Assembly (NCBI GenBank): GCA_963760795.1
Contig: CAVXEP010000025.1
Coordinates: 125,404 to 189,403 of the forward strand
Reading direction: 5' to 3'
DNA length: 64,000 nucleotides
DNA from: an uncultured delta proteobacterium
GTDB taxonomy: Bacteria > Desulfobacterota > Binatia > UBA9968
The position numbers and the translations under genes are program-made. How positions within the stretch are numbered: position 1 is the first letter of the stretch; every line of letters begins with the position of its first letter. Positions 1 to 64,000 of the stretch are shown piece after piece. Below the pieces are notes generated by a model, which saw only the letters and a list, made by a program, of their open reading frames with translations, was not told the origin of the DNA and did not search any database.

Positions 1-536
1 GCCGGATCGAGGCTGGTTAACAGCGCCGCGCGGCGGTAGAACTGCTGCGCTTCCGGCGGCTGTTTGCGGTAAAATTCGTCCGCCAGGGAATCGAAAGCTT
101 GGCGTCCTTGAGAATATTGCCGGTCCTTCTCCGAGAGCCGCTGGCTCAGCACCGCACAGAAGTGCAGCAGCCAGGTGGCATGCTTGGCGATCAAATCGTC
201 CCAAGACTCGCGGCTGAGTTTCCACAGCAGACAATCCTTGACCGTGATCACGGTAGCCGAACGCGGCGCCGATGAGAGCAACGCCATCTCGCCAAAATAC
301 TCCTGCGGACCGAGCACGGCGATGGTCTCCGAGCGGCCGCCGCCGCTGTCCACTTGAACATGCACCGCGCCGGACTGAATCAGATAGAGCGCGTCGCCCT
401 TATCGCCTTGCGCAAAGATTTTCTCCCCGCCGGAAAACTCCACTTCGACCAGATGGCCCATGATCTTGGCGACATCTTCACGCGACAGGCCGGCGAACAG
501 TGGGATGCTTCTAATGGTATCGGCTAAATCGGCCAT
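1..536 (-). CDS. cNMP-binding domain protein, N-terminal part (runs off window); paralog of 37502 gene
   Basis: Manual translation from ATG at 536: MADLADTIRSIPLFAGLSREDVAKIMGHL...QGDKGDALYLIQSG...FGEMALLSSAPRSATV, matching the cNMP phosphate-binding cassette GE...R(S)A; closely similar to 37502 ORF. Confidence 0.88.
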   Translation of the reverse strand, partial: MADLADTIRSIPLFAGLSREDVAKIMGHLVEVEFSGGEKIFAQGDKGDALYLIQSGAVHVQVDSGGGRSETIAVLGPQEYFGEMALLSSAPRSATVITVKDCLLWKLSRESWDDLIAKHATWLLHFCAVLSQRLSEKDRQYSQGRQAFDSLADEFYRKQPPEAQQFYRRAALLTSLDP

Positions 537-737
537 CGGTAGTTTGCTGTCGAAAGCGCCGCTTCATCGCTGCTTAAGCTCGACGGCATCCAGTAAGACA
601 ACAGCGACGGCAGTGCGATTCATAATCTTTCCCAATAAAGCGCGCAACCGAATCGCTCACAGGAGCGGTAATTTTCCGATATTCGCGGCAGCCGCCTGAT
701 TGAACTCATCCGTGCCGACCTCTAGGATGGGAGTGAC

Positions 738-1898
738 ATGAACAGTGAGCCGTTTTCTCTTTACATTCATATACCGTACTGCATCAGCAAGTGTCCGTAC
801 TGCGACTTTAATTCCCATGTCGTGGCGCAGATCCCGGAAGCCGGTTATACCGATGCGCTGCTGCGCGAACTGGAATATTTCGGCGAAGAAAGCGGCTGGC
901 GCGGCCGCACCTTACAGAGCATCTTCTTCGGCGGCGGCACGCCGTCGACATTCCAACCGACCAGCATCGGCAAACTCCTGGCCTGGGTCGCCGCGACCTT
1001 TCCCATCGCCAACGACTGCGAAATCACCATGGAGGCCAATCCTGGAACCGTCGACGCCGCTCATTTCGCCGGCTACCGCGACGCCGGGGTCAATCGCATC
1101 AGCGTCGGCGTGCAGTCGTTTCAACCGAAACTGTTAAAGTTCTTGGGCCGCGTCCATTCGGCTGACGAAGCCGAGAAAGCTTTGAACATCGTCAAACAGT
1201 CCGGCTTTGACAATTTCAGTTTCGATCTGATTTACGCCAATCCTGGGCAAGCCCTGGCCGATCTCGAAGCCGATCTCGACACCGCTCTGGAATTTAATCC
1301 GCCGCACCTGTCGGCTTACAATCTCACTTTCGAAGAAGGCACGCCTTTCCATCATGAATACTGCGCCGGCCGAATGGCTAATCTGGACGAAGACATAGAG
1401 ATCGCCATGGCCGAGATGATCGATGCAAAACTCGGCGCCGCCGGCTTGAAACGCTACGAGATCTCCAACTATGCACGTCGGTGGTTTCACTCGCGCCATA
1501 ATGTGAATTATTGGCATAGCGGCGATTATCTCGGCCTCGGCGCCGGCGCCCACAGCTATCGCCGCAATGACGACGGTGTAACCGGACGACGCTGGAACAA
1601 TGAGAAAAGCCCGGCCAAATACATGACTCAGATTGACGACACCCGCCAAGCCGTTGCCGAACGAGAGTCCATCGACGCTCACAAAGCGGCGGCCGAGTTC
1701 ATGTTCCTGGGCTTGCGTATGACCGAAGGCATCCGCGCCGACGCTTTCCGTCAACGTTTCGGCCAAACAGCGCGGCAATTTTATCCGCAGATCGATACCT
1801 GGATCGAAGGTGAACTCTTAATGGAGCAAGGCGAATTTCTCCGCTTCACCGCCAAAGGGCTCATGCTCGCAAACTCGATCTTCGTGCATTTTATGTAG
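738..1898 (+). CDS. hemW: Radical SAM heme chaperone HemW
   Basis: LYIHIPYCISKCPYCDFNS (CxxxCxxC), FGGGTPS, YEISNY, HNVNYW. Confidence 0.92.
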   Translation: MNSEPFSLYIHIPYCISKCPYCDFNSHVVAQIPEAGYTDALLRELEYFGEESGWRGRTLQSIFFGGGTPSTFQPTSIGKLLAWVAATFPIANDCEITMEANPGTVDAAHFAGYRDAGVNRISVGVQSFQPKLLKFLGRVHSADEAEKALNIVKQSGFDNFSFDLIYANPGQALADLEADLDTALEFNPPHLSAYNLTFEEGTPFHHEYCAGRMANLDEDIEIAMAEMIDAKLGAAGLKRYEISNYARRWFHSRHNVNYWHSGDYLGLGAGAHSYRRNDDGVTGRRWNNEKSPAKYMTQIDDTRQAVAERESIDAHKAAAEFMFLGLRMTEGIRADAFRQRFGQTARQFYPQIDTWIEGELLMEQGEFLRFTAKGLMLANSIFVHFM

Positions 1899-1956
1899 TC
1901 GCCATGTTAGAGAAGAGTTCATTCGCGACCACTTCGAGCAATCTTGGAGGATAGAT

Positions 1957-3132
1957 ATGGCAGCTAATCCGTTAGACAATCTGCGCGTCGACCATATCGG
2001 CAGCATGGTGCGGCCGGCGCAGCTCAAAGAGATCTTTGCCCGCTTCGACCGCGGTCAAGCATCCAAAGATGCATTGACCCAAGCGCAAGACCAGGCGATC
2101 CGCGACGTCATCGCGCAGCAGGAAAGTCACGGCTATCCCGTCGTCACCGACGGCGAGTTTCGCCGCCATAGCTTTCAAGAGAGCTTTTCCGAATGCGTCA
2201 CCGGCTTCGACGTGCCGAAAAATATCGCTCTCTACTACGAGAAACGCGACTTGAACGAAACTCCGCTGGAGCGCGCGGAGCAAAACTTTGACGAAGCCGG
2301 CCCCGCGATCGTCACTCGGCGAGGCGCCGCGCAAAGATTACAGGTGGTGCGCAACCTGCCGCTTGAAGAATACCGCTATGCCCAGAGCGTCTCCAACGTC
2401 CCGGCCAAAGTCACGATCCTCGGCCCTGATCGCATCGCCCAGCGCTTCAAATGGGAAGCGTCGTTGAATCTCTACAAAGGCCTCGACGACTTCGTCGAGC
2501 ATATCGTTGCCATCGAACGGCAAATGATCGCCGAGCTCGTGAAAGCCGGCTGCAAGTACATCCAGATCGACGCCCCCGGCTACACCGCCTATGTCGATAA
2601 AGTTTCGCTGGAGAGAATGCGTTCTCGTGGCGAGGAGCCGGAACGAAATTTCCAACGCTCCATCGAGGCCGACAACGCGCTGATCGAAGGTTTTCCCGGC
2701 GTGACTTTCGGAATTCATATCTGCCGCGGTAACGCCCGTACCATCGATCCGCAAACCGGCAAGCTCGTCCCCCAATGGCACCGCGAAGGCTCCTACGACG
2801 CCATCGCCGAGAAACTCTTCAACACGCTCAGACATCAAAGACTGCTTTTGGAATACGACAGCGACCGCGCCGGCGGCTTCGAACCGCTGCGCCTAGTTCC
2901 CAAAGACAAAATCGTCGTCCTAGGATTGGTCTCGACCAAGAACTCCGACATGGAAACCGTCGACGATCTGAAACGCCGCATCGATAAAGCGACTCAATAC
3001 CTGGCAATCGACCAACTCGCGTTAAGCCCGCAATGCGGCTTCGGCGGCATCGACTCGAAAGTTTTGAGCGAAGATGAGATGTGGAAGAAGCTGGATACGA
3101 TCGTCGAGACGGCAAAGCAAGTGTGGAGTTAA
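1957..3132 (+). CDS. Cobalamin-independent methionine synthase II family protein (single-barrel MetE/YxjH-like)
   Basis: DHIGS, TDGEFRR, Zn-ligand motifs HICRGN, LEYD, LSPQCGF. Confidence 0.85.
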   Translation: MAANPLDNLRVDHIGSMVRPAQLKEIFARFDRGQASKDALTQAQDQAIRDVIAQQESHGYPVVTDGEFRRHSFQESFSECVTGFDVPKNIALYYEKRDLNETPLERAEQNFDEAGPAIVTRRGAAQRLQVVRNLPLEEYRYAQSVSNVPAKVTILGPDRIAQRFKWEASLNLYKGLDDFVEHIVAIERQMIAELVKAGCKYIQIDAPGYTAYVDKVSLERMRSRGEEPERNFQRSIEADNALIEGFPGVTFGIHICRGNARTIDPQTGKLVPQWHREGSYDAIAEKLFNTLRHQRLLLEYDSDRAGGFEPLRLVPKDKIVVLGLVSTKNSDMETVDDLKRRIDKATQYLAIDQLALSPQCGFGGIDSKVLSEDEMWKKLDTIVETAKQVWS

Positions 3133-3157
3133 CCGAGACTAAAAATACTCTATGACG

Positions 3158-3442
3158 CTAACTGTCCGGCCTGACGCTACTCAGCCACTCCTCGTGCACA
3201 TCGACCCAGATCGTGTCCGTATCGTGGCAGGTCGATAGCTCGCTTAAATCGAATTTGACGGTGTAAAGCGGATTGTGAATGCCGCGGTGATCGCGGATGT
3301 TTTCCAGGATGCCATGGACTAGGCCGATGACGCCGCGCTTGCCGCGAATGTAACGTGGCGTGCGCGGGTTGCCGGCTGGGTTTTCATTGGCGACCATGAC
3401 GGCGTCGCCGATTTTATATCTGCTAATGGTATCGCTCATCAC
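3158..3442 (-). CDS. Nitrile hydratase beta C-terminal (SH3-like) domain, stand-alone; thiocyanate hydrolase alpha-like
   Basis: RTPRYIRGKRGVI, PLYTVKF, VDVHEEWL typical of NHase beta C-terminus; only 94 aa. Confidence 0.8.
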   Translation of the reverse strand: MMSDTISRYKIGDAVMVANENPAGNPRTPRYIRGKRGVIGLVHGILENIRDHRGIHNPLYTVKFDLSELSTCHDTDTIWVDVHEEWLSSVRPDS

Positions 3443-3447
3443 CGTTC

Positions 3448-4522
3448 TCAGTCAGGCCGGACGCGCGGCATTTCCGGCTCGACATGGGCTGCTTCTCTGG
3501 CGCGCAATTGCGAAGGCTCCAACGCATAGCCCGCGCCGATCAAACTATCGACCGTGACCAGCTTGGCCAATTCTGGTTCCGACATGCCCTCGGTGCCAGC
3601 AGGACGTTGAGGCAAGACGAAGTAACGCACGTCGGAGGTGCTATCCCAAACCCGCAGTTCTTTATCACTGCGGAAACTCAAGCTGAAACATGTCCTTCAC
3701 GCAGGCGCGCGGGTTTTGCACGATGTTGGCGCGGTAGCTTTCGTGCTTGTACCACCACGGAGTGTCACCGAGGATGTCGTAAGGATAACAGGAGCATAGC
3801 GTGCAGACGATAACGTTGTGCGTCTTTTCGGTATTTTCGACAACGACCAATTTGCCAACCTTGCCCTGATGCACGCCCATTTCTCTGAGCGCCTCGCGGC
3901 CGGTATCGAGCAACGCCTGTTTGAACTCCGGGTCGGTCCAAGCCTTGGCGACGATAACGCCGCCGGCCCAGGGCCGTTCTTCGTGTAATTGCTTCCAGCG
4001 CTGTGCTAAGTCTTCGCGCGTCGCCCAGCCGCGCTTGATCAACGCTTGGACGAATACTTCCAGCAACTCCTGATAGTCGTTTAGATCTTGCTCCAGGTTC
4101 ACCATTCGCTCTTCGAGGGTGCCATGGTGTTCTTTCTTCTTGATCTTGAAAAACTCGTCGTAGTCGCCGCGCTCTTTGCGGTTGTCCTCGGTGACCATGT
4201 CCATGCCTTCGACGGTGCGCGCTGAAACCAAGGCGATGCCTTTGACATACTCATCGAGCCATTCTTCCAAATAGCGCACCCGCGCTTCGACGTTTTTCCC
4301 CTGGGGCTTGGCCATCTTGAAGAAATGATCTTTCTTTTTAAGCGTCGAGCGCACTTTGAGCAGGTCGTAAAACGTCACGACGTTACGCCGGAGTAAATAG
4401 AAAATCCGCGGCTCGAAGCGCTTGGCCCGGTAATACTCCAGATCCTCTTCGACCGCTTTGATATGCGCCATGTAGTCGTGCATATGACCCTCGAAGGGTC
4501 TATGCCCATGTTTTCCTGACAT
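3448..4522 (-). CDS. Nitrile hydratase alpha / thiocyanate hydrolase gamma family subunit with long N-terminal extension (frameshift near 3670)
   Basis: VAKAWTDPEFK, VCTLCSCYP (Co-type metal site); continues after a 1-nt indel as ELRVWDSTSDVRYFVLPQRPAGTEG...VTVDSLIG. Confidence 0.88.
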
Positions 4523-4548
4523 CGAAACTTCCTCCGAGTTGCTGCGCT

Positions 4549-6267
4549 TCAGTGGGTATCAAAAATTTCCTGGTATTCTTTCAATTTCGCTTTGGTCGCG
4601 TCGGTTTCCGCGTCGGTCGGTTTGGCCGCATCCGCCGCCGGCGGTAAACAACCCAACTTCAACAAGCACGCCATTAACAACAGCCGCGCCTTGGTCGCGG
4701 TCAAATTGCTGCCGGCAATCGCCAGCGGATCGCGCGTGGCATCGACAAAACCGCCGGCGTTGCCGCGGCCGACTTTGACCACCGGCATGCCGCTGTAGGT
4801 CGCGCGCTTTAACGCCGCGTCCACCGAGTTGCTCATGGCGCCAAAAGGAGCTGAGCCTTCGGCAACGAAGCCGGCAAGCGGCGAGATGCGCAGATTGTTT
4901 TCAATGCGCGCGAGAATATCGACTTCGCTGCTGGCGTCGCCGGAGGTGTCCTCAGGCAAGTAGCGCGCATGCTTGACGATGGTAACTTTCGGAATCGCCG
5001 GCGCCAATAAATTACCCGCGGCATCCTTGATCGGCACCGCGATGATTCCGATCGTTGAACGTTGAACCGTTGAACCTTGGACACTGCGCGGCAACTGGCG
5101 CAGATTCACCAGCGATCGATGGGTATGCCGCTTGATCGGTTTGAAAGAAAACTGCGGCGCGCCGGGATGGCCCATCCTGCCGATGATACCGCCATGGCCG
5201 CCGGTAGCGATGTAGCCGCCGGGACGGGCATCGGCTTTTTGCACATCGCGCGCGGTGAATATCTGCTCGTCGAGAATCGCTACCGCGCCGATATCGTCAT
5301 GGCCGTTGTCATCGGCCCAAATCTTCGACGTGATGTAATTCACCGAATCGACGATATTGCGGTCGCCGTCATTGCCGATGGCGCCATGCGGACGCTGCGA
5401 GGAATTACCAACGATAGGCACTGTGGTGTCGATCAACAGATTGAGCCAGTACGTCGTCTCTTCGACAAACGGGCTGCCTTCGAGCCAGATGGCACCTAAA
5501 TAGCTTCCACCGCGCAAAGCTTGTTGAACGACGTTGGTCAACCGTGCCAGCGCTGCCATGGGGGGTTCTTTTCGTAGATAACCGGGACGGTAGGGAAAGA
5601 AATCACTGCCACGAATCTCGGGCGGAATGTCGCCAGTGCCGATATCGGTGCGTTCGCTCTCACGGCGACCTGTCGCGTAACCGCCTGACGGCAGTGCGCG
5701 GTAAAAGTCGAATGCAGCTTTGGCTGTAAGCAAACACCCCACGCCTTCGTCGGAGATACCCAATCGGTCGATCTCTTCAAACAAGCGCGAGCCGTCGGGA
5801 AAGAACGGCACGCGCACCCGTTCGGCAGTAATATTTTTTTCCGTGCCGTCCATCTCCCATGGCTTTCCGTTAGCTTGGCGCGCCATGTAGGGCAGCGGGT
5901 AGAGACCGTCTTCAGGTTCGAGCGTAATCTCGTAAACCGGCTTGTCGCCGGGACCGGTGCGTTCCTTGTGAAAATTACCGGCTGCGTCGAGATAGCCGTC
6001 CGGTGGCGCATAGAGCTCGGCATGGTCTCTCTCGAGCGGGTGGGCGCTGAATTGCTCGACATAAACCGTCACCGGCGCAGCCAAGCGCTGCGCGCGCAGC
6101 ACGTCGAAACGCATCGGCGAGCCGTCTTTGTTGGCGCGAACAGGCACGCCGTACTTTTCGCGCGCCTTGTTGCTGGTTACCAACGGCTCGCTGTTTTGAA
6201 TCGTCGCCGTCGGTCCGGAAAAAACCGCGATGCGCGGTTTCGCGTCGCTGCCTGTGTCAGCCATCAT
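4549..6267 (-). CDS. Asparaginase-fold protein, divergent
   Basis: EETTYWLNL, PIVGNSSQRPH..GNDGDRNI, GMPVVKVGR, SNLTATKARLLL resemble asparaginase N and C domains. Confidence 0.7.
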   Translation of the reverse strand: MMADTGSDAKPRIAVFSGPTATIQNSEPLVTSNKAREKYGVPVRANKDGSPMRFDVLRAQRLAAPVTVYVEQFSAHPLERDHAELYAPPDGYLDAAGNFHKERTGPGDKPVYEITLEPEDGLYPLPYMARQANGKPWEMDGTEKNITAERVRVPFFPDGSRLFEEIDRLGISDEGVGCLLTAKAAFDFYRALPSGGYATGRRESERTDIGTGDIPPEIRGSDFFPYRPGYLRKEPPMAALARLTNVVQQALRGGSYLGAIWLEGSPFVEETTYWLNLLIDTTVPIVGNSSQRPHGAIGNDGDRNIVDSVNYITSKIWADDNGHDDIGAVAILDEQIFTARDVQKADARPGGYIATGGHGGIIGRMGHPGAPQFSFKPIKRHTHRSLVNLRQLPRSVQGSTVQRSTIGIIAVPIKDAAGNLLAPAIPKVTIVKHARYLPEDTSGDASSEVDILARIENNLRISPLAGFVAEGSAPFGAMSNSVDAALKRATYSGMPVVKVGRGNAGGFVDATRDPLAIAGSNLTATKARLLLMACLLKLGCLPPAADAAKPTDAETDATKAKLKEYQEIFDTH

Positions 6268-6304
6268 GACCTCGCTAAAATAGAATGAGCGAAATCAACT
6301 GATC

Positions 6305-6883
6305 TCATTTAAGCGCAAATGGCAGCTGCTTAGGTCCGTAGCCCTGCCAATATTTGTTGGTTGCCGGGTCGTAGCGTCCCTGGAGAAAACCGCCGGCCTT
6401 TTCGGCGCGGACGATGATCGCTACAGTCCGTTCGTCGCCGCTCTCCTCGGCGTGAATCGCATAGGGCGGCACCAAGTCGATCTTGCCTGCACTCACTTTG
6501 ACGTTCACCGACTTGCGCACCTCGGCGTAGTCTGGCTTCGACCGATCATCGACCCGTTCATAACGCTCAATGGATTCGGAACCGTCGAGCACGCCGTAAA
6601 GCGTCCAGTTATGCGCATGATCGTGGATCGCCGTGCGTGTATGCGGCGCCTTGATCAAGCCGTTGATGACGAATTTGTAGTCGGGATCCTCATAGAAAAG
6701 CAAATTCTCGGCGCGCTCACCGCCCTGAGAGCAATCGGGCCACTGCTTCGACTGTTCTTTCACCGCCGGGTCGGCAATCAGCTCCTCAAGGAGAGGGGTC
6801 ATTTTCTCCCAGCGTTTTGCCGGATCGGTTTCCTCGGCGTGAAGCATGCGCGCGGACGCGATAAACTTTTGCACTGCAGACAT
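6305..6883 (-). CDS. Cysteine dioxygenase-like cupin
   Basis: IHDHAHNWTLYGVLDGSE and PPYAIHAE (3-His cupin motifs). Confidence 0.72.
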   Translation of the reverse strand: MSAVQKFIASARMLHAEETDPAKRWEKMTPLLEELIADPAVKEQSKQWPDCSQGGERAENLLFYEDPDYKFVINGLIKAPHTRTAIHDHAHNWTLYGVLDGSESIERYERVDDRSKPDYAEVRKSVNVKVSAGKIDLVPPYAIHAEESGDERTVAIIVRAEKAGGFLQGRYDPATNKYWQGYGPKQLPFALK

Positions 6884-6988
6884 GGAACCTCCTTCAGCAT
6901 AATGGCTGTTTTTGTGAACTAGCGAATTATTAGTCCGATGAGATACTGCTCGTCAAGCTGGGCTGAAAGATTACAAATTCCAAATTCC

Positions 6989-7030
6989 AAAAAAAAAGCT
7001 CCGACAGCGATCACGCTAGCGGAGCCTTTT
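6989..7030 (-). terminator. Rho-independent terminator downstream of ahcY
   Basis: GCTCCG...CGGAGC stem with inner AGCG/CGCT pairing, 9 T on the minus strand; T run also on plus. Confidence 0.75.
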
Positions 7031-7051
7031 GAACGGGATAGCAAATCGAGC

Positions 7052-8338
<1,287 letters not shown>

Positions 8339-8386
8339 TCAGTTAGTCGAAATGAATGGTTTAGCCAAACAATTGTTGGTAAAATA

Positions 8387-8409
8387 CAGGGTGCGCGTCG
8401 CGCACCCTG
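8387..8409. repeat. REP-like palindrome
   Basis: CAGGGTGCGC-GTC-GCGCACCCTG perfect 10-bp stem between metK and ahcY. Confidence 0.55.
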
Positions 8410-8467
8410 CTCGCATATTGTAATCTTGAGTACGAAAAATGACGGCAGAGCGCCAGGCGTGCGGTCG

Positions 8468-9646
8468 CTAGACCCGCCCAGCCGCTTTCTTGAGATCGGC
8501 CGCGCGATCGGTTTTTTCCCAGGTAAACATACCCTCTTCCGGAGCCCGGCCAAAGTGGCCGTAGGCTGCCGTGGCGCGATAGATCGGCCGCTTTAGATCG
8601 AGAGTTTGAATGATGCCCTTGGGGCTTAGATCAAAACTTTCTTGAACGATTTTGGCGATCTTGTCCTCTGGAATCGTCGCCGTGCCGAAGGTATCGACGA
8701 GCACCGAAACCGGTTGCGCCACACCGATGACATAAGCCAGCTGTACTTCGCAGCGTTGGGCGAGCTCCGCGGCAACGATGTTCTTAGCGACGTAGCGCGC
8801 CATGTAAGCCGCGCTGCGATCGACCTTCGACGGGTCTTTGCCCGAGAATGCGCCGCCGCCATGGCGGCCCATGCCGCCATAGGTGTCGACGATAATTTTG
8901 CGGCCGGTCAGACCGCAATCCCCTTGCGGGCCCCCGACAACAAATCGGCCCGTCGGGTTGACGTGAAAAATCGTGTCTTTGTCCAAATACTCAGCAGGGA
9001 TCACGGCTTTGATGACGCCGTCGATGATGGTTTCGCGCAGTTTAGCGTACTCGACATCGGCGCTATGCTGCGTTGAGATCACGACGTTTTTAACTTTGAC
9101 CGGTTTGCCGTCGCGATACTCGACCGTGACCTGGGATTTGCTGTCGGGGCGGAGAAAATAAGCTTCGCCGCCTTTACGAACCTTGGCGAGATAATGAACT
9201 AGGCTATGCGCCATCTGAATCGGGAACGGCATCAGTTCCGGCGTTTCGTCGCAGGCGTAGCCAAACATCATGCCTTGATCGCCGGCGCCTTGTTCCTTGT
9301 GCAAACCTTGGCCTTCGGTGACCCCCTGAGAAATATCCGGCGACTGTTGCTCAATGGCGGTGAGAATCGCGCAGGTGTTGCCGTCGAAACCCATCGATGA
9401 ATCCGTGTAACCGATGTCGCGCACGACATCGCGCACGATGTCGACATATGGAACCTTGGTCCTACTGGTGATTTCGCCAGCAACAACGACCATCCCAGTT
9501 TTAGCTAAGCTCTCGCAGGCAACACGGCTATCGGGGTCCCCGGCCAGGTGAGCGTCGAGTATGGCATCGGATACTTGATCGCATAACTTATCCGGATGCC
9601 CTTCCGAAACGGACTCCGAAGTGAATAAGAAATTTTTGCCGGCCAT
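8468..9646 (-). CDS. metK: S-adenosylmethionine synthetase
   Basis: [28 protein letters not shown]; ATG at 9646 with GGAGG RBS. Confidence 0.97.
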
Positions 9647-9723
9647 CAGGAAGACCTCCAACGATCTATAAATAGAAAATTACAATCTGGTGATAATATC
9701 GGATCGAGGGTGTCGAATCAACC

Positions 9724-9999
9724 TTATTCGCTCTCGTTGAAGCGAGCGTCGATGAGCTTTTCGAGCGCTTTTACCGCCTTTTCGGCATCTTCGCCGGTGG
9801 CCTCGATCTGAATCTTGCTGCCCTGCGGAACTCCCAAGGACATCACCCCCAAAATGCTCCGGCCATCGGTGGTTTGGCCGTCAGCGGAAAAACTGATCTG
9901 TGCGGAAAACTTGTTGACGGTCTGCACCAGCAGCGCGGCCGCGCGCGCGTGCACTCCCAACTTATTCTTGATTTCGATCTTCTTTACGACTTTGCTCAT
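9724..9999 (-). CDS. ptsH: HPr/NPr phosphocarrier
   Basis: NKLGVHARAA (phospho-His), DGRSILGVMSL. Confidence 0.9.
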   Translation of the reverse strand: MSKVVKKIEIKNKLGVHARAAALLVQTVNKFSAQISFSADGQTTDGRSILGVMSLGVPQGSKIQIEATGEDAEKAVKALEKLIDARFNESE

Positions 10000-10003
10000 A
10001 AAC

Positions 10004-10870
10004 TTATTTGTCGATGTCCCGATGCTTGACATGCACGCGCAAACTACCTCCACCGAAGCGCTTTTGCAGCTCTTCGACCAAGGCGACGGAACGGTGGCGG
10101 CCACCGGTGCAACCGAGCCCTAGCGTCAAGCTGCTTTTGCCCTCACGTTCGTAGAGCGGCAAAGTAAACTCCAAGAGCGCGTAAAGACGATCGAGAAAGG
10201 CGCGGGTTTCGGCATTGCCCAGAACATACTCCTCGACTTCCCGGTCGAGGCCGCTCTTGCCGCGCAACTCGTTGACGAAATAAGGATTGGGCAGGAAGCG
10301 CACGTCGAGGATCACATCGGTGTCGTGGGGAATCCCGAACTTGTATCCGAAAGAAGTTAGAAACAGCGTCATGCGGCGCGCCGATGGGGCATCGCAAAAC
10401 TGCTGCTCCATCTCGCGCTTGAGCTCATGCACATTGAAGTCGCTGGTATCGATCACCTTGTCGGCCAAAGCACGGATCGACTCCAAGGCTATGCGCTCCC
10501 GCGCAATACCGTCCTGGACGGAACCGCCGGCGGCCGAGGGATGAGGCCGCCGGGTTTCACTGAAACGTCGCAACAACACGTCATCGGACGCGTCAAAAAA
10601 CAGCACTTGAACATGATGGCCGCCGCCGCGCACATCCGTCAGCACCTCCGGCAACTTACGCAGAAATTGACTGCCGCGCACATCGACGCCCAAGGCGATG
10701 CGCATGATATCTTCTTGGTAACCTTGGCAAAGCTCGACGAATTTCGGGATCAGCGGCGCCGGCAGATTATCGATGCAAAAAAAACCGTTGTCTTCGAGGG
10801 CGCGAATCGCAAAGCTCTTACCGGAACCGGAAAGACCGGTGATAATAAAGATGTCTAAGCCGTTGGCCAT
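10004..10870 (-). CDS. rapZ: RNase adapter RapZ
   Basis: TGLSGSGKS, RRFSETRRPHP, SFGYKFG, DVRFLPNPY, GCTGGRHRS. Confidence 0.95.
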   Translation of the reverse strand: MANGLDIFIITGLSGSGKSFAIRALEDNGFFCIDNLPAPLIPKFVELCQGYQEDIMRIALGVDVRGSQFLRKLPEVLTDVRGGGHHVQVLFFDASDDVLLRRFSETRRPHPSAAGGSVQDGIARERIALESIRALADKVIDTSDFNVHELKREMEQQFCDAPSARRMTLFLTSFGYKFGIPHDTDVILDVRFLPNPYFVNELRGKSGLDREVEEYVLGNAETRAFLDRLYALLEFTLPLYEREGKSSLTLGLGCTGGRHRSVALVEELQKRFGGGSLRVHVKHRDIDK

Positions 10871-10885
10871 ACCATAACTGGACGA

Positions 10886-11347
10886 TTAAAATTTGTCGTC
10901 TGCCGCGCTAATCAGTTGAAACAGCTCCTGTTTGGTGCTGCCCGCCATTAAATGTTGACGAAAGGATTCGTCCTTCAACAATCGGGAAATGCGCGCCAGC
11001 GCTTTTAAGTGATCGGTGGCGGCGTTCTCCGGTGCGATCAGGACAAAAAACAGGTGAGTTGGGCCGCCATCGAGAGAATTGAAGTCGACGCCCGCCGGGC
11101 TGCGCGCAAACAGACCGTAGATCTTATCTAGGCCAGGCAGTTTGCCGTGGGGTATCGCCACGCCGTCACCGATCGCCGTCGAACTGATCCGTTCCCGTTC
11201 CTTAAGCACGGCGAGAACTTGTTCTTGCTCTAAGTTCTGGTGCTCGGCGGCTAACCCTGCCGCGAGTTCTTCCAACACCGAGCTTTTGTCGCGGTTGACA
11301 AGTGCGGGTATGACGGTGTGAACGCTGACAAAATCGATAATCTTCAC
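10886..11347 (-). CDS. ptsN: PTS IIA nitrogen-regulatory protein
   Basis: RERISSTAIGDGVAIPHGK, HLKALARISR; GTG start at 11347; follows rpoN. Confidence 0.9.
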   Translation of the reverse strand: MKIIDFVSVHTVIPALVNRDKSSVLEELAAGLAAEHQNLEQEQVLAVLKERERISSTAIGDGVAIPHGKLPGLDKIYGLFARSPAGVDFNSLDGGPTHLFFVLIAPENAATDHLKALARISRLLKDESFRQHLMAGSTKQELFQLISAADDKF

Positions 11348-11469
11348 AAACTTTCCTTTTGCCGCTAAGCCGCGACGGCTCTGATTATTTTCCAGCCAGA
11401 GTCGGCGTGGCTTGACAAAACCCAACAACGATTTGAATACCGGTCATCGCCCGCACAACTCCGAACCGG

Positions 11470-12945
11470 CTACTTGCGGATAAAATGGCGCCGCTTGGAC
11501 GACGGCAGGACGCCCATGGCTTCGCGGTACTTAGCTACGGTGCGGCGGGCGATTTCGATGGAATCGTCGGACAGCATCACGGCGATATGCTGGTCGCTGT
11601 AGGGCTTGCGAGGATCTTCGCCGGCAACGATCGCGCGAATTTTTTCCTTGACGCTCTCACTGGCAACATCGTCGCCGCCGCGGCTCATCAAGCCGCTCTG
11701 AAAGAAAAATTTGAGCTCGAACAAGCCCTGGGGCGTATGCACGTATTTGTTCGCCGTCGCCCGGCTCACCGTTGATTCGTGCATGGAAATATCGTCGGCG
11801 ACCTGGCGCAACACCATGGGTTTCAAATGGCTCACCCCATGATCGAGAAACTCTTCCTGAAATTTGAAAATGCTCTGGGTGACCTTCATCAGCGTCGCCT
11901 GGCGCTGTTGAATGCTCTTAATCAGCCAGGTCGCCGCCCGAACTTTTTCCTGCAGGTACTGCCGGGCCTGCTCTTCCTCGGCTCCCTCCTGTCCGGCCAT
12001 GCGGCGATACAGCGAGCTCACGCGCAGCCGCGGCACGCCGTCGTCGTTCAGATAAATCACCCATTCGCCGCTGATTTTCTCGACGAAAACATCGGGCAGC
12101 ACGGTGCGCACATCGTCTTGCTCGAAACCGCGGGACGGTTTCGGTTCCAGCGAAGCGATTAAGTGCGCCGCGTCGGCGATCTCATCGACGGTGACGCCGA
12201 GATCCTTAGCGAGCTTTTCATAGCGCTTCGACTCGAGATAATTCAAGTAGCCGTCGGCAATGCGCGCCGCCAGGCTATCCTTGAGCTTTAGGTTTTCCAG
12301 CTGCACCAGAAGACACTCGCGCAGGTCCCGCGCGGCCACCCCCACCGGATCGAAAAACTGGATGCGCTTGAGCACCGCTTCCGCTTCCGCGGGGGTACAT
12401 TCCACGGCACTGCAAACTTCATCGAGGGTCAGAGCCAGATAACCGTTCTCACTTATATTCTGGATGATGTAGAAGCCGATGTTCGATTCCCGTTCGCTGA
12501 TCTTCGACAAACGCAACTGCCAAATCAGATGATCTTCCAGGGAAGTCTTCTTAGTTAGGCTATTTTCCCACGACGGCGGCGAGTCGCCGTCGTCGGACAT
12601 CGCCTCGGCGGTGAGCGAGCTATGCACGCCGTTGGAATGGCTATCGATATACTCTTGCCAATCCAAGGTGCCGATCTTGTCCACCGTGTTGGGCTCGCGC
12701 GGCGCCACCAATTCGGCGAACTCTTCGGTCGGTTCGCTCTTGGTTTCGGCGCGCGGCGGCTCGGCGACTTCGGGTTCGTCCGTGGCGCCCTCTTCGAGAG
12801 CTGGGTTTTCTTGCAGCTCTTTTAGAACCATTTCTTCGAGCTCGACGCGGGACAACTGCAATAACTTGATCGCCTGCTGTAACTGCGGCGTCATCACCAG
12901 CGTCTGAGCCAGCTTTTGAACTTGGTGTAAATTTAGACCTGCCAT
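11470..12945 (-). CDS. rpoN: RNA polymerase sigma-54 factor
   Basis: MTPQLQQAIKLLQLS, HESTVSR, RpoN box ARRTVAKYRE. Confidence 0.97.
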   Translation of the reverse strand: MAGLNLHQVQKLAQTLVMTPQLQQAIKLLQLSRVELEEMVLKELQENPALEEGATDEPEVAEPPRAETKSEPTEEFAELVAPREPNTVDKIGTLDWQEYIDSHSNGVHSSLTAEAMSDDGDSPPSWENSLTKKTSLEDHLIWQLRLSKISERESNIGFYIIQNISENGYLALTLDEVCSAVECTPAEAEAVLKRIQFFDPVGVAARDLRECLLVQLENLKLKDSLAARIADGYLNYLESKRYEKLAKDLGVTVDEIADAAHLIASLEPKPSRGFEQDDVRTVLPDVFVEKISGEWVIYLNDDGVPRLRVSSLYRRMAGQEGAEEEQARQYLQEKVRAATWLIKSIQQRQATLMKVTQSIFKFQEEFLDHGVSHLKPMVLRQVADDISMHESTVSRATANKYVHTPQGLFELKFFFQSGLMSRGGDDVASESVKEKIRAIVAGEDPRKPYSDQHIAVMLSDDSIEIARRTVAKYREAMGVLPSSKRRHFIRK

Positions 12946-12947
12946 GA

Positions 12948-13670
12948 TTAGAACTTAAAGCCTTCTCCCAAATAGAATTTTCGTGCTTTCGGGCTGGCGG
13001 CAATGAATTGCGGCGTGCCCTCCTCCAAAATCGTCCCTTGGTTGACGATGTAAGCCCGGTCGCAGATACCCAAGGTCTCTCTGACGTTATGATCGGTAAT
13101 TAATATGCCGATTCCGCTGGTAACTAGGTTGCGGACGATTTTTTGGATCTCCGCCACGGCGATCGGATCGATGCCGGTAAAGGGTTCGTCGAGCAAGAGA
13201 AAAAATGGCGAGAGCACCAACGCTCTGGCAATCTCGACGCGCCGCCGTTCGCCACCGGATAAGGTAAACGCCTTGTGGGTCGCGAGATGACTCACGCCGA
13301 GCATCTTCATAAGCGCGCCGGCCCGTTCTTTTTGGTCGGCACCGTTCAAATCGAGAGTTTGCAGAATCGCCAGCAGATTCTGTTCGACCGTCAGACGGCG
13401 AAATACCGAAGATTCCTGCGGCAGATAGCTGATCCCGGCGCGGGCGCGCTGGTAGATCGGTGCTTCGGTAAGATCGTCGTCGTTTAGCAAAACCTTTCCT
13501 TCATCGGGCTGAATTAAACCAACCATCATATGAAACGTAGTTGTCTTACCGGCGCCGTTGGGGCCTAACAAGCCGACCACTTCGCCGCCTTGGACCGCCA
13601 AGCTGACTCCATCGACTACCCGCCGGCCACTGTACACTTTGGCAACCGACACTGCCTTGAGGACACTCAT
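12948..13670 (-). CDS. lptB: LPS export ABC transporter ATPase
   Basis: [41 protein letters not shown]. Confidence 0.96.
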
Positions 13671-14221
13671 TTCGACTTGGCATCCCCCTGCTCCCGGCTC
13701 TTCAACTCCTCAGGGAAAATGGTTGCAGAAACTCTGGTCTTGCCGTCACCTTCGACTAAGGCGCGATCCTGTTCGATGAAGTAGACCACCTTCGCTCCAC
13801 TGACCTGATTATTGCCTTGGCGCATCACTGGATTACCGGTAAGAGTGACTGTCTTGGCTTTCTCGTCGAAAACCGCCCGATCGCCGGTGGCAACGCGCGC
13901 GCCCTGGGTTGCATTGACCTTGCCATCCAAGACAATCTGTTTCATCTGTTTCATCTCAGGGTCATAATAAGCAGTCAGCGTGTCACTGCGCATGGTCATA
14001 TCGGACTGCACGGCAACGACCCGGCCTTTGTAAACGATCGTGTTCTTCGCCTGATCGACTTCCATCCAGTCGGCGGTGATGTAGATCGGGTCCTTTTTAT
14101 TGAACTCGAAGGCGTTGACGGTCTTTTTCTCCTCCGCTGCCGCAGCCTCGGCTCGCATGGCAGGAAAGGAAACCGCCAAGGAAACTCCCAATACGATCGC
14201 CGAGAGGATTTTCTGCGTCAT
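13667..14221 (-). CDS. lptA: LPS transport periplasmic protein LptA
   Basis: Signal peptide, PIYITAD, TLTGNP; position between lptC and lptB. Confidence 0.88.
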
Positions 14222-14222
14222 G

Positions 14223-14849
14223 TCATCCCCCGACCCTTGGTCTGTTCGCGGCCTGGGATTTTTTGTTGGCGAGTTTTTCCGGCTCGATCTTGGTCTTGAC
14301 ATCACGCACCATGCGAATCTTCTTCCCCTCTAATTCCACTTCCATGCTCGCTCCCTCAATTGAAATGCCTTCGCCGATGACCTGGGTTCGGCTTGGTAAC
14401 GAGATCTGCTCCTTGGCGGGTAGATAGTTGGCTGCGTCCGAAGTCAGGACATAACCCTTCATAGCGACCCGGACACCGCCCTTGAGTTCCAACCGTTCGA
14501 GCTCCTTCTCGTTCAGGAAAACATGAGCCACTTCAGCCGAAGTTTCCGCCGCCTCATCCTTCTTATCGTAATACAGGAACCGTGGACGCGTGATTACAGC
14601 TTCCCGCTTGTCCTTCTGGTAACTCGCCTCGTCGCCGAAAAGCTCCCATACCTTGCGGCCGTTCTCGATCTTGGCGCGATGAAAATCCTTGATCTGCAAC
14701 ACGGTATCTGGCAAGGCATCGAGGACAGCGACAGGATTTTTTACGTCAACTTTCATCATCTTCTGCACGACCTCGGCGACCTTGAAAGCCACCCCGCCGA
14801 GAGAAAGAAGAATCACCGAAAGTAAGATAGCCCGTCTGGTTTTGCGCAT
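14223..14849 (-). CDS. lptC: LPS export protein LptC
   Basis: N-terminal TM anchor, KVWELFGDEA, synteny. Confidence 0.82.
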   Translation of the reverse strand: MRKTRRAILLSVILLSLGGVAFKVAEVVQKMMKVDVKNPVAVLDALPDTVLQIKDFHRAKIENGRKVWELFGDEASYQKDKREAVITRPRFLYYDKKDEAAETSAEVAHVFLNEKELERLELKGGVRVAMKGYVLTSDAANYLPAKEQISLPSRTQVIGEGISIEGASMEVELEGKKIRMVRDVKTKIEPEKLANKKSQAANRPRVGG

Positions 14850-14873
14850 AATCAGTTCAGCAAAGTAGATGCA

Positions 14874-14902
14874 AAAATACCACTCTTACGAATTCCTGTA
14901 AA
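14874..14902 (-). promoter_or_regulatory. Putative sigma70 promoter for lptC-lptA-lptB-rpoN
   Basis: Minus strand TTTACA-17 nt-TATTTT with extended TG. Confidence 0.45.
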
Positions 14903-14906
14903 GGAA

Positions 14907-14924
14907 TAGGCACGATATTTGCTT
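14907..14924 (+). promoter_or_regulatory. Sigma54 -24/-12 site, antisense to the operon
   Basis: TAGGCACGATATTTGCTT: GG-N10-GC, near consensus TGGCACG-N4-TTGC. Confidence 0.6.
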
Positions 14925-14962
14925 TGCAAAGAGGTAAACTGCTGGAGTAATTAAGGATTTGC

Positions 14963-15490
14963 TTAAAGAGGCAGTAAGTCCGACCATTTATTCTGGGCTT
15001 TAAGGATCAACTCGGCGACGTCGCGTACGGCACCCATGCCGCCCCTAGCCACGGTAACGTAGTCAGCAAGCGGCTTGAGTTCTGCCGAACCATCGCCAAC
15101 CACTACCGCCAACCCCACCCGCCGCAGCACCGGTAAATCGATGATGTCGTCGCCAACATAGGCAATTTGTGCGTCGGTCAGGCGGCGCTTCTTTTTGATC
15201 CGTTCATAGACCCGCAGCTTGTCCTGCACACCTTGGAATAACAGCGTGACCCGCAGATCGTTAGCGCGGTGGCGGACGACGCGAGACGATCGTCCGGTGA
15301 TAAAACCTACCTCGATACCGCTACGTTTCAACAATGAGATTCCCAGACCGTCGCGGACGTGAAAATGTTTGGTCTCGACACCGCGGTCGTCGATGATGAT
15401 GCGCCCGTCGGTGAGCACACCATCGACGTCCAACAGCAGCAGGCGAATGTTCGCCGCCTTTCGGCGCAGCGAGGCTGGTTTGGTTTTCAC
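14963..15490 (-). CDS. kdsC: KDO-8-phosphate phosphatase
   Basis: LDVDGVLTDG, YVGDDIIDLP, GGMGAVRD. Confidence 0.93.
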   Translation of the reverse strand: MKTKPASLRRKAANIRLLLLDVDGVLTDGRIIIDDRGVETKHFHVRDGLGISLLKRSGIEVGFITGRSSRVVRHRANDLRVTLLFQGVQDKLRVYERIKKKRRLTDAQIAYVGDDIIDLPVLRRVGLAVVVGDGSAELKPLADYVTVARGGMGAVRDVAELILKAQNKWSDLLPL

Positions 15491-15499
15491 TGCGAGACG

Positions 15500-16471
15500 C
15501 TAAAGGCCGGCTTTGACCAAATCGTGCAAGTGAACGATGCCGACCGGATTCTTGGTCTCATGTTCAAGCACGAATAAAGAAGTTATCGAAAATTTTTCCA
15601 TGACCGCGACCGCCTCGCTCGCCAAAGTGTCGGCGGGAATAGTTTTGGGATTATGCGTCATTAAATCTCTCGCCGGCAGGGAGAGAATCTGCCCCTTGTT
15701 CTCCAACCCTCGCCGTAAATCACCGTCGGTCAGAATACCGACGAGCTGATGGTTTTCGTTGGTTACTCCGGTGACGCCGAGGCGCTTCGCGGTGATCTCG
15801 AACAGCGCTTCCTTTACACTGGTGGTCTCACGAACCAAAGGCAATCGCGCGCCGCGGAACATCAAATCTTCAACCCGCAAGAGCAGCTTGCGGCCGAGGA
15901 TACCGCCGGGATGGCGCATGGCGAAGTCCGCTTGATTGAAGCCTTTCTGCTCGAGTAAAACCACCGCGAGGGCGTCGCCCATGGCCATGGCGACCGTGGT
16001 GCTGGTGGTCGGCGCCAGGCCGAGGGGACCGGCCTCCTCCTTGACGCTAACGTTAAGCACCAGTTCACCCGCTTGCGCGAGAGTCGACTCCGGATTGCCG
16101 GTGATCACGATCAGCTTAAGGCCATGATGTTTGAAATGGGGCAGTAGCTTGAGAATTTCATCGGTCTCGCCGCTATTGGAAACCGCAACCACGATATCGT
16201 CCGGCATCACCATACCGAGATCGCCGTGCACAGCGTCGCCGGAATGGAGATAAAATGCCGGCGTGCCGGTGCTCGACAAGGTCGCGGCGATTTTGGCGCA
16301 GATCAGGCCCGATTTGCCGACGCCGGTCACCACCACCTTACCCTTGCAGCCTTGCATCAGCTCGACCGCGCGGACGAAATTTTCATCCAGGTGGTCGATG
16401 ACGGACAACAGCCCTTGGGCCTCCATCCGCAAAACCTCGGCGGCACGACTGAGAACGGTTTGCTTGTTCAC
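15500..16471 (-). CDS. kdsD: Arabinose-5-phosphate isomerase (SIS + 2 CBS)
   Basis: TGVGKSG, HGDLG, SNSGET, APTTSTT, HPGG; GTG start at 16471. Confidence 0.93.
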   Translation of the reverse strand: MNKQTVLSRAAEVLRMEAQGLLSVIDHLDENFVRAVELMQGCKGKVVVTGVGKSGLICAKIAATLSSTGTPAFYLHSGDAVHGDLGMVMPDDIVVAVSNSGETDEILKLLPHFKHHGLKLIVITGNPESTLAQAGELVLNVSVKEEAGPLGLAPTTSTTVAMAMGDALAVVLLEQKGFNQADFAMRHPGGILGRKLLLRVEDLMFRGARLPLVRETTSVKEALFEITAKRLGVTGVTNENHQLVGILTDGDLRRGLENKGQILSLPARDLMTHNPKTIPADTLASEAVAVMEKFSITSLFVLEHETKNPVGIVHLHDLVKAGL

Positions 16472-16475
16472 GGTA

Positions 16476-17303
16476 TCAAAGCCCTTTGACCAGAGCGTCG
16501 ATCTCCTTGACCTTGCGGAGCAGGGCTTCAAAGTTTTCCAGCGCCAAAGAATTGGGCCCATCGCTCAACGCTTGGTCAGGGTTCTCATGCACTTCCATGA
16601 ATAGAGCATCGATGCCGGTGGCGACTCCGGCGCGCGCCAGGGCCGGAATATACTTGCGCTCACCGCCGGAAGCATTGCCCAAACCGCCCGGCAGCTGCAA
16701 ACTATGAGTCGCGTCAAAGACCACGGGATAGCCCATTTCGCGCATTACCACGAGGGAGCGCATATCGGATACTAAATTATTATAGCCAAATGACGCGCCG
16801 CGCTCGGTGACGAGGATCTGCTGATTACCGGTGGAGAGAATCTTGTCGATGACGTTGCGCATGTCCCAGGGCGCGAGGAATTGCCCCTTCTTGACGTTGA
16901 CGACTCTGCCGGACTGGGCCACCGCGGCAACGAAATCGGTCTGGCGGCACAGGAACGCCGGGATTTGCAGAATGTCGGCAACCTCTTTGACCGCCGCCAC
17001 TTGAGCGCTTTCATGCACATCGGTGAGCACCGGCACGCCAATCTTTGCTTTGACTTCGGCAAGAATCGCCAAGCCCTGATCGAGACCGAGCCCGCGAAAC
17101 GAATCGGCCGAGCTGCGATTAGCCTTGTCGTAGGACGCCTTGAAAATATACGGCACGCCGACGCGGTCGGCGCGTTCTTTGAGCGCCGCAGCGTGGCGCA
17201 GTGCCGATTCCTTGCTTTCGATAACGCAAGGCCCAGCAATCACCGCCAGCGGTCCGTCAGCGCCGATCGCTACGTTACCGATCTTAATCAATCTCGTGGG
17301 CAT
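16476..17303 (-). CDS. kdsA: KDO-8-phosphate synthase
   Basis: IAGPCVIE, KASYDKANRSS, QIPAFLCRQTD, KKGQF, FDATHS. Confidence 0.97.
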   Translation of the reverse strand: MPTRLIKIGNVAIGADGPLAVIAGPCVIESKESALRHAAALKERADRVGVPYIFKASYDKANRSSADSFRGLGLDQGLAILAEVKAKIGVPVLTDVHESAQVAAVKEVADILQIPAFLCRQTDFVAAVAQSGRVVNVKKGQFLAPWDMRNVIDKILSTGNQQILVTERGASFGYNNLVSDMRSLVVMREMGYPVVFDATHSLQLPGGLGNASGGERKYIPALARAGVATGIDALFMEVHENPDQALSDGPNSLALENFEALLRKVKEIDALVKGL

Positions 17304-17323
17304 CAGGTCTTAACGGTCCCCAA

Positions 17324-18979
<1,656 letters not shown>

Positions 18980-19754
18980 TCAGTTCGAACGTCGCTTCAA
19001 ATAACTCTCCGCCCGCAGGAGATCGGCTGGTGTATCCACCTCCACCGACCGCTCGTCGACCTGCGCGACGTAAATACTATAGCCGTTTTCCAAGGCGCGT
19101 AACTGTTCCAAACTTTCAATTTGCTCCAACGCGGTCGGCCGCAGCCGGGCGAATTTCAATAGGAAATCCCGCCGATAAACATATAGGCCGAGATGACGAT
19201 AGCCCCAAAGTCGGCGCTGATTCCGCCCAGCAATCTTTTTGCCGTTGGGATCAATGCCGTCATTGCGCCGGAAAGGTATTGGCGCCCGGGTAAAAAACAA
19301 CGCCAACCTGGCCCTGTCTGTGAGCACTTTCACGATATTCGGATTGCGCCATTCGGACTCATGGTAAATCGCCGTGCATACCGTGCCCATCGGGATATCG
19401 CGATTGCGCCGCAACGGCTGCACCGCCTGACCAATCGTTTTGGCGCTAATAAACGGCAAATCGCCCTGGACGTTCACCAGCAGTTCGGCCTTGATCTTGC
19501 GCGCCACCTCGGCCAAACGGTCGGTGCCGCTGTTATGACCGGCTGAGGTCATCACAACTTCGCCGCCGAATCCTTTCACCACCGCTTCAATGCGCCGATC
19601 GTCGGTGGCGACGATCACCCGGTCCAGCACTTTAGCCTTTGCCGCGTTCTCGTAGACATGTTGAATCATCGGCCGGCCGCCGATTTGAGCTAAGGGCTTA
19701 GCCCGGCAGCCGGGTCGATCCAAAGCGCGCCGGGATAATCGCCACAACGCTCAT
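18980..19754 (-). CDS. kdsB: CMP-KDO synthetase (1-nt frameshift near 19700, likely sequencing error)
   Basis: ATG 19754 gives MSVVAIIPARFGSTRLPG, then shifts to KPLA; SGTDR, VNVQGD, LEQLRALENG. Confidence 0.93.
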
Positions 19755-20031
19755 GGACTCACGATTTCGCGGATGCAGTGATCAATCGATTGAATGGTTA
19801 GTGCTGGCATGGCGTCGCCAAAAACAAAAAACCGCAATGGCTTTCCCGGAAAGCGCATTACGGAATTCGATAATACGCTGGCAGGTAAAAGCTGTCAACG
19901 CGAATCGCGCAATCAAGCGCACGCTGACGAAGAAATTTAACCGCGCGAAAGAGTCGATCCATCGGCGCTTGACTGATCGAGGCACAGTCGTGATAGGAAT
20001 GAGGTAAGATCTGCAGAATAGGAAATTGCTC

Positions 20032-20958
20032 ATGGCAGAACTAATCAAAATCAAAGCGGGCTTCGCCACCGTCGGCCAAGGCGCAGGGCCGATGATGGTC
20101 ACCTGGAAAGCCGGATTGTTTCGCAAGCATGGCCTCGATGTCGACCGGCCGCCGGTGATGGGCGGCGCCAAGGGTGTGGTACGCGGCTTGATGTCGGGAG
20201 ATATCCAGTTTGGCAACCTGGCGGCGCCGGCGCCGCTGCGAGCCAATCTCAAGGGCGAAGCCGATGTGGTTTTCCTCACCGGCGGCATCAATCAGCAATT
20301 TCTAGTCGGACGCCCAGGCATCAATAGCCGAGAAGAACTGTCCGGCAAGAAAATCGGCACGGTCAATGACGGCGGCATCGGCGATGCGCTGGTGAAGTTC
20401 GTCGTCGCCAAACTCGACGCCGCCGGCGTCAAAGGCCTGCAAGAAGTGACCATCGGCCATGGCGCCGAGGCAGAAATGGCGGCTTTGCTCAGCGGCACGG
20501 TCGATGTCGTCGTCGGCACACCGCCGGAATGCATCGACGCCATCCGCCATGGCTGCAAGTATTTGATCGACTTTGCCGAATACGGGCTTAACTATGCCCT
20601 GGGCGGCATCGCCGGACGGCGCGATTATATCGAGAAAAATCCCGAGATCACCGGTCAGTTCGTCAAAGCCTATGTCGAAGGCATGCATCGTTACCGCACC
20701 GACCGGGAATTCACCGTCGATGTCCAGGCCGACTACAGCGGCATCGCCGACCGGACGATTGCTGAAGAAACCTACGACCTCACCCAACCCGGCATGCCGC
20801 GCGCTCCCTACCCGGTGGTCGCCTCACTGCAAACCCTGCTCGATTTCATGGCCAAGGAGTTACCCGAAGCCCGCGGCGCCGACGCCAGGAAATTCGTCGA
20901 CGACCGCTTTATCCGGGAACTGGAAGACAACGGCTTCATCGCTTCTTTAGGGAGGTAA
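20032..20958 (+). CDS. NitT/TauT (SsuA/NMT1-like) substrate-binding protein, no obvious signal peptide
   Basis: GLFRKHGLDV, ELSGKKIG, FVKAYVEG, FVDDRFIRELE. Confidence 0.75.
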   Translation: MAELIKIKAGFATVGQGAGPMMVTWKAGLFRKHGLDVDRPPVMGGAKGVVRGLMSGDIQFGNLAAPAPLRANLKGEADVVFLTGGINQQFLVGRPGINSREELSGKKIGTVNDGGIGDALVKFVVAKLDAAGVKGLQEVTIGHGAEAEMAALLSGTVDVVVGTPPECIDAIRHGCKYLIDFAEYGLNYALGGIAGRRDYIEKNPEITGQFVKAYVEGMHRYRTDREFTVDVQADYSGIADRTIAEETYDLTQPGMPRAPYPVVASLQTLLDFMAKELPEARGADARKFVDDRFIRELEDNGFIASLGR

Positions 20959-20964
20959 TTCCAG

Positions 20965-21969
20965 ATGGCCAAGCTCGGCTCAAGCTTCGTTATTTTGTTG
21001 TGGCTGGCGCTCTCCGCAGCAAACGTCAGCGCCGCAACCAACGATAGCTTGATCGACGCCGCCAAGCGCGAGGGCGAGCTGGTCTACTACGCGTCGATGA
21101 ACCTCGCCGAAGCCAACGCGATCATCGGTGAATTCGAGAAGCGTTATCCATTCATTAAAGTAAGACTGCACCGCACCGGCAGCGAAAAGCTACTGACCCG
21201 AGTCTTGACCGAGTACCGCGCCAAAAAAATCTTCGCCGACATCATTCAGACCGTCGAGTTCAGCATGCATATTTTCAATCGCAGCGGCGTCCTGGCGCGC
21301 TACCTGCCGCAATCGAACGCTTTGTACTCGAAAGACTTCAAGGAAGAAGGTTTTTGGACGACCGTCTATTACAACGCCTACGTGACCGCCTACAACACCC
21401 GCCTGGTGCCGGCGCGCCAGTTGGCGAAATCCTATGACGACCTGCTCGATAGTAAATGGAAGGGCAAGCTCTTGATGGAGGGCACCAAGGCCGATTGGTT
21501 CGCCGGCATGTTGCAAATTCTTGGACCGGAGCGCGGGCTCAAATACATGCGCGAACTCGCCAAACAACAGCCGAGCCCGCGCGAAGGCCATGAGCTCTTG
21601 GCGCAGTTGGTCGTCGCCGGCGAAGGCGTCTACGATATCAATATTCCCGTGTCATCGGTGGAGCGCATGAAGGAACGCGGCGCGCCCATCGACTGGACTG
21701 CGCTGGGCCCGGTGCCGGCGATCATGGTCGGCGCCGGCATTGCGACTGGCGCGCCCCATCCCAACGCGGCCAAGTTATTTTTAGAATTCGTCCTGTCGCG
21801 CGAGGGGCAGAAGCTCATGGGGACCCCCGGCCGCCATATCGCCCGCGGCGACCTCGCCAACGAGCAGGCAGCGATGCTTAAAGATTTGAAAATCGTCCCG
21901 GTCAATCCGGCGCTGGCGGAAAAACTCGACGAGTACGCCAAGCAGATGCGCGGGATTTTTGGCGGGTAG
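20965..21969 (+). CDS. ABC-type extracellular solute-binding protein (Fe3+/AfuA-like family)
   Basis: Signal peptide, AKREGELVYY, YDDLLDSKWKGK, APHPNAAKLF. Confidence 0.8.
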   Translation: MAKLGSSFVILLWLALSAANVSAATNDSLIDAAKREGELVYYASMNLAEANAIIGEFEKRYPFIKVRLHRTGSEKLLTRVLTEYRAKKIFADIIQTVEFSMHIFNRSGVLARYLPQSNALYSKDFKEEGFWTTVYYNAYVTAYNTRLVPARQLAKSYDDLLDSKWKGKLLMEGTKADWFAGMLQILGPERGLKYMRELAKQQPSPREGHELLAQLVVAGEGVYDINIPVSSVERMKERGAPIDWTALGPVPAIMVGAGIATGAPHPNAAKLFLEFVLSREGQKLMGTPGRHIARGDLANEQAAMLKDLKIVPVNPALAEKLDEYAKQMRGIFGG

Positions 21970-22011
21970 CTGAATCATCAAGCCAATTCTAAACCGGCGA
22001 AGGAGAAAATC

Positions 22012-22784
22012 ATGCGTTTCATGTTTTTAAACCACTCGGCGCAGCATCACTCCGCCGAGCTCGAAGTCCATATCGCCAAGCTGCTCAAAAGCTACGCCTC
22101 GCCCGACACCACTTTTGAGCTCGCCTACCCGAAGATCTCGGCAGCGGCGCCGTGTTGAGACTGCTCGAAGAGCGCAAAGCGCTCTCCGGCCTGCATCATA
22201 TTTTGGAAACCCCGGCGCTGGTGAAGAAAGCCATCGAAGCCGAGCGCCAAGGTTTCGACGCGGTGATCCAGAGCAATACCTTCGACCCCGGCGTCGAGGC
22301 GAGCCGGCTGGCGGTGCGCATCCCGGTGATCGGCCTGTTGCGCGCGTCGCTGCACTTCGCCGCCAGCATTTGCGACCGCTTCGGTCTCATCGTGCCGCTG
22401 GAAACCCATATGCCGCACACCATGCGCATGGTGCAGACCTATGGCATGACGCCGTTCGTCAGCGGTATCCGCACCGTCGGCCTCTACGACACCGGCGATC
22501 TATCCGGTTATCACGATGTCGTCATCGAACGCACTTTGGCGGTCGGCAAAGAACTGGTAGCCCAAGGCGCCCAGGCGATTATTCCTTTGGGCGGCAAGAT
22601 CTATCCCTACGTGGTCACGCCGGAAGAATTGGAACCCCATCTCGGCGTGCCGGTGATCAACACCAAAGCGGTGGGCGTGAGCTACGCCGAACTCATGGCG
22701 CGCAACAATATTAAGCACAGCATCAAAGCCTATCCCTGCCCGACGGGCCTCGACCCCGATGCGGTATCCGCGCGTTCGAAGTAG
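22012..22784 (+). CDS. Asp/Glu/hydantoin racemase family protein (frameshift near 22130)
   Basis: ATG 22012 with AGGAG RBS; AERQGFDAVI..FDPGVEASR..IPVIG, GAQAII, GVPVIN. Confidence 0.72.
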
Positions 22785-22865
22785 CCACGTCGTCGCCGAG
22801 TTGCAATGGCTTAGAGCAATCATTATGAGATTAAGTTGAAATTCACTAGAGGAGATCCGTAGGCA

Positions 22866-23960
22866 ATGATTATCGATGGCGACGGACATTTTTTTGAAAC
22901 CGAAGAGATCTTCGACAAGTATATGGAGCCGGCTTTGCGCAATTTCCGGCCGCGCCTGTTGGGCGATGAACAAGGCCACAACTTTTGGGTGGTCGACGGC
23001 CAGACTTCTTACAAACGGCCGACCATCAAAGGCGCCGGCGCGCCGGGAACCGCCGCCCCTCCGGGAAAAGCCTTACAGTCGGCGCGCCGCGCCTCGCCGG
23101 GCAGCCAGACGCTGAACAATCTAAAGGAGCGTTTGGACGATCTCGATCGCGAAAAAATCGACTTGCAGTTCATCTATCCAAGCTTTTTGCTCCATGCCAA
23201 TGCCTGGCCCGACGGCATTTTAGGTAACGGTATTTGCCGTGCCTATAACACGTGGCTCAACGAAGCGTGCAACCAAGCACCCGACCGTTTGCAGGCGGTC
23301 GGCGTGGTGTCGTTGCTCGATCCCCAGGGCGCGGCCAAAGAAATCACCCGGCTGAGCGACATGGGCGTCAAAGCGGTCATGATCAACGGCACCGCCGGCG
23401 CCAGGCGTTTGGATCATCCCGACCATGATGTCTTCTTCGCCGAGTGCGACCGCGTCAAGATGCCCATCGCCGTGCACTTCAGTTTGCAGTTTCCCTTCGT
23501 CGACACATTGTTCGAGCACCACTTTCCCAACCGCGTGCTCGCCGGCATCTTTCCGATCATGGCCGGCTTGACCAGCGTGTTGTGCTCCGGCCTCTTGGAT
23601 CGCTACAAAAATTTAAAATTCGCCTTTCTCGAAGGCGGCATCAGCTGGGTGCCGGCCCATGTCGAGCGCATGGACGATCATTTTGACAACCCGCGCTACG
23701 GCGCCAAGGATCTCATCAGCCATCCGCCCAGCGAGTATTTGAAAACCGGCAGGATTTTCTTCGGCTGCGAGGGCAACGAAGCAACGCTGGCGAAGATCGT
23801 CGGCGAAGTCGGCGACGATCTATTCATGTTTTCCTCCGACTATCCCCATGCCGACCGCACCGAAGGCACGGCGACCATTCTCAAGGATCGCAGCGATATC
23901 GCCGCGCCGGTGCGCAAGAAACTCTTGGAAGACAACGCGCGGCAATTTTACGGCGTGTAA
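22866..23960 (+). CDS. Amidohydrolase-2 family metal-dependent hydrolase/decarboxylase
   Basis: IDGDGHF, RAYNTWL, AFLEGGISW, FSSDYPHAD. Confidence 0.87.
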   Translation: MIIDGDGHFFETEEIFDKYMEPALRNFRPRLLGDEQGHNFWVVDGQTSYKRPTIKGAGAPGTAAPPGKALQSARRASPGSQTLNNLKERLDDLDREKIDLQFIYPSFLLHANAWPDGILGNGICRAYNTWLNEACNQAPDRLQAVGVVSLLDPQGAAKEITRLSDMGVKAVMINGTAGARRLDHPDHDVFFAECDRVKMPIAVHFSLQFPFVDTLFEHHFPNRVLAGIFPIMAGLTSVLCSGLLDRYKNLKFAFLEGGISWVPAHVERMDDHFDNPRYGAKDLISHPPSEYLKTGRIFFGCEGNEATLAKIVGEVGDDLFMFSSDYPHADRTEGTATILKDRSDIAAPVRKKLLEDNARQFYGV

Positions 23961-24006
23961 ATCGGCGATCGAGAAGCGCGACTTTCGACCCATTGGACGA
24001 CGTAGC

Positions 24007-24043
24007 AAAGGGGTAATCGACGACTGTCGATTACCCCTTTTTT
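24007..24043 (+). terminator. Rho-independent terminator
   Basis: GGGGTAATCGAC-GACT-GTCGATTACCCC 12-bp stem followed by T6. Confidence 0.85.
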
Positions 24044-24185
24044 GCGTCCAACGCGATCATCGCGATAAATTTCGCTTCACCGCCCGCTCCCTGGCCTAGC
24101 TTGATTTATCCTCTGCCAATACGATAAAATTTTCCCGCGTGAGTGAGGTAAACCCAGGTTTGAGGTGTTGAAAGGAGGAGTGGAG

Positions 24186-24368
24186 ATGGATCTGCCGAAA
24201 TGTCAGAAATGCAATAATGGGGTGTTAATACCGCTGTCGGACTACGGGCAAGAGGGCGCCTCAGTGATGTACAAAGCCTGGGCTTGTACCAACCCCGACT
24301 GCGGTTTTTCCTTGCGCGTCGATAAAGGCGAGGTTACCTACGGCAAGAAGATCGAGCACAAACACTAG
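24186..24368 (+). CDS. Small zinc-ribbon protein (60 aa)
   Basis: CQKC...CTNPDC; purine-rich RBS (AGGAGGAG..GGAG). Confidence 0.75.
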   Translation: MDLPKCQKCNNGVLIPLSDYGQEGASVMYKAWACTNPDCGFSLRVDKGEVTYGKKIEHKH

Positions 24369-24459
24369 ATTCGCCTCGTCTAGTTCACCCGTTTTGAAGT
24401 GAGCTAAAGAACTTGTGGGCGTTCGCTGCCCGCAAAACCCCGCGCCAAAGGACACCGTT

Positions 24460-25116
24460 TCAAGCCGGCATGCTCTGATTGAAGCTCTGAATCGCCCGGC
24501 CAAACAGCTCACAACCGCTTTTCAATGCGGCCAGACATTTCTGCTGCGACTCGGCATCGGTGGCGTAGCGTTTGAGAATCTCCGGCGCGATCCATTCATG
24601 GCCTGCTTCTTCGGCGAGCAAAACATCACGGTAGATCGCTGCGGTGGTCGGATCGATGGCGCCAACCCGCTCGATGAACGACTTCGAGGTCCGCGGAAAA
24701 AACTCTTCGTGGCCGAACTGCACGCTGGCGATCAGCTCGCATAACGAACCCAAGCCGGCATGAAAGTCCCACAGCTGCTTTAACTCGGCCAACGGACTGT
24801 TCCATAAGCTATCAGGGTCGCCCTTGAGATCGCTAATGCGCTGGCGCAGGATCGAGGTATGTTTCAATTCGTTGACGACATACTCGGACATCGGCTGTTG
24901 CAGGTCGAGGTCGGGGATCTTGCTCACCCACGGCGCGGTAACTTCGGCAGCTTTCCGCTCCATGACCACGCCGAACTGCAAGCGCCGCAGCACGATCGCC
25001 GGGGTCAATGGCTTCTCCGCGCCGTAGCTTTTGCGCTCGGCATTCATCTTTTCCCAGAAGGCCTCACGAGTAGCGATCAATTGCTGCAAAAACTCATCGG
25101 GCTGTAGCGCTTCCAT
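24460..25116 (-). CDS. Ferritin-like diiron-carboxylate protein
   Basis: E...ELKH...HEE...EAGH pattern (two ExxH); GGAGG RBS. Confidence 0.68.
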   Translation of the reverse strand: MEALQPDEFLQQLIATREAFWEKMNAERKSYGAEKPLTPAIVLRRLQFGVVMERKAAEVTAPWVSKIPDLDLQQPMSEYVVNELKHTSILRQRISDLKGDPDSLWNSPLAELKQLWDFHAGLGSLCELIASVQFGHEEFFPRTSKSFIERVGAIDPTTAAIYRDVLLAEEAGHEWIAPEILKRYATDAESQQKCLAALKSGCELFGRAIQSFNQSMPA

Positions 25117-25242
25117 AATTCCTCCGTCGGTGGACGTTGCAGTGATTGACTCCGCCAATCATTTAGGTTTTAACAATACAAGAAATCAGGCCCTAGTGAA
25201 AGCTGCTCGATCTAGCCTAACCGCCCAAAATTTAAGACTTTA

Positions 25243-25986
25243 ATGGACTCCGGCCAAGCCAAAATCTACGTCGACGATCTTTACGATCAAGTGCATCGCC
25301 ACTGGCAAAAGCGGATTCACAACGGCGAGTTCATGACGCGCCTGCGTGACGGCACGCTGCCGCTGCCCTGTCTGCGGCGCTTTTTCAAAGACTGGGGGCT
25401 GTTTTCCATCGAGGTGGTCGCCCTCAACGCGGTGTCGTACTACGTTCATCTGCCCTTCTTCGTGGAAAATTTCGATTTGCTGGCACCGCTTTGCGACAAG
25501 GTCGCCGAAGAACTGATCTCACCCAAGCCGCCCGGCCATATCTTGATCCTGCTGGAAACCGCCAACGCATTGGGCTTAAGCAAAGAAGAACTGTTCGAGC
25601 AACCGGCATCGGCGCCGGGGCGCGCCATCAGCGATTACTGCCGGCGGATATTTCAAGATGGCTCGATCATCGAGCTGTGGGGCGCCCATGTATACGAAGA
25701 GACCCTCGGCCACTGGTCGCAGCAATGGAGCCAAGCGCTGGTCGGTCATTACGGCATGAGCAAACGCCAAGCAATTTATTTCAACGCCCACGCCGAAGCC
25801 GACTTGGTCCAGCACGACGATCACATGGGCCACGGGCCGCTAAATCGCATGATCCTCCAGCGCATATTGGAGCAGGGCAAGACCGCCAAAAAATTAGGCT
25901 ACGATCCCAAATACTGCGCCTTCACCATGGTCGATCTTCATGCGCTGATGGAACAGCACGCCTTGGACAATCCCTACCCGGCGTAA
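25243..25986 (+). CDS. Heme-oxygenase-like (PqqC/TenA/CADD) iron-containing redox enzyme
   Basis: AEEL..PGH, YEE, YFNAHAEAD..H ligand pattern. Confidence 0.72.
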   Translation: MDSGQAKIYVDDLYDQVHRHWQKRIHNGEFMTRLRDGTLPLPCLRRFFKDWGLFSIEVVALNAVSYYVHLPFFVENFDLLAPLCDKVAEELISPKPPGHILILLETANALGLSKEELFEQPASAPGRAISDYCRRIFQDGSIIELWGAHVYEETLGHWSQQWSQALVGHYGMSKRQAIYFNAHAEADLVQHDDHMGHGPLNRMILQRILEQGKTAKKLGYDPKYCAFTMVDLHALMEQHALDNPYPA

Positions 25987-26059
25987 GCGTCAATCCCTGG
26001 CGCAGTGGCAATTTCGCTCTGCGTTATTTGTTTCAGCTATGATCGGACCAGGTGCCTTG

Positions 26060-26995
26060 ATGCGCTCGCGAATTTTTTTCTCACTCTGTCTCCTCGTGAC
26101 CATTTCAATCGCGGCAAACGCCCCGGCGCAGTTGCCCGGCAAATGGACCACCCGCGCGCCTATGCCCTCGGCGCGCACCGAGGTTGCGGCGGTGGAAATC
26201 AGTGGCAAGATTTACGTCATTGGGGGTTACGATAAAGGCAGCCATCTGGTCGAGGAATACGACCCGGCAACCGATAACTGGCGCGGCCGCGCTGCTCTGC
26301 CAAAACCGCTGCATCATATCGGCGCCGCCGCCCTCAACGGCAAGATCTATGTTATCGGCGGCTATATTTCCGGCACCGGTTCGGTGGATACCGTCTATGA
26401 ATACAACCCGGCCAAAGATCAGTGGACGACCAAGAAGCCGCTGCCAACGCCGCGTGGCGCGCTCGCCGTCGGCATTATCTCGGGGAAAATCTACGCCGTC
26501 GGCGGGGTCGCTAAGAACGGCCGCAACACACCCGCCAACGAGTCCTACGATCCGCTCCAAGACCGTTGGACCAAACACGCACCGATGATCACACAGAGAG
26601 ACCACCACGCCATCGGCGTCGTCGACGGCAAACTCCACGCCATCGCCGGCCGCATCGCCGGCAATCATGATCGAAGCGTCGGTGATAACGAGGAATACGA
26701 CCCAGTGAGTAACCGCTGGCGCGCCAGAGCGCCGATCCCATCCGTGCGTAGCGGCATTGCCGCAGCAACCCTCGGCGGAAAAATTTTCGTCTTCGGCGGC
26801 GAAAACGACCGCCGCAACCGCGCCAACGTGGAGTCCTACGATCCGGTAAATAATCAGTGGCAAAGCTGGACGCCCATGCCCACCGCCCGTCACGGCTACG
26901 GCGTCGCCGTCATCGGCAACTCTATCTACGTCATCTCTGGCGGCCCGCAACCGGGAGCAACGTTTTCGTCAGCGAATGAAGCGTTCACCCCGTAA
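26060..26995 (+). CDS. Secreted Kelch-repeat beta-propeller protein
   Basis: Signal peptide; six repeats of GKIYVIGG...YDP..W...MP..R. Confidence 0.9.
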   Translation: MRSRIFFSLCLLVTISIAANAPAQLPGKWTTRAPMPSARTEVAAVEISGKIYVIGGYDKGSHLVEEYDPATDNWRGRAALPKPLHHIGAAALNGKIYVIGGYISGTGSVDTVYEYNPAKDQWTTKKPLPTPRGALAVGIISGKIYAVGGVAKNGRNTPANESYDPLQDRWTKHAPMITQRDHHAIGVVDGKLHAIAGRIAGNHDRSVGDNEEYDPVSNRWRARAPIPSVRSGIAAATLGGKIFVFGGENDRRNRANVESYDPVNNQWQSWTPMPTARHGYGVAVIGNSIYVISGGPQPGATFSSANEAFTP

Positions 26996-27947
26996 AGAAT
27001 TGACAAATACTATCTGACAACCAGTCAAGGCTGCCGGGAAAACTGCCCGACACAAACCCCACGTGTCCACCACAGTTAGGAAAGTCCAAAGTTACTGAAT
27101 CGGAAACCTCATCGTCACGCGGCAGCGCCGACGCCGGCAGGAACGGATCGTTTTGCGCGTTGATCATCAGCGTCCGGACGCGAATATTTTTTAGCCAGGG
27201 CTTGCTGCTCGCTCTGGCCCAGTAATCGTCGGCGTCTTTGAAGCCGTGGATCGGCGCGGTGTAGATATCGTCGAACTGGCGGAAGGTCGAGCAAGCGTGC
27301 ATCGCCGCAGGATCGATGTCGAGCCCGTGGTGAGAAATCTTCGCCAGCACTTTCCCCTTCAGGGAGCGGAGAAAACGTCGCGTGTAGATCGCTCGCCGGT
27401 AGCCAAAATCCAACAGCGCCGCCGCGGCATGCAAATCCACCGGCGCCGACACCGCCACCGCGCCTTTGACGATGGCGGCAGCCGCATCGGCCTGTTCACC
27501 CAACCATTTGAGCAGCATATTGCCGCCAAGCGATACGCCGACGACATAGATTTCGCAGTCGGGATTTTCGCGCTTGAGCCGGCGCAAGATCCAGTCGATC
27601 TCGGCGCCATCGCCGGAGTGATAGGCGCGCGGCAGCTTATTAATCTCGCCGCCGCATCCGCGAAAGTGCGGCACGACGCCGCGCCAACTCATATGCTGTG
27701 CGCTGCCCATCAAACTCAGCGCGTAGTGGCTGCGCGAACCGCCTTCGAGGCCGTGAAACAACACGAGCAACTTATTCGCTGCAGCAGCGCCCGGCGTCCA
27801 ATCGAGGTCGATGAAGTCGCCGTCCGGCGTCACCCATCGTTCGCGCCGATACTGCACCCGCCATCGCCGCGCGAGCTTGCGCGCGTAAATAGTCTGCAAG
27901 TTCCCACCCGGCAGCCACCACGGCGGCGCATATGTGGAATGGATCAA
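26985..27947 (-). CDS. YheT-family alpha/beta hydrolase
   Basis: GNLQTI, DGDFIDLDW, HGLEG, GVSLGG nucleophile, GGHVGF. Confidence 0.88.
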   Translation of the reverse strand: MIHSTYAPPWWLPGGNLQTIYARKLARRWRVQYRRERWVTPDGDFIDLDWTPGAAAANKLLVLFHGLEGGSRSHYALSLMGSAQHMSWRGVVPHFRGCGGEINKLPRAYHSGDGAEIDWILRRLKRENPDCEIYVVGVSLGGNMLLKWLGEQADAAAAIVKGAVAVSAPVDLHAAAALLDFGYRRAIYTRRFLRSLKGKVLAKISHHGLDIDPAAMHACSTFRQFDDIYTAPIHGFKDADDYWARASSKPWLKNIRVRTLMINAQNDPFLPASALPRDDEVSDSVTLDFPNCGGHVGFVSGSFPGSLDWLSDSICQFFTG

Positions 27948-27993
27948 ACTATCCCGCTTTCTGCTCCGCGCTTCCGATGTCTATCCGGACGAT

Positions 27994-28028
27994 TTGAACG
28001 TTTTGAACGACTTGAACGTTTGGAACGA
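27994..28028. repeat. Tandem 9-mer repeat (TTGAACG core x4)
   Basis: tttgaacgt tttgaacga cttgaacgt ttggaacga; a shorter copy occurs near 34275-34290. Confidence 0.6.
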
Positions 28029-28029
28029 G

Positions 28030-30960
28030 CTATTTCTTCCCTCGCTCCGGCGGCACGAAGCCATGGCGCAAAGTATTTTCCGAGATCGTCCGCGGTTCGA
28101 GAAACTGCAAGAGATAATCCGGGCCGCCGGCTTTGGAGCCGATGCCCGAGAGTTTCAAGCCGCCGAAGGGTTGCCGTTCAACCACCGCGCCGGTGATGCC
28201 GCGGTTGATGTATAGATTGCCGACGCGAAACTCTTTGCGCGCCTGCTCGATATGCGCCGGCGAGCGCGAAAAGATACCGCCGGTCAGAGCAAATTGCGAG
28301 TCGTTGGCGATGGCCAACGCCTGGGCGAAATCTTTCGCCTGGATGACCGCCAACACCGGGCCGAAAATTTCTTCCTGGGCGATGCGGCTGCGCGGATCGA
28401 CATCACGAAAGATCGCCGGACCGACGAAGTAGCCGTCCTGGGGCGCGGCCATTTCGAGTACGCACTTCGCTTCTTGCTTGCCGATCTCGATGTATTCGGC
28501 GATGCGCCGTTGCGCCGCGCCATCGATCACCGGTCCAATCGAATTGCGCGGATCTTCGGACGCACCGATCTTGAGACTCTGCACCGCGTCCACTAGCCGC
28601 GCCAAAAAGCGCTCGTGTATTTCTTCTAGTAGAATCAGCCGCGACGCGGCGGAGCATTTTTGCCCCTGATATCCGAAAGCGGAATCGATAACATGTCCCA
28701 CGGCTTCGTCCAGGTCGGCGTCACTATCGACAATGACGGCGTTCTTGCCGCCCATCTCACAGACGACACGCTTCACATGGGCTTGCCCCGGCCGCTGCGT
28801 GTAAGCTTCGCGAAGAATTTCCAAACCGACTTCGCGCGAGCCGGTGAAAGCGATCAAGTGAATCCTCGCCGAGCGGACTAAATGCGCGCCGATCTCGCCG
28901 CCGCCCTGGAGCAACTGGCAAGCGCCATCGGGCACGCCGGCGTTGAACAGAATATCGGACAGCTGCACCGCCATCAGCGGCGACTGTTCGGCGGGCTTCA
29001 TCAGCACGCAGTTTCCGCTGACCAGTGCCGCCGCAGTCATACCGGCGAGAATCGCCAGAGGAAAATTCCACGGCGCGATCACCGCGGCGATGCCGCGTGG
29101 CTCGTAGAAATATGTGTTGGTTTCGCTGGGCAGCTGCTGGGTCTCGCGCGGTTGGGCGAGACGCAACATCTCGTAAGCGTAATAATCGAGATAATCGATC
29201 GCTTCGCAGACATCGGCGTCGGCCTCCCGCTAGCCCTTGCCGACTTCGATAATCTCCCATGCGGCGAGCTCCCAACGCTGCTCGCGCATGAGCTCCGCCG
29301 CGCGAAAAAGCATCTCGGCGCGCTCGCGCGCCGGCGTATCGCGCCACTGAGGGAAAAAGCGCTCGGCTTTATCGATCGCCTTGTCCGCTTCCGCGATCGT
29401 GGTTTTGCGCACCCAGCGAATGATTTCGTTGGCATTGGCGGGATTCACCGACTTAAGCCAAATCTCCTCGTCGCGCTCGCGCGGTTTTCTCATTTCGCCG
29501 CGCACTTCGCCGAGCGCGGCGGCAAAGCGCTCGCGATTCTCCGCGGACGAAAAATCTATCGGCGCTTGGTTACGAAACTCCCTCCGAGGCGCGGATGGCG
29601 CGAAGATCTGGGGCACCGGCTTTGCCGGCACCGGCGCTTTGATCAGACTTTCAACAGCTTTTTTCTCGGCGTAGGTTTGACGCAAAAAAGAAGTGTTCGA
29701 GGTGTTCTCCATCAAGCGCCGAATCAGATAAGAAATGCCCGGCAGCAACTCGCCCACCGGCAGATAGACGCGCACGCGCTGGCCATTCTGCACGATCGCC
29801 TGGCGCACCGGCTCGGCCATGCCGTAGAGCATCTGCATCTCGTAACCGTTGGCCGGCACGCCGATCTCTTTCGCCGCGACGATGGCGTGGGCCAGGCTGC
29901 GCAGATTGTGACTGCCGAAGGCGGCGTCGATGACGTCATGGCCTTCGAGCAGCAGGCGGCTCAGATGCTCGTAATTCGCGTCGGTCTCCGCCTTGTCCAA
30001 AAACACCGGGATCGGCCAGTTCTTTTGCTTCGCCCAAGCGATCTCGCTGTCCCAATAAGCGCCTTTGACCAAGCGCACGCCGACCCGGCGCTGCTGGCGC
30101 CGCGCCCAGCGAATCAGTGCACTGACATCCTCTGCCGCATCTTTAAGATAAGCCTGCAACGCGATCGCCGCGTAGGGCTGCTGATGGAATTCGTCTTCTT
30201 CCAAGACGCCGCGAAATATCTCCAGGGTCAATTCGCGGAAACCGTTCTGCTCCATGTCGACGGTCACCGCCGCGCCCAGCGCCGACGCTTGGCGAAATAA
30301 CTCGCGCAGCCGTTGGCGGACGATGGCGTCGGTATTCGGATCGAGCGGGTCGAAGCGCGCGCATAAGGATGAAAGCTTTACCGAAAGATTGACCTGGGGG
30401 ATTTTGCCGTTCGGCGATTGATCGATCTGCGCGCACTCGGACCACTTGGCGCTCGCCGCCACGAGCCGGCGCATGAGCTCGAGATAGCGCTTTTGCATCG
30501 CCGCCGCTTCGCCGTCGCTCACCGTCGCCTCGCCGACGACATCGATGGTAAACGCGGCGGGCTCCTTGCGCAGACTCGACAGCACCGAGGTCAAATGATT
30601 GCCGCTTTCCTCGGCGATGAAGCGGCGCGCGAGCTGGATGACGTTGCGCCGGACGATGGGCGCAACGAGAGTACCGGCATGAAGCGCCTGGGCGAGAATC
30701 GCCAAGCCGCTCAGCGCATGGTCGACCCGGGAAAAATATTCTTCGAGATGACGGCCGATCTCCGACGACGATTCGAGGCTCGGCAACACGTCGACAAAAC
30801 GGAATAGCGCCACCCGCAGGGACTCATCGTCCAACGACCAGTCGATCATCCGGCCGAGCAAGTCCTGGGCGTCGAACAACGACGGTTTATGCTGCGCCGC
30901 TCGTTGATAAAGCGCGCGTGCCAGTTTCTGGGTCTCTTGTTCGGTGCTCACGTTAGCCAT
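28030..30960 (-). CDS. putA: Bifunctional proline dehydrogenase / P5C dehydrogenase, interrupted by an in-frame TAG at 29230-29232
   Basis: LFRFVDVLP, VDME, RLVKGAYWD, RRLMENTSN; GKG*READADV; PWNFP, EMGGKN, GQKCSA, EEIFGP. Confidence 0.92.
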
Positions 30961-31052
30961 ATTCGGTGCGTTCAAATGTATCACAAAGCGATCTTGAACC
31001 GACATGAAAAGCGTTGTCACAGCAGCGCGACCCTGTTACGCTGGGCGCACCG

Positions 31053-32739
31053 ATGACAACTGATTCAATCACCGGCGCTGAAGCCGCGGTGGACAATGCT
31101 CAAGCTGCACGGCGTCGAATTTATTTTCGGCCTGTGCGGCGACACCAGCTTGCCGTTCTACGACGCCTTGGCGCGCCTGCCCCACGGCATGCGCCATATT
31201 CTCGCCCGCGACGAGCGCTCCGCCGCTTACATGGCCGACGGCTACGCGCGCGTGTCCGGCAAAGTCGGCGTGTGCGAAGGACCGAGCGGCGGCGGCGTCA
31301 CTTATATCTTGCCCGGCTTGGCGGAAGCCAACGAATCTTCCGTGCCGCTCTTGTGCATCAATAGCGACATCTCGGTGGGCGCGCGCGGTCATTACACGCT
31401 GACCGAACTGGATCAGGGCGCGCTCATGCGGCCGGTGACCAAATGGAACACCGTGGTCGATGGCGCCGAAGATCTGCCCCAAGCATTTCGCCAAGCATTC
31501 AAGCAAATCACTACGGCGCGGCCCGGCGCGGCCCATATCGCTCTGCCCTTCGACGTACAAAATGGCTTAGTGGCGCGTTCGGAAGTTTACGGCGATGCGA
31601 GCTTCGGCAGTTGTCCGGCGCAACGGATCGCGCCCGCGGCGAACTCGGTAGAAGCCGCCGCGCGGTTGCTAACTCAAGCGCGCAATCCGGTGTTTATCTG
31701 CGGCGGCGGAGTCGTGATCTCGCAAGCCGAGCCCGAGCTTGTCGAACTCGCCGAGCGGCTCTCGGCGCCGGTGGCGACGACCATCAGCGGCAAATGCTCG
31801 ATTGACGAACAACATCCGCTCGCCGTCGGCGTGGTCGGCTCCAACGGCGGCACGCCTGAAACACGCGCGATCGTCGATCAAGCCGATCTGATCATTTTCA
31901 TCGGCTGCCGCGCCGGCTCGGTGACCACCGAACGTTGGCGCCATCCAACCAAGGGAAGCACCAAAGTCATTCATCTCGATGTCGATGTCGCGGTTCCCGG
32001 CACCAATTATCCGACAGACGCGACGCTGGTCGGCGATGCCAAGCTCGGGCTAAAAATGTTGAATGATGCGCTGGCGGCCACCCGCCGGCCGCTTGATGCC
32101 GCGCGAGTGGAGGCAGCGAAAGAACAAAAGTTCGCAAAATTTCAGGCGCTCGCGGAATCGAACGACTCGCCGGTCAAACCGGAGCGCGTGGTCGCCGAAC
32201 TGACGCGCGCACTCGAACCGGACGCCATCGTCGTCGCCGATGCCGGCACGCCTTGTCCGTATTTCTCCGCCTACTTTCCGGTCCGCGGCAACGGCAGAAA
32301 ATTCATTTCCAACCGAGCCCACGGCGCTCTCGGCTATTCGATGGCGGCCGCCATGGGCGCGCACTTCGCGCAGCCGAAAGTGAAATGCGTTTCGGTCATG
32401 GGTGACGGCAGCTTCGGCTTTACCTGCGGCGAGCTGGAGACCGCCGCGCGCTACCGGCTGCCGGTGACATTTATTGTAATTGCCAACGCAAGCTACGGCT
32501 GGATCAAGGCGGGACAACGCTCGGGTTACGGCCAACGTTACTTCGCGGTCGACTTCGCCGTCACCGATCACGCCGCCGTCGCCGCCGCCTTCGGCGTCAA
32601 AAGCTGGCGCGTCACCGAACCGAGTGAATTGGCGAAAGCACTGAAAGAAGCGTTAGCACACGACGGACCGAGTCTCGTAGATATTGTCTGCCAGCCGCTG
32701 CACGAAGCCAATGCGCCGGTGTCGGAGTGGATCGCGTGA
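31053..32739 (+). CDS. Thiamine-diphosphate enzyme, acetolactate synthase large-subunit-like (frameshift near 31092)
   Basis: TGAEA..; ARDERSAAYMADGYAR; GDGSFG...N TPP motif. Confidence 0.88.
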
Positions 32740-32745
32740 GGAGAT

Positions 32746-32834
32746 GGCGTGAGGCGAAAGGCTTGAGGCGCGAGTGAAGATTGGCAATTTACCGCGACTC
32801 TACTCCTTCGACCTCGCGCTCACGTCTCACGCCT
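32746..32834. repeat. Inverted pair of 7-nt periodic repeats
   Basis: Left GGCGTGAGGCGAAAGGCTTGAGGCG; right CCTCGCGCTCACGTCTCACGCC; between convergent genes. Confidence 0.55.
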
Positions 32835-32839
32835 AACTC

Positions 32840-33307
32840 TTAATTCTTCAGCCGCACTCTCGTTCCCAGATTCGCGCAGTCCTCATCGGTCATCAGACCA
32901 GCAGCGCGAATGCCGTGGGCGGCGAGTTCTTCGTCGCGCTCCTGGGTGTCGCCGGTGACGCCGACGGCACCGATGACATCTCCCGCTTGATCGCGGATCA
33001 ACATGCCGCCGCCCTCGGCAAAAATCTGATCGTCCGAGGCGCGCATGAGATACTGCATGAACAGCGGCCGCTCTTCGGTGCGCATGCGCACCAGCGATGA
33101 CGAGCGCCCAAGCGCCAGCGCCGCGTACGCTTTGCCGTAGGCCATCTCGAAACGCATCATCGCCGAGTCGTCTTCTTTCTGAAAGGCTTTGACCTTGGCG
33201 CCGGGCTCGACGACGATCACGCTCATCGGCCGGCAAGCTAGCTCACGGCCGCGCGCGAGGATCGCTTCGATAATGCGATTGGCTTGCGCCAACGTGATCA
33301 TGCTCAT
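32840..33307 (-). CDS. GlcG/HbpS family heme-binding protein
   Basis: ITLAQA, AYGKAY, GGGMLI, IGAVGVTG..DEELA. Confidence 0.88.
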   Translation of the reverse strand: MSMITLAQANRIIEAILARGRELACRPMSVIVVEPGAKVKAFQKEDDSAMMRFEMAYGKAYAALALGRSSSLVRMRTEERPLFMQYLMRASDDQIFAEGGGMLIRDQAGDVIGAVGVTGDTQERDEELAAHGIRAAGLMTDEDCANLGTRVRLKN

Positions 33308-33348
33308 AGGACCTCCTCTGCGATCTTGGTGCAGTTGTCAGCGAAATC

Positions 33349-33371
33349 GTCGGGGCGACCGGCGGTCGCCC
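33349..33371 (+). repeat. GTAG-type REP-like palindrome
   Basis: GTCG-GGGCGACC-GGC-GGTCGCCC. Confidence 0.55.
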
Positions 33372-33401
33372 TTCCCCGATTAAGCGGCAAGAATTAACGA
33401 C

Positions 33402-34256
33402 TCAGCGAAACAGCACCGCCGCCAGCTCCGAACGATACTGGTCGGTCAATGGATCGTCCGAGCCCAGCACTTCGAAGATTTGGATCATCGCCTTGCGCGC
33501 GCCGTCGTCTTTGAACTTGCGGTCGGCCTTGACGACTTGGAGAAACTCGCTGAGCGCTTCGTCGTATTTCTCGACGCCGGCCAGCGTCTGTGCGAGATCG
33601 AAACGCGCCTCGATATTGTTCGGATCCGCGGCGATTTTTTCCCTAAGAACCGCCTCGTTTTGCGCGCCGCCCGCCTGAAGATTGAGACGAGCGATCATGC
33701 GCTCGGCTTCTTTGCGCTCGTCGGCGACGAGCGAAATCCTGTCGAGATATTCCCGCGCCGCGGCGTTATCGCCGCCGGTCATGGCCATGCGAGCCATGCC
33801 CAACAGCGCCTGGCCATGATTGGCATCGGCGGCCAAGATCGCTTCATAGGCGGATTTGGCTTCGGCCATTTGTCCCTCGGCTTCAAGGGCCATGGCCGCT
33901 TGCGCTTGCTGATCGCCGGCTGTGGGCAAAAACTTGGTGAGAAACTCGCGCAGCATCGGCTCGGGCAAGGCACCGGTGAACTCCGAGGCCAGATCGCCGT
34001 CGCGAAATAGTTTCACCGCGGGAATGCCCTGGATGTTGAACATGCCCGCCAGGTTGGGGTTTTCGTCGACATTGAGTTTAGCCAGAACAAAGCCGCCGGC
34101 GTATTCGTCGGCCAACTTTTCTAATACCGGCCCCAGGGTTTTGCACGGGCCGCACCACTCGGCCCAGAAGTCGACCAACACCGGCACTTCGCTCGAGCGC
34201 TCCAGCACCGCCGCCTCAAAATTTTCCTCGTTAACGTCGATGGTCCACTGGTTCAT
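33402..34256 (-). CDS. cnoX: Thioredoxin-TPR chaperedoxin (CnoX/YbbN family)
   Basis: DFWAEWCGPCK, then TPR region and ARKAMIQIFEVLG. Confidence 0.88.
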   Translation of the reverse strand: MNQWTIDVNEENFEAAVLERSSEVPVLVDFWAEWCGPCKTLGPVLEKLADEYAGGFVLAKLNVDENPNLAGMFNIQGIPAVKLFRDGDLASEFTGALPEPMLREFLTKFLPTAGDQQAQAAMALEAEGQMAEAKSAYEAILAADANHGQALLGMARMAMTGGDNAAAREYLDRISLVADERKEAERMIARLNLQAGGAQNEAVLREKIAADPNNIEARFDLAQTLAGVEKYDEALSEFLQVVKADRKFKDDGARKAMIQIFEVLGSDDPLTDQYRSELAAVLFR

Positions 34257-34293
34257 TTTTTTTCACTCGCTTCATTGGAACGTTTGGAACAAA

Positions 34294-34539
34294 CTATTTG
34301 GCGATAATCGCCTTGGCGAAGTTGCGCACCTTGGCCGCAGCCGGGCGCATCGCGTAAACCACCGCTTCGGTGATCTCGTCCTCCGACGCGCCGCACTCGC
34401 GGGCTCTTTTCAAATGCAGCGTGGCGCCCTCTTCGTGGCCGATCGAGATACAGACCGCGAAGAAAATCAGCTGCGCGGTTTTCGCATCGAGCGAACCCTC
34501 TTTGTACTTCACGTTGAAAAATTCTTTATCGATGGTCAT
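34294..34539 (-). CDS. Carboxymuconolactone decarboxylase/AhpD-like small protein
   Basis: LDAKTAQLI..AV...HLKRARECGASEDEITEA. Confidence 0.8.
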   Translation of the reverse strand: MTIDKEFFNVKYKEGSLDAKTAQLIFFAVCISIGHEEGATLHLKRARECGASEDEITEAVVYAMRPAAAKVRNFAKAIIAK

Positions 34540-34587
34540 ATTTACTCCTTATGATTTTCTCGCCAAACCGTTGAAACAAACCCAGGT

Positions 34588-34612
34588 GGGCAGGTTTCAA
34601 ACCTGCCCCCAC
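34588..34612 (-). repeat. GTAG-type REP-like palindrome
   Basis: Minus strand GTGG-GGGCAGGTTT-G-AAACCTGCCC. Confidence 0.6.
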
Positions 34613-34651
34613 GAAAGCTCATTTTCATATGAGTTTTTTACGCGACTCAGT

Positions 34652-34674
34652 TCCTTCGCATGCGCTCAGGACAG
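34652..34674 (-). repeat. Dispersed short repeat (TGTCCTGAGCG..GAAGGA type)
   Basis: Minus CTGTCCTGAGCGCATGCGAAGGA; second copy TGTCCTGAGCGAATGCGCAGGA at 61496-61517. Confidence 0.6.
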
Positions 34675-34711
34675 CTTTGCGGCTAATTTCTTCGCTTAAT
34701 TTCCGCACGCC

Positions 34712-35203
34712 CTACTTCTTGAACGCTGTCGGATCGAACGCCGCGCCGTTGAGCGTGTATTCGCTTTTGACTTCGGTCGGCTTACGGATCGTCTGGATCA
34801 CGTAGCAGCCGGCCTCGGCGTTGCGCACCACCTTGGCGAGTTTTTCCGGCGCTTCGCTGGACGTGATCTCGCAGCGGGTCTCGAAACCCAGGCTTTCCGC
34901 TTGCACGGTCTCGCGCATCACCGAACCTTCGTTCTTAAATCTTGCCGTGACGAACACTTTCGCCTTGTCGATGTGGATCTTGAGCATTTCTCCGTACCGG
35001 GAAATTTGCGTGAGCAGTCAAAAGCCCACCGCCAAACCGAAATAGGCCAGCGGCGGTGGCGCGCTATTGTCGCCGCCGATGCGCTCGCCCTCGTCGCAAT
35101 AGACGGTAAAGCCGCGCGCATGGCCTTCCTTGCGCTGGCGCTCCAAGGTCTCGGTGTCAGCTTCCAACACGATCTCGCGCTTGATTGATAAATCCTCAGC
35201 CAT
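34712..35203 (-). CDS. OsmC-like peroxiredoxin, probable selenoprotein (UGA at 35018-35020)
   Basis: DEGERIGGDNSAPPPLAYFGLAVGF-UGA-LLTQISRY continues in frame to ...AEAGCYV; UGA lies at the first conserved Cys position of OsmC. Confidence 0.82.
34984..35009 (-). promoter_or_regulatory. Candidate bacterial SECIS element
   Basis: ATTTCCC-GGTAC-GGAGAAAT hairpin starting 13 nt after the UGA, G-initiated apical loop about 20 nt downstream. Confidence 0.6.
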
Positions 35204-35574
35204 GACGCCTCCTTTATCGAGTGTTTGGCCCCGAGTCGCGGTCAATATATTCGGATTCAGCCAAAGAATCCAACCGCCCACGCCTAACTATCATTCATCG
35301 GTGTTGGCGTATTCTTGGGAATACAAATCCAAGAGCGCGCGCACCAGCGCAAACAGCGCCGATCCGATAATGATGCCAAAAATACGCGCCATAGAGAATC
35401 AGCAGCAGCAAGGCAAAGAAAAAAGCGGTCACGAGCCAGGTTCGGTTCACCGGTGCGCCTCCATTTCAACCCGTCAACTGTACGTAGAAGCGGCCGGAGC
35501 TGCAAGATTGCCGCCGCCGCCAGCAGTGCCGGCAACCGGTTTGATCTTTTATTTTTCCGGCAAATCTGCTTTAC

Positions 35575-36501
35575 ATGGCGGCGATGGCACCAGGACGAAA
35601 TGATTTTCGCGTGCGCTTTTGGGGTGTGCGCGGCAGCTATCCGACCACCGGTCCGGGCACGCGAGACATCGGCGGCGATACATCTTGTGTCGAGGTCAAC
35701 GTCGGCGGCCAGCGATTGATCTTTGACGCCGGCACGGGGATCATTCCGCTCGGCAAAGAAATCTGCCGGCGCGCCGCGACCGCGCCCCTTGCCTATGTGT
35801 TCTTAAGCCATACCCACATCGATCACTTGATAGGGCTGTATTTTTTTGCACCGCTGTTGACCGCCGGGGCGCGCTCGTTCATCTACGGGCCGGGCCGGTC
35901 GAACGGTGCGTTGTGGCGAACGCTGCAACAGCTAACCCACAGCAATTTGTTTCCGGTTACTTTCGACGAGCTCAAGGGCAAAACCGAAGTCCACTCGCTG
36001 GCCGGCGGCGAAGTCTTGCGCTTCAGCGCGCCCGGTGCGCGGCTGGCGCTGCGAAAGCCGCCACCAGCGCGGCGCAATGACGATGGGCAACAACTATCGA
36101 TCACGACGCATAAGAGCTCGGCGCATCCGCGCGACGGCGTCTTGCTCTACCGCGTCGAGTACCATGGTAAAACGCTGGTCTATGCCACCGATGTTGAAGA
36201 GCGGCCGGGCGGCTACGCCGACGTCATCGAGTTTGCCCGCGGCGCCGACTTGCTGATTCATGATGCGCAGTATTTGCACGGCGAATACCATTCTAAAACC
36301 CAGTCGAGAAAGGGCTGGGGCCACAGCACCGTGGAGATGGCGGCGACAGTCGCCACCAAAGCGCAGGTAAAAAAACTTGTGCTGTTTCATCATGAACCGC
36401 AGCATGACGACCGGGCCATGCGGCGCATCGAACGGCTTGGCAAAAAATTGTTCGCGGAATCTATAGTGGCATACCAAGGATTGGAGTTGAAGCTGCTTTG
36501 A
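35575..36501 (+). CDS. MBL-fold metallo-hydrolase (FWGVRGS family), putative cyclic-nucleotide phosphodiesterase
   Basis: VRFWGVRGS, FDAGTG, HTHIDH, DAQY, GWGHS, LFHHEP. Confidence 0.8.
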   Translation: MAAMAPGRNDFRVRFWGVRGSYPTTGPGTRDIGGDTSCVEVNVGGQRLIFDAGTGIIPLGKEICRRAATAPLAYVFLSHTHIDHLIGLYFFAPLLTAGARSFIYGPGRSNGALWRTLQQLTHSNLFPVTFDELKGKTEVHSLAGGEVLRFSAPGARLALRKPPPARRNDDGQQLSITTHKSSAHPRDGVLLYRVEYHGKTLVYATDVEERPGGYADVIEFARGADLLIHDAQYLHGEYHSKTQSRKGWGHSTVEMAATVATKAQVKKLVLFHHEPQHDDRAMRRIERLGKKLFAESIVAYQGLELKLL

Positions 36502-37493
36502 AACGCCCGTTGAAATCACGCTGGCCAAGAGTGGGGCAATTCTTTGCGCTGCTTTTTCTCCTGAGCGCCGCCGCACAGGCCCAATCCCAGAGCAAAAGCC
36601 GCATCGGTGTCTTGCTGCCGGAGCTCGGCCGGGCCCAGTCCCAGTCCCTCAAAGGTTTGCACGAGGAGCTCAAACGCTTAGGGTATATGGAAAACAAGAA
36701 CCTCATCGTCGAAACCCGCAATGCCAAAGGCGACCGCGGCGCGCTGCGTCCCGCTGCCGACGACTTGGTGGCGCGCAAAGTTTCCGTGATTTTCACCACC
36801 GGCACCCGCGCGACCACGGCGGCGGCTGGCGCCAGCGCCGACATTCCCGTCGTCTTCGTCCATCCCGGCGATCCGGTGGCCGCGGCAATGGTGAAAAACC
36901 TGAACGAGCCGGCGCAGAATCTCACCGGCATCGCCGGCTTCGCCGTGGAAAAGACCGAGAAACGCTTGGAGTTATTGAAAGAACTGATCCCCGAGCTCCG
37001 CGAAGTGCATATTTTTTTCGACAGCAACAATAATTTTTCCCGCGACAACTTCGCTTTGGCCCAGGCCGCGGGGAAAAAGCTCGGTCTGTCGGTAGTCGCG
37101 CATGGCGTCAAAGCCGCCGACGAGTTGAAGACTACTCTGAGCGGCATGCGCATCGCGCCGGGCGCCGCGCTGTTTCACGTGCCCGACGATTTGGTCGAGG
37201 GCGAGGCGGAGTTCATCTTCACCACCGCGCGGCAGAAAAAGTTGCCGAGCATGTTCAACGAAGAATCCTGGGCGATCCAGGGCGCCACCGCGGCCTATGG
37301 CCCAAGTTATCTTGACATGGGGCGGCGCGCCGGCGCTATCATCGGGGCCATCTTGAAGAACCCAAAAACCGCGCTGCCGGCTGTCCAACGCGCCGACAAA
37401 TTCGAGTTCATCGTCAACTACCGGACTGCAAACTTTATGGGCATGAAGATAGCGCCGTCGGTACTGAAGAAAGCCGACAAGGTCATCCGCTAA
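36498..37493 (+). CDS. ABC_sub_bind (PF04392-like) substrate-binding protein
   Basis: LGYMENKNL, IPVVF, NLTG, KRLELLKELIP, ADKVIR. Confidence 0.87.
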   Translation: MKRPLKSRWPRVGQFFALLFLLSAAAQAQSQSKSRIGVLLPELGRAQSQSLKGLHEELKRLGYMENKNLIVETRNAKGDRGALRPAADDLVARKVSVIFTTGTRATTAAAGASADIPVVFVHPGDPVAAAMVKNLNEPAQNLTGIAGFAVEKTEKRLELLKELIPELREVHIFFDSNNNFSRDNFALAQAAGKKLGLSVVAHGVKAADELKTTLSGMRIAPGAALFHVPDDLVEGEAEFIFTTARQKKLPSMFNEESWAIQGATAAYGPSYLDMGRRAGAIIGAILKNPKTALPAVQRADKFEFIVNYRTANFMGMKIAPSVLKKADKVIR

Positions 37494-37501
37494 ACCAGAC
37501 C

Positions 37502-40138
37502 ATGGAACCCCTCGCCGATACCATACTTGGCGTAACGATCTTCTCCGGCCTCTCGCGCGAGGATGTCGCCAAGATCCTCGGCAAACTGGAGGAGTGCAGT
37601 TTTACCGCGGGCGAGACGATAATTCGCCAGGGCGATCAAGGCGATGCGTTTTATTTGATTCAGACCGGCGCGGTGCAGGTGGTGGTCGACAGCGGCGCCG
37701 GCAATTCCGAGATCATCGCGATTTTAGGGCCCCGGGACTGGGTCGGCGAGATGGCCTTGTTCTCGGGCGAGCCGCGCTCGGCGACCATTGTCGCGGTCAA
37801 AGACTCCACCCTATGGCGCCTGAGCCGGCAAGAGTGGGATGACTTGATTGAGAAACATCCGACCTTGCTGTTGCAATGCTGCGCCACCCTGAGCAAGCGC
37901 TTGTCCTTTGCCGACCGGCAGTACTCCAGCGGGCGCGAAGCGTTTAATTCCCTGGCCGAAGAGTTCTACGCCGGCAGATCGCCGCGCCAGCAACAGTTCC
38001 TCCGTCACGCTGCGCTGTTGAGCGCCATGGACGGCGCCACCATCGAGCAGTTATTTCAATCGAAAGCGGTAAGCCGCGTGCATCGCCGACTTGAGCAAGA
38101 GCCAGTCGCCGCTGGTGCGCCATCACGGCGACGACCGGGTCACATTTCACAGTTTCTTCAAAGACTTCTTGCACGACAAGCTGCTCGCCATCGACGGCAG
38201 TGAAGTTAAACAGCAGCTCCACGGCAACTTCGCCAAACGCTACGCCGCCATCGGCGACTGGCAACAGGCGATTCATCATGCTACCGAGGTGCCGGACTGG
38301 CCCGAGGTGATCAAGCTCGTCAAAGCCCAGAGTAAAGAAACCCTCACCGCGGCAGCGCAATTCGTTAAAAACACTTTTGAGCGCCTGCCGCGCGAGTATT
38401 TCATCGCCGACACCGCCCTGGTCAATTTGAAGAGCGATATCTTGGTCCAGCTGGGCGATTTGCCCGGCGCATTGCGCGCCTATCAGGAAGTCTTGGCGCA
38501 ACGCGCCGCCGCCGGCGAGGCGGTCGCCAGCTACCGCCGCATGGCCGAAACCTTGGCGCGGCGCAAAGAGTATGGCCAGGCGATTGGCCAGCTGCGCAGC
38601 GCTCTGAGCTTGATCGAGCGCGACATGACGCTACCGGAGCACTACAGCGACATGGCGCCCGACCGCCGGTGTCGTTTAACGGCGAGCGCAGCGGCGAGGA
38701 CACGCCGCGCCGCTGGCGCTTATCGGCCGCGGCATTAAAGTCGGCGCCCTTGAGCAAATGGTTCGGCGCCTTGTTGGGCCTCGCTGTCGGCGGCTATCTC
38801 TGGTTTGCCACACCGGACATCGGCTTGGAACCCTCTGGCACGAAGCTGTTGGGACTCATCTCGCTAACCCTGATCTTTTGGGTCTTTCGCACCTTGCCGG
38901 ACTACGGCGTCGCGCTGGTGTTCGCCATGACCGTCATCCTGACCAAACTTGAGTCGGCACCGACGGTGATGGGCGGCTTCGCCAGCACGACTTGGTTTAT
39001 GACCCTTGGTGTCTTGGGACTGGGCGCGGCGATCACCGGCTGCGGCCTATTCTATCGCTTGTCGCTCCATCTGGTGCGGCTCTTCCCGCTGAGTTTTCAC
39101 TGGCAGATCATCGCCACCGGTATCATGGGCGTGGTGGTCATGGCGCTGATCCCGCAGCAGACCGCGCGCACCGTGATCACCAGTCAAATGCTCATCAATC
39201 TGTCCGAAAGTCTCGGCTACAAAACGCCATCGAAGGCATCCACCGGACTTTTCGTCGCGAGCTTTCTCGGCCTGGGCCAACTGGGATTTTTATTTTTGAC
39301 CGGCTCCACCACCAGCTTGATCGCCTGGGGCTTGTTGCCGCCGGATGTGCGCGAGCAATTCACTTGGGGCTATTGGTTTTTAGCCGCGCTGCCGCCGACG
39401 TTGATTGTCATCGTCATCATCTTGGCGGTGGCGGTTTTTCTTTATCGCCCGGAAACCTATTCGAATATATCTTATAAGATGGTGCAGACCCAGCTCGATA
39501 TCTTGGGCCCCATGTCGCACAAGGAATGGATCAGCCTCGCGGTGCTGCTCCTCACCGTCGTCGGCTGGTTGACCGCGCCCTACCATGGCATCGACGGCGC
39601 CTGGATCGCCATCATCGCCTTCTCCGTGCTGGTCAACACCGCGATCCTCGATTGGGGCATGATGCGCAAAGGCATCGACTGGGAATTGTTAATTCACATG
39701 GGCGTAACCCTAAGTCTGCCGACGTTGATGAAACAGGCGAAGATCGACGTGTGGCTGGTCGACGTGATCTCGCCGCTGATCCTGCCGGTCATGGACAGTC
39801 CGGTATGGTTTTTTGTCGTCATCGCGCTCCTGACCTACGTCTTAAAACTGGTCTTCACCAGTTTCTTGGCCGTGGTCACGCTCTGTGTCGCGCTCCTGCC
39901 GTTGGCCATCGACGTCGGCATGAACCCATGGATCATCGCCATGATGATTCTGATCGCTTCGGAAGTATGGTTTTTCCCCTATCAAGTCGACTGGCATATG
40001 CTCGCCCACTCCACCACCGACGGCAAAGGTTTTTCTTATCCGCTCATGTGCCGGATCAATCCGGTTTACGCCATCGCCTACATCATCGCGCTGCTGGTGG
40101 CGATCCCCTACTGGCGTTTCTTGGGCTTGATGAATTAA
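37502..40138 (+). CDS. cNMP-binding domain + MalT-like helical/TPR region + DASS (SLC13) permease fusion (frameshifts near 38075 and 38665)
   Basis: GEMALFSGEPRSAT; FHSFFKDFL..QAIHHA; multi-TM C-terminal part with ALIPQQTART, FLTGS, TWGYWFLA, IDWELL. Confidence 0.75.
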
Positions 40139-40147
40139 CAAGAAGCC

Positions 40148-41491
<1,344 letters not shown>

Positions 41492-41494
41492 AAA

Positions 41495-41571
41495 CAGTCA
41501 GGAGTGAATAGTCAGTAGTAAGAGATGCGGATTCCGGACTCCTCACTACTTACTCCTTACTCCTTACTCTG
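41495..41571. repeat. Inverted pair of 7-nt periodic repeats
   Basis: CAGTCAGGAGTGAATAGTCAGTAGTAAGAG ... CTCCTCACTACTTACTCCTTACTCCTTACTCTG. Confidence 0.6.
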
Positions 41572-41581
41572 TCCCGAGCTA

Positions 41582-41733
41582 GGTGTCGCATTTTTGCTAC
41601 ACCGAGTAGCAAAACGACTACTCGGCGCGGGCTCGCAGAGCTTTCTTAACATCCGAATCAATTGCTAAATCCCTCACATTTTCAGTAAGTTAAATTAAGT
41701 CTACCGGTGCCTCTACTCTGGTACACCACTTGC
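41582..41733 (+). promoter_or_regulatory. Sigma54 promoter with tandem enhancer sites
   Basis: TGTCGCATTTTTGCTACA (41584-41601) and CCGAGTAG-N8-CTACTCGG (41602-41625); AT-rich spacer; TGGTACACCACTTGC (41719-41733, GG-N10-GC). Confidence 0.72.
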
Positions 41734-41849
41734 GCTAGAGAAGCTCGGAAGTTCTCTGCGCTCTTTGTGTCCGCTGTTCGCCATAGTTCGCCAACATTTT
41801 GGTTGCTCGCCCCGCCGATGCAGCCCTGCCGGAAGGTTGCCGAAAATTC

Positions 41850-42824
41850 ATGATTACTAAATTAACCGTTGTCATTGCCATTTGCATGATGCTGCTTGCT
41901 CCGCCAGCCTCCGCGCAGCAGGCCAACAAACAAGCACGGATCGGATTCCTGACCGCCGGCGGTTCCGCTGTCCCGCCGGCGTTCGTGCAAAAGCTCCGCG
42001 ATCTTGGTTATGTCGAAGGCAACAACATCGCCTTTGAACTCCAGATGAGGCCGAGCCCGAACAGCGACTGGTCTGAAACTGTAGCTCAACTCATCAAACT
42101 GAAAGTCGACATCATCGTCGCCGATGGTTCCGGCCCGGCGACCGCCGCCATGAAAGCGACGAAAACGATTCCCATCGTCATGACCAGTAGTAACGACCCG
42201 GTCGGCATCGGCCTGGTCGCCAGCTTGGCTCAGCCCGGCGGCAACGTCACCGGCCTGTCGAGCGTCAGCGGCGAGTTGGGCGGCAAGCTTTTGGATATCT
42301 TGAAGGAAATCATGCCGCGCCTCGCACGCGTCGTGATCCCCGGACCAGCGCCGGGGAGCCCGAATCAGGATTTATTCATGAAGGAAACCAGGGCACCAGC
42401 CCGGGCGTTCAAGGTGGAACTCATTCAAGTCGCCGTGCGCGGACCGGAAGATTACGATAAAGTCTTTCAAACCGCGGCCAAGAGAAAAGCCCAGGCGCTG
42501 GTGGTGCGCATCCCGCCGACTATTGCGCCAGCGCAGCGCCAACAGTTCGTCGAACTCGCGGCGAAGCATCGCTTGCCAGCGATCTATCAGGCAACCAACT
42601 GGGTCGATGCCGGCGGCCTGCTCTCCTACGGCGCTGACCGCAACTACCAGTTCCAACGCACGGCCATCTATGTCGACAAAATTTTGAAAGGCGCCAAGCC
42701 GGCGGAGTTGCCCGTCGAGCAACCCATGAAGTTCGAATTTGTGATAAATCTAAAAGCCGCCAAACAGATCGGCCTGACGATCCCGCCCAATGTGCTGGTG
42801 CGGGCGGACAGAGTGATTCGATGA
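41850..42824 (+). CDS. PF04392-like substrate-binding protein
   Basis: Signal peptide, [41 protein letters not shown]. Confidence 0.9.
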   Translation: MITKLTVVIAICMMLLAPPASAQQANKQARIGFLTAGGSAVPPAFVQKLRDLGYVEGNNIAFELQMRPSPNSDWSETVAQLIKLKVDIIVADGSGPATAAMKATKTIPIVMTSSNDPVGIGLVASLAQPGGNVTGLSSVSGELGGKLLDILKEIMPRLARVVIPGPAPGSPNQDLFMKETRAPARAFKVELIQVAVRGPEDYDKVFQTAAKRKAQALVVRIPPTIAPAQRQQFVELAAKHRLPAIYQATNWVDAGGLLSYGADRNYQFQRTAIYVDKILKGAKPAELPVEQPMKFEFVINLKAAKQIGLTIPPNVLVRADRVIR

Positions 42825-42932
42825 GCGACCAATCCAAAATCGCAAATCCAAAATCTGACCGCGGGCGGACCGGGTGATCAGATAAGCCAAAAGTAAAGAT
42901 GAAAAAGGCAAAATGAACAGAGGAAAACGATC

Positions 42933-43918
42933 ATGAGAAAAATCGTTTTCTCGTTGCTGATAACTGGATTGCTGACCGCTGCTCCCTTGGCAGAGGCGCA
43001 GCAGCCGGCGAAAATGTTTCGGATCGGAGTTTTGACCGGCTCTTCACTCTCCTCCCAGTCGGAGCGAAACGAAGCATTTCGCCAGAGTCTGCGCGAGCTC
43101 GGCTACGTCGAGGGAAAAGACATTTTAATCGACTGGCGCTCTTACGAGGGCAATCGAGAACGCCAGCGTAAACTCGTGGATGAGTTGGTTCGCCTCAAGG
43201 TAGACGTCATTGTTGCCGTCGGTTCCGGGGATATCCAGACAGCCAAAGAAGCAACCTCGACCATTCCCATCGTCATGATGGTCGGTGGCGATCCGGTTGC
43301 AAGCGGCTTCATTGCCAGCCTGGCGCGGCCGGGCGGGAACATTACCGGGCTCGCCACGCTTCGTCCGGAGCTTAGCGGCAAGCGATTAGAGCTGCTCAAG
43401 GAGATCGTTCCAAAGCTCTCGCGTGTGGCATTCGTCGCGAGTCCGCAGCAACCGCGACTACGCCAATGAAAAGAAAGAAGTCGAGGTTGCCGCGGCTGCA
43501 TTCGGAATGAAGCTGCGCATTCTTGAGGTGAAAGTTCCGAACGATGTCGAGACCGCTTTCCAAACGGCCAGCAAGGAAAAAGCTGATGCCGTCCTTTTCC
43601 GAGTGGCGGGCCCGCTTGAAGCAGCTCAGCGCCCACAAATCTCGGCGTTCGCCGTTAAGTATCGGCTGCCGACGATGTATGACTCAGCGCAAAATGTGGA
43701 AGCCGGCGGACTCGTGAGCTACGGAGTCAGTGTCATCGACTTGGCCCGGCGCGCCGCAACTTATGTGGACAAGATATTGAAAGGCAGGAAGCCCGCAGAT
43801 CTCCCGGTGGAGCAGCCGATCAAGTTCGAGTTCATTATCAACCTAAAAGCCGCCAAGCAGATCGGCCTGACGATCCCGCCGAATGTGCTGGTGCGGGCGG
43901 ATCAGAGTGATTCGATAG
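42933..43918 (+). CDS. PF04392-like substrate-binding protein (frameshifts near 43440 and 43902)
   Basis: [34 protein letters not shown]. Confidence 0.85.
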
Positions 43919-43963
43919 GCGTAAGCAACGAGGCTGGGCCAGGCGATCAGGACTCTTAAATTA

Positions 43964-44350
43964 TCAGAGCGGGTAAATCGGATACCGCAGCGCGCGGGCG
44001 GCGGCGATCATGCGGTCGTCGTAGCTTGCCAGGGCAACGTTTTGTCCTTGTCTATGCAGAAAATCGATCGCCGCCAAGTGGAGAACGTCGAGAGTTCTGA
44101 CCGAGGTAGGAAACGGCTCCAGGGCGCGGGTCAATACGGGCGGGGCGAGTTCGACCAAGGCGACGCGTCCCAGCAACGAGCGCACTTCGTCAGCGTGCGA
44201 TCGGCCGAGTTTGCGCGCGTTGATACGCGTCCAGATCTCGTATTCAAGGAGCCGACTGGAAATCAAATGCTCGTCCCAAAGACTTTCCGGCGGCGAGCGA
44301 TCTTCGGCGAGGAGATGCGCCAACGCAACCGAGGTATCGAGATAAATCAC
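43964..44350 (-). CDS. vapC: PIN-domain toxin (VapC-like)
   Basis: IYLDTS, LEYE, RTLDVLHLAA, SYD. Confidence 0.88.
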   Translation of the reverse strand: MIYLDTSVALAHLLAEDRSPPESLWDEHLISSRLLEYEIWTRINARKLGRSHADEVRSLLGRVALVELAPPVLTRALEPFPTSVRTLDVLHLAAIDFLHRQGQNVALASYDDRMIAAARALRYPIYPL

Positions 44351-44637
44351 CGCTCGCTCCGGTCGTCGTCCAGTTCACCTTTGAGCTCGCTGAAGAGCAT
44401 CACCGGATTGCGCGGCGGCACACCCTTCGACGACAAAGCCGGCGGCATAATCCAACCCTGGCGCACAGCCTCTGCCAACATCGCGTCGGCAAGCACCGGG
44501 CTCCGGCTCGGCTCCGGCGGCACGATCTCGGCAACCACCCGATCGCGATCCGTCACCAGAATCGTTTCGCCGCGCTCGGCCAAGCGCACGTACTCGCTGA
44601 GCTTGTTCTTCAGAACTTTTAAACCCACAGATCTCAT
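44347..44637 (-). CDS. Phd/YefM-family antitoxin
   Basis: VGLKVLKNKLSEYVRLAERGETILVTDRDRVVAEI; 4-nt overlap with toxin. Confidence 0.88.
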   Translation of the reverse strand: MRSVGLKVLKNKLSEYVRLAERGETILVTDRDRVVAEIVPPEPSRSPVLADAMLAEAVRQGWIMPPALSSKGVPPRNPVMLFSELKGELDDDRSER

Positions 44638-44644
44638 GCGAAAT

Positions 44645-44674
44645 AGTGTAGCTTCTGGTAGCTACCTACGTCAA
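44645..44674 (-). promoter_or_regulatory. TA operon promoter with palindromic operator
   Basis: TTGACG-18 nt-TACACT; GGTAGCTACC palindrome in the spacer; ATG 7 nt after -10 (leaderless-like). Confidence 0.6.
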
Positions 44675-44911
44675 GACTAAGGGTATAGCCGGAGGTAATG
44701 CGTCCGAGCAGATTGAAGCCGACGCCGAGCCGTTAGGAGTAACCGACCCGGGACGGTGATCCGGACATCGGCGATCTGGTCGGCAAGATTCATCCTTGTC
44801 CATAATCGCTTCACTCCGCCGTCGACGGCTCTCAAGCTGGGCAACATTAAATCGCTTGCCGTCGGCGCGTCAACTGTGATTCGATTGCAGCTCTTTGATT
44901 GGAGTGAGTCT

Positions 44912-45912
44912 ATGAAACCAATAGTTTTGGGACTATTCGTCGGATTTACGCTACAAGCGCCATTCGGCTTCATTGCCGCCCAACAGCCGGCGGGAAAAAT
45001 CCCGCGCATTGGGTATCTTGACTCGGGTTCTGCCGCCGATCGAGAGACTGCGGCCTACCGCGACGCCTTTCAGCAGGGGCTGCGCGATCTGGGCTACGTC
45101 GAGGGAAAGAATATCCACATCGAGTTCCGCTACGATGACGGAAAATCTGAGCGCTTAACGGAGTTGGCCGAAGAGTTAGTCCGACTCAAAGTCGACATCC
45201 TGATGGCAATGGATACCGATGCTGCGCGAGCGGCCAAGAAAGCAACTACAACGATTCCAGTTGTCTTTACGACTGGCGGTAATCCAATGGCGAGCGGGCT
45301 AGTGGCGAGCTTCGCCCGACCTGGCGGCAATATTACCGGGCGTTACAACCAACTCTCCGGAGCTGGTTGGCAAACGGCTTGGGCTGCTGAAGGAAGCCCT
45401 CCCCAAAATTTCCCGTGTCGCTTTTCTGACTGCCCGCCGGTTCTTCGAACCTCAAAGCAAATGTTTAACGAAGCGCAGGGGACCGCAAAGGCGTTAGGTG
45501 TCGTATTTCAACTTGTCGAAGTAAAAGCGCCAAATCCAGACATCGAGGGCGCATTTCGCATACATGGTCAAAGACGCGCATCGGCGGTCTGGTCACCGAG
45601 GGGCCGCCACTCATCAGTTTTCATCGAGAAAAGATTTTGTCGCTCGCTGAACGGCACCGCATCCCGGCAATACACACTTCACAAATCTGGGCGGACGCCG
45701 GCGGTCTCATGTCTTACGGCCCGAACCGAGCAGAACCCTATCGGCGCGTGGCGGTGTACGTCGACAAGATTCTCAAAGGCACCAAACCCGCGGACCTGCC
45801 GGTCGAGGGACCAACGAAGTACGATTTCGTGATCAATCTCAAAGCCGCCAAGCAGATCGGCGTGACGATCCCGCAGTCGGTGCTCTTCCGGGCGGATCGG
45901 GTGATCAAGTAG
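44912..45912 (+). CDS. PF04392-like substrate-binding protein (several frameshifts)
   Basis: [45 protein letters not shown]. Confidence 0.8.
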
Positions 45913-45963
45913 GCATGAGTCGCCGACCAAACGGCGTGAGTAGAATCAAAGGAGGCAGTGACG

Positions 45964-46070
45964 ATGAAATACTTCTTGGTCGGCTACTGGCAACTTTCTT
46001 TCTGGCGAGACTGTCTATCTTGCCGAAGCGCAGCAGGCCGGGAAAATCCCGCGCATCGGGTTCGTCTCGG
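45964..46070 (+). pseudogene. 5-prime fragment of a PF04392-like SBP
   Basis: Encodes AEAQQAGKIPRIGFV, then similarity ends. Confidence 0.55.
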
Positions 46071-46079
46071 CGACACTGG

Positions 46080-46468
46080 CGATCCAAACTGATTCGAGAG
46101 CCGACGTGTCGAAGCGTTGCGTCCAAGGCAGGCGTCAACGCCACTCTCCGGCGGAACGTCGTGACACAAGAACAGTCGAGATCGAGTAACCGTTTGACCA
46201 TCGACGGCAAGCGGATCGCACCGCGGGTCCGGGGAGCGAACTCGATGCCGACTTCACGGTTACGATGCGTTGCCTGTTCGAGACCAGCGATTGCGCGAGC
46301 GTCGTAGCCGCAGCCAGCGACAGAATGTCAGTCGCAATGATAGTCATGCTCGCGCCGGTGTCGAGCACCACTGGCGATGACCAGAGTCGAACCGCTAGTC
46401 TGCGGCTTCGCAGCAGAAGATCGACAACGATAGATGTGACCGAAGCGATCGAACACCACCCGGGGCAT
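46080..46468 (-). CDS. Retropepsin-like aspartic protease (frameshifted; 3-prime end approximate)
   Basis: LVLDTGASMTII clan AA motif; ATG at 46468 abuts the upstream stop. Confidence 0.55.
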
Positions 46469-46470
46469 TA

Positions 46471-46704
46471 TTAGAAGATGATCCCGGCATCGGGAGGAAC
46501 TGCGCCGGTCGAAGTGGATGCAGAGGTTACCGGTGTGCTTTTTGAGGGCGCGATGAATCGCATCGCGATCCTTACTGTGAGCAATCACCCGACCCTTGCG
46601 CAGCGTGGTCGATGCATCCAACTCAACGTCTTCAACGGACGGAGCCATTGATTAGGAAATTTTGTTCTGACGGCTTCTTTGGTCAATAAAGGTTTCTTCA
46701 CCAT
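46471..46704 (-). CDS. Small antitoxin-like protein (DUF5678-like), frameshifted
   Basis: MVKKPLLTKEAVRTKFPNQW...GRVIAHSKDRDAIH; GAGGT RBS. Confidence 0.5.
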
Positions 46705-46846
46705 GAAAGCGACCTCACTTGCAATTGGCTGGTCACTGGAGGACTTGATAATCAACTCTAAATCGTCCCCGGCTAATGAGTCAATCGTAACCCTTTGATC
46801 CGATCGAGTCTTTGAATCGAAAACCCATCGTTAGCAGCAAGACTTG

Positions 46847-47272
46847 TGAAGAAACACTTTTTCATCTGGCAGTTGGCGGCGTTCATTCTGGCAAATCTTC
46901 CTCCGGCCCAGACGCAGCAGCCAAACACGAAAATCCCGCGCATCGGACTTTTGTCCTCATCAACACGACGCCGGTTGTGCCGTTCCGCAAAAAGATCACG
47001 GATCTCGCCATCAAAAACCGCCTGCCGTTACTGGCGGAAACCAGCCCTTGGGTCGATGTCGGCGGACTGATGACCTACGCGGCTAACGATGCCGAGAGCT
47101 ATCGCCGCCTCGCCACTACGTCGACAAGATTTTGAAAGGCACCAAGCCAAGCGACCTGCCGGTCGAGCAACCGACCAAGTTCGAACTCGTCATCAATCTG
47201 AAAACGGCCAAGACGCTTGGCTTAACCATCCCGCAGTCGTTGCTGTTCCGGGCGGATCGGGTGATCAAGTAG
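46847..47272 (+). pseudogene. Internally deleted PF04392-like SBP
   Basis: Signal peptide plus KIPRIGLL joined directly to the C-terminal AIKNRLP..GGLMTY..ADRVIK; most of the gene is absent. Confidence 0.65.
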
Positions 47273-47382
47273 CCATTTCGCACGAGGGAACCATCCTGTC
47301 TTGTTAAATCGACTTTCGGTGACAGCGCTCGAACAAGCCCGCCCTCCCGTGCTACAGATAGGCGTGAACAAGCACGTAGATA

Positions 47383-49794
<2,412 letters not shown>

Positions 49795-49804
49795 GACGCC
49801 GGAC

Positions 49805-50041
49805 ATTTTGGATTTTCGATTTTGGATTTTGGATTAGGGAATCGAGATGTCGGAGATTCCATACGCGGAGCCGCTATTGGATTTTGGATTGAAATTGTCG
49901 CCATGACCGTCGCATCGATCAAAACCCTTCGAGGACGAAAATGAACATGAAAACTTTGGGAAACCGTGCAAGTGAGTGTCATCCGATCTTTCAGACAATC
50001 CAAGATCCAAAAGCGGCCCCGCAGACTAAAATCCAAAATCG
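49805..50041. repeat. Composite TTTTGGA/TCCAAAA inverted repeat element enclosing an SBP start
   Basis: Left TTTTGGATTTTCGATTTTGGATTTTGGA..GCGGAGCCGCTATTGGAT; right ATCCAAAAGCGGCCCCGCAGACTAAAATCCAAAATCG; related copies at 51053-51228 and 58098-58285. Confidence 0.7.
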
Positions 50042-51047
50042 AGAAGGCTGGAATCGCAGAGAGTTTTTAACCAACCTTGCTGTTGCGGGAAGTGCGGCGC
50101 TTCTCGGACTTCACTCCGATGCATTCGCCGCCGAGCCGCCGCCGGAGACGACGCGCATCAGAATTCCGCAAATCCCCAGCACCTGCCGGAGCCCGGAATG
50201 GGTGGCGGAAGAGTTGCTGCGGAGCGAGGGCTTCACCGATGTTCAGTACATTCCAGTGAAGGGAACCCAAGGAGTCGAGCGAGCGCTCGCCTCCGGTGAG
50301 GCCGACATCGGCGGGCACTTCGCGGCGCCGGTCATTCTCCGGTTGGAAGCCGGAGACCCCATCGTCATGTTGGGCGGCGAGCATGTCGGCTGCTTCGAAT
50401 TGCTGGGCAGCGAGCGCATTCGAACGATCCGCGATCTGAAAGGTCGCAGTGTCGCCATACCCGAGCTGGACCCTAGTCCCTATGCGTTTCTCGCGAGCAT
50501 GGTGTCGTACGTCGGTCTAAATCCGAACAAAGATATCAATTGGATCAAACATCGCCCGGGCGAAGCGATGCAGCTCCTCGCCGACGGCAAGATCGACGCC
50601 TACCTGGGCTTTCCGACCGAGCCACAAGAGTTGCGCGCTAAAAAAATCGGCCGCGTCGTCGTCAACAGCGCGGTAGACCGGCCGTGGTCGCAATATTTCT
50701 GCTGCATGCTGACGGGAAACCGGGAGTTCGTTCGGAAGAACCCAGTTGCGACAAAGCGCGCCATGCGCGCCATTTTGAAATCGGCTGAGATCTGCGCCGT
50801 CGCGCCCGAGAAAGTCGCCAAGTCGATTGTCGCCAAGGGCGTGGCGAAAAACTATGACTACGCCTTGGAAGCGATCAAAAGTCTCCCCTACGGCCGCTGG
50901 CGCGAGTACGATGCCGAAGACACCGTCAGGTTCTGGGCGCTCCGTCTGCACGAGGCGGGCATGATCAAGTCGAGCCCGCAGAAAATTATCGCGCAGGGAA
51001 CTGACTGGCGGTTTTTACGGGAGCTGAAGAAAGAATTGAAGGCGTGA
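49941..51047 (+). CDS. Tat-exported NitT/TauT-family SBP, copy 1
   Basis: NRREFL twin-Arg, AEPPPETT, HVGCFEL, WSQYFCCM. Confidence 0.88.
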   Translation: MNMKTLGNRASECHPIFQTIQDPKAAPQTKIQNREGWNRREFLTNLAVAGSAALLGLHSDAFAAEPPPETTRIRIPQIPSTCRSPEWVAEELLRSEGFTDVQYIPVKGTQGVERALASGEADIGGHFAAPVILRLEAGDPIVMLGGEHVGCFELLGSERIRTIRDLKGRSVAIPELDPSPYAFLASMVSYVGLNPNKDINWIKHRPGEAMQLLADGKIDAYLGFPTEPQELRAKKIGRVVVNSAVDRPWSQYFCCMLTGNREFVRKNPVATKRAMRAILKSAEICAVAPEKVAKSIVAKGVAKNYDYALEAIKSLPYGRWREYDAEDTVRFWALRLHEAGMIKSSPQKIIAQGTDWRFLRELKKELKA

Positions 51048-51139
51048 ATCGATCTTTGGATTTTCGTCTGCGCCGCTTTGTCCGCGGGACCGCTTCTGGA
51101 TTCGGAAAAAGACCGGAGATAGCGAGAGAGCACAAACCA

Positions 51140-52240
51140 ATGAGTAAGAAAACTACGCGAATCAGTTTGGGTTTTGATCCAACAATCGAAAATCCAAAAG
51201 CCGCCCCGCAGACTAGAATCCAAAATCGAGAGGGCTGGAGCCGACGAGAATTCCTGAGTGCTGCGGCGCTTGCGGGAGCAGGATCGGTTTTGAGATTGCC
51301 CTCCGACGCGCTCGCTGCCGAGCCGCTGCTTGAAACTACGAGAGTCAGGCTCGTGCATGGCCCAAGCATGTGTCAGGCCCCGCAGTACCTAGCCGAAGAG
51401 ATGCTGCGCGCCGAAGGGTTTGAAGACGTTCAGTACGTTAAGAAGGAAAAGGCTCAAGGCATAGAGCAAGCCCTGGCCTCCGGCGAAGCCGATATCGCCA
51501 TGCACTTCGTGGCGCCACTGCTGATTCGCCTTGAAGCCGGCGACCCGGTTGTCATCCTGGCAGGAGGGCACGTCGGATGCTTCGAGCTGTTCGCGAATGA
51601 GCGGGTCCGCGCAGTTCGCGATCTCAAAGGAAAGACCGTCGGCGTGCTCGAGCTGGGATCGAGCCAGCATGTCTTCCTCGCCAGTATCATGTCATACGTC
51701 GGCCTCAATCCGAGCAAAGACGTCAACTGGGTCTTATATCCACCGCCCGAAGCCAAGCGGCTCCTTGCCGAAGGCAAGATTGACGCATATCTAGGCTTTC
51801 CCCCGGACCCGCAGGAGTTGCGCGCCAAAAAGATCGGGCACGTAGTAGTCAACAGCACAGCCGACCGGCCCTGGTCCCAATACTTCTGTTGCATGGTGGC
51901 CGGGAATCGGGAATTCGTCCGGAAGCATCCGACGGCAACGAAGCGCGCGCTACGGGCGATTTTCAAGGCGGCGAACGTTTGTGCCGCCGAGCCTGCGCGG
52001 TCTGCCAAGGCGCTCGTGGAAAGATGGTATCCCAGCGGCGAACTACGACTATGCACTCCAGGTCATGAGGGACCTACCGTTTACGGCAAGTGGCGGGATT
52101 ACGATCCTGAGGACACGATGCGTTTTTATGCTCTCCGCCTGCACGAGGCGGGGATGATCAAGTCGAGCCCGCAGAAAATTATCTCGCAAGGAACCGACTG
52201 GCGGTTTCTGCGAGAGCTGAAGAAAGAGTTGAAAGCGTAG
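51140..52240 (+). CDS. Tat-exported NitT/TauT-family SBP, copy 2 (compensating indels near 52035-52080)
   Basis: SRREFL, HVGCFEL, WSQYFCCM. Confidence 0.86.
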   Translation: MSKKTTRISLGFDPTIENPKAAPQTRIQNREGWSRREFLSAAALAGAGSVLRLPSDALAAEPLLETTRVRLVHGPSMCQAPQYLAEEMLRAEGFEDVQYVKKEKAQGIEQALASGEADIAMHFVAPLLIRLEAGDPVVILAGGHVGCFELFANERVRAVRDLKGKTVGVLELGSSQHVFLASIMSYVGLNPSKDVNWVLYPPPEAKRLLAEGKIDAYLGFPPDPQELRAKKIGHVVVNSTADRPWSQYFCCMVAGNREFVRKHPTATKRALRAIFKAANVCAAEPARSAKALVERWYPSGELRLCTPGHEGPTVYGKWRDYDPEDTMRFYALRLHEAGMIKSSPQKIISQGTDWRFLRELKKELKA

Positions 52241-52309
52241 ATTCGTGAACGTGTGCGTGGCTCGTGCTCGTCATGAACGAGAATCACGAACACACTGAAG
52301 GAGATCAAC

Positions 52310-53330
52310 TTGAATAAACGACACAATGATCACTGGAGTCGACGAGAATTTCTCAGCACGGCAGCGCTCGGCGGAACTGGAGCTTTGCTTGGATTACAAT
52401 CTGATTCACTCGCCGCCGAGCCACCGCCGGAGACGACGAGGATCAGATTGGTCAGCATAGCCGGCGTCTGTGTGGCGCCGCAGTACGTCTCTGAGGAACT
52501 TCTGCGAAGTGAGGGGTTCACTGACGTCCAATACGTCAAGCTCAAACTTGACGAGGTCTACAAAGCGTTTGCGTCCGGCGCCGTGGACATTAGCATGGCG
52601 TATGCGCCGCCGTTCGTTATTCAGATCGACGCCGGGGAACCCATCGTGCTTCTGGGAGGCGTCCATGCCGGCTGCTTCGAACTGTTCGGCACCGACCGGG
52701 TGCGCGCTATCCGAGATTTGAAGGGCAAGACCGTTGCGATACCCGCCCTGGGAAGCCCACACCATGTCTTCCTCGCGTTCATGGCCGCGTACGTCGGCAT
52801 CGATCCCCGTAAAGACATCAACTGGGTGATCCACCCGGTACCTGACTCGATGCGGCTTCTGGCCGATAAGAAGATCGATGCTCTGATGGGCTTCCCGCCG
52901 GTTCCGCAGGAGCTCCGGGCGAAGAAGATCGGGCACGTAGTCGTCAACAGCGGAGCCGATCGGCCCTGGTCCCAGTATTTCTGCTGCGTGATGGCTAGCA
53001 ACCGGGAGTTTGTCCGCAAGCACCCCGCCGCCACGAAACGGGCGATGCGGGCTATCTTAAAAGCGAACCAGATCTGTGCGCTCGAGCCGGAGCGCGCCGC
53101 GCGTCTGCTCGTCGACAAGGGCTTTACGACGCAATTACGACTATGCCCTTCAGACAATGAAAGAAATCCCTTACGGCAAGTGGCGGGAGTACGATCCCGA
53201 GGACAGCGTGCGCTTCTACTCTCTCCGCCTCCAAGAGGCGGGCATGATCAAGTCGAGCCCGCAGAAGATTATCGCCCAGGGCACGGACTGGCGGTTTTTG
53301 AAGGAACTGAAGAAAGAGTTGAAAGCGTGA
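52310..53330 (+). CDS. Tat-exported NitT/TauT-family SBP, copy 3 (frameshift near 53130)
   Basis: SRREFL, HAGCFEL, WSQYFCCV. Confidence 0.86.
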
Positions 53331-53387
53331 AATCGTGATCGTGTTCGTGGCTCGTGCTCGTCAGGACACACGCTAAAGGAGATTAAC

Positions 53388-54406
53388 TTGCGTAAGCGAC
53401 ACAACGATCAATGGAGCCGACGAGATTTCTTAACCACCGCGGCCCTCGCCGGAGCCGGAGCGGTTTTGGGATTGCGTTCTGATGCGCTCGCCGCTGAGCC
53501 ACCGCCTGAAACCACGAAGATCCGGTTGATACGCAGTGCGCCGATCTGTCAAGCCCCACAGTATGCATCTGAAGAATTGCTGCGGAGCGAGGGCTTCTCT
53601 GACGTGCAGGAGATTAGGGTAGGAGCAGATATTGCTGAGCGCATTCAAGCCCTGGGTTCGGGGCAAGGCGACATCTTGAGCACGTACGCCGGACCCCTCA
53701 TCGAGAACATAGACGCGGGAGGTCGAATCGTCATTATCGCGGGTCTCCACGTTGGCTGCTTAGAACTCTTCGGAACCGACCAAATACGCTCGATCCGAGA
53801 CCTTAAGGGGAAAACCGTCGCCTTGACATCCAGCGTCGCCCAATTCTTCCTGACCAGCGTTGTGTCGTATGTCGGCTTGAATCCCCGTAAGGACATCAAA
53901 TGGGTCACCTATTCCTCAAGCGATGCGGCCAAGCTTATGGCAGAGGGCAAGATCGACGCGTACATGGCCCTTCCACCGGAACCGCAGGAACTGCGGGCTA
54001 AAAAGATTGGTCACGTGTTGGTCAACAGCGCCACGGATAGACCCTGGTCGCAGTATTTCTGCTGCATGGTGGCGGCCAATCGCGAGTTTATCCGGAAAAA
54101 CCCGGTGGCCGCCAAAAGAGCGCTTCGGGCGATTCTCAAGGCAGCGGATATGTGCGCAGTAGAGCCGGAACGAACAGCTCGATTCCTCGTGGATAAAGGT
54201 TACACCAAGAACTACGAATACGCCCTAGGCACTCTCAAAGAAATCCCTTACGGCAAGTGGCGCGAGTACGATCCCGAGGACACGTTGCGCTTTTACGCCT
54301 TGCGCATGCATGAAGCAGGATGATCAAGTCCAGCCCGCAGAAGATCATTGCGCAGGGAACGGACTGGCGGTTTCTGAGAGAGCTGAAGAAGGAATTGAAG
54401 ACTTAG
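53388..54406 (+). CDS. Tat-exported NitT/TauT-family SBP, copy 4 (frameshift near 54318)
   Basis: SRRDFL, HVGCLEL, WSQYFCCM. Confidence 0.86.
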
Positions 54407-54408
54407 CG

Positions 54409-55021
54409 ATGAAGCGCTGGCAAGTCTACAGGTTAGGGACTTTCATGCTGATGATCGCGCTCTCCTGGCCGTTGGAAGTTTTGTGTCACGACACTAAGGA
54501 CGACCAGCGGCTCTCAAAGATCGGGCCGGCACCCGAGTTCACGCTGACGAATCAAGACGGCAAGCGTCTCGCTCTCAAGGAACTCCGCGGCAAGGTGCTC
54601 GCGATCACGTTTATCTTTGCCAGCTGCGTCGACACCTGTCCCCTGCTCACGGCGAAGATGGCCGGCATCCAGAATCGGCTCGGTTCTGACTTCGGCAAGA
54701 AAGTTCATTTCGTCTCAATCACCGTGGACCCGGAGCGCGACACGCCGGAGATCCTCAAGCAGTATGCCGAAGCACACAAGGCGAATCCCGCGGGCTGGGC
54801 GTTTCTTGACCGGCACACCAGCCGAGATCCGCGATGTCGCCAAGCGCTACGGCATCTATTACAAGAAAACGCCGCGCGGCGACGTGGACCATACGTTTCT
54901 AACCTCGCTCGTCGATCAAAACGGCACACTCCGCGTCCAGTACATGGGCGTCAAGTTTAATCCGGACGAGATGCTGCGAGATCTTCAGAGCCTCGTGAGG
55001 ATGGAGAACAAAGCGCGATGA
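54409..55021 (+). CDS. SCO1/SenC family copper chaperone (frameshift near 54808)
   Basis: FTLTNQDG, CVDTCP (CxxxC), VDPERDT, FLTG, VDHT. Confidence 0.88.
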
Positions 55022-55144
55022 AAAGGAGAAATCCATTCTCGCGCAAAACTGCCGCCAAGGTGTCGGATGCAATGAGCAAGAATCCTTCTTTGCGTAGCTT
55101 GGCATCTTGGCACGAGAAACACACGAAGCTGAGTCAATTCGCGT

Positions 55145-57211
55145 ATGCTTAGAAACTCGCTACTACAGATATTGCCGCGAATCGTCGCGCGCGTGCCGGC
55201 CAAGGTCCACGCCAAGTTACTGATCGCGTTCCTCGCTATCACGGTGCTGCTTATCGCGCTCGGCGCCGTCGGTCTCCAGGCGCTGAACGATACCAACCGG
55301 CGCGCCAAAGATCTGGTCGAGCTGCAGCGAAAAATCGCCGCTTACCGCCAGCTCCAGCACGATACCACGGCGCAACTCTACAGTGTCGCGTCCGCGCTGT
55401 TGGTCCACGACGATCGCACCCTTGACGCGACGCTGCGCCAGTTCAATCAATTCGGCTACGACCTCGACCGGCTCCAGTTCGTCGCCAAAGACGAGGTTGA
55501 GCTGCTCGGCCAGGTGCGCAAAGACTACGATCAGTTCATCAAGGTGGTGAGCCAGGCCATCGAGTTGATCCGCGGCGGCAAGATCGCCGAAGGAAATAAA
55601 CTGCAAATCGCTCAAGCTAATCCTTTAGCCGAACGGCTCGAGCGCCTGATGAACCAACTCGTCAATCGCGCCGAAGCCGACATGGTCGCCAGCATCGAAG
55701 CGAGCGACACGGCGTACATCCACTCGCGACGGATCGTGATCGGCTTCGCCCTGGGAAGTATCGCGCTGGCTCTCCTCCTCGGCTACGCGATCTCCTGGTC
55801 GGTGGTCGGGCCAGTGCAACAAATGGACGCTCGCTTCGAAGAAATCGCTGCAGGCAACTTTTCCCAGCGACTCGCAAGTTCCAAACCGCGACGAGCTCGG
55901 AACCCTTGCGGCAAACTTGAATCGAATGAGCGAGGAACTGGGCCGCTTGTATCAACAGATCGAGACTCGCAACGGCGAACTCAGTGAATCGCTCGAGCAG
56001 CAGACCGCAACCAGCGACATCCTCGGTGTGATCGCCAGCTCTCCCACTGACATTCAACCGGTCCTCGATGCGGTGGCGGCAAGCGCGGCACGCTTGTGCG
56101 ATGCCAACGATGCGCAAATACTTCTCGTCAGCGGCGATTCGGTGCAGCGCGTCGCCGCTTTTGGCGAGTTGCCGGCGGTGCAAAACACACCGCTAAACCG
56201 GGGCTGGCCCGGCAGCCGCGCCATCATCGACCGGGAAACAATCCATATCCACGATATTGCCACGCAACTGGAAACCGAGTTTCCCGAAGTAAAGGAATTT
56301 AGGCGCGGGGGCATCGCACGGTTTTGGCCACGCCGCTCTTGCGCGAGGGCGTCGCCAGCGGAGCGATTTTGATTCGCCGCAGAGAGATTCGCCCCTTTTC
56401 CGACAAACAGATCGCGCTGTTAAAAACTTTCGCTGCTCAAGCCGTGATCGCGATTGAGAATGTGCGCTTGTTTCAGGAACTCCAGAAAACCAATACCCAG
56501 CTCGATATCGCCAACCGTCACAAGTCGGACTTTTTGGCGCGCGTGAGCCATGACCTGCGCACACCGCTCAATTCCATCATTGGCTTTACCCGCATCGTGC
56601 TGCGCCGCATGGAGGGGAAATTACCCGACTTGCAGAAAGACAATTTACACAAAGTGCTGATCAGCGGCGAGCATCTTCTCGGCCTGATCAACACGCTGCT
56701 CGATCTCGCCAAGATCGAGTCCGGCCGCATGGAAGTCGTCGCCGAATCATTTCGCGTCGACGATGCCATTCATATGGCGGCCACGACGGTCGAGCCGCTG
56801 CTCAAAGACGGTCGCGTGCGGCTGGTCCGGGACATCGCGCCGGGTCTGCCGCCGATCAAAACCGATCGCGACAAGTTAAAGCAGATTCTGTTGAATCTGC
56901 TCAGCAACTCCGCCAAGTTTACCGAGCAAGGCGAGATCCGGATTAGCGCGGCGCAGGAGAACGGCAACTTGAAGCTGGCGGTCGCCGACACCGGCATCGG
57001 CATGACGCCGGCAGCGCTGGAGCATATATTCGAGGAATTTCAGCAAGCGGAAAAGACCACGGCAAGCAAATACGGCGGCACCGGCTTGGGCCTGGCCATC
57101 GTCAGACGTCTCGCCCAGCTCCTCGGCGGCGACATCGCAGTCACCAGCGAAGAGGGCAAAGGCTCGCAGTTCACCGTGACGATCCCGATGGAATTAAAAA
57201 TACAATCGTGA
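55145..57211 (+). CDS. Sensor histidine kinase (four-helix sensor-HAMP-GAF-HisKA-HATPase; frameshifts near 55875 and 56310)
   Basis: Two TM, NRMSEEL, QQTATSDILGVIASSP, SHDLRTPLNS, GGTGLGL. Confidence 0.88.
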
Positions 57212-57277
57212 GGGGTTAGGGGTAAAGTAGGTGCAGGAGTAGAGAGAAGAAACACGGAACGACCTACGGAGGCAAAT

Positions 57278-57640
57278 ATGGAAAAGCCGCACAAAAGACT
57301 TGATGCTTGGAAACAATCGATGGATTTAGCGATTGATGTTTACGTGAGCCACTGACAAATTTCCCAGCCAAGAGAGATACAGCTTAAGCGATCAAATGCG
57401 CAGAGCGACCGTCAGCGTTCCGAGCAATATTGCGGAAGGCGCCGCCAGGCAGACTCGGCGGGAATTTACAAATTATCTGCATATCGCCCAGGGTTCATCT
57501 AAGCGAGTTGGACACACAGATTCGAAATGGCGCGACGACTTGGCTATCGTCGATGAGAACATCCAAAGATCTCTTGATGAACGAATGGACCGAATCGATA
57601 AAATGATTACTGGACTGATACGCCACCTCAAGAAAAAGCA
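57278..57640 (+). CDS. Four helix bundle protein (23S rRNA IVS-protein family), frameshifted; end uncertain
   Basis: MEKPHKRLDAWKQSMDL..FPSQERYSLSDQMRRATVSVPSNIAEG; GGAGG RBS. Confidence 0.82.
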
Positions 57641-57728
57641 AATGAACAGGATTAGCAGATCGGTCAGCGTTCGAAATCGCCTTACCCCTTACCCTTCACC
57701 CCTTACGATACTTCCGAAAGGAATTGTT

Positions 57729-58094
57729 ATGGCAAAGAAAAAGATACTGATCGTCGACGACACCGAATTTAACCGCGACTTGGTCATTCAGCTACTCGAC
57801 GAAGACTACGACATGGTGATCGCGGAGAACGGTGCAGAAGCGTTGACCGTGACCGAGACCGAGCGGCCGGATCTGATTTTGATGGATCTTGGCATGCCGG
57901 TCATGGACGGCTGGGAAGCGACGCGAAAGTTGAAAGCCAACGACGCGCTGAAGCATATCCCCGTCATCGCCGTCACCTCCCACGCCATGGTCGGCGACGA
58001 GATCGACGCGCGCAAAGCCGGCTGCGACGATTACCTGCCGAAACCGATTGACGACGAACTGCTGCTACAGAAGATTAAGAAATTCATCGGCTGA
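57729..58094 (+). CDS. Single-domain response regulator (DivK-like)
   Basis: ILIVDD, LILMDLGMPVMDGWEA, VTSHAM, GCDDYLPKP. Confidence 0.92.
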   Translation: MAKKKILIVDDTEFNRDLVIQLLDEDYDMVIAENGAEALTVTETERPDLILMDLGMPVMDGWEATRKLKANDALKHIPVIAVTSHAMVGDEIDARKAGCDDYLPKPIDDELLLQKIKKFIG

Positions 58095-58120
58095 TGTGAT
58101 TTTCGATTTTCGGTTCTGGA

Positions 58121-59246
58121 TTGGGGAGGCGAAAGGTGACGACAGCGACTCAGCTGGTGGTTCTGCCACGTGATTTAGGCGATCCACAGTCTCTCAATTC
58201 GAAAAAACCAAGTTACGCTCGGTTGTTTTCGGGTTCTGACAATCTAAAAGAGGCCCCACGGACTATAAGCGAAAATCAAAAATCGCTAGCGTTTCTCTCC
58301 GCCGTGCTCGCACTGCTGCTTTGCGCTTCCATTGTTCACGGGCAATCGAAGCTCCCCACGATCGGCTGGCTGTCCGCCGTGTCCGGTCCCCCCCGCGGGC
58401 GCGAGGAAGTTATCCGGCGGCTCCGTGAGCTCGGCCATGTCGACGGCAAGACCGTCGCCTACGAGTTTCGCTATGCTGATAATAAGTTCGAGCGGCTGCC
58501 GGCACTTGCCGATGAGCTGGCTCGTCTCAAGGTCGATTTACTGATCGCGCCGGGCACTGCCGGCGCCCTCGCCTTAAAGAAGGCGACCAAGACGATCCCA
58601 ATAGTTTTCCTAGACGTCACCGATCCGGTCGCCGCCGGCCTCGTTGACAGCCTGGCCCATCCCGGCGGCAATGTCACGGGCTTCAGCAGCGTTGAGTCGC
58701 TGTTAGCCGGCAAACGGCTGGAGATCCTGAAAGAGACCGTCACTAAACTTTCCTCCGCAGCCGCACTGTGGGATCCGCGCAATCCAAGCTCAAAGCTGGA
58801 ATGGCAAGACAGTCAAGCGGCGGCGCGCGAGCTCGGCTTGAAACTTCATTCCCTGGAAGTCAGCAGCGCCGATAAATACGAGAGCACCTGGCGCGACGCC
58901 AACAAAACCGGTATCGGCGCGGTCACCGTGTTGTCGACGCCGCTAGCCGCTGCCCATCAAGAACAGATCACGCGGTTAGCCGCAAAATACCGCCTGCCGG
59001 CGATTTATGTTCAAGAAAACTTTGTTACAGGCGGCGGGTTGATGTCCTACGGCCCCGATCAAAACGAACGTTTCAAGCGCATCGCCGTTTTCATCGACAA
59101 AATTCTCAAAGGCACCAAGCCGGCCGATACTTCCCGTCGAACAGCCGATGAAATTTGAGTTCATCGTCAATCTCAAGGCAGCGAAGCAGATCGGCCTGAC
59201 GGTCCCGCCCAACGTGTTGGTCAGAGCGGACAGAGTAATCCGTTAA
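58121..59246 (+). CDS. PF04392-like SBP (start uncertain; frameshift near 59130)
   Basis: PGGNVTG, KRLEILKE, GGLMSYG, IDKILKG, ADRVIR. Confidence 0.82.
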
Positions 59247-59299
59247 CAGCTGTCACTAATCAGCCGTCAGTTGTCAGCGCAGAAATCGGAGAAACATTC

Positions 59300-60271
59300 A
59301 TGACGAAAGTAATTTTCGGTTTGCTAATGGCGAGTGTCCTTCTGTACAAATGTTGCACCTGCCGAAGCGCAGCAGGCTGGAAAATCTTCCGCATAGGTTT
59401 CCTCGATCCAAGCAATGCTTCCACCAGTGCGGTCCGCTTGGAGGCGTTCTGGCAGGAGATTCGCAAGCTTGGATGCGATCGACGGTACAAACATTGCCAT
59501 CGAGTCGCGGTTTGCAGAGGGAAAACAGTGACCGACTACGGGAGCTAGCGGCGGAGCTGGTTCGACTCAAAGTAGATGTGATCGTCGGTGCATCGACGGC
59601 GGCAGTCTTGGCGGCCAAAAGCGCCACCACTACCATCCTCGTCGTGATGACGACGTCTTCGGACCCGGTGGGTGCAGGTTTGATTGCCATTCTTGCGCGG
59701 CCGGGCGGCAATGTCACAGGGATGTCGGGATTAACAGTGGAGCTAAACACCAAAAGGTTAGAGATACTGAAAGATGCAGTTCCAAGCTAACCCGAGTTGG
59801 GCTCCTGCGATCGTCGGGAAACTCGCGCGGACGCGGCGAACCTTGAAATGCAGCCAACGGCGCGGGGGCTGGGCCTAAAACTGGAGGAGATCAGAGAAGT
59901 TGGACCCGAAAAGTTTCGACACTGCTTTCGCGCAACCGCCAAGCAAACGCAAGACGCTGCGATAGTGCGGTCCGGCTCGTTCACCCATTTTCGCCAACGA
60001 CAGGATTGTCGAGCTTGGCGGCAAATATCGATTCCCTGGCTACGTCGAAGAGGTCGCTCTGGTATACTCATGGGCTAGGACGCCGACCGGCTAAAGTCCT
60101 TCGGCGCGCGGCGGTTTATGTCGACAAGATCTGCGAGGCGCCAAACCGGCGGATTTGCCGGTGCAGCAGGCGACAACGTTTGAGCTCGTCATCAATCTGA
60201 AAACCGCCAAGCAGATCGGCCTGACGATACCGCCGAACGTGCTGGTGCGGGCGAATAGAGTCATTCGGTGA
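59300..60271 (+). pseudogene. PF04392-like SBP with many frameshifts (pseudogene or low-quality sequence)
   Basis: KIFRIGFL, ARPGGNVTG, KRLEILKD, conserved 3-prime end. Confidence 0.65.
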
Positions 60272-60348
60272 AGAGGGTATGAGCCAACAACATTTTGGCT
60301 CCGCAGGGTCGCTTTGGGGGAAAGTTCGTCGTTCGCGGAAGATAGCGC

Positions 60349-60734
60349 TTACCAACGGAGGGTGCTCTGTCTCTGCCGTCCGATTTCCCAGAAAGCTATG
60401 TTCTCCGTCGAGACTCGGATGACCTTTCCGTTGCGCTTGGCTCTGTTGTTGAAGTGAGAGTGACGTAGCAGCTTGGAAATGTACTGGGCAGTTTCCATCA
60501 CAGGCACTGTTAACGCCACAAGACAATAGTTGGCATGGCGCAACGGCGCGCGATAAAAACCTAAACGCGAGTAAAAAACGTTGGCTGTTTAGTCGCATGC
60601 AAATACCTAAGAATTTCTTGTTGATCGTCCCACTCGGGTCGCCCGACTTCGAAACCGACTTGGCGAAAGTGAATGCGGCGGCGGCGCAGCCGCTGCGCTT
60701 GGTCGTGAGCAATATTGTGATCCAGAACGATCAC
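60349..60734 (-). CDS. PIN-like toxin (DUF5615-type), frameshifted
   Basis: GTG start overlapping the upstream stop: MIVLDHNI..EWDDQQEI..TFFTR..RHANYCLV. Confidence 0.6.
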
Positions 60735-60979
60735 GCGGCGGTTTTACGTCGCGCCGGGATTTCTCTGACAATGCCGCGGCGGGTCAATGCCAGCGCCTCG
60801 CGCACCCCCTGCGCCGTGATCAGGCCGCGATATTGCCGGGCGATGGCGTCAGGCGTGTACCACGCTTTGGTCAATTCAACTGCATCGGATACCAGAATTC
60901 GCGTGCCGCGAAAGATCAATCGCCCATTGCAAACACGGGTATCCGCCGCCAAGTGTTTACCGATCTCTATGCGGGCCAT
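60731..60979 (-). CDS. DUF433 family antitoxin
   Basis: DTRVCNGRLIFRGTRILV..VREAL; AAGGAGG RBS. Confidence 0.85.
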   Translation of the reverse strand: MARIEIGKHLAADTRVCNGRLIFRGTRILVSDAVELTKAWYTPDAIARQYRGLITAQGVREALALTRRGIVREIPARRKTAA

Positions 60980-61053
60980 AAGCCATCTACCTCCTTGGCA
61001 AAGTCTACATCAACACCACCACGCGATCAAAAGCTGTGAGTGGCGCCTAACAG

Positions 61054-61417
61054 TTGGACCGATGCTGCGGTTGGCACTCTTCACAGCGACCGATTATCTT
61101 TGCCACAGCAATACTGTGTTGTGTGGAACGAGCTCGGTTCGTGGATCTGGCGGCAAAACATCGCCTGCCGGCGATGTACAGCCAGGGAGACTTTGTCGAG
61201 AGCGGCGGCTTGATGTCCTACGGAGCCGATCAGACGGAACCATACAGACGCGCCGCGGTGATGGTCGACAAGATCCTCAAAGGAACGAAGCCAGCCGACA
61301 TTCCGGTCGAGCAGCCGACACAAGTTCGAGTTCATCATCAATCTGAAAGCAGCGAAAGCGATCGGCCTCACGATCCCGCCAAATGTGCTGGTGCGGGCGG
61401 ACAAGGTGATTAAGTAG
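61054..61417 (+). pseudogene. 3-prime remnant of a PF04392-like SBP
   Basis: [43 protein letters not shown]; 5-prime part absent. Confidence 0.7.
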
Positions 61418-61438
61418 GCAAGGGGCGAGTGTTCGGAT

Positions 61439-61466
61439 GGGCCGAGTCACGCAGGTCGGCCCCTAC
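61439..61466 (-). repeat. GTAG-type REP-like palindrome
   Basis: Minus strand GTAG-GGGCCGAC-CTGCGTGAC-TCGGCCC. Confidence 0.6.
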
Positions 61467-61531
61467 ACGCGTTGGACAATCGAAAATCCAAAACTTGTCC
61501 TGAGCGAATGCGCAGGATCTTAGGATGACAT

Positions 61532-62617
61532 ATGCCAAACAAAATCTTAATCGTCGACGACGAACCGTTTAATCTCGATCTGCTCGAACAAGAGCTGATG
61601 GAGTACGAATATGTCCTCGAGCGCGCCACCGATGGCATCGACGCGCTGGCGAAGGCTGATAGTTTCAGTCCGGACATCATCCTGCTCGACTACATGATGC
61701 CGAGGATGAACGGCCTCGAAGTCGTTAGGGCGCTACGGCAGAGCGAGCGCCACAAGAGCGTGCCGGTGATCCTCTTAACCGCCAAAGCGACCCAGGAAGA
61801 CAAGGTCGCCGGTCTCGACGCCGGCGCCGACGATTATGTCACCAAGCCGTTCGATTCTTTCGAGTTATTAGCGCGGGTGCGCGCCATGCTGCGCATCAAA
61901 GAGCTGCACGACCAACTGGGCGAGTGGAATCGCACGCTGGCGGAGAAAGTCCAGCAACAAGTCGGCGAGCTGAAGCGCATGGAGCGTTTGAAACGCTACC
62001 TCTCGCCGCAGATCGCCGAGACCATCCTGGAGAAAGAAGAAAACCTGTTCAGAACCCATCGCCGCGAGATCACCGTGGTATTCCTCGACTTGCGCGGCTT
62101 CACGGCGTTCTCGGACAATGCCGAGCCCGAGGAAGTCATGGACCTGCTGCGCGATTATCACGCCGAGATGGGCAAGCTGATTTTCAAATTTGAAGGCACA
62201 CTGGAACGTTTCGTCGGCGACGGCATCGTGGTGATCTTCAACGATCCGCTGCCCTGCGAAGACCATGGCCGCAAAGCCGTCAGCATGGCGATCGAGATGC
62301 GCGATCGGGCCAAAGAACTGCGTATCGCTTGGACGAAGAAGGGCTACGATCTCGACCTCGGTGTCGGCTTGGCCACCGGCTACGCGACCCTGGGCACCAT
62401 CGGTTTCGAGGGACGCATGGACTATAGCTCCGTCGGTAATTTGCCAAATCTCGCGGCGCGCATGTGCGCCGAGGCCAAGGGCGGGCAGATCCTGACCGAC
62501 CAAAAAACCATGAGCCGGTTGGAAGAGTTCTTCGATAGCGAAGCCTTCGAGGAGTTCCAATTGAAAGGGCTAAGCCGCCCGGTGCGAGTGTTTAATATCC
62601 TCGCAGCGAAGGCGTAG
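61532..62617 (+). CDS. Response-regulator receiver fused to class III adenylate/guanylate cyclase
   Basis: REC; [25 protein letters not shown]. Confidence 0.92.
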
Positions 62618-62984
62618 CGGTAATCTCACGGTGTCACGCTGTCTGCGTCAGAGGTTTCTTTTGCCTTGTCTGCGCCTACTTCAAATCTCGCAACGCGAAC
62701 CAACTGTCCTGCCAGGTACCAAGTGACAGCGATCGCGTTTCCCATCTGAGTTCGCGCCTATCAGCGCGACTTTACCTGCCGCGGATGATTATTTTTCAAG
62801 AATTGGGCGGGCCATCCTTCTCCATCGTCGTTGCGACGCGTCATGAGTGCGATTATACACGAATAAAACAACACGCAGTTAATTTGTAACGCGTCGTTGC
62901 AGGCAAACTTTATCAAGCCATCGTGGTGCAGCGTATAGGAATAGAAAAAATTCTGAAAAAAAATTGTAGAATAGTATTTTTTTC

Positions 62985-63014
62985 TTGACATACCATTAAT
63001 TGTGTCACTATACT
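62985..63014 (+). promoter_or_regulatory. Strong sigma70 promoter
   Basis: TTGACA-18 nt-TATACT with A/T-tract UP-like region upstream. Confidence 0.78.
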
Positions 63015-63128
63015 CTGCGCAGGTACAAAATATGGGAGGGTTGCTGATAGTAAACTGTCTTCGCCTGAGTCAAGCTGTTCTTCCTATCAAGAAAATACCC
63101 GCCCGTTTAATCTTACAAGGAGGTGCTT

Positions 63129-63176
63129 ATGGCAGCTAAGAAAAAGGCCAAAAAGAAAGCCAAAAAGAAAAAGTAG
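63129..63176 (+). CDS. 15-aa lysine-rich micro-protein MAAKKKAKKKAKKKK
   Basis: Perfect AAGGAGGT RBS 4 nt before ATG; mixed AAA/AAG codons. Confidence 0.65.
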   Translation: MAAKKKAKKKAKKKK

Positions 63177-63262
63177 TTAATTAATTTGTGGAGTTGTGGT
63201 GGTGGTGGAATAAACCCTCCTTACTCTCAGGCGACCAGATAACCGTTCTGGTTATCTCTCAC

Positions 63263-63302
63263 AGAAGCCCTCCGGAAATGATTCGGGGGGCTTTCTGCTT
63301 TT
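63263..63302 (+). terminator. Rho-independent terminator
   Basis: AGAAGCCCTCCGGA...TTCGGGGGGCTTTCT followed by GCTTTT. Confidence 0.65.
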
Positions 63303-63463
63303 AGAAACCCCGTTTCCGAAATTTTTCACCGTATCAGTACACCATGTCGGCAGCATAGCGGCGAGTTTTACTCCGAAACCGGCCTAGGAACAAATTTACC
63401 GCGCCGTTGGTTCAGTCAGCATGTATTGCGCCGCTTTATACAGTTGGTTAGAGTGCGATGACA

Positions 63464-64000
63464 ATGAAGATGAAGCCTCGGCATCTATTCTTCGCGCTTT
63501 GTCTGGTGCAGCTGATTTTTTTCGACTGGACACCTCACGACGGCGACGCCGCAGAGTCCTCAGCCAAAGTCGACTACAAAGCGGTGCCGATTCTCCAGCC
63601 GATGAAAGAGGTCGCGCCGACACCGGAAATCAATCTCACCACTCCCGACGGCAAAAAAATCTCCTTGCGCGACTTTCGCGGCAAGGTTGTCATGTTGAAT
63701 TTCTGGGCCAGCTGGTGCGTCCCTTGCCGCGAAGAGATGCCGGCGATGGAAAAGCTCTATCAAGAATTTAAGGACAAGAACTTTGTCATCCTCGCGGTGG
63801 CGGTCAAAGATCGCAAACAAGACGCCGTCGATTTCGTCAAGGAACTCAAGCTCACCTACCCGATCGCCCTCGATCCCGACGCTAAAGTCGGCCAGGAATA
63901 TGGCGCTTGGGGATTGCCCGCGACCTATCTCATAGGTTCCAAAGGCGAAGGTTTAGCGCGCGGCTGGGGACCGGCGGACTGGCATAGCGCAGGCGCGCGT
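63464..64000 (+). CDS. TlpA/ResA-family thiol-disulfide oxidoreductase (runs off window)
   Basis: Manual translation: signal segment, LRDFRGKVVMLNFWASWCVPCREEMP, GLPATYLI. Confidence 0.9.
   Translation, partial: MKMKPRHLFFALCLVQLIFFDWTPHDGDAAESSAKVDYKAVPILQPMKEVAPTPEINLTTPDGKKISLRDFRGKVVMLNFWASWCVPCREEMPAMEKLYQEFKDKNFVILAVAVKDRKQDAVDFVKELKLTYPIALDPDAKVGQEYGAWGLPATYLIGSKGEGLARGWGPADWHSAGAR

What the first reader, a model, noticed from the sequence alone, without database searches (positions are those of the whole stretch)
62985..63302. Stand-alone structured RNA with a pseudoknot-like frame around a 15-aa poly-lysine micro-ORF
Seen: a near-consensus promoter, a perfect RBS, the ORF MAAKKKAKKKAKKKK and a terminator. 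Two perfect long-range complements flank the ORF: GGAGGGTT (63035-63042) with AACCCTCC (63213-63220), and TCGCCTGAG (63061-63069) with CTCAGGCGA (63226-63234). Their order is A-B-ORF-A'-B', so they form a pseudoknot or alternative pairings rather than a nested stem. Local hairpins occur at 63046-63059, 63078-63093 and 63237-63257. Inference: an RNA scaffold that loops out a tiny translated cassette encoding a protamine/histone-tail-like peptide (nucleoid- or ribosome-binding), or a dual-function RNA. I do not recognise it as tmRNA, 6S, RNase P or SRP.
Basis: partly seen in the sequence, partly recalled or inferred. Interest (0 to 1): 0.82.

Follow-up and report, generated by a model that had tools for sequence, protein, structure and literature searches.

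The report
Tiny poly-lysine gene with self-pairing mRNA
This is a very small, apparently strongly expressed gene for a 15-residue lysine-rich peptide, conserved across an uncultured soil bacterial lineage, whose messenger RNA is closed by pairing between its two untranslated ends.

Summary
All quoted motifs sit at the stated coordinates. The ORF is 63129-63176.

The locus is a conserved stand-alone gene, not a chance pattern. BLAST finds it in 35 of 61 related genomes. A covariance model finds it in 74 of 151 genomes of the class. Record titles name mostly Candidatus Binatia or Deltaproteobacteria MAGs.

The micro-ORF is truly coding. Differences fall 261:287:1723 on codon positions 1:2:3, and all indels keep the frame. 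The peptide is 12-19 aa in this family and 16-40 aa in others (for example MAAKKKATKSKAKKKAPAKKGGAKKKK).

Helix B (63061-69 with 63226-34) is supported class-wide, with compensatory changes and wholly different helices at the same place in divergent families. Helix A (63034-42 with 63213-21) is invariant, with little covariation. Its order does make a pseudoknot, or an alternative to pairing of the 3' box with the Shine-Dalgarno. Hairpin 63237-57 and the terminator covary well. The two small 5' hairpins are not conserved.

No Rfam, Pfam or NCBIfam family matches. RNA-library contigs from four studies cover the element.

Best reading: an abundant mRNA for a polycationic micro-protein, closed by 5'/3'-UTR pairing as in hbs or icaR. 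The peptide's target is unknown.

The parts
62940..63014 (+). Promoter: an A/T-rich upstream block (UP-element-like), -35 TTGACA at 62985-90 and -10 TATACT at 63009-14. The transcription start is inferred near 63021.
   Evidence: The scan scores 11 of 12. TTTTTTCTTGACATAC is nearly invariant in the 35-sequence alignment. A similar promoter precedes the homologue L172, outside the class. The start site is inferred, not mapped.
63034..63042 (+). Box A, GGGAGGGTT: an SD-like, G-rich 5' box and the 5' arm of helix A.
   Evidence: GGAGGG is invariant in 60 of 60 rows of A1. The A:A' duplex is -16.1 kcal/mol.
63061..63069 (+). Box B, TCGCCTGAG: the 5' arm of the long-range closing helix B.
   Evidence: The B:B' duplex is -17.0 kcal/mol.
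63098..63104 (+). Conserved C-rich block CCCGCCC upstream of the SD. Its role is unknown.
   Evidence: It is conserved as CCCRCC in A1. No supported partner was found.
63117..63125 (+). Shine-Dalgarno AAGGAGGTG.
   Evidence: AAGGAGG is invariant in A1. It complements the own 16S 3' end CACCTCCTT. The duplex with the 16S end is -15.1 kcal/mol.
63129..63176 (+). Micro-ORF MAAKKKAKKKAKKKK (15 codons plus TAG).
   Evidence: the ORF is present in all homologues, indels keep the frame, and differences by codon position are 261:287:1723.
63188..63209 (+). G/U-rich tract (GTGGAGTTGTGGTGGTGGTGGA) with four or more GG runs.
   Evidence: A G4-like motif occurs in 69 of 100 homologues against 14.8 expected from shuffles. 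In other families the tract lies in the 5' UTR.
63213..63221 (+). Box A', AACCCTCCT: an anti-SD-like, C-rich box and the 3' arm of helix A. It can alternatively pair with the SD.
63226..63234 (+). Box B', CTCAGGCGA: the 3' arm of closing helix B.
63237..63257 (+). Hairpin H: an 8-bp stem with loop GTTCT.
   Evidence: Seven of 8 pairs change on both sides, and 97.5% of cells pair.
63264..63302 (+). Intrinsic terminator: a 13-bp stem followed by a T run.
   Evidence: Eight of 13 pairs change on both sides.

Best explanation
**What it is.** The locus is a single-copy, stand-alone, strongly expressed protein-coding gene of about 280 nt. Its product is a polycationic Lys/Ala micro-protein. The peptide is 15 aa here, 12-19 aa in this family and 16-40 aa in other families of the class.

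**How the mRNA is built.** The mRNA is closed into a loop by a long-range helix between the 5' UTR (B) and the 3' UTR (B'). B' lies directly before a structural hairpin and the intrinsic terminator. The enclosed part holds the SD, the ORF and the G/U tract, and is predicted to be open.

**The second contact.** In the window's order, the C-rich, anti-SD-like box A' next to B' pairs with the SD-like box A near the 5' end. A lies 5' of B, so the two helices cross and form a pseudoknot. In other families the equivalent C-rich box pairs in the nested way with a G-rich box just 3' of B.

**Shown.** The ORF is under peptide-level selection. The boxes are conserved and helix B covaries. Hairpin H and the terminator covary.

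**Inferred.**
- The pairing ties both ends of a very short mRNA together, protecting it from ribonucleases and coupling its life to translation, as in B. subtilis hbs.
- A' could also mask the SD when A is unavailable, as in icaR.
- The peptide binds a polyanion (nucleoid DNA, or rRNA/ribosome).
For: **Conservation**
- BLAST finds the element in 35 of 61 genomes: f1 32/36, f2 2/5, f3 0/19.
- A 3'-UTR-only pattern found 66 loci in 185,579 species genomes. Of these, 63 carry the K-rich ORF upstream.
- The covariance model hits 74 of 151 genomes of the class.

**Coding**
- 36 of 36 rows keep SD, ATG and ORF.
- There are 20 distinct peptides among 60 sequences, all in frame.
- Pairwise differences by codon position are 261:287:1723. 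In the 16-aa group (n=20) the variable sites are 1, 1 and 13.

**Helix B**
- 96.1% of cells pair in A1. One pair changes C:G to U:A in 3 sequences.
- In the model-fitted class alignment A2, 97.1% of cells pair and 6 of 9 pairs change on both sides. Slid controls pair in 30-58% of cells over the whole structure.
- Divergent families carry different helices at the same place:
  - L143: 17 bp.
  - L146: 15 bp.
  - L154 GUGCCUGUG/CACAGGCAC against L156 GUGUCUGUG/CACAGACAC.

**Helix A**
- 94.8% of cells pair. U:A changes to C:G in L062 and L074.
- Both arms are present in 32 of 32 BLAST-derived homologues.
- The duplex energy is -16.1 kcal/mol, against -11.7 for SD:A'.

**Other structure**
- The inner loop has no consensus structure.

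**Stand-alone**
- Neighbours differ between genomes: TlpA-like plus CcdA-like, an alpha/beta hydrolase, or others.

**RNA**
- 6 metatranscriptome runs hold the stretch.
- Contigs from runs of four studies cover the element. One comes from a run of only 8.8 million letters.
- In 2 runs the flanks have no cover.
Against: - Single-sequence folding is not significant.
  - The z-score is -1.43.
  - Only 15 of 99 homologues beat all 40 shuffles.
- The cores of A and B never vary, so pairing there rests on conservation, not covariation.
- A and A' are SD-like and anti-SD-like. They could be kept for other partners (the 30S subunit, the SD).
- L073 and L076 have a C.A mismatch in helix A.
- A2 is fitted to the model's structure, so its counts lean towards that structure.
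- 34 of the 60 rows of A1 were found with a pattern that fixes part of A' and B'.
- RNA contigs cannot show transcript ends, strand or level.
  - Two runs (X12, X16) also cover the promoter region.
  - DNA in the libraries is not excluded.
- No test of stability, translation or peptide binding was possible.
- The element was not found in f3 (0/19, 0/8 and 0/8).
Confidence: 0.7

Rival explanations
1. Translational switch. Box A' alternates between box A (SD free, translation on) and the SD (7 bp, translation off, possibly an RNase III substrate). Helices A and B would then not form a static pseudoknot.
For: SD:A' can pair in 94% of cells across A1. SD:A' is -11.7 kcal/mol against -16.1 for A:A'. 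The icaR precedent is a 3'-UTR UCCCCUG box that masks the SD (PMC3868564, abstract read).
Against: SD:A' shows no covariation. In f4, f7 and f13 the C-rich box pairs with a separate G-rich box next to B, leaving the SD free. f11 and f12 lack such a box.
Confidence: 0.2
2. Box A is a 5' stabiliser (STAB-SD type). It binds the 16S 3' end of a 30S subunit and blocks 5' decay. A' is conserved for another reason, and A and A' do not pair in vivo.
For: GGGAGGG lies about 14 nt from the inferred start with no usable start codon after it. Its duplex with the own 16S end is -10.9 kcal/mol. Other families carry repeated GGAGG/GGUGG runs at the 5' end.
Against: A:A' is stronger, at -16.1 kcal/mol. The double change in L062 and L074 keeps the pair. 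The STAB-SD paper was seen only as an entry in a reference list.
Confidence: 0.15
3. Leader-peptide attenuator. Stalling at the 11 Lys codons controls read-through of the terminator into downstream genes.
For: A short ORF rich in one amino acid is followed by hairpins and a terminator.
Against: Downstream genes differ between genomes and none is lysine-related. No antiterminator alternative is conserved. The peptide keeps its Ala spacing. Longer relatives have the motif KKKAPAKKK.
Confidence: 0.04
4. Non-coding regulatory RNA in which the ORF is incidental.
For: The UTR blocks are very strongly conserved.
Against: Substitutions are concentrated at third codon positions, and indels preserve the frame. 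The SD is invariant and perfect. There are 0 Rfam hits.
Confidence: 0.03

Closest known systems
B. subtilis hbs mRNA, which has a 5'/3'-UTR interaction (Braun, Durand and Condon 2017, PMC5737220; abstract and outline read)
   Same: A short, highly expressed mRNA for a small basic nucleic-acid-binding protein. It has a strong SD and a long-range 5'UTR-3'UTR helix (14 bp in hbs; 9-17 bp here).
   Different: There is no sequence relation. Here the ORF is only 12-40 codons. This family has a second, crossing helix. The ribonuclease effects are untested, and the RNases of this lineage are unknown to me.
S. aureus icaR mRNA, in which a 3'-UTR anti-SD box pairs with the SD (Ruiz de los Mozos et al. 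2013, PMC3868564; abstract read)
   Same: A C-rich, anti-SD-like box in the 3' UTR (UCCCCUG there, CCCUCCUU here) that is complementary to the mRNA's own SD.
   Different: Here the box has a stronger partner (box A) outside the SD. Repression and RNase III cleavage are not shown.
STAB-SD of B. thuringiensis cryIIIA (Agaisse and Lereclus 1996; seen only in a reference list, content recalled)
   Same: An SD-like sequence close to the 5' end that does not start translation.
   Different: Here it is complementary to a conserved 3'-UTR box. 30S binding is untested.
Very small basic ribosomal proteins bS22, bL37 and eL41 (titles and abstract starts listed; details recalled)
   Same: A tiny, highly basic peptide. 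The promoter resembles those of the translation apparatus (UP-like block, and a G+C-rich stretch after the -10 in several families).
   Different: The peptide here is of low complexity and varies in length (12-40 aa). There is no sequence similarity and no ribosome data.
Lys/Ala-rich tails of histone H1 and of bacterial HU-type proteins (recalled; one example seen here in L170)
   Same: The same composition. An HU-like 122-aa ORF in another family of the phylum starts MAAKKKAVKKTAKKAKKAAPVKKG.
   Different: Here the tail-like peptide stands alone. The own genome's HU/IHF-family gene that was examined (1 of 2 hits) has no such tail.

Membership tests
Any Rfam family (tmRNA, 6S, RNase P, SRP, riboswitches, leaders) | A match to a curated covariance model | tested here: not met
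   0 matches at E<=1 in window 60000-64000. 0 matches at E<=0.1 in five distant homologues.
mRNA with a 5'/3'-UTR interaction (hbs/icaR type) | A translated ORF between the two UTRs | tested here: met
   Codon-position bias 261:287:1723, frame kept through indels, and an invariant SD.
mRNA with a 5'/3'-UTR interaction (hbs/icaR type) | Conserved base pairing between the 5' UTR and the 3' UTR | tested here: met
   Helix B: 96-97% of cells pair, and 6 of 9 pairs change on both sides in A2. Different-sequence helices occupy the same place in divergent families.
mRNA with a 5'/3'-UTR interaction (hbs/icaR type) | The pairing changes RNase cleavage or translation | not testable with these tools
   Needs mutants and decay or reporter assays.
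H-type (crossing) RNA pseudoknot | Two helices in the order 5'a-5'b-3'a-3'b, both conserved | tested here: met
   Order A, B, A', B'. Both helices can form in 94.8% and 96.1% of cells.
H-type (crossing) RNA pseudoknot | Both helices form at the same time | not testable with these tools
   The linkers are 18 nt, about 143 nt and 4 nt, which looks sterically possible by my own estimate. No probing data exist.
Leader-peptide transcription attenuator | A fixed downstream operon for the amino acid whose codons are repeated | tested here: not met
   Downstream genes vary and are unrelated to lysine.
Pfam / NCBIfam protein families | A profile match | tested here: not met
   0 families for the 30-aa and 27-aa relatives at E<=10. 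The 15-aa peptide is too short for these tools.
Type I toxin-antitoxin | A hydrophobic membrane peptide plus an antisense RNA | tested here: not met
   The peptide has no hydrophobic stretch. The only minus-strand promoter-like site, at 62991-62963, points away.
Small ribosomal protein (bS22/bTHX-like) | Presence in purified ribosomes, or sequence similarity | not testable with these tools
   phmmer with the 30-aa relative gave 0 hits. The lineage has no cultured member that I know of.

The most novel reading that the evidence does not exclude
The Lys/Ala peptide would be a previously unrecognised, very abundant structural polycation of this lineage. It would be the smallest known ribosome-bound or nucleoid-bound protein (12-15 aa in this family). 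It would feed back on its own mRNA by binding the G/U-rich, G-quadruplex-prone tract or the pseudoknotted UTR frame, so that free peptide shuts off its own synthesis.
Probability: 0.15. Interest if true: 0.85.

Novelty: new variant of a known kind. Interest (0 to 1): 0.62.

Why it matters
- **Hidden from annotation.** Genes this short are, from general knowledge, below the size cut-offs of usual gene callers. A conserved and apparently very abundant product of a widespread uncultured soil lineage is therefore probably missing from annotations.
- **A selected ORF of only 12-15 codons.** It shows purifying selection on an ORF this short, and a peptide family whose length drifts from 12 to 40 residues while its charge is kept.
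- **A natural series of architectures.** The mRNA offers nested and crossing versions of 5'/3'-UTR closure. These can be used to test how end-to-end pairing stabilises or gates very short bacterial mRNAs.
- **Possible new cell component.** If the peptide proves to be a ribosome or nucleoid component, it would add a new class of minimal structural polycations.

Tried and rejected
**Leads that gave nothing or were rejected**

- **h45 mimic.** The consensus of hairpin H (AAGGTAGCCGT) equals an 11-mer of the own 16S helix-45 strand. I rejected a mimic for three reasons.
  - The window's own H differs.
  - H covaries freely.
  - H is unrelated in other families.
- **Second ORF.** A possible ORF over the G/U tract and A' has variable stops (by eye). 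Rejected.
- **Helix between CCCRCC and the G/U tract.** No consensus structure lies inside helix B. Left open.
- **Single-sequence significance.** It was weak.
- **phmmer with the 30-aa relative against 1.84 billion proteins.** 0 hits. The query is short and of low complexity, so this says nothing.
- **ESM Atlas.** It holds the exact sequence. The nearest clusters are unnamed hypothetical proteins of 22, 37 and 43 aa. An HC2 hint scored only 0.80. This is a lead only.
- **Literature strings of the peptide.** 0 papers. I made no other search for prior description, so 'not in print' rests on that one search.
- **f3 genomes.** A loose K-rich pattern gave 3 hits, all inside an unrelated coding region on the other strand.
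- **RNA contigs.**
  - The X17 and X19 contigs both stop at 63268, inside the terminator stem. This may be an assembly break at a variable loop, so I draw no 3' end from it.
  - Parts without cover are not evidence.
- **Tools and files closed.** Supplementary files of the cited papers were not seen.

**Unpublished genomes**

- L043 and L044 are from G004 and G035.
- They are 2 of the 60 rows of A1, so they enter. They also enter.
- They were left out of A2 and.
- G140 enters only the tally.
- No conclusion depends on any of them, and no sequence of theirs is quoted here.

Full report
**1. Observation**

- -35 TTGACA at 62985-90, an 18-nt spacer, then -10 TATACT at 63009-14. This scores 11 of 12.
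- SD AAGGAGGTG at 63117-25.
- ATG at 63129, 15 codons reading MAAKKKAKKKAKKKK, and TAG at 63174-76.
- Box A, GGAGGGTT, at 63035-42 (GGGAGGGTT from 63034).
- Box B, TCGCCTGAG, at 63061-69.
- Box A', AACCCTCC, at 63213-20.
- Box B', CTCAGGCGA, at 63226-34.
- A hairpin at 63237-57.
- A terminator stem at 63264-94 followed by a T run.

The SD is a perfect 9-nt complement of this genome's own 16S 3' end, GGATCACCTCCTTTCT.

Taken alone, the sequence is not remarkable.
- The MFE z-score is -1.43, and 15 of 200 shuffles fold as well.
- Rfam gives 0 matches at E<=1.

**2. Conservation and range**

The window ends at a contig end.
- A second copy lies on contig C26. It is 100% identical over the element and 97% identical over 3.7 kb.
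- Relatives mostly have one copy. I therefore read the second copy as assembly redundancy rather than a duplication.

BLAST with the 318-nt element finds it in 35 of 61 genomes, counting the own genome.
- Family f1: 32/36.
- Family f2: 2/5.
- Family f3: 0/19.

A pattern made only from the 3' UTR (part of A', B' and the hairpin loop) hit 66 loci among one genome each of 185,579 species.
- 27 records are titled Candidatus Binatia.
- 26 are titled Deltaproteobacteria or delta proteobacterium.
- 6 are titled Syntrophobacter(aceae).
- 7 carry other labels.
- 63 of the 66 carry the lysine-rich ORF upstream.
- Of the other three, 2 are chance hits and 1 is cut by a contig end.

A covariance model (R1) hits 74 of 151 sampled genomes of the class.
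- f1 8/8, f2 2/2, f11 17/17, f12 15/17.
- f3 0/8, f5 0/7.

In a phylum sample, one further family (f63) has a 34-aa relative behind a very similar promoter.

**3. The ORF is coding**

- All 36 rows examined keep SD, ATG and a K-rich ORF.
- In 60 distinct sequences there are 20 different peptides of 12-19 aa, and every length change is in frame.
- Pairwise nucleotide differences fall 261:287:1723 on codon positions 1:2:3.
- In the 16-aa group (n=20) the variable sites number 1, 1 and 13.
- Other families of the class have longer products of 16-40 aa. Examples are MAAKKKATKSKAKKKAPAKKGGAKKKK and MAAKKKAKKAKKKSKAKKKAPSKKKGSKKK, with a recurrent KKKAPAKKK.
- Selection therefore acts on a polycationic Lys/Ala peptide, not on a fixed fold.
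- Pfam and NCBIfam have no family for the 30-aa and 27-aa relatives.

**4. RNA structure in this family (alignment A1: 60 sequences)**

| Element | Cells paired | Pairs changed on both sides | Note |
|---|---|---|---|
| Hairpin H | 97.5% | 7 of 8 | |
| Terminator | 84.1% | 8 of 13 | |
| Helix B | 96.1% | 1 of 9 | 6 pairs never vary; C:G to U:A in 3 sequences |
| Helix A | 94.8% | 1 of 9 | 3 pairs never vary; U:A to C:G in L062 and L074 |

- L073 and L076 show a C.A mismatch at the helix A position that changes in L062 and L074.
- 34 of the 60 rows were found with a pattern that fixes part of A' and B', so invariance of those arms is partly by selection of rows.
- The 5' arms were not in the pattern. 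In the BLAST-derived set both arms of both helices are present in 32 of 32.
- The stretch inside helix B has no consensus fold (-0.4 kcal/mol).
- Duplex energies in kcal/mol:
  - A:A' -16.1.
  - B:B' -17.0.
  - SD:A' -11.7.
  - SD with the 16S end -15.1.
  - A with the 16S end -10.9.

**5. The class-wide view settles helix B and puts helix A in context**

- In f11 and f12 the same core, CUCGCCUGAG/CUCAGGCGAG, closes the mRNA, although the rest has diverged.
- In more distant families, a helix of different sequence sits at the same place, just before the hairpin and terminator:
  - 17 bp in L143.
  - 15 bp in L146.
  - GUGCCUGUG/CACAGGCAC in L154 against GUGUCUGUG/CACAGACAC in L156.
  - UCCGCCUAGGG/CCUUAGGCGGA in L148.
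- In the model-fitted alignment A2 (99 matches), helix B pairs in 97.1% of cells and 6 of 9 pairs change on both sides. Slid controls pair in 30-58% of cells over the whole structure. The fit to the model favours the structure.
- In f4, f7 and f13 a C-rich box (CCCUCUC, CCCUUCG) directly 5' of B' pairs in the nested way with a G-rich box directly 3' of B (read by eye).
- In the window's order the C-rich box A' is at the same place, but its only G-rich complement, A, lies 18 nt 5' of B. The same contact has therefore become a crossing one.
- This supports A:A' as a real contact. It does not prove that A and B coexist.

**6. Expression**

- Six metatranscriptome runs from five studies hold part of the stretch.
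- I laid four of them, each from a different study. All are kept as contigs.

| Run | What was seen |
|---|---|
| X17 (8.8 million letters in all) | One contig at 63044-63268, with no differing letters in the laid piece |
| X19 | One contig at 63060-63268, word depth 53.5 |
| X16 | Covers 62950-63230 at depth 26.8-199; flanking pieces at 2.9-12.6 |
| X12 | Covers 62975-63735 at low, even depth |

- The element is thus in RNA libraries, and in two runs it is the only part of the 1.2-kb stretch that is covered.
- Contigs cannot give ends, strand or level, and the runs were chosen by this stretch. X12 and X16 also cover the promoter. I take this as moderate support for an abundant transcript and nothing more.

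**7. Context**

- A response-regulator/cyclase gene often lies upstream.
- The downstream genes vary (names are from my reading of the translations):
  - a TlpA-like thioredoxin plus a CcdA-like protein in this genus;
  - an alpha/beta hydrolase in distant members;
  - other genes elsewhere.
- This argues against a leader of a fixed operon.

**8. Mechanism**

Shown:
- a translated micro-ORF under selection;
- a class-wide closing helix;
- a structural hairpin and a terminator.

Inferred:
- Closure of the 5' and 3' UTRs protects a very short mRNA and ties its fate to initiation at the strong SD.
  - In hbs, a 14-bp 5'/3'-UTR interaction modulates RNase Y cleavage (PMC5737220, abstract).
- Box A' could mask the SD when A is not available.
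  - In icaR, a 3'-UTR box pairs with the SD region and creates an RNase III substrate (PMC3868564, abstract).
- Box A could also act as an SD-like 5' stabiliser (STAB-SD, recalled).
- The promoter points to growth-linked, high expression. It has an A/T-rich upstream block, a consensus -35 and, in several families, a G+C-rich stretch after the -10. That reading is recalled knowledge, not a test.
- The peptide most likely binds a polyanion. My odds are:
  - nucleoid DNA, about 0.4;
  - ribosome or RNA, about 0.3;
  - something else, about 0.3.
- One lead for DNA: an HU-like 122-aa ORF elsewhere in the phylum begins with the same kind of sequence (L170).

**9. Novelty**

- I found no Rfam, Pfam or NCBIfam family and no paper holding the peptide strings (the only such search).
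- The kind of mRNA, one with 5'/3'-UTR pairing, is known.
- What appears to be new:
  - a conserved poly-lysine micro-protein gene;
  - its range across a whole uncultured class;
  - the shift from nested to crossing architecture.

Rows from the unpublished genomes G004, G035 and G140 entered some counts, as listed under Tried and rejected. No conclusion rests on them.

Noticed in passing
window 60240-64000; own genome contig C26:27176-30931: The last 3.7 kb of the contig recurs on another contig at 97% identity, and the element itself at 100%. The window ends at the contig end. This is probably strain-level assembly redundancy in a genome with 6% contamination.
   Followed up: partly
window 60100-60285 and 61139-61430: Two short stretches match several dozen places in the own genome at 70-88% identity. 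The translations look like C-terminal pieces of a much-expanded ABC substrate-binding protein family (name recalled, not tested). Here they appear as fragments.
   Followed up: no
window 60561-60979, minus strand: Two small overlapping ORFs of 82 and 57 aa look like a DUF433-type antitoxin with a small partner. This is from recall only; no profile search was run.
   Followed up: no
window 63188-63209; 5' UTRs of L122, L142 and L154-L156: A GGU-repeat tract with four or more GG runs, which is G-quadruplex-like. It occurs in 69 of 100 homologues against 14.8 expected from shuffles. It lies in the 3' UTR in this family and at the 5' end in others.
   Followed up: partly
L170 (G364, another family of the phylum): An HU-like 122-aa ORF has an N-terminal Lys/Ala tail that begins like the micro-protein.
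   Followed up: no
L172 (G311, family f63, outside the class): A 34-aa K-rich ORF sits behind TTTTTTCTCTTGACATAC, nearly the same promoter as in the window. The gene family therefore reaches beyond the class.
   Followed up: partly
A1 consensus of hairpin H; L175 1520-1545: The consensus AAGGTAGCCGT of hairpin H equals an 11-mer of the own 16S helix-45 strand. I judged this a coincidence.
   Followed up: yes
L154-L156, L145 and L149, 3' UTRs: Families f7, f13 and f18 share an extra 3'-UTR hairpin, GAGGCCAUUCAC..GGCC. Its 5' side is complementary to the 5' G/U tract. This may be a further long-range contact.
   Followed up: no
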